Below, piece by piece: positions 1 through 64,000 of a stretch of 64,000 nt of DNA. Position numbers and translations under genes: made by a program. Source of the stretch: Octopus vulgaris (taxonomy: Eukaryota); NCBI GenBank assembly GCA_951406725.2, contig OX597830.1, positions 36,208,001 through 36,272,000 of the forward strand, read 5' to 3'. Numbering within the stretch: the first letter of the stretch is position 1; the number at the start of each line of letters is the position of its first letter. The notes under the pieces are model-generated. The model had not been told where the DNA came from. It worked only from the letters and a program-made list of their open reading frames with translations, and did not search any database.

Positions 1-70
1 TGCCCGGACTTGTTCCATGCAGGGGGACATTCTAGGTGCTATGCCATGATCAATTATGACCGAAGGGGAT
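1..70 (+). mobile_element. 3' tail fragment of SINE family E (cut by window edge)
   Basis: tgcccggacttg...ttctaggtgc...atgacc matches the 3' part of the full copy at 44068-44378. Confidence 0.65.
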
Positions 71-120
71 ATCAAATATGTATGTATATATATATATATA
101 TATATATATAATCTATAATT

Positions 121-210
121 CTTTTATTCTTTTACGTTTTTTTTTCTCTTGACTGCGGCCATACTGGAGTACCGCCATTGAAAGTTTTTTTTAGTCCAAC
201 AAAACGATTT
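121..210 (-). mobile_element. SINE family A, 3' fragment
   Basis: ttgactgcggccatactggagtaccgcc matches the family A tail at 32824-32900. Confidence 0.7.
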
Positions 211-1295
211 GCGGTGATAAAATACTCGAGTTTTGAAGAATGAAGTTTCCATTTACAATATACTCTGTATAAAGTTTGAGCACTTTATTCTTCTTTCGTT
301 TATAAACTATAACATTTGGATGTGTGTGTTCAATCAGTGTATTTGTGTATTTGTTTAATCTGTGTGAGTATGTGTGCCTGTGTAATGTGTATGCCTGTGT
401 GTACGTGTGTACGTATGTGCTTGAGTGTGTATGTATGTGCACCATTCGAAATTAAATCCTGTCACCCATTTATTCTTTCGCTTCTTCTGCTGCAGCCTTT
501 CATAACCTAGCGACGTTTGCAATGTTGCAATCGAAATGTTCCTTCTTAAAAGGCATGTTTATCTTTGTGTGTAACAAATATTTGTTATGTATATGCCTTG
601 CCTTTGTTAATTTGTATCAGTAAGAAAAACAAACACACATATAATGACATTATTATCACCATGAACCACCATGAAGCATTATTATCGTTGTGGTTCGTTC
701 GTTGAAAGTTTATAATTAAATTTCCTTAGACAGCTTCATTAATGTACAGTAGTATTTTTAGTTAAAGACAACGCTATTAAGGTGTTTCTTCCTGTTGCTT
801 TTGATAATTTTTCGAATTTTATTCTTAGTTACACTTTGTCATTTTTATTTTTATGATGATTTTTTTTATCGTTAATTACAAACATTTGTCGTGAGATAAA
901 GGTAATATAAAGAGTAATAAAAGTTAAAATAGAGATGATAATAATCGTTTATTTATTTGTAAGAAGGGTGACAGATAAAGAGACATTACAAATAAAAAAA
1001 TTACAAAAGCAGTGAGGTATTTACATAGAATCAACCATACGAAAATAGGTACAACATTATAGAATGAGGAAAGTATACTTTGAAATTTCATTATTGGAAC
1101 ACCTCTTTGGTGCCTCATGAAAATCAGCAGACCCCGGATTACCCTTACCGCTAAAGAAAGTATCGTCTAATCGTGTTTCTCGGCCTAGAGGTACATTCTA
1201 AGAGTAAACTCATTCACTTGGGTTACACTCGCCGCTCTCACCCAACTTTCAGCAAATTCAATGCAAGACACTCCCTGCTTCTACTTCCTCATCTT

Positions 1296-1404
1296 CGGCC
1301 CGAAGCTATAGTAGAAGACACTTGCCTAAGGTGCCACGCAGTGGGACTGAATCCGGAACCATGTGGTTGGTAAGCAAGCTTCTTACCACACAGCCACTCC
1401 TGTG

Positions 1405-1407
<3 letters not shown>
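1296..1407 (-). mobile_element. SINE family A, tRNA-derived head fragment
   Basis: Reverse strand reads aggcacaggagtggctgtgtggtaag (A box) ... ggttccggattcagtccc (B box); near identical to 33110-33221. Confidence 0.85.
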
Positions 1408-1454
<47 letters not shown>

Positions 1455-1489
1455 TACATACATACATACATACAAACAGACAGACAAAC

Positions 1490-1587
<98 letters not shown>

Positions 1588-1889
1588 ATAGATAACAAAT
1601 TAAAAGGGTGGCTTATTAGCAATTAGATCCTAAAGGCAAAATTAATAGAGGTCACAAAAATGACTGAGGCTGCTTAAATAAGAGTTAAGAGTTAGTTCTT
1701 ATTTTAGCATAAGCAGTGCTAGTCAGCACCCTCCCTCACTTTTGTGATCTTTTTTAATATAAGTATATATACATATGTATGTATAAATGTATATATATAT
1801 ACATGTGTGTGTGTGCGTGTGCGTGTGTATATATATTCATATATATATGTAAATTCATACGTGCATACATATATATATACACATGCATA

Positions 1890-2112
1890 CGTGTGTGTCT
1901 CTTTGCACTTGTGTTTGTCCTCACCACTGCTTGATAACATGTTATTTTGCGTCCACACAGCATTAGCACATTAGCTGTCCGGCAAAAAGAGAACGATAGA
2001 ATAAATTCCTGGTTTAAAAATAAGCATTCGGGTCAACTTGCTCGACTAAACCCTTAAGAGCAGTGCTCCAGCATGGTTTTCAGTCCAATGAGTAAAGCAT
2101 TCAAAAGAAAAA
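1890..2112 (+). mobile_element. SINE family A, diverged 3' half
   Basis: cgatagaataa ... ttgctcgactaaa ... gtgctccagcatgg match family A body and tail. Confidence 0.7.
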
Positions 2113-2718
2113 GAAAAAAGTAAGTAAATAAATTATTGACCTGGTTATTTCAGACTATTGGTGAGACTTGAACATAATGACAGTACCATTAGAATGGAAC
2201 GTATGTGACACAATCATCGCCATCTTGGTAAGATATATTTTGACCAAAGCCACGCTGACAATGCAACAATACTTTCTGAACTAAACAAGCTAAAACTTAG
2301 TCCATATTCTACTTTGCATACGTTGGTTTCTATCTTATAACACACTATATATATATATATATATGTCTGCGTCTGCAGGGCTGATTGCTTGCGTTGGGAT
2401 CTGTAATTTATTCCCTTTACAATGTTATCGTTGTTTATTCAAATAATTGTTCCTCCCACCAGAATACAGCTGACTGAAAACCAGCGTTGATTCTGACAGT
2501 TGGAGTTATTCTGTACTCACTGAAAACACTGTAACAGTACACACTTTCTAATGATGCCATTCACGAAGTTCTAAAGTCGTTCAAAGTTTTGATGTTGTAA
2601 TTGGAAATGTGTTATTTATATAAGGAGCTAAAATTGCTTATATTTTAGTCAAAAGATTAAGACGGATGCAAGACTCCATAAAGTTAAAGTGGGGGTATTA
2701 TAAAGAATTAATATATAA

Positions 2719-3150
2719 AGGTGGTGAGCTGGCAGAAATGTTACCACGCCGGACGAAATGCTTAGCGGTATTTCGTCTACTGCTACGTTCTGAGTTCAAA
2801 TTCCACCGAGGTCGACTTTGCCTTTCATCCTTTCGGGGTCGATTAAATAAGTACCAGTTACGCACTGGGGTCGATGTAATCGACTTCATCCGTTTGTCTG
2901 TCCTTGTTTGTCTCCTCTATGTTTAGTCGTTTGTGGGCAATAAAGAAATAAGAAACGTGAACAGGCCGGGCGAAATGCTTAGCGGTATTTCGTCTGACTT
3001 TAAGTTCTGAGTTCAAATTCCACCGAGGTCGACATTACCTTTTATCCTTTCTGGGTCGATAAATTAAGTATCACTTGCATACAGGGGTCGATCTAATCGA
3101 CTGGTGCCCACTCTCTAAAAATTTCGGGCCCTTTGCCTAGAGTAGAAAAG
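2719..3150 (+). mobile_element. SINE family B tandem pair (unit with tail X, then 5'-clipped unit with tail Y)
   Basis: tRNA-like head (gagctggcagaa...gagttcaaattcc), central gtcgactttgcctttcatcctttcggggtcgat...aagtacc resembling the Meta/MESC SINE domain as I recall it; second unit starts at 2952; flanked by aatatat(a/g)aag at 2710-2720 and 3151-3161. Confidence 0.85.
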
Positions 3151-3230
3151 AATATATGAAGTGCTTACCCAATATATGAATTAATCGTTAAATGAAACCT
3201 CAATTTTCTTGAATCTTTTATTCCAAACCA

Positions 3231-3436
3231 TTCTTTTATTTTTTTTTTACTTGTTTTAGTCATTTGACTGCGGCCATGCTGGAGTACCACCTTGAAGTAT
3301 TTTAGTTGAACAAATCAACTCCAGGACTTTTTTTAAAGCTTAATACTTATTCTATTCTTCTCTTTTGCCGAGCCGCTAAGTTACGGAAAAATAAACACAC
3401 CAACACCACTTGTCAAGTGGCGAAACACAAAGATAC

Positions 3437-3468
<32 letters not shown>

Positions 3469-3617
3469 GACTGGCTTCTTTTAGATTCCATCCACCAGAT
3501 TCACTCACAAGGCTTTGGTCAGTCTGAGGCTATAGTAAAAGACATTTGCCCAAGTTGCCGCACAGTGGGACTGAACCCGGAAATATGTGGTTGGGAAGCA
3601 AGTTTCTTATCACACAG
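3231..3617 (-). mobile_element. SINE family A, near full length
   Basis: Colinear with 32824-33221; internal (TA)n. Confidence 0.85.
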
Positions 3618-3642
3618 TAAAATTAACCCATAAAAACTACAA

Positions 3643-4128
<486 letters not shown>

Positions 4129-4759
4129 AAACATTTGAACGTTACTTCACAATGACAAATAATTTAGCAAATGTTTGTACGTTTCAGTGACTATTCACCT
4201 CCTCAGCCACAGTTGAACTAAATACATTTATTAATTTTAAATATACGAGTGTATGTATGTGTGTATGTAGGCGTGTGTGTGCGACTGTATGCAGTGCAGT
4301 AAATACATACGTAAGCACACTGCTATATGGAATGAGTAAGTCAAAATAAACAAAAATAAATTCAAATAAACACAATAGAATGAAGTTAATGGTTGTCAGA
4401 GAGATGTTAAGAAGGTAAACAGCATCTAAGGTTAATAGGGACTTTAAAAATATTGAGAGAATGGCGTCAAGAATTAATGAACGTTTAAAAGAAAGATGCA
4501 ATGAACGACAGAGTGAATGAGTTGATGAATGAGAAAAAACTTGAAAAGAAACAAAGAAGGAATAAAACAAAAGAAATCCAGAAGCACGAAAGCAAAAAAC
4601 TCTTAGACATTCATATACACTCACTCATTCACGCACATGTACGTGCATACATTCATACATACATTAAAGAATATATACATACATATATATACATATATAT
4701 GTATATGTGTATATATATATATATTTATATATATATACATGTGCATGTGTGTGAATATG

Positions 4760-4852
<93 letters not shown>

Positions 4853-4928
4853 TTATTTATACATACATGTATGTATATAGATAGGAAGAAAGAGATGAGG
4901 CGGGCGGTAAAGAAATAGAAATTAAGTG

Positions 4929-4996
<68 letters not shown>

Positions 4997-5369
4997 CAAG
5001 TAGGTAGCAAGGTAGGTCGGCAAGGTAGGTCGGCACATACATACATACACATATACATACATGCGTTCAGAGAACAAAAGAAAGAAACAAAGAAACCAAG
5101 ACAGCGATGAAAGCAAGATATATATATATATATATATATATATAGTAAGTGTTCGTTGAGTATTTCTAATTCGTTTGATCTTAACGAGAATCTCCATTTA
5201 ATTTTAACACTGAAACTTTACAACAATTAATTGTGTGTTTCTACATGTCTTCCTACATCAATTTGTCGCTGAAGACAGCTAGCAGAGAGGCAGACAGACA
5301 GAGAAGACAGACAGACTGAGAGAGAGACACAGGAGAAGAGAGCGCGGAAGAGAAGAGAGAAAGCGTGTA

Positions 5370-5498
5370 ATGCGTGTGTGTGCGTATGTGAATGTGTGTA
5401 TGAATGTGTGTGTACTTATATATATATATGCATGTACATGCATATATATGTATGTATATATATATATATATATACATATGTATATATATATATTTTTT

Positions 5499-5530
<32 letters not shown>

Positions 5531-5650
5531 TATACATATGTATATATATATATATGTATATATATATGTGTGTACATATATATGTATATATATATGCATG
5601 TACATATATATGTATATATATATATATATATATATGTAACTATATTTATG

Positions 5651-5690
<40 letters not shown>

Positions 5691-5729
5691 GGAGTCAATA
5701 TATGTATGTGTACGTATATACATATATAC

Positions 5730-5778
<49 letters not shown>

Positions 5779-5780
5779 TA
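5370..5780. repeat. degenerate (TA)n/(TG)n/(TATG)n microsatellite field
   Basis: Direct inspection; one of dozens of such fields in the window. Confidence 0.95.
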
Positions 5781-6442
5781 TTTATACATATGTATACAGA
5801 CATATTCACACACAATACTACTGACTGCCATCTTGACTGAATACATATGTGTGTGTATAGACACAGATACGGATATAAATATATTACACATACAGTAAAT
5901 ATATGCATACATGTATATGTGTGTGTGCCTGTGTGTGTGTGCATGTGTGTATGTATTACATATATGATATATGCGTATATGTGTGTGTGTAAACATATGC
6001 ATATCTATATCTATAGATATACATACCCACTCAAACATGCACATATTTATAGCCATGTACGAATACGTTTCTACCTGTGTATGGTCTGTATGTGGTTCAT
6101 GTTTACAATGGTGAGAAAGAAAGAAACAGAAGTCAGAAGAAGATAGATTGCCGATGGTCACGTGAGAGCCACGTGAGCAAGGGAGGAGAAGTGAAGAAGA
6201 GTGACAGAGTAATAGGAAAGAATAGTGGGAGAAGAGGAGATAAAAGAATGAGAGAGAAAAACGAAAAAGTAAAAAGATCGCATAGAATGTGCATCAGAAT
6301 TAAGATAAAACTTACTTGGAAGAGGATGTGTGGCGTTCAATCATATAATGATATAAATAATATACATATATATGCATATATACATACGTATATGTACATA
6401 CGTATATATATGTATATATACACACATATATATATACATATA

Positions 6443-6494
<52 letters not shown>

Positions 6495-6528
6495 CATATA
6501 TATAAGCATATGTAGGCGCAGGATGTCA

Positions 6529-6685
6529 TGAGTTCTTTCCGTTTTCCCTTTCCGTTTAGCAAATCCACTCACTGCGTTTTTATCGTCCCGATGTTATAGT
6601 AGAAGACACCTACCTAAAGTGTTACGCAGTGGTATTGAACCTGGAACCGTGTGACTGGGAAGCCAACTTCTTACCACACAGCCTC
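6529..6685 (-). mobile_element. SINE family A, 5' half
   Basis: caaatccactcac...tagtagaagacac...cttaccacacagcc. Confidence 0.75.
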
Positions 6686-6779
6686 CAATGTATATTACCA
6701 TGCCATATTAAATTCAAGATACCAATTGTCACCTTTCGTAATCCAAGACAGTTCCGCAATTTCTTGCCGAACGACCAGC

Positions 6780-7018
6780 ACAAATGATTTGTTTATGTTG
6801 ATCAAATGTATGTGGTGCACATTGGCCCATTCCCTCCATTAATTTGATGCTGTCTGAATAGGTGCAATGTGTACCACGCGTCAGGTGTCGAAGTAATCAC
6901 AGAACGATGTGAGGTGAAGTGTTTAGCTTAAGAACAAAACACACCATTCGGCCCAGAAATTGAAACCTCGATCTCACGACCGTGAGAGCAAGACCCTAAT
7001 CATAGGGTCATGCACCCT
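6780..7018 (-). mobile_element. diverged tRNA-derived SINE with CORE-like domain
   Basis: Reverse strand: tRNA-like head (gatcgaggtttcaatttc) then tgttcttaagctaaacacttcacctc, similar to 44150-44180. Confidence 0.5.
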
Positions 7019-7530
7019 AATATTATTTTATATACCCATAAAATATATCACTTTCCAAAGAACAAGTAAACTGTCAAAGACCAGGGCTTGTGCCGCCCTA
7101 AATCACAAGGAATAACATTTCTGTCTGAAAAGCAAAGAGGTTCTGTTATATTCTATAAAAGAACAAAATTGTTCTATTATAGAATTCATTCACACGATCC
7201 ATTATACGAAATGTTGCTGGAGTCTTCCAGTGCAAACTAACATCCAGTGCTACCAGGCCTGACATGTTAATCTGTGTTAATTTAAACTTAGAAGCCCGTT
7301 TTCCTGTAGGTCTGATTTAAGATGTAACATTTACCGGTCGAACATTTCTGGTCATTTACTTGGTGCCTTTCTTGTTCGCAGTCAATTGTTTTACTGTTCT
7401 AACTACTGATATTGATTATTACTGTTTAACAATATTAAGGAATTGAACCAGTGGCACAAAACCAATTATTTTGAAATAAAAGGACAGGCGATTTCAACGA
7501 CTACAGTAAGTTGACTAATATATTTAAGTC

Positions 7531-7715
7531 GGTTTCAAATTTTGGCACAAGACGCGTACGTCGGGGAAAGGGCAAAATATTACATCGACTCCTTTCTCGA
7601 AAGCATCAAAAGCAAAGTCGACTCTGGCGGCGTTTAAGCCCAGGGCGTAATGACGGACGAAAGGCCGCAAAGTGCTTTGTCCGATTTGCTAATGATTCTG
7701 CCAGCTCATCGCCTT
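7531..7715 (-). mobile_element. SINE family B (tail Z), internally deleted
   Basis: ggtttcaaattttggcacaag tail; gcaaagtcgac; gattctgccagctcatcgcctt head. Confidence 0.75.
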
Positions 7716-8840
7716 AACGACTATATTTATATATATACGGTTCCGTACTCTATACAGTAATATTGGTCTCTCCATCACCGCTATGTTGTCCGATTTCTTT
7801 CAATGGATTCTGAAGCAAGCCGGATTACAAGTTACTAACAATTCGGTCGTCTCCACCATTATTTCTTGGGTGGAAAAGGACACAGTGAGTGGTCCTCCCA
7901 CCCTCTCATATAGCAAAATTGGTGTCATTTAGGTTTCGTCTAACTTGTTGCAAATCGACAAATGCAGGAAATGCATGAAAGAGCGAAGAGCTCCTTGTTA
8001 GGCGAGAGAACTAGGCGTACCGGTAATTTCAGTCGTATCCCGTACTTTCTTGTTTTTGTTGGGTTTTGTTAGGGTTTTTAAATATGTTTCCACCTTACAC
8101 TTACACAAAAGCTAACTCTAATAACTGTACTGTAACATATTATATGAAAAACGTTTACCTATTGTTTCCAGCATGTTAAATGACCTATGTAGTGAATCGC
8201 ACGTTGTTGCCTGAAGCGTCCACCATATTTTCGACGCTCATCTTGTTGTTTAGTCCCAAACCAGTTCTCATCGAGCAGACGTAAGGAAATATTCCTTTCC
8301 ATCTGTGACCATCCCGTATGTTACCTATAGGCAAGGTGCACTGCACCAAAAACGTGTAATTTCCAACAACATATACTTTCCTAAGACAATACTATATAAC
8401 ATGATGTATAAGTGACTTCTATTTCTAGCATACCGTAGGACCGAAGAGAAGCTACCTCACTGGCCGTTTTTTTCTTTATTGCTATTTATTTATTTACTTA
8501 TCTATTTATTTATTTACTTATTTATTTATTCATTCATTCATTGTATTATAAGCAATGGGGAATAGAACAGGATTGCAAAGGAATGGCGGCGCGAACGCTT
8601 ACAATCAGCTCCTCCCACCCCCCAATCACAGATAATAGGAAGACTGATAGAAAGCAATCATGATTTGTGTATTTTTAATTCTTTCTCAGACCTCTGGCAT
8701 CTTTTCTTCATACAATTTCACAATTAGTTAAAAAGATCTCGACATATTATCTTCATTGGTGTGAGGCTAAATATATTGATTTAACCGTCAACGATTACAC
8801 GTATGCACATAGACATATATACATGTATATATATACACGC

Positions 8841-8873
<33 letters not shown>

Positions 8874-9055
8874 CATTTATACATGTATATATATATATAT
8901 ATATAGTTTGTGTCTATGTATAGATGTATGTATGTATTGGTGTGTGGGTGTCAGAGAGAGACAGAGAGAGAAAGACAGAGACCGAGTGTGAGGTAGCCTA
9001 TTTGTATTGTATATGTGACTATGTATATACGTATATATATATATATATATATATA

Positions 9056-9091
<36 letters not shown>

Positions 9092-9188
9092 TGAGAGAGA
9101 GACATAGAGACAGACAGATATAAATGTGCATATGCATTCATACTCATACATGCATATTTGTATGATCTCGACTGCGTATTTGTATATA

Positions 9189-9335
<147 letters not shown>

Positions 9336-9468
9336 ATATCTTCACATGTACATAGTATACTATATTGAGAATATCTGAAACTGTATATGCTTATACAACG
9401 CATGTGAATACACGTACCCCTGTGATTGCGTGCATGTATGTGTGTATCTCAAATATATATATATGGGT

Positions 9469-9538
<70 letters not shown>

Positions 9539-9964
9539 GTATTGTTATGATACCTATGAAATAACGTAACACTATTAATATTTTGTTTGTTAGGAGTCAA
9601 TAGGTGTGCGCATATGCGTCTGCATGTGTGTATAAGTTTCTGCGCTGTTGTATATGTTCAGCTATCGAGATATGTGTTTGTTCGCGCGTGTGTAAATATG
9701 TGTGTTAAATACACTACTCTTTCTGAGTATGTTTGTAAATATGAGATTGTAACAATGAGTGTGTATAACCATGTGCTTGTAGGTTGGGAGGTGTATTTGT
9801 TTTGAGGTCTGGATGCGCATGCGTTTATCTATGTTCAATGTGTGAGTGTGTGAGTGCATGCGCGCACATTGATGCGTGTCTGTGTGCTTGTGTGCACGTT
9901 TTTGTATGCGTCGTTACATATACACGTGCGTGTTGTTGTAAAAATAATGCTTCATTTCCTAAAT

Positions 9965-10239
9965 GACGATGTGGTGACTATGATGATGACGACGATGATG
10001 ATGACGGTGACGACGATGATAAAGATAATGATGATGATGATGATGATGATGATGGGTTGGGTGGCAGCGGTGGTCGTGAAGAGATATGGGGGAGAAAGGC
10101 AGCGACGGATAATATACTGCTCCAAATTAACACTTGACAGCCCGTGGGGTAACAAATTAACTTACGTCTTATTCCAAAAGATATTCGAATCCGACGAACA
10201 AATTACAGTTTCCACCGTGCAACCACCGCCGCTAACACC

Positions 10240-10271
<32 letters not shown>

Positions 10272-10485
10272 CAACAACAACGCCACCACCGCCACCACCG
10301 CCGCCGCTCTCTTCTTGTTCTTCAGTAGAAGCAGCAGCAGCAGCACAAGTCGATGCCACCAACGGAACCGTCATCACCACCACCATCTTTTTCACCGCCA
10401 CTGCAATAGTACAGATATCGTTTACCGCCTTTTTCTCTCCAAACTCTAACAATCATAATCTTCGTCTTCGACGTTGTCGTCGTCG

Positions 10486-10523
<38 letters not shown>

Positions 10524-10899
10524 GTCATCATCATCATCACCACCATCATCATCATCGTATCGCCATTGCAATCATCATCATAATTATCATCATCATCGTC
10601 GTCATCGTCGTCGTCATCATTATGGTCGTTGTCATCGACGTTGTCGTTATCATCATCAGCAGCAGCTAATCACCAACATCGTCGACGTCATCATACTCAT
10701 CGATGATTACATCATCATCATCATCGCCATCGTCATCGTCATCGTCAACATCATCATCATCATCGTCATCATCATCACAACCACCAACTATGTCATCATC
10801 ACTGTTATCGTAACCATCATATCACCATTGCAATCATCATAATCATCGTCATCGTCGTCGTCGTCGTCGTCGTCCTCCTCCTCCTCCTCCTCCTCCTCC

Positions 10900-10930
<31 letters not shown>

Positions 10931-11169
10931 AATCACCATCGTCAAAACCTTCATCGTCAAAATTGTCATCGTCCTCCTTCTGCTCCTACCCCCTCATCAT
11001 CTTTATCATCATCATCATCATCACCATCATCACCATCATCATCATCACCATCATCATCATCACCATCATCATCACCATCATCATCATCACCATCATCACC
11101 ACCACCATCATCATCATCATCATCATCACCACCATCATCATCATCACCATCATCACCACCACCATCATC

Positions 11170-11201
<32 letters not shown>

Positions 11202-11260
11202 CATCGTCATCATCATCATCGCCACTGCCGATATCGCTGAGGTCACATTATCATTATCAG
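9965..11260. repeat. compound triplet-repeat tract (GAT, CCA, CAA, CAT, CGT, CCT)
   Basis: Direct inspection; explains overlapping homopolymeric ORFs on both strands. Confidence 0.9.
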
Positions 11261-11746
11261 TATAATTATCGTTTTTCTCGTCGTCAATGCTGTTTCTTTT
11301 ACGGTATGCATTTACCCACTTCTCCTTATTAGGTAACCTTGTTGTTGTTGCTGCTGTTGTCGTCGTAGTTGTTGTTTCTGTTGTTGTTCTTGTTGTTGCT
11401 GTCTTATTGCTTTTGTTTCCGTTATTGCTTTGTTGTTTTTGTTGTTGTTGTTGCTGCTATTGTTGGGCTTTTTTTGTTCTCTTTTATTCCTCCAGTCTCC
11501 CCCAATTATTTTAATAAGCATTCGTTGGATTTAATTGCTTCAAGAGTTTTCGCTAATACCCTGCTATTTTGCTGCCAAGCAAATCGGTACGTTCCTGTGC
11601 ACATGTGTGCAAGTGTGTGTGTGTGCCTGTATGATTGTGTTTGTACACACACATACCTTTACATATACATACACTTGCATACAAATACATACCCATATAT
11701 ATTATGCATATGTAATATACATATATGATGTGTGTATACATATACA

Positions 11747-11792
<46 letters not shown>

Positions 11793-11821
11793 GATATATC
11801 CGTTCTCTCTCTCTCTCTCAG

Positions 11822-11889
<68 letters not shown>

Positions 11890-12906
11890 CATATACCATC
11901 ACATACACAAATGTTTGTGTGTGTTAGAGTACGTTATTGTATGTACTAACTTTTGTGTGTGTATATATGGATGCGTGTTGGTGTCTCCGAATGTGCGTAT
12001 TTGTGCCTCTCTAATAAAAAAAGAATATAAAAACTAAGCTGTAAATATTCAACGAGGAAAATAATGTGAGGGTTCAGAAGTGAAACCCTTAAACAGATAC
12101 CAAAATGTCACCATCAACAACCACGCACCATTTGTATTTCTTTTCTATAGCTTAACATTCGGGGTCCGATATGGGACGCGAACCGTTTAAAAAACTCTGA
12201 ATGGTACTCTGATCATAATGGAATGGTTACCATTGCCACTGCCACTTCTATTATGGTTGTTACTGTTGCTGTTGTTGTTGTTCTTCTTCTTATAGTACTT
12301 TTCATTGTCCTTCTCATTTTCCTCTTCTTTTTCTCATTGTTCTTCTTCTTCTCCTTCTTCTTCTTTTTGGTCTTGTTGCTATTGCTCTTGCTGTTGTTCA
12401 TCTTCCTCGACGCCACGGTCAATCGTAATCAACCCGGGGTCAGAGTTGTTCCAACTATGAAACATACGGATCTTTATATTTTCTCAAACATCGTCTCGTA
12501 TTACAGTATCACCCAGTGTCACTAGTGCGATTGAAAAAAGTTTTGCTATTATTTCAAGTTGACTTCGCAACGACGTAAAGTCTCATTCTTTAGAAGAATT
12601 ATTAAGTCATCAGCCTGTATTGTCATGGTTAAAAAACTCTCAGAAAATGTGTGCCATTGTTCTATCTGTTCTTGTCGTCTTGTGTCCCCAGAAAAACCCT
12701 GATTCCCTCAATCATAAATCTTGTATCCATAACTGTATCTATTTTTGTTTGTGTCAGTCTTGTTTTTAAGAACTAAATTATCTAATATGCTCTTCCATTT
12801 TATTAAAAGACATGATGCATTTTTAACACATCTGTCTCCAGTGTCTGCAACCATTTAGAAATCTCTGAAATAGCTCGTATAATTGTACACGCGCACTCTC
12901 TCTCTC

Positions 12907-12945
<39 letters not shown>

Positions 12946-14093
12946 TACACACACATATATATGTGGGTGCTCAACACCGCTTTACGTGGTTAAATTTATT
13001 TTTTAATTATGGATTAACAATGCTGACAAAGGTTTCATTCCAAAAATCGCTTGTTGAATGCGGGTACGTGAGATTACACGAATGTCTGTGGGACTTCAAA
13101 CGTTGCTTGTCGATGTGGTATGGGATATTACATAAACGGATAAGGAGAGGCAACTCTTGTAGTGTTTTCTTACTTCCCTAGTATTGAACCAATGTTTTTG
13201 TGTGTGTAGGTGAGAATTAAGTGGCTACCCTTGGATTTTGCATTCAACACAGTGTACTAACTATACGAATACATTCGCACGTACCCTTCAAAAGACGTTC
13301 ACAATATGCGTTATACGTTAGCACTTTTGTGGTGTATGTTCATATGCATACTGCTTATTGTATGGGGTTTGCAAAAGTTTTAAAAGCATATAAAATCATA
13401 ATGTTGCAAGTTCAGGAAAATATATTTCAGAAATCATATAATGTTTCGTATGCATGTTATATATGGGCACGGTTATCAATTAAGGGATCGGATAACAAAA
13501 ATACATTTTCATTATGCATATTAGATATACTAACGTTATATTTGTTATAAATTAAATTTCTCTTGGCTGCAAAGGCGATGAGCTCCATAAGAAGTACTCT
13601 CTGAAATTTCTTGTTTTAGGCTGTTGTTTGTGTAAGCAAAATGGTCGTTATGAAAGTTACATATAATTTCTTAGTAATACAGGTATTACATCTGGTACCC
13701 CATTCTTTAAACATACTGTCGTTGTCTATGATGTTCCAGTTTATCCAGGGATTTCCACACGCATAACTTTCAAGCTTCATATTATATAAGACAAAGAAAT
13801 TGTGGGCCAGTAACTGAAGATTCGGTATTTCATTATATCCGTGATGTACGTCGCAATAATATATTGCAATGAGTGCATTTATCGTATGTCGTAATGAGTG
13901 CATATATCTTCTAGCTAGCATTTTGCAGACCGATATAAATATAAATTTCTTTATAAGCATAAAAATACATAACTAAATGAATCAGTGCATCAGATTTATA
14001 CGTCAGCATTTGTAACAATATATATCCGTAGAAATTAATGCATATACATGTGTGTGTATATACATATACATATATATATATATACATATATAA

Positions 14094-14145
<52 letters not shown>

Positions 14146-14380
14146 GCACACACACATATGTATATATATATATACACACGGGTGCGTGTCCGTGATTATG
14201 CATGCACGGCTACACGTGGGTTGTGCGTATTTAGTTGATATGCACGAATGGGTAGGTTCCTAGATAGGCCGATTTGCATGCACGTATATCAATATCTACA
14301 TAAAGTATATGTGTTTATTTAGATAAGTGTATGGATAGCTGCATAGTATATGCATACACAGAAGTAATGCCACTGCAATA

Positions 14381-14435
<55 letters not shown>

Positions 14436-14671
14436 TATGTATGTATGTATAAGTACATAAGAATGTATATGTAATGCCGAGGTGTATTTACTACTTAAAT
14501 CTACATCAATATATTGTAAGAAATTGGTACATTAATGGAAAGATGTAGGATTAATCAAACGCTTTCTGGAGCAGCTACGGAGCATAGACATACACACATA
14601 CAATCATATCCATGGAAATTTGTATAAACAGAAATGTGGATATATACATGAAGATATATGTATATAAATAT

Positions 14672-14673
<2 letters not shown>

Positions 14674-14757
<84 letters not shown>

Positions 14758-14758
14758 T

Positions 14759-14841
<83 letters not shown>

Positions 14842-14956
14842 GCTACCTAATTATTATTAACGTACTTGCATATTTAAATATTAAATATATACTACGTATA
14901 TCTCCATATATATATGTATGTATAACTGTTTTTATAGATAGATAAATAGAAAGATT

Positions 14957-15007
<51 letters not shown>

Positions 15008-15024
15008 TGATAGATAGATAGATG

Positions 15025-15071
<47 letters not shown>

Positions 15072-15184
15072 GCTACCTAATTATTATTAACGTACTTGCA
15101 TATTTAAATATTAAATATATACTACGTATATCTCCATATATATGTATGTATAACTGTTTTTATAGATAGATAAATAGAAAGATT

Positions 15185-15245
<61 letters not shown>

Positions 15246-15300
15246 GTAGGTAGGTAGGTAGGTAGGTAGGTACGTAGGTACGTACGTACGTACGTACGTA
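14674..15300. repeat. (GATA)n arrays with a 230-bp-period tandem duplication of the intervening unique segment
   Basis: tgctacctaattattattaacgtacttgc...aaatagaaagattga occurs at 14841 and 15071. Confidence 0.9.
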
Positions 15301-15639
15301 CGTACATACATACGTATATACATACATACGTACTACGTAGTACGTACGCCTAAACCCTCTCATATGCTCACACACAGTCACACATGCGAAGATCGTAAAA
15401 TTTCTTGCTTAGCCTGCCACAACAGCTCAAGTCTCGTCTGGAACAAAATTTCCTCAAGCAATATTTTTAAGCTTCTAATACCAATTTTCTGTAGACAAGA
15501 CATAGTATTCATTAAAGAGATTAACTACTGTTTTTAGGACGAAGAATTTATAATGAAATCACGAAAGATCAGCAATAAACGTATTTGTGTACGAAAGTAT
15601 GTCAGCATGTATATAATTGTATAACTACCTTGTCTTTAT

Positions 15640-15800
15640 GTGTTTGTGCGATAAGATGCTTGCATCCTAACAACTTGGTTCTGTGTTCAGTCCCCCACTG
15701 AGCCACACGTTGGGCAAATGTCTTCTTGGGACAGACAAAGACTTGTGAATGCATTTTACAAATGAAAATTAAAGAAACCGGTCGTATGTATTTGTGTGTG
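15640..15800 (+). mobile_element. SINE family A, diverged 5' half
   Basis: gttcagtcccccactg...ttgggcaaatgtcttc...cttgtgaatgcattt. Confidence 0.65.
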
Positions 15801-15826
15801 TGTATATATAGATAGATATATATATA

Positions 15827-15892
<66 letters not shown>

Positions 15893-16163
15893 TATATTCA
15901 AAGAGAGAGACCCAGCCTACTTGATTTAATACTGATCCTAAAAGAGGACGAATAAGATATTGTGATCTTTTAGGTGAGAGATAATGGACCAAATGACTCA
16001 GGGTTCTTAACGATTTAGCTAAGACCGAAAAATGCCCAGAGCATTTTCGGAACACCGAATTCTCTGTAAGAGATCGAAGCAGAAGATGACCATCATGTTG
16101 GAGGTGCTGACTATACCTAGATGGCGCCTTCTTCCCCCCACCCTATGCATCTGATTTAATTTA

Positions 16164-16398
16164 CAGTAATCCTTCGCCATATCGCGGTTCATCTATCACG
16201 CACTCAGTACATCGCGGTTGACCCAACGTGCACTCAGTACATCGCGGATTTTTCTGGCTAATATATGTAAGTTTATATCGTGGATTCCTCAGTATATCCG
16301 GATTTCTGCAGCCGATAGGTATTTATATTTTTCTAGATTTTAATTATTTCTGTGGGAGGTTTTGAAACATAACACCCGCGATAGTCGAGGGATTGCTA
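16164..16398. mobile_element. pogo/Tigger-like MITE
   Basis: TA-flanked; imperfect terminal inverted repeats (TIRs) cagtaatccttcgccatatcgcgg / ccgcgatagtcgagggattgcta; internal gcactcagtacatcgcgg twice. Confidence 0.7.
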
Positions 16399-16621
16399 TA
16401 TTGGTATTTGTTTCGTGAAACAAATTTCAAACGTGATTTATACTGTATTATTTTCTCTGTTCCACCCTTCACCCCTCCACCGTTCATTCTTTTAATGCAC
16501 GTCACCTCATCATTTGTAAATACATTTTGCAGTTGTAGTTTATTTAGTATACGTGAGATCTTGCGTCCAACGAAGATATGGTCATCATCATCATCATCAC
16601 CATCATCTTCATCATATTCAT

Positions 16622-16820
16622 ATAAATTTTTGGCACAAGAGCAACAAGTTCAGAGAAGGGGATGAGTCGATCACATTGACTCTAATGCTCGAGTGGTACT
16701 TATTTTATGGACTCCGAAAGGATAAAAGGTAAAGTCGACCTCGGCGGAATTTGAACTCAGAACGTAAAGAAGTACGAAATACTGCTAAGTATTGTACCCC
16801 TGCGTGCTAACGTTTCTGCC
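16622..16820 (-). mobile_element. SINE family B (tail Z)
   Basis: aaggtaaagtcgacctcggcggaatttgaactcagaacgt. Confidence 0.8.
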
Positions 16821-16853
16821 TTAATTCACAATGAAATATTAAAGAAGGGACGT

Positions 16854-17306
16854 GGCAGCGATCTGGCTGAATCGTTAGCACGCCGGGCAAAATGCTCAGT
16901 GGTATTTCGTCTGCCGTTACGTTCTGAGTTCAAATTCCGCCGAGGTCGACTTCACCTTTCATCCTTTCAGGGTCGATAAATTAAGTACCAGTTACGCACT
17001 GGGGTCGATGTAATCAACTTAATCCGTTTGTCTGTCCTTGTTTGTCCCCTCTATGTTTAGCCCCTTGTAGGGAATAAAGAAATATGAATCGTTAGCACGC
17101 CGGGCAAAATGCTTGGTGGCATTTTGTCCGTCTTTAGTCTGAGTTCAAATGCTGCTGAGGTCAACTTTCCCTTTTTCATCCTCCTTTTCGGAGTCGATAA
17201 AATAAGTACCAGTCATGTACTGAGGGGAGGAGGGAGGTCAACGTAATTGACTTACCCCCTTCCCACCCTGCGAACTTGCTGGCCTTGTGCAAAAACTTGA
17301 AACCAA
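16854..17306 (+). mobile_element. SINE family B tandem pair (unit with tail X, then 5'-clipped unit with tail Z)
   Basis: Same layout as 2719-3150; second unit starts at 17086 (gaatcgttagc). Confidence 0.85.
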
Positions 17307-18038
17307 TATTAACGCAGAGACAACTTTAAAAACGAAAAAAGTTTCCAACAAAAATTTACGTAAGAAAAAAATTTTTGTTTTAAATATCTAATATTAAAAT
17401 AACAAAAAAATATTCTTAACAATAATAATAATAATAAATATAACAATAAGAAAATAATTTTTTAAAAAAAATGAAATAAAAAAAAGCAATTGCCGAATTC
17501 TCTTTAATTTTCGCGAAATATAACTGGTAGCAAGAATTACTTGCTGGAATTATCCAGTTCAACATAATGATTCACGTCTTTTCTATTTAACTTTTATATA
17601 ATTTGCTTTGTTTATTTTTTTTCTTCTTGTATCTCCTGCAGGCTATATTCTATAGAAAGTCCCCAAATACTCATCGTTGCTTCTTTGTGTGCATGTGTGT
17701 GTATGTGTGTGTGTGTCTGTGTGTCTGTGTGTGTATGTGATTCTTCTTTGGTTTTTGTGTTGCTTTTTTTAAAAAACTATTTATATTTATATTCTTATTT
17801 TTTTAACAAGTCGATGTTGAAATCTCGCTGCCCTGTAAATGTTATGGTCTTTACTTGCCCCGAAAGAAATTAGATTAGATTCTACAATTATTTTGCTTGT
17901 GTAAGGTTACGTTTGGGACTACAAGTGTTTATTTATGTTCGGTTTAAGTTGCCTGCTTTATAACCGGTTTATTCCGCATTATTTTGTTCATGGTAAATTT
18001 TGTTGTTTTGTCTTTCACGCTATATTTTATTCCATATT

Positions 18039-18234
18039 TCTTCTTCTTCTTCTTCTTCTTCTTCTTCTTCTTCTTCTTCTTCTTCTTCTTCTTCTTCTTC
18101 TTCTTCGTCTTCGTCTTCGTGTTTTTCTTCTTCTTCTTCTTCTTCTTCTTCTTCTTCTTCTTCTTCTTCTTCTTCGTCTTCTTCTTCTTCTTCTTCTTCT
18201 TCTTCTTCTTCTTCTTCTTCATATTATTATTATC

Positions 18235-18284
<50 letters not shown>

Positions 18285-18338
18285 CATCATTATTATTATT
18301 ATTATTATTATTACTATTATTACTATTATTATTATTAT
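18039..18338. repeat. (CTT)n followed by (ATT)n
   Basis: Direct inspection. Confidence 0.95.
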
Positions 18339-18375
18339 ACTCTTCATAACTTACCGAATGTTAGATGGATAGCTA

Positions 18376-18436
<61 letters not shown>

Positions 18437-19510
18437 GCAAGTAGGTGCAAAGATGTGAAGCTGAGTATGGCATGACTATGTACGTGTGTATGCTAATAAG
18501 TAAAAACGGTAAGCAAGTGTTTGGCCAAATAGATAAATAAACATATATACAAACATACACACATATACACACATGCGCGCACGCGCAACAAGGTCGATGG
18601 ATAGTGAATATTTAATAAGCAGGGAAATCTTCGTGTGTACGTGTATATATATATATATATATATATCATGGGCTCATGTGTGTAGATTTGTTTTGATAAT
18701 GGATGCTTGAATTATCGAGAAGATAGATATGGATAAATGCATCGATAGATCGATAAAAAGATAGGTAATGCGGGAGAAATGAATGGTTATCTAAATACTC
18801 TTATTTAGAGATATGTAAATAGATGCAGAGTTGAAATATATGCGAGAAAGAGTAAATATTTTCAAAATTCAGTTTTTCGCTGGTTAAATCTACTTTTGGT
18901 TTTTAATAGTGAAAAAAACATGGCCGATCGTCAAAGTAACGGCACTTATAAATATAGCGGTTTTTGCATTTGTTTTGTTTTGTTTTGTTTTTGGTCTTTT
19001 TTTTACGTAATCGTTTATAGGTTAGAATTTGGAGTGGATAACTTAAGCGTCAATAAAAAGAAATATAAATATATTTGGTTGGGAGAAGAAAACTATGTTC
19101 GTTTCTTTAGTTCTTAACTAAATTCTTCATTGGTGAAATCGGATATTTTATCGAAGATTCTAAATGAACGTATGTTGTTGATGTTATTGCTATTGTTGTT
19201 GTTGTGGTGTAGGTCGTGGTGACGGTTGTGGTTGTCGTGATGGTGGCTTTGGCAGCAGGTGTGGTGGTGGTGGCGGCGGCGGTAGTGGTGGTGGTCGTTG
19301 TAATTGTATGAGTCTCAATTAGTCCCAGACCTAGAACTATTCTCCGAACACCAGGCATATCCTCAAAGACAATCTAACCGCAGCAATTCTTTCTTCTACA
19401 TAGACACTATATATCTAAAGGTGCAAAGTCAGCTATGTTCTCCCTATTCTAAAAAAAAATATCAAGCTTGTGATTTGAAGGAGATTTGGCTGCTATGAGT
19501 AGTAGTAGTA

Positions 19511-19573
<63 letters not shown>

Positions 19574-19958
19574 TGGGGGAATGCGCTGTTACAGCAAGTC
19601 GCTGCATACACTATTTGTTGGTGATTCCCTAGTACACCTGCTGGCAGGTTACACCTTTACACCACTCAGGTGACATCCTTCCGGTTCATGGATCTGTTCA
19701 GGTAGTCGGAGCTGCTACGAAAGTTCTACGAAGTCGTAGTGCAAATCTTACCTCAACTACTTTTAGTCACTTATGACGACATGCAACGGTAACGTTGGGT
19801 CTATTCTTTGACATGCCGATCCCCACACAGCTATCGTGGGTTTCGCGTTTTTCTTCATTTTTGCCGGTCAAGTGACACAAAGAGTAGCCTCCATTCACTG
19901 GTTAAATCATTATTGCTAAAGATATTAGTCTAATGCAAACTCTTATACAAATTCAGTA

Positions 19959-20054
19959 CCGTTCTACATTTAAGAGATGAGGAATTATGTAGTAGTTAAA
20001 AGTGTGGACTACTAACCCCAAGATTCCGAGTTCGATTCCAGACAGTGACTTAAA

Positions 20055-20117
<63 letters not shown>

Positions 20118-20118
20118 G

Positions 20119-20156
<38 letters not shown>

Positions 20157-20336
20157 TAATAATAATAATAATACACAACAACAACAACAACATCGAAAAA
20201 TACCTTAGGAATGAGAACCTAAGTTCCAAATTTCCCCAAGACACCTGATGAAGGCTGGGGGGTATATCAGCCGAAACGTTGTGTTAAAAACAAACAAGAT
20301 GAGGACAAACATCCGTCAAATGTAAATAATGTAAAT
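19959..20336 (+). mobile_element. SINE family C copy 1: inverted 3'-tail piece, 5'-clipped tRNA head, (ATT)n(AAT)n, hammerhead tail
   Basis: B box gagttcgattcc; 10-bp TSD aaattcagta at 19949-19958 and 20337-20346; homologous to 23886-24556 and 35133-35468. Confidence 0.85.
20240..20285 (+). ncRNA. minimal type I hammerhead ribozyme motif (Penelope type)
   Basis: Stem I GACAC/GUGUU; core CUGAUGA plus one extra A; stem II GGCUG/CAGCC; GAAA; palindromic ACGU in place of stem III; predicted cleavage after GUU (20280). Confidence 0.8.
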
Positions 20337-20362
20337 AAATTCAGTAGTATATATTATTAACA

Positions 20363-20555
20363 GGGCCGTAGATTGGCAAAATCATACGATCGTTTTAGGA
20401 AATGTCTTGCGATAATTATTCTGGTTGTTTATGTTTTGAGTTCGAATCCTACCAAGGTCAGTTTTGCAAACCAGTCATGTACTGAGATCCCTATTATCGA
20501 CCTAAACGTTTTCCCGCCCCGCTCGAATTTCTGGCCTTGTAGCATCGTTAGAAAA
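20363..20555 (+). mobile_element. SINE family B, diverged
   Basis: ttggcaaaatc...gagttcgaatcctaccaaggtc...ctggccttgt. Confidence 0.6.
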
Positions 20556-20594
20556 AAAAAATAACCATTTCGAGGTTATTGCTCGGCCGCTTTA

Positions 20595-20809
20595 AATAAT
20601 CCTTTCTGCAATAGGCACAAGGCCTGAAATTCGGAGATGAGGACTAATCGATCAGATCGAACCCAGTGTTTCACTGGTACTTATTTCATCGACCACGAAA
20701 GAATGAAAGGCAAAGCTGACCCCGGCGGAATTTGAACTCAGAACGTATGGGCGAAATACTGCTAAGCATTTCGTCCAGTGTACTGACGATTTTGCCAGTT
20801 CACCACCTT
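20595..20809 (-). mobile_element. SINE family B (tail Y)
   Basis: aatcctttctgcaataggcacaaggcctgaaatt...ggcggaatttgaactcagaacg...gccagttcaccacctt. Confidence 0.8.
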
Positions 20810-20983
20810 TATGATTTCAATAATAACAGAAAAATCCTTTCTTTGCCATATTTGGTAACTTTTTTACCAAATATGTAGTGTCATCTAATCCTATGAAATT
20901 AAAAGTCAATTTCCTTCTCTCTACCTCTCTCTCACCATTTCTTTCTATTTTCTTTCTCTCTCTCCCTCTCCTCCTCCCCTCTT

Positions 20984-21014
<31 letters not shown>

Positions 21015-21197
21015 GTCTATCTCTCTCCTTTTATGACCTGGTTTCCTTAGATACCTTAAGAAAAACTAAGAGATACAGAAGTGAGAGGTGTCTCCTTTGG
21101 TTTAAAAATATTTTGGTGACGTAGATATCTCTGTTATCAAGTCTACAGCTACGATCTCTGCAGTATGCATCTCTTCCTGCTCATTATGTGGGGGCCA

Positions 21198-21416
21198 AAA
21201 GCGACGAGATGGCAAAAACATTAGCACGCCGGGCGAAATGCTTTGCGGTATTGGGTCTGCCGCTACGTTCTGAGTTCAAATTCTGCAGAGATCGACTTTG
21301 CCTTTCATCCTTTCGAGTTCGATAAATTAAGTATCATCGAAACACTGGGGTCGATATAATCGCCTAGCCCCAGCCCCAAAAATTTTCAAGGCCGTGTGCC
21401 TAGAGTAGAGATAATT
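21198..21416 (+). mobile_element. SINE family B (tail Y)
   Basis: Head ttagcacgccgggcgaaatgc, Meta-like core, tail ggccgtgtgcctagagtag. Confidence 0.85.
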
Positions 21417-21529
21417 ATGTGGGGTTCATTTTGAATCCCGAAAGACAATACAAATGTTTTAAAGCTTTGAAAACTCTTCGTGTTGCTGTTGTTGCTATTA
21501 CTCGTATTGTGATTACTATTTGCAATTTG

Positions 21530-21586
<57 letters not shown>

Positions 21587-21877
21587 GTTCAGAATTAATA
21601 CTATCATTATTTTGTTTAGAAATTTTCTTTAATAAATAAGCAAAGGAAATTATCCTTTTCGCATATCATATTTGATAACTAAACTAGTTTAATAAGCATC
21701 CGATGAGAAAGATAGCTCTCACTAGTTCAACCATTTATAATTTACACAAGTCTATTGTAACTAGTCACACATTTATGTGTAATTTGGGGTGAAGCAGAAT
21801 GCGACTGAAACAATTGTGACCGATATTAAACTTACGTTATACAAGTATCTTCATCATGTGTGTGTATGTGTGTGTGT

Positions 21878-21935
<58 letters not shown>

Positions 21936-21991
21936 TCCTTTTAGGCACTCTTGTAACTTTTTCCGATTAGATATATATAGTGCGTATATAC

Positions 21992-22040
<49 letters not shown>

Positions 22041-22283
22041 AGGGGGAGAGAGAGAACATCAAATTAACATTCACATAGGCACACACAGAACGCAGATGCG
22101 CACGCAGATACACATTTGCATATATGTGTATTCACACATGGGCACATGAGGAATCGAACGGGTTTCTCTGCGCCAGTAATATAGACGGCTGCCTAAAGGC
22201 AACTGGCAATTCGTCTATCACCACTGCGTACAGATCTGAACCTTTTCTGTTACTCTTTTATTATCATCATCATCATCATCATA

Positions 22284-22330
<47 letters not shown>

Positions 22331-22543
22331 CATTATTATTATTATTATTATTATCATTATTATAATTATTATTATTATTATTCTATGTTTGACTTTTGCT
22401 TTATATTTGTACAAGTTGGCTCCAAGTCTCACCCAGAGACCTCAAGAGACAACAGGGTTGGAAGTTCATGTTGTTGTTATGCCTAGTGTGCCATATATTT
22501 GGGGGGTGGGGATGTTGTACTAATGGATGTCTAAAAAAAAAGG

Positions 22544-22607
<64 letters not shown>

Positions 22608-23728
22608 CATCATCATCATCATTCCTATATTACTTCTAACGACCGGTCTGTATAATTATAGCTTCGTCAGGTCTCGTCGGTGTGTGCTCACACTGAAACC
22701 GGTCTCAAGCCATCACAAAAACATGGAGAGAGAATATGAGAGCGAAGAAATGAGATGGTTGGTGGAATGAAGAACTAAGGTCAATTTGAATGAGGATTTT
22801 TTCTTCTCACGAAAGAAACCGTGATGCAAAATCTGATTACGATAAGAACGCGACTTATATATAAACTCGACTACTAATGCTAGCCATTCTGTCCCTCGGC
22901 ATGCCTTCACCAAACAGCATTTCGGCCCTCCTCTTTCTTTCTCATTCTATTTAATACGCTTTCTCTCTCTTCTTTATCTCTCTCTATCTCTATCTTTATG
23001 CCTTGCTTCTGTTCATTTCTCTTTCTACTTACTTCTCTTTTTAACTCACTGTTTCTCCTTCCCTCTCTTGTCTCTCTCTCTCTCTCTCTCAATCTATCTA
23101 TCTATCTAATATTCACCTGCCCATCCTCTTTATTTTTCTCTTTTGTTTTATGCAACGTTTTCGATACGCACCGTTAAAACTATATGGATTAGATCTTCGA
23201 CAACGAATTCCTAATTTATGAGTTCTGTTTCACATCAGACTTTTCCTTTCTATACCAGACATACTTCTGTTAAATATCACTTCGTTATCCTTTGTTACCA
23301 AAAACACTCCTCGTTTCATTTAGCTTCTAATCCTGGCGGCGAATGCCTATCTTTTTCTTGCCTGCACCAGGTCAGCTATGGAGTTTGAAGCAGGTACCGA
23401 CAATCAGCAACACTCTCCTAATTTTATGTCAACGTAGTGATTCGACTTGCTAGAAATACCAACCAAATCTCTATCAAATTACTCCTCTACAATTTCCTTA
23501 GAACGTAAAATTTTACGTTCTAAGGAAATTAGATAACACAACTCTAGATTGTCGGCTTTTTTATTTTTGATTTTTTCCTACTTCGACGATATGGTCATGC
23601 CAAGAACGCCTTTGATGAATGATAAGTCTGTTCAATGAAAGCTTAACTGGAATTAAATAACAACAATTTAAGGTGTTTATCCAACTTAACTTTATTTTAA
23701 CCAATCTGTTTACAACATAGCAAATGTT

Positions 23729-23878
23729 GCTTTCAAATTTTAGCACAAGGCCAGCAATTTCGGGGGAGGGTGCAAGTCGATTATATCGATCATAGAGTCA
23801 ACTGGTGCGTATTTCATCGACCGTGAAAGGATGGAAAAAAGGATGCTATGTTTAGCCCCTTGTGGGCAATAAAGAAAT
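23729..23878 (-). mobile_element. SINE family B 3' half (minus strand) plus a short plus-strand tail-X fragment
   Basis: tttcaaattttagcacaaggccagc...; ctatgtttagccccttgtgggcaataaagaaata at about 23846-23879. Confidence 0.65.
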
Positions 23879-23885
23879 ATAATAT

Positions 23886-24057
23886 CCTTCTATATTTAAG
23901 AGATGAGGAATTATGTACATTATTTACATTTGACGGATATTTTCCTCATCTTGTTTGTTGTTAACACAACGTTTCGGCTGATATACCCTCAAGCCTTCAT
24001 AAGGTGTTTTGGGGAAATTTCGAACTTGGGTTCTCATTCCTAAGGTATTTTTCGATG

Positions 24058-24148
<91 letters not shown>

Positions 24149-24216
24149 CATTATTATTATTATTATTATTATTATTGTTATTCAGGACACTGCCTGGAAT
24201 CGAACTCGGAATCTTG
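23886..24216 (-). mobile_element. SINE family C copy 2 (inverted, 5'-truncated, retains the ~30-nt 3' extension)
   Basis: Reverse complement of copy 1 body; hammerhead motif 23963-24008 has mutated core CUUAUGA. Confidence 0.85.
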
Positions 24217-24227
24217 CCCACGGGCAT

Positions 24228-24556
<329 letters not shown>

Positions 24557-24574
24557 ATAATATATACTTAATAT

Positions 24575-25012
24575 CGGTCTCAAATTTTGGTACAATGCCA
24601 GCTATTTCGAGGAGGGGTTTAGTCGATGACATTGATCCCAGAGTTCAACTGCTACTTATTTTATCGATCCCGAAAAGACGAAAGGCAAAGTCGACTTTGG
24701 CAGCGTTTGAACTCAAAACGTAGAGTAGGAAAAATAACGCTAAGCATTTCATCCAACATATTAACGATTGAACCAGCGTGATAATAGTAAAATAATGGTT
24801 TCCAGTTTTAGCACAAGGCCATCAATTTGGTTAAAATGCTAAGTCGGTAACATTGATCCTAGTACTCAATTGGTACTTCTTTCATTGCTCTTTGAAAAAG
24901 AACAAAGGCAAAGTCGATCGCAGCGAAATTTGAACTCAGATCGTGGAAAGACAGAAGAAATTACTCTAAGCATTTTGTGCGACGCGCTAACCGTTCTGCC
25001 AGCTCACTTGCT
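24575..25012 (-). mobile_element. two tandem SINE family B copies (about 24575-24780 and 24796-25012)
   Basis: Each has tail Z, aaggcaaagtcga core and tttgaactca B box on the minus strand. Confidence 0.75.
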
Positions 25013-25531
25013 GTCACAGTACAGTTGTAGCACTAACGACAATAACAATAACAACAACACAAGCAAACATTACAAATAATAATAACAACAACAAAAAGCC
25101 ACAATCATAAGAACAACAGCAACACCATTAGTAAGCCAATAACCAGCCAACCACCAACAATAAATCTGGATATATTGATGGATTTCAGCAAATTTGGTTT
25201 CTCCTTCCAACATTGTGAAGTGTCTTTTTTCTTATCCCCATGTATTACTCTTGGCTGTATAATGATTACGGTATTGGTGGTGGTGGTGATGGTTGTGGTG
25301 GTGGTGGTGGCGGCGGCGGGGTGGTGGTGATGGTTGTGATGATGGTGGTTAAAATCATTGCAGTGTTCTTGATCTCTCTATCTCTCTCTCTCTCTCTTTC
25401 TCTCAAGATTGCGCGCACGACACAAACATACACACTCACACACATACACATATGTATATATACACATATGTATATATTTTTACATGGAAATGGTTGACAG
25501 TTACGTCGAAGTTTCGGCTGTGTAACCTTCG

Positions 25532-25860
<329 letters not shown>

Positions 25861-25950
25861 ATATACATACACACATATACAAAAACGTGAACACACACAT
25901 ACACTCGTGCTTATTCACTTACACGCATATACATTCATACAGATAGACGG

Positions 25951-25985
<35 letters not shown>

Positions 25986-26528
25986 AAGAGGAAGATTGGT
26001 ATATACATACATATTATAGGTACATACGTAATGTATATATACATATGTGCATACAACATATATGAGAGAAGAAGGATAAAGGAAAGCAAAGAAGAGAAAA
26101 AAAAGAAAACAGAATTTAAAAAAAGGAGAATTAATGGTTAAGAAAAATGAAAGAAAGCTGGGGAAGAGAGGCTGATGGAGGTTTGAATTAAAGTATTTCT
26201 TTCTTCAGATAATCGTCTAATCGATCAAGTTAAAATTGTTCTAACGAATTGGGGCGGGGTAGAAGATAAAAAGCAAAGGAGAAAGGAGGAGAAAAAAAAA
26301 CACACCGGCAACGTTTGAATCGAACTTAAATACGTTGGTGACAGCTTTGAGACGAGAAATTGTATGTGTGTGAGAAAATCTGAAGTGAAGAAATTTGTAA
26401 AAGAAACCATTGAAATTAGAGGATTTATAGAAAGACATCAGCGCCGAAGTACTTATTCGTTAGGGACAAAAAAACAACAAAAAAAACAGGTAGTGGGGAT
26501 GGATGACAGAAGAGAAAACAGAAGGTAA

Positions 26529-26655
<127 letters not shown>

Positions 26656-26806
26656 TATATATAATACATACGCACACACACACACATACACATATATAAT
26701 TTCTTTCTGAAGGAAAATCGATTGCTGGATAAGAAATGACGAAAATTTGCAATTAAACTATTATTAATAATAATAATAACAATAATAATAATAATAATAA
26801 TAGTAA

Positions 26807-26841
<35 letters not shown>

Positions 26842-26845
26842 ATGA

Positions 26846-27305
26846 TTGTTTCGAAGTATGGCACAAGGCTGGTAATTTTGAGAGGAGGGGGAGCTTGTTG
26901 ATTACATCGACCTCAGTAATTGGCTGGTATTTTATGTTGTCAACCCCGAAAAAATTTAATGGGAAGGTTAACCTCGGTGGGATTTGAGTTTAACATATAT
27001 GGAGCCGAAATAGATGCCATTAAACATTTAATCCGACGCGCTGACGATTTTACCATCTCGCCGTCATAATAATAATGATAATAATAATGATAATAATTCT
27101 TTCTACAATTCGCACATGGCCTGAAATTTTGCGACAGGAGGCAGGTCGATTACATCGACCCCCGTAGTCTACTGGTACCTATTTTATTGACCCCGAAAAG
27201 ATGGAAATATAGTCAACCTCGGCTGGATTTGAGCTCAGAATGCAAAGATGGAAATACCGCTAAGCATTTTACCCGGTGTGCTAATGTTCCGCCAGCTCGC
27301 CGCCT
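26846..27305 (-). mobile_element. two tandem SINE family B copies (about 26846-27066 and 27096-27305)
   Basis: Family B core and head on the minus strand, separated by (AAT)n. Confidence 0.75.
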
Positions 27306-27314
27306 CACCACCTT

Positions 27315-27369
<55 letters not shown>

Positions 27370-27370
27370 G

Positions 27371-27810
27371 TATTTATTGATTGACACGAGTATTCCTTGC
27401 GATCACAATATAGCGGCAAAAGAATTTGACAAGATCAATAAATATAAAGACTTGCTAATAGAAATTGGAAGAATGTGGCATCACAAGGCGACTACAGTAC
27501 CAGTGATCGTAGGATATCTGGGAATGATAAAAAAAAATGGTACTGAAACCGATTTGAAAATGATACCAGGCTTACCATCCCTACAGGAAGTGCAAAAAAT
27601 CGTGTTAAGTGGAACGATTCATGTACTGAGAAGAGTATTATCGCTGTGAAAATAACATCCATTCATGAATTTATTTATTTAAATACATAATTTACCTGTG
27701 AATTTGCGTGTGTAATCTGGGAATGCATTCAATGAACTTCTCTGCCCTAGTTATACGGAAAGCACTCGGCAAGAAACGGAAGCAAATTTGAAGAAAGAAG
27801 GAAAAAAAAC
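27371..27810 (+). mobile_element. Dong/R4-clade non-LTR retrotransposon, 5'-truncated 3' fragment
   Basis: Translation YLLIDTSIPCDHNIAAKEFDKINKYKDLLIEIGRMW...VPVIVGYLG...LQEVQKIVLSGTIHVLRRVLSL* matches the C-terminal restriction-like endonuclease region of R4/Dong; flanked by (AAT)n on both sides, the known Dong target. Confidence 0.85.
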
Positions 27811-27821
27811 AATAATAATAA

Positions 27822-28190
27822 TCCTTTCTACTATAGGCACAAGGCCTGGAATTTTGGGGGAGGGGACAAGTCGATTACATCTACCCCAGTGTATCACTGG
27901 TAGTTAATTTATCGATCACGAAAACATGAAAGACAAAGTCGACCTCGGCGGTTTTTGAACTCAGAACGTAAAGACCGGCGCAATGATGCTAAGTGTTTTT
28001 CCCGGTGCGCTAACGATTCTGCCAGCTCGCTGCCTTGGCATCTTTATAATAATGGTTTCAAATTTTGCCACAAGGGCAACAATTTTGGGGGAGGGGATGA
28101 GTCGATTACACCGACCCCAGTTTTCAACTGGTACTTACTTTTATCGACCACGAAAAGATGAAAAGCAAAGTCGACCTCGGCAGAATTTGT
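27822..28190 (-). mobile_element. two tandem SINE family B copies (27822-28037 tail Y; about 28052-28190 tail Z, partial)
   Basis: cctttctactataggcacaaggcc...gattctgccagctcgctgcctt; ggtttcaaattttgccacaagg... Confidence 0.8.
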
Positions 28191-28885
28191 GTAATAATAA
28201 TAATGGCAGTTCTTTCTAATTTTGATATAAAAATTCTCTCCAATATAGCTTAAAATACCTTGTTCATAATTCGTTCCGTTTAAAGCCGAGTGTGTAGTGT
28301 AATATGAAGGAAATTTAGCTGCTATTTCTACAGGTTGAACGAATGCGCAAAGGTTCCCTCAACGCCTCGACATCTGTAGTTGGTGTGATTGCGTGGGGTT
28401 TCTTTTATAACATTTTCTGAGAGGACAAAATAAAACTTTGATCATTGCAAGTCGTGCATGAGACTTCTGTGAAAATAGCATTTAAATCATCAAATAGATT
28501 TTTCCAGTTCTATGTATCCGACAACATTTTGGTATTGAACCGTGGATATTTAAGCAAAGATAAATTAATTTGCATACTGTAATGTCCACGTGTTTTATCC
28601 TCTTGTTAGTGATGTGTGTGAAAATTAGTAGCTTAGCCAATAACAAAATTGTCTCAAGCGAAAAAACGAAAACTAGTTAATTATTTATCCTTGATGATAG
28701 ATTTCTATCAATGGGAATACTTCCATTACGATTTCGAAGGATGTATGGTTGTTGTGACATTTTAAACGTTACATAAAGACACTAATAATTTAAACGAAAA
28801 TTAAATGCCATTGCTGAGAAATAAAACCAGTGGAACAGATTGTACTAAACTACAGAGCTCATCTTTTCTGCTCATTTATTCGGAT

Positions 28886-29160
28886 GATTGTTGTTGTTGT
28901 TTGTTCCTTCTCGGGCCACGCCTGGCTCATTAGGGCCGGTTTCCCGGTTTCCTTGGCGTATAGGTTCCCCACCTCTAACGGGACGCCGGTCCGTCGCAAG
29001 TGAGCTGCAAGATGCAGGAGGAAGAGTGAGAGAAAGTTGTGGCGAAAGAGTCAGCAGAAGTTCGCCATTACCTTCTGCCGGAGCCGTGTGGAGCTTAGGT
29101 GGTTCGCTCATAAACACACACTTCGCCCGGTCTGAGATTCGGACCCGCGATCCCTCGGCC
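28886..29160 (-). mobile_element. SINE family D (tRNA-derived, (AAC)n tail)
   Basis: Reverse strand: ggatcgcgggtccgaatctc B-box-like; GC-rich body with tgcgacggaccggcgtcccg, resembling a V-domain motif; ends in aacaacaac. Confidence 0.6.
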
Positions 29161-30074
29161 ATGTGTCTCCACAATCTGATGATTAACAAATTTCAATTTC
29201 AATCGTAGAATAAAACAAACATGACATACTCTGTGTGCTGAGATCGAAACAGCTTCAATTCCTGGTTATTACAGATGTCTCTTCTTTTTTTTTTTTTTTG
29301 AATCATTGTTAATTCCTTTATTGTTTTCTACCATTAGATTTTAAACTATGGTGAGAGTTTTGCCTTTGAAAGGTTTAGTTGATTATATCAACTCTAGTAT
29401 TTTGTCAAATATTTGTTTATTTCACCGTTCTCTGAAAATAGGAAAATAAGAACCAGGCACGAAATTTTCTAGGAAATCTATGTATCGAATTTCTTTCCAG
29501 GAGTATAATTAGGTTTGATGCCTTTCTGAAATAGACTGTCAGAAACCATTAACTCTACAATGTAAGTGCAGAGTAAAAGCAACAATTCTGTTTTGACTGA
29601 GCCTTGCTTATACACACTGTTGTAGTCGCCATGATCACCAAAAGAAGCGAACGAAAAAGAGCCTCTAGAGCGTTGTTTCATCTGCTACAAACTGGTCCGA
29701 AATCTTCAAATCACAACAGAAAATTAATTGCTCGGATTATTAGAATGTCTGGAAAATGTTTTGTGATATTCGTTCTTGTTCTCAGTTCAAATTATTCCGT
29801 GCTCAAACCACAACAGACATTCTTGATAAAAGAAGTGCACCAACACTGAATAGGAGGTGAGAAGGGGATTCCTGAAACACCTTTGATCATACATCTATTC
29901 GATCGAGGTTAACAGAGGCTAAAGAGCACCAACAGTGGAACATAAATATATTGGAAAGGGTAGGCAATACATGTCCAGAGCGTGGGGCTGTTAGACAATA
30001 TTCCATTCCATTCACCAATGTATATCGGAATATACAGCACAATCCTAAACTAATCAAACACATCGTAAATCTAT

Positions 30075-30405
30075 AACAAGAGCACTCAGAGAGCTCAAAC
30101 TTCCGCCAAGACAACACCAACGTCCTCTCAACGATTAACCGATGTTTTTTAAAATGAGATCTCAAATGCTCTCACAAACGAGAATACTAAAAGTGAACCC
30201 GACCGCTCTCAAAAATTAAGTAAAAGGAAAACAAAACGGAATAATAATCCAGAATCTTCGTCCGGTACTGGATCGATCCCGAAATCTAATCAGTTTGTGC
30301 CAGTTCATCCGAATCCATCCGGCGGTTCTTGAGATGTCTTGCCCACGGACAAACAAACAAACGCTACTGAAAACAATACCCCCGTCTTCGCTAAGGCAGA
30401 GATAA
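30075..30405 (-). mobile_element. non-autonomous Helentron-type element (HINE, DINE-1-like)
   Basis: Reverse strand: TT start, 5' subterminal repeat with hairpin (ctctgcctt..aagacgggg), (GTTT)n, 3' subterminal repeat cttggcggaagt, hairpin gagc..gctc, TT end. Confidence 0.65.
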
Positions 30406-31007
30406 AAACAGATCTGAGGATACTATCTTGTAGTATGGCCAACAACCCAAGAGTAATGCTTCCTTTCCGAACTACAAAACAGCAATGATATTTTCCTCTG
30501 AACATTAGGATAGTGCTAGAAAAAGAAACCCAAGATCAGAGCTGTATATAACATGTCCTAAAGCAGAACAAGGGTCCAGATGTGCCACACGATTCCCTTC
30601 TATTGCCAAGTGAGTCACACTAGCCACACTCTGTACCAGGGAATTATTCACATTAGAATGACTCATAGGGGAATAAATATTTTTAGTAAGAAAGTGCATA
30701 ATGATTATTTCGAGGTGATTTATCAAAATGCTAACGACTTTCTCCGTCATATTTTTACAAACAGACTTACCTCAGTACATGCGCACAATACATAAAACGA
30801 CACACATGACATTGTGGATACAAATCATTATAGAAATAAAGAAATCACATATAAATTGTATATTCATACATGCATATACACACACACGTACATACATACA
30901 TACATATGCACATATATATGTAAGTATGTATGTATATTTATATGTGTGTGTATGTATGTATGTATGTATCTATATATATACATATATATATATATATGTG
31001 TGTGTGT

Positions 31008-31051
<44 letters not shown>

Positions 31052-31831
31052 GTATCTATAAATATATATATGTATATATATATACTTATATATATATAAA
31101 TATATATATGTATGTATATACGTAGTACGTATGTATGTATGTATGTATATGTCAAAATACATATATATTATGCATGAGATAAACTTAAACGCATGCATTA
31201 TGCATATGATAATATCTTCATAATCATATATAAATAGCAGATATGCTTATATGGAAAAAAAGATACATAGTATATGAATTCTCAAATATATATGTGTGGA
31301 TGTATTTGTTTTGTGTATCATTGCATAGTGTGTATCACTGCATCTTTTTATTTGTAATTTTAAATTCTCAGATACATGTGTGTGAGAGTGTGTGTGTGTG
31401 CATGCAGGTCTCTGTGTGTGCGTGTGTGTGTGTGCTCTCGTATAACATAATTCGTATGTATCTGTTTATCTATTTGTGTATATGATTAGTTTGTTTAAAG
31501 TTTCTGCTTTGCACATATTTTCTTTTTAAATACAAAGATGGCAAGATAAATGAGTCAAAGCTGTCACAAAATGTCTGATAAATGTAAAGTTTTGCAAAGA
31601 AAATCGGGATTACTCTAGGAAATTGTAAACGTCATCGGTGAGAGAAAATGAAGGAAGACGAGATGAAAAATGATAGAGAGAGAGAGTGATGGAGAATGGA
31701 ATCGAGAGAGCGTGAGAGAAAGAGGGAAGAAGAAAAAGAAGAAATAGACAGGGAGGGATCAATTAAAAAGGTTGAAGAAAATTCATAGATCTATCTTAAG
31801 ATATTTGGGTAAATAGAGAGACACAGAGAGA

Positions 31832-31896
<65 letters not shown>

Positions 31897-32014
31897 GACA
31901 GACAGATACATACATTCATACATACAAACATACAAACACATACACACACACATACATAATAGATACATATATACTTACATACCTATATCTACAAATATAC
32001 ACCCTTAAGTACAT

Positions 32015-32059
<45 letters not shown>

Positions 32060-32548
32060 TGTATGTATGTATATACGACTATATAGCACATACGTTTTCC
32101 TGACTATAGCATATACATACATACATATATTTATATGTGTGTGAGTAATAGATTGGTACACATACATATATAACTATATCTATATTTATACATACATTAG
32201 TACATAGACATACATATATATATATGCAAGTACATATTTTTCTGTCTACATAGCATATACATATACACATACATATACACATACACACATACAAACACAT
32301 ACATGCATTCATGCATGCATACATATATACATACATACATACATACATTCATACATACATACGTACATACATACATACATACATACATACATACATACAT
32401 ACATACATACATACATACATAGACAGAGATAATGTAGGGAGCTATGAACTAAAGTGATAAAAGATTACTAAAATATCAGAAAAAAATAGACAAAATTAAG
32501 GAAGAATGCAAAAAACGAAAGGGAAACACAAACATCGCAGTTTATATG

Positions 32549-32591
<43 letters not shown>

Positions 32592-32823
32592 TCTGATTTA
32601 TTTTGCTTCAGATTTATTTAAATTCTTTTTTGCAGAATTCAAGATGGCCACTAATATAATGACAACGTCTCTTTGTTAGAGTCAATGCAATTCCGAAGAT
32701 TTGCGAATACGTCAGCGCTAGTTAATGAATAAACTGACATAGATCCATTTTAAATATGGATCATTTTAAATATGGATCTACGCCGATTTACACATTAAAC
32801 AGCTTATGTTTTAATATTGGGTT

Positions 32824-33221
32824 TTTTACTCTTTTACTCTTTTATTTGTTTCAGTCATTTGACTGCGGCCATGCTGGAGCACCGCCTTTAGTCGAGCAAC
32901 TCGACCCCGGGACTTATTCTTTTGTAAGCCCAGTACTTATTCTATCGGTCTCTTTTGACGAACCGCTAAGTGACGGGGACCTAAACACACCAGCATCGGT
33001 TGTCAAGCAATGCTAGGGGGACAAACACAGACACACAAACATACACGCACATATATACGACGGGCTTCTTTCAGTTTCCGTCTACCAAATCCACTCACAA
33101 GGCATTGGTCGACCCGGGGCTATAGTAGAAGACACTTTCCCAAGATGCCACGCAGTGGGACTGAACCCGGAACCATGTGGTTGGTTAGCAAGCTACTTAC
33201 CACACAGCCACTCCTGCGCCT
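32824..33221 (-). mobile_element. SINE family A, full-length reference copy
   Basis: Head aggcgcaggagtggctgtgtggtaag...ggttccgggttcagtccc (A and B boxes), short internal CA/TA slot, (AAAAGAGT)n tail. Confidence 0.9.
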
Positions 33222-33259
33222 AAAGGAATTTGAATAAATCTCAAGAAACACACACACAC

Positions 33260-33291
<32 letters not shown>

Positions 33292-33351
33292 TTGTAGAGA
33301 CGTAGAGACATTTACAGGTATTACATGGAGAGTCACACATACATCCATATA

Positions 33352-33628
33352 TTGGGCTGGTGCATAATTATTGCGCCTTTTTTTCAACAAATTTTATTCA
33401 ACAAAAACAATAAACAATATTTAACAAAAAACATCTTTAAATGACGGTCTGACCGTCTGCCAAACAAATGGGAAGCAGTAATTGAAGTAAGATGGTGATA
33501 ATCATAACCCGGAATAATCATTTAAAGATGTTTTTGCTACATGTTATTTATTTATATTATTTTTTAATAAAATTTGTTGAAATTTTATTAAAAATTTGGG
33601 TTGGTGCAATAATTATGCACCAACCCAA
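33352..33628. mobile_element. mariner-derived MITE
   Basis: TA-flanked TIRs ttggg(c/t)tggtgcataattattgc; internal remnant translates RLPNKWEAVIEV(D)GD, like a mariner transposase C-terminus. Confidence 0.8.
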
Positions 33629-33647
33629 TATGTGGATGTATGTGTGA

Positions 33648-33750
33648 CTCTCCATGTAATACCTGTAAATGTCTCTACGTCTCTCCATGTAATACCTGTA
33701 ACTGTCTCTACGTCTCTCCATGTAATACCTGTAAATGTCTCTACGTCTCT
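33648..33750. repeat. 3 x 33-bp minisatellite
   Basis: ctctccatgtaatacctgtaaatgtctctacgt at 33648, 33681 and 33714. Confidence 0.95.
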
Positions 33751-33753
33751 ACA

Positions 33754-33810
<57 letters not shown>

Positions 33811-33861
33811 CTTGAGATTTATTTAAATTCCTTTTTGTAGAACTCAAGCTGGCCACTAACA

Positions 33862-34070
33862 TAATCCTTTCTGTTATAATAACATTTTGTGGGAGGTGGA
33901 CAGTCCATCCTATCGACCCCAGTACTCAACTGGTACTTAATTTATCGACCCCAAAAGGATGAAAGGTAAAGTCGACCTGCGCGGAATTTGAACTGAGAAC
34001 GTAACGACCGGTCGAAATACCGCTGAGCATTTCGTCCAGGGGGCTAAAGATTCTGCCAGCTCGCCACCTT
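33862..34070 (-). mobile_element. SINE family B with ~19-bp TSD
   Basis: agctggccactaa(c/t)ataat on both sides; empty site visible in the paralogous segment at about 32641-32660. Confidence 0.85.
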
Positions 34071-34336
34071 AGCTGGCCACTAATATAATGACAACGCTTC
34101 TTTGTTAGAGTGAATACAGTTCCAAGATTTGCGAATACATCAGCGCTATTTAATGAAATAACTGACACAGATCAATTTTGAATATGGATTTATGTCGGTT
34201 TACACGTTAGCTAGCTCCTGTTTTAATATGTGGTTGTATGTGTGATGGAAGTGGCTTTCAAATAAGACCTGTAAATGTCTCTATAACTCTACCAGTTTGT
34301 GTGTGAGTGAGATTACCTTTTTGTTAAATATATATT

Positions 34337-34937
<601 letters not shown>

Positions 34938-35132
34938 AACAATGCATAAATTATGTATAAATCTATAATTGTATGATGTACGCAAACGGAATGACGCTTG
35001 TATGTTAATTGTAGGAAATTCGTATGCTGAACATTCATAATGTTTCGCATAACTTCACTGTGACACTGATTGATTGTATTCGAATAATGACATTTATTTC
35101 ACTCCGGTCTTTATTAGTGAGTTTCAGTATTT

Positions 35133-35210
35133 ATGGCATAGTGCTTAATGGCGCGGGCTACTAACCCCAAGATTCCGAGTTTGATTCTAGGCAGTAACCT
35201 AAATAATGAT

Positions 35211-35294
<84 letters not shown>

Positions 35295-35468
35295 GATAAT
35301 AACAATAATAATAATAATAACATTGAAAAATACCTTCGGAATGAGAACCCAGGTTCGAAATTTCCCCAAGACACCTGATGAAGGATGGAGGGTATATCAT
35401 CCGAAACATTGTGTTAACGAGAAACAAAATGAGGACAAATATACGTCAATTGTAAATAATGTAAATAA
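35133..35468 (+). mobile_element. SINE family C copy 4, full head
   Basis: atggcatagtgcttaatggcgcgggctactaaccccaagattccgagtttgattc tRNA-like head; (AAT)n; possible TSD tttcag. Confidence 0.85.
35370..35415 (+). ncRNA. minimal type I hammerhead ribozyme motif
   Basis: Stem I GACAC/GUGUU, CUGAUGA-A, stem II GGAUG/CAUCC (compensatory change), GAAACAUU. Confidence 0.7.
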
Positions 35469-35517
35469 TTTCAGGGTTGTGTTATCCTTTTCGTAAATCC
35501 TAGCCCAATGTACCTAA

Positions 35518-35518
35518 G

Positions 35519-35579
<61 letters not shown>

Positions 35580-35995
35580 ACATCATTATCTTTATTATCA
35601 TCATCATCACTATCATCATCAACGCAATCATCAAAATTATCAACATCAAAATTATCATCATCCCCACCATCATCATCATTGCCGTCGACGTCGTCTCCAT
35701 CCTCATCATTATTATCGTCATCATCAAAAAATCTTCATCGTCAACATCGTCATTATCCTCAGTTTCCTCCTCCTCTTCCTCCTCTTCTTCCTTCTTATCA
35801 CTATTTGTCCTCGTCCTCATCCCCCTCATCCTCCTCATCCTCCTCATCCTTTTCATCCTTATTATCATTTGTCATCGTCCTTTAAAAGTTTAAGCTGTCA
35901 ACATAAAAATAATCATCAATATTCACATCATAAACAACATTTGCTTCATCTGCATCAGCAGCGAAATCAGCTTCCACTGGTTGTTATCATCATCA

Positions 35996-36065
<70 letters not shown>

Positions 36066-36178
36066 TACTATTACTTAGATAAACTTAGATATGTTGCGAC
36101 CAAAGATTGGTCCAGGCCATGTCTAACTTAATAGCACCACCTATTATTATCATTATTATTATTAATATTATTATTATA

Positions 36179-36228
<50 letters not shown>

Positions 36229-36505
36229 GACTATCATTATTATTATTATTATCATCATCATCATCATTGTTGTTGTTTTTGTTGTGGCTGTTGCTGTTAT
36301 GACTTTGCCTTTCATCCTTTGTGTCGATAAAGTAAGTACAAGTCGAGCACTAGGGTCAATGTAATCGATTGACCCCCTCCTCCAAAATTGCTGGCCTGGT
36401 GCAAACATTTGAAACCATTATTATTATTATTTTTGTTGTTGTTGTTGTTATTGTTATTGCCATTATTATTATCATCATCACTATCGTTGCTAGTATTATT
36501 ATTTC

Positions 36506-36581
<76 letters not shown>

Positions 36582-36725
36582 ATTATTATTATTATTATTA
36601 ATATTATTATTAATATTATTATTTCTATTATTATCATATATTATTATTATTATTATTATTATTTCTATTATTATCATATATTATTATTATCATATATTAT
36701 TATTATTATTATTATTATTATATTT

Positions 36726-36758
<33 letters not shown>

Positions 36759-36760
36759 GT
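35518..36760. repeat. (CAT)n/(ATT)n triplet tracts with an embedded SINE B 3' half (36300-36418, plus strand)
   Basis: Direct inspection; gactttgcctttcatccttt...gaaaccattatt. Confidence 0.85.
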
Positions 36761-36897
36761 TGTAGCTGATTTTGTTGTTATCATCTTTATGATGCTCTTG
36801 TTGATGTTAGATTATTTTTTTTCTTTTCAAAAATGCAACTAATTTCAGCAAAATAAATAGACGAAAACTTACACAAATAAACATATAAGCAAATAGA

Positions 36898-36932
<35 letters not shown>

Positions 36933-37423
36933 ACAAATAAATAAATAGATAAATAAACAAATAAATAGATAAATAAATAAATAGAACACAGAAACAAGAA
37001 AACGTAGCAGAGGTAATTGAAATGGTTTTAACTTTAGCTAAAAGCAGTACAGTTAATGAAGCTGGCGTATTTAATTCAATTAGAACTCTCAGCCATGTTT
37101 TGATGTTGTTGTCTATTTAACAAAAACGAAGTCATGGTAAATGTTTATTATTCACGAAGATAAACATGCTTTGTGTTATTTAATCAGACCGACTTTTGAT
37201 ATATTCCTGTAAACCATCGTTAAGTCACTCACTACACGTTTTCCCTCATCATCACATCTCGAGATATAAGTATAGTCTATAGCGTCAAAGGATGTATGCA
37301 TATATATATATACATACATACATACATACATATATATAAATATATATATACACACACATACATATATATATATACATACATATATATAAGGGATGTATAT
37401 ATAAATACATATATGTATATCCA

Positions 37424-37507
<84 letters not shown>

Positions 37508-37517
37508 TTTGTATGTA

Positions 37518-37561
<44 letters not shown>

Positions 37562-37836
37562 TGTACATACATATATAAATGTATGTATACTTATACATAT
37601 AGTTATAGATATACATACACACACATACGCACACACATATATATATAAAGAAATAGATATATACACACATACATACAAATATACTTACGAGCATGCATAT
37701 ATATATATATATATTTATATACATATAAATATTCACACAGACACATGCATTTAATCAATCTTCCGTTGGTTTCAACGATGATTTGCTTTTGTCATTCAAT
37801 CAACAGAACTCCAAACCCATTCTGTGCGTTCTTTCC

Positions 37837-37911
<75 letters not shown>

Positions 37912-38905
37912 ATACAATCGTGCGTAACTGAATGTGTTTGTGTGTCTGTGTGTGTACTGCAGCAATCATGATGACTAGGATTTTAAGTTCTTCCTGACGG
38001 TTTGAACAACTAGAGTAGTTGATTCAGCCATCAGGCGAAAACTAAACCCAGATCAACGCGAAGTTTGCAATAAATCTTACCCTTTCCTCAGTACTGAGTC
38101 TTCCATCAGTAATTGTTCCGTTGTTATTTTTAAACTTATTTTAAAGATAATAACCTTAATTTAATGCACACGTATATAGGCACGCATGTAGGTATACATG
38201 CATATATATGTGTGTGTGCATGTGTGTGCGCGTGTGTGTGCGCATATGTTTATACACATATATGTGTGCATATATATACATAGTTATACATACATCTATA
38301 CCTACATACATGCATACATAAATGCATGCATATATGTACATAATTGAGTGTTGATTCGAGCGTCCATTACCCTGTGTTTTGTAGACACGGATCACATGAC
38401 TAATCTTTCTGATGTTCGCCATTTTTCAAGTTTTACTCATCTGCGAATTAATATGAAGATGATTTTCTGGCATTTGTAAATGACTGGAGCTGGTCACATG
38501 GTTGAAATTGTTTCAGAATACTAGTGAAGGACACTATAGAACACTTCTAGAATGTTGGAGAACTCCTAGAATGTACGGGAAAGAACTCAGTCAAAATTAA
38601 CTTTCTTGTAAAGGGGCCTCTACTTCTTCATTTTCTCATGCCTTGTTTTCCGGGACAGTGGTTTGAAAATTACCCTGGGCTTATTTTTAATGCGGTTTGT
38701 GGTCTCGTTTTCTTCTTCAGCTATTTTCAATGTCCAGTAGACTGTGTTTTGAAAATAAGCACACTAAGATGAGCTTGGGTTTCCAAGTATTTTATTTACT
38801 CGCCTCGTTGAGTGTACAGATGCACGTCCAATAAAAATTTATTATGAAAGTGATACATGGCATATGAATCGCCGCATGTAATGAATATTCGTTTATTGAC
38901 AATTT

Positions 38906-38986
38906 TAGTTACGGCCTGTGAATAAGTTCTTCTAGTTACGGCCTGTGAATAAGAGACACTTCTAGTTACAGCCTGTGAATAAGAGA
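38906..38986. repeat. three copies of a 27-30 bp tandem repeat
   Basis: tagttac(g/a)gcctgtgaataag x3. Confidence 0.9.
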
Positions 38987-39539
38987 GAAAATGAGAGAGA
39001 TGAGAAAACATCATACATAGAAATACAACAGACCATTTAAATACCATATCCATTGGAAATCGCCTCGGATTTTCAGGTGAAGACTACCTGGGACTGTTTC
39101 AGAATGTACACTTTATCAGATAGGCAGGATCTACAGTTTTACCAAGTCTCTTCACCAAAGTGTGAACTGTGCAGAGGTATTTACTTGTCTTAATATATAA
39201 AGTAATATCTATGAAGTTAATTATCGTTAGGCTGATAATAATAATAATAATTACATTTATACTAAAATCTTCTAATGTATTTATGAAGTCGTTCTTGTAT
39301 TTATTCATGGCGTAGCTGTTCTTTTGCATGATATTGTCAGTCTACTTATCCCTGCATAATCCTGGAATATGAGGTGGGGTTCTCTTACTGAGGTTATCAA
39401 GGATAAGCAATTTCACGAATTCAGACACTGCCTTTGCGTCGTCATAGATTCCAATGCAAACGTTGAACAGTGTATCTCCTTTCTAGTTGACCCAGTAGGA
39501 ATCGTTATGAAATGAAATTCTTTGGGTGTTCATCATTTA

Positions 39540-39648
39540 ATCGGCCCGGGGCTAGAGCAAAAGATATTTGCTACAAGGTACCACGCAGTGGGACTGGAGC
39601 CAGACGCATGTGGTTCGGAAGCAAACTACTTGCCATAGACATACGCCT
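39540..39648 (-). mobile_element. SINE family A head fragment
   Basis: tcggcccggggcta...ccacgcagtgggactg...catgtggtt. Confidence 0.7.
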
Positions 39649-39914
39649 AAATAAATAATTACAAGAGATAACATCAAGCTTTGTACAAAGAAGAGTTTTG
39701 TAATCCTCTACCATTTGATTGGATACGTGATTGCCATTTAAACTTCGGAAATTTTTCCTTGGTGGTGGTCGCAATAATTTTGCTATGGTGGAAAAATTGT
39801 AACCAGGTAATAATAGTTGTTTTTGTTGTTATTGTTGTCGTTGCTTAAGTCCTTCCTAGCAAATTCAATAATCAGACCTATGATCATTGATGCTCCAGCT
39901 ATGGTGGAACAAAT

Positions 39915-40310
39915 GAGTGAGTGAACGAGTGGGTAAATGAGTAAGCGAGTGATTGAGTGAGTGAGTGAGTGAGTGAGTGAGTGAGCGAGCACGTGAGTGA
40001 GTGAGTGAGTGAGTGAGTGAGTGAATGAGTGAGTGAGCAAGTGAGAGAGTGAGTGAGTGAGTAAGTGAGAGAGTGAATGAGTGAGTGAGCGAGTAAATGA
40101 GTGAGGGAGTGAGTGAGCAAGTGAGCGAGTGAGCGAGTGAGTGAGTGAGCAATTGAGTGAGTGAGTGAGAGAGCGTATGAGTGAGTGAGTGAGTGAGCGA
40201 GTGAATGAGGTAGTGAGGTAGTGAGGTAGTGAGTGAGTGAGTGAGTGAATGAGCGAGTGAGTGAGTGAGTGAATGAGTGAGCGAGCGAGCGAGTGAGTGA
40301 GCGAGTGAGC
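39915..40310. repeat. degenerate (GAGT)n
   Basis: Direct inspection. Confidence 0.95.
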
Positions 40311-40587
40311 TAGTGTGTTTGAGTGAGTACGTGTGTGTACAGTGTGTAGGGGTAAGTGAATGACTATGAAGAAATTTAGTAAGTGTGACTAAGTGAATGA
40401 AAAAAAAACGGTTGTGAGTGTTTGAAAGAGAAAATTGAACGAGTAAATAGGTATTTAATGTATGAATGAATATTGAAGTGGAGAAAATAGGTAAATGGGT
40501 AATTAAGAGAGTATGTATAAGGTAAGTGTGTGTGTTGGTGTGGGTATGTATGTGTGTATATATATGCATATATATACACATATATAC

Positions 40588-40644
<57 letters not shown>

Positions 40645-40676
40645 TACATACATGTATATATACGTGCATATATATA

Positions 40677-40718
<42 letters not shown>

Positions 40719-40952
40719 AATGATGATACTTGTGTCGTTCTCAATTCATTACTTTCTCATTACGAACGTAAGTAATAAGGTAACGTAAGTAAATGAAAAA
40801 ACACATCGCAATCGTTAGCAAAAACACACACACACACCAAAACTCTATGTGTGTAATTACGGTGAAGCTTAGAGTACCTTGACAAGAAAAAAAAAGCTGT
40901 CAGCTTAGTTAATTTGGAAAACACCGATAGCAAATGCAACAACCACGACGAG

Positions 40953-41412
<460 letters not shown>

Positions 41413-41610
41413 CATAGATACTAAGTCGAATTTGAACACGACACCACTGTCATTGACATTACCATCAACAATATTGATAATGAGGAAGACTACAACAAAA
41501 TTAATATCCCTTAACAACTAAATCCGGTGCAAGACTGGTATGGAAAAAATATTGACAGCAGCGAGAAGAGTAGTTGACGTATATACGTGCCAAGATATTA
41601 GAGATTAATT

Positions 41611-41646
<36 letters not shown>

Positions 41647-41888
41647 CTGATGATGATGATGATGATGATGGTTATGGCGTGTATGCATATGAGTATCAAT
41701 ATATATGGGTGTGTGAATGTTTTTACTTCTATGATTGTATGTATCCACGCACGTATGTATGCGTGTATATATATGTATATATGTATGTATGTATGTGTGC
41801 ATGCTTATATTTCTATAAATATACAGACAGATTCACGCGCTCACACACACACACACGCATACACACATGAACAAATGCATACGCATAT

Positions 41889-41919
<31 letters not shown>

Positions 41920-43115
41920 TGCACACATAAATCTATAAATCCGTGCGCATGCGTGTATGTGTGTATGTTACTTCATATAGGTTACACTTATCTCAGTGAT
42001 AAGTCAAATACTTATAAGAATATAGAACACTAGATTTGTTTCGTGTGTTGAGTACAAATTTGAAAGAAGTCTCCTTCGAAAGAAACAATTTAAGTGAATG
42101 ACTATGAAGAAATGTCTGACTAATAAACACCAACTTGCAAATAGAAATAGGAAATATACTAAATAGCAAGTAAAGAAACTGACCAGCTAGAACATACCTA
42201 CTTACATTGTTTTGTGAACCCTGAAAAAATTCCATTACAAAAAAGCTGACGGACCCAATTGTTAAGATTTTAAATACTGGTCTTTGTACCTTTGACCCTT
42301 ACATTGTCAAAGCAAAGGATTAAGCCAACACAAATGACTGAACTACTAACACAGCTTCTACTTGCCTAACAAACGGACACGCCTAAACATACACTTGCTC
42401 ACAAAGCTCTATATACATCAATAAATTATTTAAAAAAGCATATCCCAAATTTAATCAATACAAGTTTCTCCAAAACACCTTTCCATAACAATCACCCTTA
42501 AAACTAATTTTGTGTGTGCCATTTACAAGCAGAATTCCAGAACTATCATTTTGAGCTACTTCGAAACACAATCTGTTATCATTTTTTTTTTTTTAATTTC
42601 CTAGAGATTGAATAACAACAGCCAATGCCTGATCCTTCGAAAGACCTTAATCCGAAATGCGGATAAACACTTGAGCTTACAAACTCTATTGTATTCTATT
42701 ACTAGGTTTCCAGCGCAGATCTTCACTATTTTTCTTTGAAATACTGGGTTTATTCTCTTCTAAAACATTGTAACGTTGTGTTTCTCTGAGAAATCAATTA
42801 TATATAATGCAGATTTATGAAAAACATATTTGTGTGTTTCATGACACGTTCTAACTTAGCACAGTCAAAATTGAACTACGTTATAGCACATTCATACTTT
42901 GTTGATGGCATGAGGTGAAAAACTTGTATATGAGTATGGAAAATTTGCGTTTATATAGAAAGAGAAAATATATTTATAAATGATATTGTCACTAGATTCA
43001 CATAAACCTTCATGTACAATAACTTTTCTCACCTTTCCAATGTATATTCGTTTTCATAAATTTTATTTTATATTTATGTAGACATAGCGATAGTGAATTG
43101 GAATTGACTGAAGGC

Positions 43116-43600
<485 letters not shown>

Positions 43601-43695
43601 TATTACGCCTTTATAAGAATAACAATCTACAGATTTTTAAATAACTCCCTGGTAGTTATATCAGTAAATAATAATCTCTAATATATCTATTTGTC

Positions 43696-43735
<40 letters not shown>

Positions 43736-44067
43736 GGAATTTTGTCAGTATTATTATCAGATGTTAAAGCGGTCTCTCAACCAATCAAATACAGATACGA
43801 TATGTTTAGGTTCTTAACAGGATTTCAACAAAGCCAGTTATGAGATGATACGTCACAAACATCGTGTCCTCGGCATAGTAGCAAATTTGGAAAATTAAAA
43901 AAATTATAGACTTAAAAAATTCCTTGTGTGCGTGATGTGTTGCATTATATACTATCATATATCGTGATATATATTATAACACTTTACAGCAGAATATATC
44001 TACAGTATTGTTTGTAATAAGGTAGACGTAAACACCTTGTTTTTATCTACAGTACCTTCATAAACAT

Positions 44068-44378
44068 GAAGCTACATGGTTCAGTGGTTTGAGCGTCGGA
44101 CTCACAATCATGAGGTGGAAAGTTCAATTCCCGGACCAGGCTGTAGGTTATGTTCTTGAGCAAGACACTTAATTTGACGTTGCTCTAGTTCACTCAGCTG
44201 TAGAAATCGGTTTGTCTTTCCCTTGGAGAACTCAGTGGCATCGAGAGGAGATGCTGGTATGCATGGGCAACTGTTGGTCTTCTATAAACAAACTTGCCCG
44301 GACTTGTGCCTCGGAAGGGAACTTTCTAGGTGCAATCCCATTGTCATTCATGACCAAGTGGCGTTTTACTCTTTACCT
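44068..44378 (+). mobile_element. SINE family E (tRNA head plus CORE-like domain)
   Basis: A box tggttcagtgg, B box agttcaattcc, then gttcttgagcaagacacttaa...cactcagctgtagaaat. Confidence 0.7.
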
Positions 44379-45986
44379 CCATGGACAGATAATGAGGTGT
44401 AGTCCGGGATAACTTGGATCATAAATCCTTTACTGATCACAGAGAAAGAACTTCCGTATGTACCATTTGTAAGATCTTAAATTAATCAGATATTTGCAAT
44501 ATAAAAAGGAAGTATAGACAAGGAAATCTATTAAACACATTTCCGGTTTAAATTTATAGATATATATAGTAGACTATAAGCCAGTCAGGTGCTACCTGTC
44601 GCCTGCAAGACTTTCTGAATGGCACACCTGAAGAGAAATTATTAGAACTTTTTTAGTAGTGCGCCACGCAGGTCAGAAAACGTTGCCCTCATTGGTGTCA
44701 TTTTAAGAAGAAAAAAAACATTTTTAATACGTAAGCAATGATTGATATATTTCATATTGTATGTTATTTGTTGTTGTTTTTTTTTAGTTTTTGGCTTTTT
44801 ACTTCAATGATATTCCACACATAAATTCTTCGGTCAAAAATAATGTTTTGCACTTCGAAAATCACTTACACGAACCCCAACACTCGCGAACTCTGACGAG
44901 CAACAGAGAGCAATATAAGCACTACAATATATATAATTTGAATATATTAATGTGTATATATATAATTTTATGACTTTGTTTTAAACATTCCAAATCCGTA
45001 CATATTTTTCTGATCAAGGAAATGTGGATTACTGAAGTTCAAATGGTCTAACCTACGCACTTCTTCGCACATTCCTCGAAACGGCCGTAAGACTCTTTCT
45101 ATTTATTGGATTCATTTGAGGTCTTCTCTCTTGGATTATTGTGAACTCTTATCACATCCGCTTGGAGTTCATAACTGATCTGTATGTATTTATGCAATTA
45201 CTTATCCGACTTTGATTTGGGCACAGAATTACACTATTATATGTATATATATACATATATGTTTTTTTGTATGTTGTGTTTGCATATAATGGCTTGTATA
45301 GGCCCTCTGTGTTTAGATACGTGTCGGCTTTGATGAGAAGTATTATTGACCTTGGAACTTGTCTCTTTCAAACTAATACTTCATACTAATCGCTCAATAA
45401 ATTGAGCCTTACGCTGTTGTTTCTGGAAAATAGTTCACCTCTGTAATTTTTCATTACCTATATCTATATCTATATATATACATATACGTATGTATGTATG
45501 TATGTATGTATGTATGTATGTATGTATGTATGTATGTATGTATGTATGTATGTATGTATGTATGTATGTATGTATGTGTATGGATGCGTGTATATATACG
45601 TATAGATTTGTATGTTTGGTTTTAAATATATGTCTGGAAAGTTTTAAATATTTTTACAGTTCCAGTAATGGGTTCGATCTGTAGTCTTCGAATCAGCTTT
45701 CTCCTTTCTGGTTTTGGGAAGCCGAACGTATGTGTTTATGCATGTATGTATGTATGTATGTATGTATGTATGTATGTATGTATGTATGTATGTATGTACG
45801 CATGCACGTATGTATGTATGTATTTATGTATGTATGCATTTATGTATGTATGTACGTCCGAACTATGTATGTATACTTATACACCTACACACATATTCAC
45901 AGTCTAAACACAAGCACTCAAACGCGACACTCATATAGTGAAAAAGTCTAGAAATACTCTGCATGTTAAATTATATTGTATAAATT

Positions 45987-46030
<44 letters not shown>

Positions 46031-46074
46031 TGTATATATATATATATATATGTATTATACATACATACACACAT

Positions 46075-46125
<51 letters not shown>

Positions 46126-47350
46126 TGAGAAAGTTGGTGTATATATATATATATGTATGTAGGTATGTATGTATCAAGGACGGTAAATCACATATATTAA
46201 CATATATAAAATATATGTCGCTATGTTTGTTCGAATATGCGCGTGCGAGTGTGCATTACGCTTGTATGCGTATTCATGTATGTGTACACGTGCATGCATT
46301 CGCTTGTAAACTTACGCGTGTAAATGCACGCGCGTACGTGTGCTTCTATATAAATACAGCGAGACGGGGGAGAGAAAAAGCCAAAAATTGTCTTTAATTT
46401 CCTTCAGTTGTTGGGATTGGTTTTTAAATATCCAAAAGCGTCAAGTGACTTTATCTCGTTTATCATTCTTCTATTTGTGTCTCTAATTAATTGCTTAAAA
46501 CATTTTATAATTACAATATATTTGTGGGTGTCTTAAAGTACGTTATGCTCAGAATATCTTTTAGAAAACGTATTTTTATAGCAACGCAAGTTGCATCCTT
46601 AGGGTCAAATGTACTATGAAAGGAATGAATATGCACACACACATACATACATGCATACATATATGCATATTTACATGCAGCAGTTAGTTTTCTTAACACG
46701 TGCATAATAAGAAGAAAAATGTGTATAGACATTGATTGAATACATTAACGTATAAGACAATAAAAGATTATATATGCGGCTATATATTCAACACAAGACT
46801 TTGTCAACAATCGTTACAAAGAATGGTCTGTCATAGACAGTTAGGCAGATGCGCACATATACATACATACACACACACACATACACACACACACATATAT
46901 ATATATACATATACATATATATATATATATACATACACAAACACACACTTATGAATGTTTTATGTATGTATATGCATTTGTGATTATATGTATATATATG
47001 ATTATATATATATATATATACACATGAATGTGTGTTTGTGTATGCGAGTGTGCGTGTGTGTGTGTGTGTGTGTACGTATGCAGATATGTACTTATATACA
47101 TTCAGTCTTTTGTTTGCAGGTATTCCTACTCAAAACGGAGACAAATTTCAACACCTTCATCTCACACGCTTGAACAATTGTATATATCGTTTTGCATGAA
47201 ACCATTGGTAGCTATGTTAACCTACAAATAAAGAATATTTATCCAGCTATGAATTGTTAAGCGCTCATTCCCACTGTTTGATATCAGCATGCATAAACGT
47301 AAATGTGCATGTGTACATATAAGCAACAGATGAGATCCAGAGGTTTTCAG

Positions 47351-47591
47351 TAACACACCAACATCAGCTGTCAAGCGATGATGGGTGAACAAACACAGGC
47401 ACACAAACAAATACAAACATACATACATATATATATATATACGACGGGCTTCTTTCAAATCCACTCACAAGGCTTTGGTCGGTTTGAGGCTATAGTAAAA
47501 GACACTTACCTAAGGTGCTACGAAGTGGGACTGAACCCGGAAACATGTGGTTGGGAAGCAAGCTTCTTACCACACAGTCATTCCTGCGCCT
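47351..47591 (-). mobile_element. SINE family A, 5' two-thirds
   Basis: Colinear with 32980-33221. Confidence 0.85.
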
Positions 47592-48404
47592 AAGTTAGTA
47601 GATAATTTTATTCTGAAAAGCGATTTTAATAAAGTGTATCCATTCTCTCCTTGCCGCACCCTTTTCATGCTATTTAACACCCCTTAAGGGTACAGGTATT
47701 CAAAGATGCGAAACTCTGCCTTAGACAATGCAATCCACTTTACATCCAAAAAGACGACACGGTTATGGCAGAATATATTTGATTACATATATCTGCTTGA
47801 TTGAGGTTGACCTAGTGTTAAACAGCAACAACAACTTCTGTTAAAATATTTGCGGGTTTTATTATTATTTTTTTTTTGATTCGCTTTGTGTAAAAGTCTA
47901 AAGAAGTCATTTTACTTTTCTTTTCCTTTCTTTATCTATTGTTAGGAAAACACTTCAGTTTATAAACAGAAATTTCTATTATTTCGTTTCGTTTTTCTTC
48001 TTTCTCTTTTTAGCTTTCATTTACAACAGACGTTTGAGCTAATAGATTTTAATGGTGTTGTCAATTATCTCTATTATCGTTATTAATCAAAACCTATGAA
48101 AGAACTGATATTAAAAGAAAAAAACAGAAACCCACTCCACACTAACTCTACGGTGTTGCTATTTCATCAGAAAAGCGTTTGATTGACATATGTATTATTA
48201 ACGGTTCTCTGTTGCAAAATCTCCTGGGTTTCTGAAATTTTGGTTCTTTAAACAAATCAAGTTTAATAAAATTCAGCCTGGGTTTTGTCTAGGGCATTTT
48301 CTTCGAAAATTCTCATGAAAACTCAATTTGCAACAAAGTAATCTAAAAAGGATTGTTTCGGAAGGGGTTAAATAAAAACTCTATGCATCAATTTCTCTCT
48401 GTCC

Positions 48405-48455
<51 letters not shown>

Positions 48456-48725
48456 TCCTCTCTCTCCCTTCTCTCTCTCCCTCCTTCTCTCTCTCCCTCC
48501 TTCTCTCTCTCCTCTTCTCTTTCTCCTTCCTCCTCTCTCTTTCTCTCTCTGTAGAGTAGATTTTCTACAATAGGGTTTAATTTGTAAGTTGTATTTTTCT
48601 TTGGGTATAAGTGTGAAGAACTGAGTCTACATAGTATTGCTCACACATGGGATAAATAGAAAAAGAGACAGACAGACAAACGGACGGACATGCAGACAGG
48701 CAGACAGACAGACAGACAGACAGAC

Positions 48726-48797
<72 letters not shown>

Positions 48798-48959
48798 GGA
48801 TGGATGGATAGATATGGGTTTGTGCAAGGAGCTAAAGTAGGTGCAAACACAACTATATGCAAGTAGGGGCTTATTTAGAAGCGAAAATGCTTGGTGAAGA
48901 ATATACACAAGAGTGGATGCTGTATGCACATGTTTATGTTCCTATCTTTTGGCTTTCAT

Positions 48960-49200
48960 TTTTTTTTTACTTATTTCAGTTATTGGACTGCGACCCTACT
49001 GGAGTACCACCTTGAAGGGTCCAGTCGATAAATGGAACCCACTACGTATTTTGGTTTTGTTTTTCTGTTTGTTTTTTGTGTTTCTTTTTCACTTTTTTAA
49101 GCCTGGTATTTCTTCTAACAGGCTTTTTTGCAGGAATGTAAACAAACTAACACCGGTTGTCAAGCGGTGGTCAGCACAAATTCAAACACACACACACACA
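48960..49200 (-). mobile_element. SINE family A, 3' half
   Basis: ggactgcgaccctactggagtaccaccttgaagg...caccggttgtcaagcg. Confidence 0.7.
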
Positions 49201-49371
49201 GAAAATGTATAATTGTAATCCGTAAATGAAATAAAATGAACAGATGTAAGATATTCTGGTCTTGGACAAATTCACTAGACATCTGTCTAATTTCTTAACA
49301 CACCCGTTTCATTTCGAGACATCCTAAAGCGTTGAAATACACACAACGAGAAAAAAAATCTGAAAAAATAT

Positions 49372-49568
49372 TCTTCTTTTATTCTTTTATTCTTTTACTT
49401 GTTTCACTCATTTGACTACGGCCATGCTGGAGCACTGCCTTTAGTCGAACAAATCGAACCCAGGATTTATTATTTTCTACGATAAGCCTAGTACTTATTC
49501 TATTGCTCACTTTAGCCGCCATCGGTTGTCAAGCGATGGTGGGGTGACAAACAAAGACACACAAATAC

Positions 49569-49666
<98 letters not shown>

Positions 49667-49793
49667 TCAAGAGGTCTTCGTTGACCCGTGGCTACAGTAG
49701 AAGACACTTACCCAACGTGCCACGCATTGAGACTGAACCCGGAACCTTGTAGAGGGGAAGCAAATTTCTTACCATACAACCACTCCTACGCCT
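49372..49793 (-). mobile_element. SINE family A with internal deletions and (TA)n
   Basis: Tail ttttacttgtttcactcatttgactacggccatgctggagc; head ccactcctacgcct. Confidence 0.8.
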
Positions 49794-49845
49794 ATAAAAG
49801 CTTACTAGCCTGCCATGGGCAAAGAGAGACAGACAGAAAGAGTGC

Positions 49846-49935
<90 letters not shown>

Positions 49936-50183
49936 GAGGGAGAGAAGGACACAGAGAGAGACAGTGAGAGGCAGAGAGTGAAGGTGAATGGGAGTCAAAT
50001 GCGTTTTGGTAAGTTTGATCTGGAAGTCAGTGGCAGTTGTGTTAATTAGTTGCCCATTTTACGAGTCTTTCTGCGGAAAATGACATAAATTTATCAGCAA
50101 AAGCCAGACCAACCGCCTCCAGATATCTAACAGCCTACGGCAGGCGTCATCTTCGACATTAGTTTCAATTTCTGAGTATATGC

Positions 50184-50214
<31 letters not shown>

Positions 50215-50309
50215 ATATGTATGTATGTATATATGTATGTATATACATATATACATATATGTATATATATATATATATATATATGTACATATATATGTAC
50301 ATATATACA

Positions 50310-50353
<44 letters not shown>

Positions 50354-50373
50354 TATATATGTACATATATACA

Positions 50374-50415
<42 letters not shown>

Positions 50416-50897
50416 TATATATATATACATGCATATACACATATATATACATATATATACATATATATATATGTGTGTGTGCGTGTGTGTGTAAGCATAT
50501 ACGTAGGCGTGTGGCATGCATGTAGGTATTATGTAGATAAATATGCATAGATGTACGTGCATATATGTATATATATATAGGTACATGCATGTATGTAGAT
50601 TCCTGCACAACGCACACACATATATGCACACACGCACATACATACACATACACATATATACATATGCATATACATGAAATAGATAGATAGATGTATACAT
50701 AGATGCGCATGTATACACACATACATAACTACATACATATATACGTACTTAAGTTTTTATAACAATTAGCCATCCCGCCATATTCGATTCTAGAGGAAGT
50801 ATATTAGAAGATGTCTCTTCTATTTTTTCTTTTCTCGTCATTTTCCTCCTTGTTCCACTTTCTTACACTCTCTGTCTCACAACTTTGCTCTCTTTCC

Positions 50898-50948
<51 letters not shown>

Positions 50949-52377
50949 ACTCACCTTCTCTCTCTTCTTCCTATTCCCACTTTTTTTGCAGAATTGTAAT
51001 CATGCGTTTTGATATTGTACCGCTATGCCAATGTAACTTCACGAGGTTTCGTATTCAGCAAATTGTACTTTATGAGGACTCTTGTTCGGCCAACTGATTA
51101 ACTTTTTTGAATTAACGTAAAAGTGGCTGAATATCCCACAGGCATGTGTACCATTTACGTGTTACTGAAGTATATTTAGCGCATGACACAATTAATTTAA
51201 CAATCCGCCATTTTGACTGCAATGTTTTGAGCGAATTTTCGGAGTCACTCTTAATGTATTCAAAAGGAAAAACAAAATAATTTATGTTAAATCCCTAGAT
51301 TATTATTTACTATTGTTATGGCCGAGTTTCAACCCGGGCCACAGCGGCAAAGTCCACCTGCCACACTTCTCATTACTGTCTCGAGGTGAAATCTATATTC
51401 CAGGCCAGTGTCTGCATTCAAGTTGTTGATGTGTGTTGACGTTTTCTTCTTCTTACATCACTATGAAACTGGTTCCAGAACCCTAATGTAGATGCTTCTA
51501 GTTCAGGGTGGCTTTTATTCAAACCAAATATCTAGAACCACATTATTTAACGTTTCTTTTATCTAAAAAACAAATGAAAGAATACAAATACGAGGAAGAT
51601 TTTAATTTTTATTTTTAGCTGATGAAACAACACGTTTAAGTCATTCGTGATGCTGTCACAACAAAGAGCCGGGCAAGGAATGATCAAAGGAAAGCAATTT
51701 TCTATGCCTTCTAGGATCACCTGGATTCCCTCCACCAATGACCACCAATACCACCATTGCTACCAACGTCAACACCATTACTAATTGTGATGATTGCCTG
51801 AATTCTGTCGACGCCTCTCGTTTTAATATGGTTCTTTGTATTTATCATAAAATACATTGGTTTTCATGAATACGGTAGAGGCGATCGCGAAGATTCTGTC
51901 ATTGATGTCAAGATGGTGTTAATGATAATGATTATAATTAAAAATATTCTCGCTATTACCACCACCACAGCTATAACGGGCATCCAGATTGCTAACATGC
52001 GCAACACCAACATCAACAGCGCCACCGCTACCACCAACGCCACTCCCGCCAACGCCGCCACCACCAACGCCACTACCACCAACGCCACCAACACCAATAC
52101 CAACAACAGCAACGCCACCAACGCCAACACCAACAACACCAACGCCACCAGCACCAACGCTACCACTACCACCACCACTACCACTAAAACCGTTACATAC
52201 AAGATCGAAAGAAATTTTCAATACCCCAACGCCATCTTCCTCTCAAAGATTTCTTCTACTATGAGTATATTTTTTTCTGTAAAAACCTATTCTCACATCA
52301 AATGAATCAACTTCCCGTACAAATGTACGTCATTTTTCAACAAAAAATATTTCTAAAATATTCTGGAAACGATATAC

Positions 52378-52449
52378 TCATGTAATTTATGCCCCCACTA
52401 AAGTTTTTCGGGGAAAAAAGTGCATAAATTACATGGGTTTTTACGGTAG
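52378..52449. mobile_element. probable one-sided pogo/Tigger-type MITE end
   Basis: Hairpin catgtaatttatgc/gcataaattacatg ending in ttttacggTA; partner end not found. Confidence 0.35.
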
Positions 52450-53309
52450 AATCTATCAAGTGAGAATCTATGTCGTCGCTTGATCTGCTGGAAATGGCTG
52501 CCAGAACTCCATCAAATCACAGTCTAGTAAAACAGTGGACGAACAGAAGCTTGCGAACCGCATTCTGCTCTCAAAGCACAACATGTGGTTCCCGAAATAA
52601 TATCGAGTTTTAGTTGTTTTCCCTAAAACATCTTTAACATTCAGGAAGACTATAATTGGGTTTTAAGATATTAACTGCAAAAATGAAGTCGCGATAAAAG
52701 CCTTCACAGAACAAAGATTAGTTAATCTACTTAAATGAGGAAAACTAAGTCATAGTATAACTCCATATTGAGAAATATTGTTTTTAAAGTATCTCTGGTG
52801 ATTCTTGAACGATAAAGAAATATCATATGTGGTTCTTGTTATAGAACAAGTTGACCGTTCTATAACTTCAATTTTATCCCTAAAATTTTTTTCCTTACTA
52901 CCAAACATTTGGAACCAAGATCCACTCAAGACTTTTAATTTGTGACATTTTCACGGTGGGAGAGAGTAGTGAACTCCACTGTGCCGTTTTACCACGTCTT
53001 TCTCTTACTCTTTCTTCCTTCTTCTGCCACAAAGCAGAGGAACCATGGTGTAACCCACTATGATGTGGTAAACATTCAGACCCTAGTCTAGAGTGCGAAT
53101 CTTCTGTAACCCAGGATAGTTCAGCTCTCCACCCGTTAAAAGCCACCGTTTACGGAATGAGGGTAACAACGTAGCTTTCTCGCCCGTGCAACCGCCGGTC
53201 TATCGCGTGTGGTGGGTGGATCTTCAAGTTGCCACACGCATTCTTAGTAGATTAGCGTAGGCTCGGATTAGAGATTATTCTTTGTGGCTAATGGCGTGAG
53301 GTCCTGATT

Positions 53310-53362
53310 AGAAGAAGAAGAAGAAGAAGAAGAAGAAGAAGAAGAAGAAGAAGAAGAAGAAG

Positions 53363-53397
<35 letters not shown>

Positions 53398-53760
53398 GAA
53401 TAATAATAAGAAGAAGAAGAACAACAACAACAAGAACAAGAAAAACAACAACAACAACAACAACAAGAACAAGAAGAAGAAGAAGAACAACAACAACAAC
53501 AAGAGGACAAGAGCAGCAAGAACAGCGACAGCAAAAATACTACCAACACAAACGGCAGCACCACCTCTAATACGACTTCTGCAACAACCAATTCCACAAC
53601 CAACATCACAGTAGCAGCGTAATGATACAATGCACCTAACACTACCAACACCACAACTACCACGATACAACACCCACCACCAACACCAACACCACCAACG
53701 CAACCATCACGTCGCCACCAACACCAACAATACCACCAACACCACCAGCAGTTCCAGCAT
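53310..53760. repeat. (GAA)n/(CAA)n/(CCA)n compound tract
   Basis: Direct inspection. Confidence 0.9.
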
Positions 53761-54501
53761 CAACGCCACCATCACATCGCCATCTTAATCATAGAAGCAT
53801 CACCAGCAACTGCTGCCCTCAAGGTGGATAATTTGAAGAAGGGAACAGCCATTTCCAACCTCACATATTACACCGTAACGACTCATTTGGTGGGGGACTA
53901 ATGGCGTGGCTTTTGGTAGAGAAATTAACAGAATGGGAGGTGCGGTGCATATTGCCAGCCTTCTCAAATTACTTTGTTAATTACACACCTCACATTTGCA
54001 AAAACTGACCCTTAACACCCCAACTGGAACCTTCACACGCGCACATATATACATATACATACTCACACACTCACACGTATACATATACGCATACACTCGT
54101 ATTCTCATGTTCTTGTATTCTCATATTCGTGTTTCTTTCGCTCGATCTGTGTTGTCTTTCCGTCTGCACAGCCATCGATCAATGTACTTTCTCTCCATTT
54201 GTCGGCATATATACGTGTGTGTATGTATATATGTATATATATACGTATATGTATGTATATTTATGTATATACATACAATACATATATATATATATATATA
54301 TATTCTTTATATATATGATAGATCGTTAGCCACTACACACATTTTTTCTCTCCTTGTTTGTCTCTTTGTTTCTTTCGTTCTTTGTTCCTTTCTGTGGAAG
54401 AGCATAGACTCGAAACGTTAAAGATTTTTTCAATTTCCGAGCGTTATACTAATACATCTTGTTTTGTTTTTGTTTTTGTGAATTGTCCACATATATATAT
54501 A

Positions 54502-55058
54502 CGAGGGTGAGTCAAAAACTAATGCCATTTTGGTTAGGCAGGTATAATTACCAACACAGGAACATGTATCATACATCAAAATGAAGCTGGTCTTCTGTGT
54601 ATCACATCCTTTCTTTTGAACATAGCCACCGTTTCTCTCAATAGCAATGTCCCACCTTCGAATGAGACCATGTATCCCTGTCCCGTTAAATTCTGTTGAC
54701 TGTTCTCTGAGCCACTTCTTCACTAGTTTTCACTTCCTCGTCACCGGAATAATTTAGCGCCTTCAGGCTATCATCTCTGCGGCTCCATGAAAGAGGGTTT
54801 GAGAGGCAAACATTATTCCAGTGACAAGGAAGTGAAGACTGTAGGGAAGAAGTGGCTCAAAGAACAGTCAACAGAATTTTACGGGGCAGGGATACATGCT
54901 CGCATTCGAAGGCGGAACACTGCTATCGAGAGAAACGGCGACTATGTTGAGAAGTAGGATATGTTCCACAGATGACCAGCTTCATTTTGATGTATGTTCC
55001 TGTGTTGGTAATTATATCTGTCCTAAACAAAATGGCATTACTTTTTGACTCATCCTCG
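54502..55058. mobile_element. mariner-derived foldback element built from two 3' ends (~250-bp arms)
   Basis: TA flanks; termini cgagggtgagtcaaaaa / tttttgactcatcctcg; 54754-54957 translates LAPSGYHLCGSMKEGLRGKHYSSDKEVK...KWLKEQSTEFY...RNGDYVEK*, a mariner transposase C-terminus. Confidence 0.9.
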
Positions 55059-55282
55059 TATACATCGCCCGTAAACATATATCCGAAAAAAGAAGCTCAC
55101 TTTAAGTACAGAGCAGAGTATAGTGAGGTTAAATGAGGCCGGTTTATGGGATTACCTTAGGTTTCAGGTCCATAAAGGGCTTGGTTATATGGCGTATCAT
55201 CAGATCCCAAAACCTGTTGGCTAAAGGTCTCTCTAGTGAGTGTGGCCTCTCTAGAATATGGAGGAAATGAGCTCAATACTCG

Positions 55283-55322
<40 letters not shown>

Positions 55323-55323
<1 letters not shown>

Positions 55324-56168
55324 ATGGAAAAATGCGTGCAAGAGAAATAATATTCTTAAGATTATAACCCTTCAAAAGTTCAGGACAAGTTATTACATCT
55401 GGTAAAGTACAGACCAAGAAAAGTTTTACTTAAAATATTGCTGCTAAGGATAAAACTTCAAATAAAATATTTAGATTTAGAAAATATTAGCTTTTGTTAA
55501 AACTAAAATTTTATTACAAGTTATTATTTCATTTGTTGTTACTTGTTATTTTTATTAAAAATTTTAAATAACTCAAAATTGTTTTGCACTTAAAAAGATT
55601 CATTTTTTTTTTATTAATAATTAGTAATTAGAAACTTGAAAATAGGTTATAAAATTTTAATAGTCGTACATAATTAGTACAATAAATTGAATAATAAAAA
55701 AAAATCAGTTATATATTACAGTAAAATCTACCTATAACAACAAATTCACAATAAAATTTGCTTGAGTTATTGTCTAAGTTATTGCCAAGTCTTCATATTT
55801 TTGGTCTTGCCCCAATGCCTATTTTTACATAATGAATTTGCCTACTATATATACTATTCTACTTTGCATAAAACTTTAGCTATATTGGTACTTCTGACTC
55901 TCATTTTTTAAGTATTCTAGTGCGTCAATATTTTAAAAAAGTGATGGTACATTTTTTAATTATAATGCTACTTTGTAAATTAAGGTCAAATAATTTTTAA
56001 TATTCAAATGTTATCCTTAGCTGCAATATTTCAACTAAAAATTTTCTGGTTCTGTACTTTACCAGATGTAATAACTCTTCCTGAACTTTTCCAGGTGTAA
56101 GAACTTGTCCTCTACTTTTTCAGGTTTATAATCTTAAGAATATTATTTCTTGCTCGCATTTTTCCATG
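55323..56168. mobile_element. AT-rich non-autonomous DNA transposon with ~140-170 bp TIRs
   Basis: TA-catggaaaaatgcg...gctaaggataa mirrored by ttatccttagc...cgcatttttccatg-TA; superfamily not assigned. Confidence 0.7.
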
Positions 56169-56289
56169 TAATCTATGTTTTTTCCAGGCTATGCTATTAT
56201 GCCAATTAATAATATGTCAATCAATAATTTAAGATTTTACCATATTGAAAATTGAATAATAAATTTAAAGTGTAAGCTGAGTGTGTATG

Positions 56290-57430
56290 TGAGAGAGGTG
56301 TGTGTTGTTGTTGTGTGTGTGAGGGAGAGAGACACAGCATAATTTTTTTTTCCTCGCATCTTTTTTAGTTTGTGAGTGATTGATTGAGAGAGAGAGGTGT
56401 AATCAGGGAGAAAGAGAGGAGTTGACACAGAGAGAGAGGTGTTATCAAAGAGAGAGTATGATAACGTAAATTTTACTTATTTACTTTCTCTCATCTTTTT
56501 TAGTGCGTGTTTGACTGAGAGAATGAGAGACAGATGTGCTGTCAGAGAGAGAGAGAAGGTTGTCTTACTGTGTGTGTGAGAGAGAGAAAGGGAGAGAGTG
56601 ATAGCGTAACTTTTTTATTTAGTTAGTTTTTCTCGAATCTTTTTTAATGAGTGAGTGTGTGAGTGATTGACTGAGAGAAAGAGAGGTGTTGTCATGTATG
56701 TGTAAAATGGCTATTGTCAGTCACACACGCACACAAAGAGTCCAGAAGCTGGCTACCCGCATGGTTCTTGGTCTCAAGCATTTGTCTTATGAAGAAAGGC
56801 TGAAGACGCTCGACCTTTATTCTCTAGAAAAACGACGACGCCGTGGTGATCTTATTCTCGCTCACAACATCATAAGCGGAAAGTGAAACCTCTCGAAAGA
56901 GCTGTTCTTCACTCTTGCTCCAGAACGTCGGCTGCGGGATCACTCCGAAAAGCTCTATCTGCGACGATTTCATCTCAATCGAAGGAGAGTGGCTTTCTCC
57001 GTCCGGGTTGCGGATCCGTGGAATAAGCTGCCGGACGAGATAGTGAAGATGCCGACGACCGCTCGGTTCAAAGTCTCTCTTGACCAGAAATGGCCTGAAC
57101 TCTTTACATGAACACCCTCCCTGTACATAACTCCATGTCCCCCAATATGGCCTTAGGTTTTGCTTTTTGAGCCAAAAAATTAACTTAACTTAACAAACAC
57201 ATTCGAACACCCATTATCTGTTGAACACCCATTATCATGTAAGCATAAATACATATGCTTACATGTTATGTGTGCGTGTCAGAGGGAAAAAGTCAGCCAC
57301 TGAGTGAAGGTATGTGTTCTCATGAGAATTTTTTTTTTTGCATGTATGTATAAGTAGCTAAGAAAAATTTACGCTATCACTCTCTCTCTCTATCTATCTA
57401 TCTATCTATCACTCATTCGCTCTCTCTCTT

Positions 57431-57461
<31 letters not shown>

Positions 57462-57469
57462 GCAACACA

Positions 57470-57522
<53 letters not shown>

Positions 57523-57620
57523 AGTCAATCACTGATACATTCATTGAAAAACGATGCAAGAAAAAATAAATAAGAAATCTACGCTGTCACTCTCTATCTC
57601 ACACACACAACACACACTTT
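56290..57620. repeat. degenerate ~120-bp units, direct on the left (56290-56690) and inverted on the right (57355-57620)
   Basis: gagagtgatagcgtaa and gtgattgactga on the left; ttacgctatcactctc and tcagtcaatcac on the right. Confidence 0.55.
56735..57194 (+). mobile_element. CR1-group LINE, 5'-truncated 3' fragment (pseudogenised ORF2)
   Basis: [40 protein letters not shown]...*...RDHSEKL...FSVRVADPWNKLP...FKVSLD; in-frame stop at 56884, terminal stop 57109-57111, (TTAAC)n tail. Confidence 0.9.
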
Positions 57621-58522
57621 CGGTCTCGTACGCCCCATAAACACATACAGACATCCATGTCCATTTCCTCTCTCTTTTACTTTATGCTGACTTCAAACGA
57701 AATGTATATTTCCACTCACAAAAATGAATAAATAAAATAATTTTATGGGATTTACCGAACGCCGTAAGGTAACAGTTGAGCTGCGCGCACACGCTTTCAA
57801 GTTAAAACGAAGGATTGCCAAAATGGCTGGGATATTGCCAAAATTTCTAAATAATATTTAAATTTGTTTCATTTTTATGATATAATTGCATTAATTAATA
57901 CAGATGACGTAATTAAACTAATTGCAAATTAGCGGTGTCGTTGATAATTTTTCCTTACCTGAATGATTCCGGTGACATATATTCATAAAAAGGTATGAAA
58001 CTATATTATCACCCTCAAAACTTCCTTGCATCAGATTAATAACATAAAATTCCACGAATTGAGCTGTGTCATTTAAGCTTAATTAAAATATAGTTTGTTT
58101 TCAAAATAAGAAAACAATTATGCTTAAATCCATTTTTTGCCTTATTTATATTTTTTCATGATATTTTACGTTACAATTTTTTAATACAAATTTTTGTTGC
58201 ATGGGATCAAAACTATGAAATTCTTCATACTTTCTTCTATCATAGAAGCTAAGATAAATATATTTTGCTTTTAAAATTAAGAAAAGTTATTCAGATCTAA
58301 ACTTGATTGGGAGCGTTAAATCCACATCTTTGTCGTATATCTACCTTCTCTATAATGTTGCCACTTGATTTGAAAATTTTTGTATTAATGAAAAACCTTT
58401 ATAATTGGCTGAGGAATACTCAGCATCTTAAATCTGTTGTAATACTTACAACATTTAATAAAATGATGTAGTACGAAACGATCGTACCAAATTACCGGAG
58501 TCATTCTTGTCGCTTATTTTGA

Positions 58523-58587
<65 letters not shown>

Positions 58588-59174
58588 AAGAAACAGTAAC
58601 GGCAAGAGGTACGTTTGCATTGATATATAAGTTTTTTCTACATACTTATACAGCTAATATGCATTAGAGATTATACGTCTGTTTAGATGTTTCACAAACA
58701 ACTTGTGTATGCAAGTGCTACCAGTCGAAAGCTCCGCATATCGGAAGCCAGCATGTGTATGGGGTCATCAGGAGAGAATGCGCGCCGTTTCGGAGCCAAC
58801 ATTTCGACGGCATCATTGCGCACCCACACCTCACCGAAATGAGACCCTGCTTGCTAGATCAACTGGTTATAAGATATAGCTCAATATTCTTCTAACCATC
58901 GTTCATCATCTCTTTTTAACCGAATCCAGTGACTACCAAATGCGTGTCCATGTGCGTGAATGAGAGGAAGGGAGACTGTGTGCCTGCGTGTATGTTCGTG
59001 TGTGTGTGTGTGTGTGTGCATGTGTTTGTGCGTATGTGTGTGTGAGTGCGTATGTGTTTCGATGCGTATAGCTTATAGTGTATATACCTATATTGTATTG
59101 GTCAGCAAATTGTTTTATTTATCTGAGTTGTTTTTCTAATAGAAAAGGAAGAAATAATTCATTTTTCATACTGC

Positions 59175-59224
<50 letters not shown>

Positions 59225-59314
59225 GACAGAGAGAGAGAGAGAGGAGGAGGAGGAGAGAAGGTAGATACATACATTCAGAAATAATACACACTCATACACA
59301 AACACATATATGTA

Positions 59315-59354
<40 letters not shown>

Positions 59355-59367
59355 CATTTATATATAT

Positions 59368-59418
<51 letters not shown>

Positions 59419-59469
59419 TTAATTAGGAAAGCGAAGCTGAGAGAAACTGAGACCAACAGTCAGATTTTC

Positions 59470-59552
<83 letters not shown>

Positions 59553-60214
59553 GATGAAAAAGATCCAAACAAAATGACATTCCATTTTATCAAGCTAGCA
59601 CATCAAACGCTTTCAAATGAACACAGCAACGCCATGTATATTATCAGGGGAATTTCATATTTGACAGTTCATGTGAGAACAGAGGATGACGGGAAATTTT
59701 CGCCCAGAGGTCATAGTCAAGTTAGCGAGAATTCCAATTAAACTACAGCGAGCTGAACTAGTATAGATGTTATAATTAAGATAACAAGGGGAGATAAGCA
59801 CTAACAGAAAATCCCATCTGATCTGCGCGTGCGCTATAGCACAAGCTTAACTTTAGGCCAGCGTGAGGCTCTAATCATGTTAAGAGAAGAAAGAAATTCC
59901 GCAGCACAAGTTCAGTTAAAGGAAAATAAGAATAAAAAAAATGTAACTGTTGTGATATTCGCTGAGAAAACAAACGCGTATAATCTGGTTATATCCATTC
60001 GTCCATACATCGCTCCATACATACCTACATACATACATACGTACCTACATATATGTGTGCGTATGTCCATATATATATATATATATATACCACACATACA
60101 TACATGTCTATATATATATATATATATGTATATATATACCACACAAATACATACCTACATGTCTATATATATATTCCTTCCTTATCTCCTTTGTACCTTT
60201 CCTGCTGTCCCTTC

Positions 60215-60256
<42 letters not shown>

Positions 60257-61021
60257 CTCTGTTTCCTTCCCTCTGCCCCTACATCTCTCTTTTCTTCCCA
60301 CGTGACCGGTGTTCTGCTAAGCATGATCTTTCTTTCTTGGCCTGACCACCGCCCATACATTATCTTATTTTCCTCAAGGCTTTCACTCTACTCGCCAGCT
60401 CAACTTGATTCGTACTTATTAGTCGAAAGACACCTGTTGTTATTCTCTTGTTGTTTGTATTTGTAAACGTGTAACATCTCCATTTTTACGTTTTCTTTTT
60501 TTTTTTTGTCTCTGTTGTCGTACACATTCCCTTGTTTTCTTCCAAAAGTTCAATGCTCTTAGCTTAGACTTTTGGGGCCAACCGATTTTGAACAGTCTCA
60601 ACTGTAACAAGCCGAAACTGTAATGATAACTGGAAACTTGACTGATGAATAGAAGGCCATGAATTATCAATCCTTGTTTTTCCCTGTCCGTCTTTGTATT
60701 GGCTATCTGTCCGTATGTTTTTATTGTCGTCCGTTACGTTCTTATTCCATTTTGGCGATTTATATATATATGTGTGTAAACAAATATATGTATATATATG
60801 TAAATGCATGTATATGAATATATGTATATGAATATATATATACATATACACATATATATACATATGTACATACATATAAACACACAGTAACTCGTATCTA
60901 CTTTGTACACTGAATGATATTTATTTCTCACTGGATGGGGTACATTTTTTGCTTAACATTTCTTCCTTAAGGGAACAGTAAACTCTGTGTGAGTGTCTGT
61001 GTGCGTCTGTGTGTGTTTAAA

Positions 61022-61615
61022 TTATGGAGAAATTAGTCATAATTTTAGACCGATAGAATAAGTACTGGGCTTACAAAGAATAAGTCCCGGGGTCGATTTG
61101 CTCGACTAAAGGTGGTGCTCCAGCATGACCGCAGTCAAATGACTGAAACAAGTAAAAGAGTAAAAGAGAGTATAATTAAAGGAATTATGTTTGTTAGTGT
61201 TGTTACTGCTTCTGTTGTTCTCCGTCATAATCTTCTCCGTTCGTAGATGTATCACTTTCCCCCTGTCTTTTCCTTGCATGAATTTCTCATGCAAAAGTCT
61301 CTTGCTATTAAATTTCTCATGTTTTTGTTTGGAAACAAATATATGTATATATATATTTGTGTGGAAACAAATATATGTATATATATGTAAATGTATATAT
61401 ATGAATATATATATATATACACATATATATATGTTACAAACATAATTCCTTTATTTATACTCTCTTTTACTCTTTTACTCTTTTACTTGTTTCAGTCATT
61501 TGACTGCGGCCATGCTGGAGCACCATATTTAGTCGAGCAAATCGACCACGGGACTTATTCTTTGTAAGCCCAGTCCTTATTCTATCGGTCTAAAATTATG
61601 ACTAATTTTCCATAA
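61022..61615. repeat. inverted repeat with ~175-bp arms (61022-61194 and 61436-61615), each containing a SINE A 3' fragment plus unique flanks
   Basis: Arms are reverse complements including the non-SINE sequence on both sides of the fragment. Confidence 0.9.
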
Positions 61616-62108
61616 ATTTTTGTTTGTTATAGCTTTATCGGAGTCCGATCAACGTTAAGCGATTCCTTCTGATTTGCAGCGCTAGCAAAACTAACCGTAT
61701 TACATCCACAACTAAGACGTGTTTTTTTTTTTTTACAATTATTTTCCTCAAAGTGACTGTCTTCTGGTGCAATTATTACTATTTTACTGTTCAACTTATT
61801 GTTTGATAATTTATTGCAGGACTGCTGGTTGTCACCTTCTTCTCTCATCACTTCAGGGAAGACCGTCCTTCCAAAAGTTTTCATTTTAACATTGTCTGAT
61901 TAGAAACATGATCCTCACAAAATATAAATAATCTTCCGTTTAAAATGGAACAAAGAGAGGTTTTGTCCCTTCTCTTAACAAGTAAGCAATAGCAACTAAA
62001 CAAAACACACAACAAAAACAAAACAGAAAAACAATTCGGAAAGGGGCCTGGCAATTTTACAAACAATCTCCCGCGCTAGTTAACCCACGTTTTTCACTGG
62101 TAACTCCA

Positions 62109-62109
<1 letters not shown>

Positions 62110-62170
<61 letters not shown>

Positions 62171-62209
62171 CAACAACAACAACAGCAATAATAGTGATGA
62201 TGATGATGG

Positions 62210-62287
<78 letters not shown>

Positions 62288-62560
62288 AGGAGGAGGGAGA
62301 TAAGGATGAAAATGTCAGCAGTGCTGGTAGTGGTGGTGCTGGTGGTGCTGCTGCTGCTGCTGGTTGTTGTTGTTGGTAGTGGTGATGGTCGTCGTCGTGA
62401 TCGTGGTCGTCCTGGTCGTGGTTCAGGTGGTGGACGTGGATTTGAGGGAGGTAGCAGTCGTGGCGGTGTGAGGGAGAGAGGGTTGGTAACTGGTGGTGAT
62501 GGTGATTGTGGTGGTGGTGGTGGTGGTGGTGGTGGTGGTGGTGGTGGTGGTGGTGGTGAT
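62110..62560. repeat. (AAT)n(AAC)n(GAT)n(GGT)n compound tract
   Basis: Direct inspection. Confidence 0.9.
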
Positions 62561-62986
62561 GGTAGTAGCGACGGTAGAGATGACGGTCAATACGACAACA
62601 GCGTTGACGGTGGCAGTGATGAAAACACGAGTATGGCGGCGACGGCGACAATAATGAAGATCAGTAACAGCAAAGAAAACCGGAAAAACCAGAACAAGAA
62701 GAACAAAACAAGAAATAAATAAAAGAAAAAAAGAAAACACCGAAAACTTTCATAATTTCAGAAGAGGAACTTATAAAGAATATTGTAAAGGATTTAATAG
62801 TATTTTTTCGGTTCTCTTTTGATAAGAACAACAACATTGCAATATGTACAACATAATTGGCAATTTTTCATGACTGATGGTTACCATGCATACGGTACTT
62901 ATGCAGAATATATATATATATATGTGTATGTGTGTGTGTGTGTGTAGCGTGTATCTATAGTGCATATGTATGTATATACATATACT

Positions 62987-63052
<66 letters not shown>

Positions 63053-63099
63053 TATATATATATATGTATATATATACACCTATATATACACACACACAC

Positions 63100-63134
<35 letters not shown>

Positions 63135-63490
63135 TGTGAGTGTGTGTGCCTATGATTATATACATATATAGTCACGGCTATATACATGTAATCCTAAAAC
63201 TCTTACATTGCATGTTTAATACCATTTATGTATATCCAGGTGTGTGTGTGTGTGTGTATGCGTGTGTTTGTATGTATCTATGTATGTATATCGTAAATTA
63301 CGATATTTTGAATGTTTAAAATGATCCCTATGTATATACATATATGTATATACATATATGTATATATATATATGCACATACGTACACACACATACATGCA
63401 CAAATACACACACATATATATATATATGTGTGTGTGTGTATATACAAGTCAATATATATGCCTATATATGAATACATATATACACACACG

Positions 63491-63574
<84 letters not shown>

Positions 63575-63782
63575 TATATATATATACACACATATTTAAA
63601 CATACATACATATGAAAAACTATAGCCAATGATAGAAAACTAGAGATATTTTTTCCTTATTACCAACAAGGCATTTAATTCGAACCGCTTCATACATAAT
63701 TGTTACGTATTAACCAGAACCCACAGTCTGAGACTCTAACATTAGATGAAGTAACGTAATAATAAATATTAAAGTAAAAATG

Positions 63783-63981
<199 letters not shown>

Positions 63982-64000
63982 TCGCACCAACGTTGTATTA

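Follow-up and report, generated by a model that had tools for sequence, protein, structure and literature searches.

A SINE-like Octopus retroposon with insertion footprints of the Penelope-like kind

Family C, a repeat that occurs as four copies in three insertions within the 64,000-nucleotide stretch of Octopus vulgaris DNA analysed here (the window), is quite likely a non-coding, SINE-like Octopus retroposon of ~340-380 nt that carries a pLTR-type 3' part of Penelope-like elements (PLEs) and is mobilised in trans by a Penelope-like reverse transcriptase (RT) and GIY-YIG endonuclease. The copies share a layout of head, (AAT)n-type middle and ~147-nt conserved 3' part. The insertions match those of PLEs in every structural feature tested; having no ORF, family C is not an autonomous PLE.

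Results

Structure of the insertions

The first insertion (insertion A) is enclosed by an exact target-site duplication and consists of a short inverted tail joined to a direct copy (copy 1):

19949-19958, no strand: left target-site duplication of insertion A, aaattcagta, 10 bp, exact
19959-19991, minus strand: inverted tail of insertion A, 33 nt, its sole inverted piece, placed by the reverse-complement match and the outer boundary
19989-19991: microhomology GTA, 3 nt, common to the inverted tail and the truncated head, located by contig loose ends
20337-20346, no strand: right target-site duplication of insertion A, aaattcagta, 10 bp, exact

A previous sequence-only reading had proposed that this decamer encloses the inverted piece together with the sense copy, and it does: aaattcagta occurs twice in the 64-kb window when both strands are scanned, permits no extension, and in both its copies directly adjoins the insertion ends, a 10-mer match that random junction pairs produce at a rate of 0.0001 (20,000 trials). 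Equally well founded was the claim that the inverted piece is the reverse complement of sequence lying beyond the point at which the sense copies stop: positions 19962-19991 agree at 29 of 30 bases with 23888-23917, the extension of minus-strand copy 2 beyond the stop point of the three sense copies, and ~2e-10 chance matches are expected in the window. This match holds, but the copy chosen for the comparison (23886-24216) is itself the inverted arm of another insertion. The piece had also been described as ~31 nt long from 19961; its inversion is confirmed, but its extent is not, as it starts at 19959, next to the duplication, and measures 33 nt.

In public contig sets (four runs, organisms A, C, D and E, aligned to 19580-20050), the outer end of the repeat lies at 19957 in all four runs, and the alignments start there rather than at 19959 because targets often end in TA. 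The copy 1 head loses ~19 nt at its 5' end and is joined to the tail via the 3-nt GTA overlap: in the contigs, loose ends of the head fall at 19989 and those of the tail at 19991, and loose ends at 19989-19990, which mark the truncated copy 1 head, occur in at least 133, at least 83 + 40 and at least 111 contigs in three runs.

The design of insertion A is repeated in a second insertion (insertion B), a case in the window that goes beyond the earlier reading, and a third insertion (insertion C) contains a direct copy:

23874-23885: left imperfect duplication of insertion B, exact over 7 bp (23879-23885), with 16 of 18 columns matching from 23868
23886-24216, minus strand: copy 2 of insertion B, inverted 5'-truncated arm bearing the tail (23886-23917)
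24215-24553, plus strand: copy 3 of insertion B, direct, tail-less
24553-24563: right imperfect duplication of insertion B
35132-35468, plus strand: copy 4 of insertion C, direct only, without tail and without inverted piece

Copies 2 and 3 stand head to head with a 2-nt overlap, the tail being at the outer end of copy 2, and their imperfect duplication of 11-18 bp has a chance of 0.13% overall and was equalled in 3 of 176 AT-rich pairs. Insertion C shows a possible 6-bp duplication (35122-35127 and 35469-35474) with 4 unassigned bases, the chance of such a 6-mer being ~1%. Within the 64-kb window, an inverted 5'-truncated copy lies next to the 5' end in two of the three insertions, and the tail sits on the inverted piece in two of three insertions and on none of the three direct ends. 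The exact flanking repeat of insertion A and the existence of a second insertion of the same design both uphold the view that the inverted piece and the sense copy form one insertion.

The hammerhead motif and the tail

The 3' part of family C carries a predicted type I hammerhead motif in the minimal form described for PLEs:

20240-20285, plus strand: copy 1 minimal type I hammerhead motif, predicted cut after 20280
23963-24008, minus strand: copy 2 hammerhead, core mutated
24462-24507, plus strand: copy 3 hammerhead motif
35370-35415, plus strand: copy 4 hammerhead motif

The motif is composed of a 5-bp helix I, CTGATGA, an unpaired A, a 6-bp helix II with a closing G-C pair, GAAA, a palindromic CG, TT and the 3' strand of helix I. 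It is intact in copies 1 and 3, and single core changes are present in copies 2 and 4. When expressed as a search pattern, it yields three matches in the window, all of them in family C (copy 2 is missed owing to its core change), and 0 in each of 100 shuffles. Across the four copies, 43 of 44 cells in helices I and II are paired and 2 changes are two-sided, a level of covariation that is not significant with four copies and is reached in 29 of 500 shuffles. In the available text of PMC4209133, the minimal hammerhead of metazoan pLTRs combines a short helix I with a long helix II and has a base between positions 9 and 10.1, a G10.1-C11.1 pair and a palindrome at 15.2-16.2; the family C motif shares with PLE minimal hammerheads an additional base ahead of helix II, a closing G-C pair and the palindrome at 15.2-16.2. 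The Rfam hammerhead models gave no match to the family C motif, and predicted folds of monomer and dimer did not produce the active hammerhead form.

The tail region folds back as a predicted 10-bp stem whose loop contains the end point of the direct copies. This stem has a predicted energy of -12.7 kcal/mol with the tail versus -3.9 kcal/mol for the same region without it, and the z-score for the fold of the whole 3' part is only -1.97.

A model for integration

The insertions had previously been ascribed to a PLE mechanism rather than to ordinary LINE target priming. The first half of this claim is sustained by four concordant features and the second insertion: in agreement with PLE-type integration, there is an optional tail of 30-40 nt preceded by a minimal hammerhead motif, an inverted 5' piece that bears this tail, and a duplication in an AT-rich target. 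The second half needs qualifying, as PLE integration is itself target-primed (PMC11167929), and the contrast between PLEs and LINEs is one of internal initiation and extension of both strands. Similarly, the earlier suggestion that tails at direct 3' ends would speak against a PLE mechanism is too strict, because PLE insertions are reported, in the available text of PMC8557442, to have the tail "at either end".

In vitro, the Anolis PLE protein introduces nicks into both strands of AT-rich DNA, extends them and initiates reverse transcription at two internal stem-loop sites downstream of the hammerhead, and the PLE tail is the stretch between these two start sites (PMC11167929). The parts of family C follow the same order as those of the Anolis PLE and, because of this order and the tail stem, we read each insertion that has an inverted piece as two cDNAs, one per target strand. 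We infer a promoter, an enzyme and an order of events that would together generate the observed geometry. A copy of full length would be transcribed, probably by Pol III via internal A and B boxes, and a PLE protein would bind the RNA in the region from the observed hammerhead motif to the tail, where a fold is predicted. The enzyme would then nick both strands of an AT-rich target ~10 nt apart, giving rise to the duplications that are observed. One nick would prime inside the RNA, before the tail, and yield the direct tail-less copy, and the other would prime at the tail end and yield an opposite-facing cDNA that includes the tail, both as suggested by PMC11167929. The two cDNAs would finally be joined via 2-3 nt of microhomology, matching the observed overlaps. 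In insertion A the second cDNA would have stopped after 33 nt; in insertion B it would have run on for ~330 nt.

In insertion A, the inner end of the tail lies within ~10 nt of the direct end point, where the direct cDNA would have begun, the exact offset depending on whether the master had two or three of the 9-nt repeats, both of which forms occur in contigs and translations. This single case suggests that one RNA was split between two primers. It is unlikely that insertion A instead once had a long inverted arm like that of insertion B, of which a later deletion spared the tail only, a possibility that would keep the PLE reading and forfeit the one-RNA detail; our estimate covers that detail, and overlaps our best explanation. 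Long inverted repeats are unstable, and both the 3-nt microhomology at the junction and the truncation of the direct head would fit a deletion, but a hairpin bypass should delete the two arms together rather than one, and a random deletion would rarely land with the inner tail end within ~10 nt of the direct end point.

Composition and origin of family C

Copies of family C are ~340 nt long and contain no RT or GIY-YIG ORF; their parts are illustrated here by copies 1 and 3:

19989-20053, plus strand: copy 1 tRNA-like head, with the B box at 20030-20038 and a 5' truncation that runs through the A box
20055-20190, plus strand: copy 1 microsatellite middle, (TTA)n at 20055-20117, (AAT)n at 20121-20172, (AAC)n to 20190
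20190-20336, plus strand: copy 1 conserved 3' part, pLTR-like, stopping tail-less after two 9-nt repeats
24215-24226, plus strand: copy 3 palindromic 5' cap, family sequence per public contigs
24229-24239, plus strand: copy 3 A box

From its sequence, family C appears similar to a tRNA-derived SINE in size, dispersal and layout, the tRNA origin itself being weak. Loose ends in the contigs indicate that a full head starts with a short palindromic cap. In copy 4, all 71 positions of the Rfam tRNA model align with the head, scoring 13.7 bits (E 1.6) against a cut-off of 29 bits, and the A box, an anticodon-like loop and the B box fall at tRNA spacing; the model does not match copies 1 and 3, and ARAGORN detected no tRNA in the 64-kb window. 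According to strict patterns drawn from general knowledge, the A box is kept in copy 3 and the B box in copies 1 and 2, both being present in no single copy. Family C is probably transcribed by Pol III from these boxes.

A quite unlikely alternative is that family C is a retrozyme-like or pLTR-derived non-autonomous element, still mobilised by PLEs, whose head merely resembles a tRNA and whose promoter is supplied by its flanks or by the pLTR. The weakness of the Rfam tRNA score, which would suit such an origin, has to be set against an alignment that covers 71 positions and places the boxes and the anticodon-like loop at tRNA spacing. The available texts report palindromic 5' ends for pLTRs (PMC3846280) and non-autonomous derivatives of PLEs (PMC8557442; bioRxiv 10.64898/2026.07.22.740005), and there is a related hammerhead family without the tRNA-like head, but the three insertions of family C are dispersed and form no head-to-tail arrays. 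The absence of a run of four T from all four copies counts weakly against the alternative.

The SINE-like passenger that we favour combines head and 3' part as a fixed unit: the two are linked in all four copies of the window and in one O. bimaculoides gene model (P0016). A one-off fusion between a SINE and a PLE was considered and rejected, given this linkage in four of four copies. Over 144 columns, the mean pairwise difference of the 3' parts is 0.096, which at the rate given in the available text of PMC13282606 corresponds to ~14 million years per copy if decay from one master was neutral. One reading frame is open through the whole 3' part of copies 3 and 4 (24409-24555 and 35317-35469), and it runs on through the tail in one database translation (P0001). 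Because the tail lies in the ORF start of PLEs, this open frame may derive from the N-terminus of the partner. A coding role for the frame was rejected, the translations being scattered, single-member and frameshifted.

The 63-nt (TTA)n of copy 1 is the reverse complement of the next repeat, (AAT)n, and is inverted relative to the other copies; this juxtaposition is the sole pattern match of its kind in the window, and may reflect a small fold-back in reverse transcription.

The mobilising enzyme

The enzymes that move family C are probably borrowed from Penelope-like elements and not from an ordinary LINE, as its structure would suggest. Mobilisation by an ordinary LINE, with the inversion arising from twin priming of the L1 type, is very unlikely. 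L1 also yields duplications, inversions and junction microhomology, which counts in favour of a LINE; in L1 twin priming, the inverted segment derives from sequence upstream of the direct one, and the RNA's 3' terminus remains at the direct 3' end. In family C, by contrast, the inverted segment is located downstream of where the direct copy ends, the two arms of insertion B duplicate each other, no copy ends in poly(A), and a hammerhead motif is present. The abundance of LINEs in O. vulgaris, as given in the available text of PMC13282606, is a further point on the side of a LINE.

In the search for an autonomous PLE partner, neither an RT nor a GIY-YIG domain was found in 37 of 96 profile-search translations that were scanned along with 2 further long matches, these 39 being the longest relatives. 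The reading frame of copy 3 retrieved no longer relative as a protein query; as a profile, it retrieved 2 short proteins in a first search and 96 representatives in a wider one, none of which exceeded 188 aa apart from two chance matches. The profile of the related hammerhead family retrieved 2 longer proteins, without a Pfam domain, and protein searches on the 3' part returned translated copies and the related short hammerhead family only.

Family C in contigs and protein collections

At its outer end (19957), the tail adjoins heterogeneous AT-rich sequence in at least 92, at least 62, at least 83 and at least 48 contigs of the four runs, with a flank agreement of 0.40-0.43 beyond that end; varied AT-rich sequence past the tail is what is expected of an insertion boundary. 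On its inner side, the tail runs into the 3' part in at least 55, at least 58 and at least 34 contigs of three runs. The summed depth of the tail bin is ~39,000 times (organism A) and ~40,000 times (organism C) that of the unique flank, a ratio that measures abundance and not copy number, and 0.57, 0.96, 0.47 and 0.12 times that of the head bin in the four runs. Both the contig and the peptide data are silent on the orientation of the tail within its insertion.

Based on contigs of the four runs aligned to 19580-20050, which includes the left but not the right flank, organisms A and C carry insertion A; near the insertion, contig cover of the flank is absent at 19836-19931 in organism D and at 19916-19931 in organism E. 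One contig each from organisms A and C extends from unique flank as far as 19987. This is 29 letters beyond the duplication, slightly short of the 31 letters by which a bridging contig was defined. The junction of flank and tail exists in a second species, and an assembly artefact is an unlikely source of it. That insertion A is an assembly artefact, or a tail piece and a sense copy that inserted independently, with the 10-mer repeated by chance, is hardly credible: no empty allele turned up (the insertion is present in A and C, and D and E have no cover near the site) and AT-rich 10-mers are not rare in such genomes, but the repeat directly adjoins both ends (rate 0.0001), the second insertion shares the design, and contigs of organism A, from a second study, and of organism C span the unique flank to 19987.

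The profile of the family C open frame identified an 80%-identical UniRef entry from Octopus bimaculoides that continues through the tail (P0001). Scores divided the 96 translations from the profile search into 36 that are family-C-like and 60 of the related family. After exclusion of 2 family-C-like translations that failed a core filter and 12 that ended too soon, 22 were informative, and the tail was continued in 5 of these, an undercount given that frameshifts hide the tail; one of the remaining 17, which lack it, is a spliced gene model. In the related hammerhead family, a homologous tail was found in 26 of 54 translations and head-to-tail units in 13 of 60.

This related family (P0005, P0007, P0008, P0039 and ~55 others, the five checked being ENA records) has the same hammerhead region, a homologous 33-nt tail, head-to-tail units of ~132 nt and a different upstream part, and looks like a retrozyme-like or pLTR-derived element on these features. 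P0016 (XP_052825882.1), a dystrobrevin-beta model of O. bimaculoides, starts with the family C head joined to the hammerhead region and continues with a host EF-hand exon; either exonisation or a gene-model artefact is possible. Searches of viral, prokaryotic genome and metagenome collections (the last with two patterns) gave no match to family C motifs.

Other repeats in the window

Two further repeat families were recorded:

2715-3160, 16630-17225, 20595-20826, 21205-21418, 24576-25008, 27092-28189, 33884-34073, 36301-36431: second SINE-like family
1295-1406, 3251-3618, 6560-6683, 32846-33223, 34805-34937, 39529-39635, 47456-47593, 49405-49794, 61019-61618: third repeat family

The second SINE-like family is older and more numerous, with 70-86% identity, and often occurs as inverted or clustered pairs; the third includes an inverted pair at 61019-61145 and 61493-61618. 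The left flank of insertion A contains worn fragments of another repeat (19600-19690 and 19738-19831), which have raised depth and common loose ends at 19831 in three contig runs. A perfect 40-nt palindrome lies at 23491-23530, ~350 nt upstream of insertion B, and an inverted repeat at 54502-55058 has 250-nt arms of 85% identity placed 58 nt apart. Among the 150 of 375 Rfam matches listed for the whole window, all were driven by microsatellites.

Discussion

The footprint alone is known PLE behaviour, and the less ordinary part is the tRNA-headed, SINE-like passenger with an end of the PLE type, which is a plausible new variant. Searches of the open-licence PMC and bioRxiv literature found no description of a tRNA-headed SINE mobilised by a PLE, and such an element is likewise undescribed in the available text of PMC13282606 (with its supplement), PMC8967140, PMC6685494, PMC8969392, PMC4758252 and PMC4824008. 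Family C may already have a name in repeat databases or in the 1994 octopus SINE paper. We regard it as evenly balanced whether family C represents a so far undescribed SINE, tRNA-headed and transcribed by Pol III, that exploits a Penelope-like element and not a LINE, in tens of thousands of copies and in several Octopus species.

If this is true, an internal promoter would free family C from the tandem arrangement that PLEs need for transcription, and tail-only inversions such as insertion A would record a "reverse twin-priming" in which the two target strands both prime on a single RNA, using the two initiation sites of PLEs. The SINE partners named in the literature examined are LINEs, a rule that a PLE partner would extend. 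In the portion of the PMC13282606 supplement available to us, unclassified SINEs account for 1,279 of the 1,317 SINE families of Octopus and 11.7% of the genome, and PLEs for 6.8%; a PLE partner would bear on why Octopus has many unclassified SINEs and many PLEs. The manner in which PLEs form inverted arms and tails is still undefined according to the available text of PMC8557442 and PMC11167929. Tens of thousands of copies, each of a size to fit a single long read, would allow the starts and stops of cDNAs to be counted without bench work, and a 350-nt passenger would define the minimal cis signal for PLE-driven insertion.

Comparison with known elements

The octopus SINE families OK, OR1 and OR2 were reportedly described by Ohshima and Okada in 1994, and family C is set beside them by description only, identity with one of them being possible. 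OR1 and OR2 are cited as CORE-SINEs in the available text of PMC4824008 and PMC4758252. Compared with tRNA-derived SINEs in general (SINE2), as far as these are treated in the available text of PMC4824008, family C has a weakly tRNA-like head with A and B boxes, an unrelated body, a 3' part that would be borrowed from a partner, a high copy number and duplications; it differs in having a 3' part of the PLE type instead of a LINE tail, no poly(A), and inverted 5' pieces.

The SINE-like schistosome elements SM-alpha and Sj-alpha are short and non-coding and combine a promoter of the Pol III type with a type I hammerhead, according to the available text of PMC6765202 and PMC8490949. Family C resembles them, so described, in being short and non-coding, in its putative Pol III-type promoter layout and in its type I hammerhead motif. 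The schistosome elements, in contrast, are mostly tandem, have the promoter at the 3' end of the cleaved monomer and a hammerhead that is active in vitro, and their descriptions mention neither a PLE tail nor an inverted-arm footprint in the text available from the same two papers.

Metazoan non-LTR retrozymes and other non-autonomous PLE derivatives, such as MRC1 of Chlamydomonas, are non-coding, related to pLTRs and proposed to use PLE enzymes (available text of bioRxiv 10.64898/2026.07.22.740005, PMC7229834, PMC7761336 and PMC8557442). Family C is like these retrozymes, as portrayed there, in that it is non-coding, bears a hammerhead motif and appears pLTR-related. Retrozymes are defined in that text as tandem repeats that give circular RNA, whereas family C is dispersed and tRNA-headed, with a minimal hammerhead: head-to-tail tandems were found in none of the three insertions of the window, and none of 34 family-C-like translations contains two stretches, a weak count given that an ORF would rarely span two units. 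The terms "tRNA" and "Pol III" do not occur in the available text of the retrozyme preprint (bioRxiv 10.64898/2026.07.22.740005).

Endonuclease-positive PLEs are described in the available text of PMC3846280, PMC8557442 and PMC11167929 as having an inverted 5'-truncated copy by the 5' end, a tail of 30-40 nt at one end, duplications of 8-10 bp and AT-rich targets and, with PMC4209133 added to these sources, a minimal hammerhead just upstream of the tail and a palindromic 5' end. Family C is unlike them in its lack of an RT/GIY-YIG ORF, its size of ~350 nt, its tRNA-like head and its microsatellite middle, and in having no partial head-to-tail tandem in three insertions. In all these footprint features, however, it is like the PLEs that the same sources describe, namely Penelope/Poseidon and Neptune, with Pen2a_Av of Adineta vaga and PAc of Anolis carolinensis.
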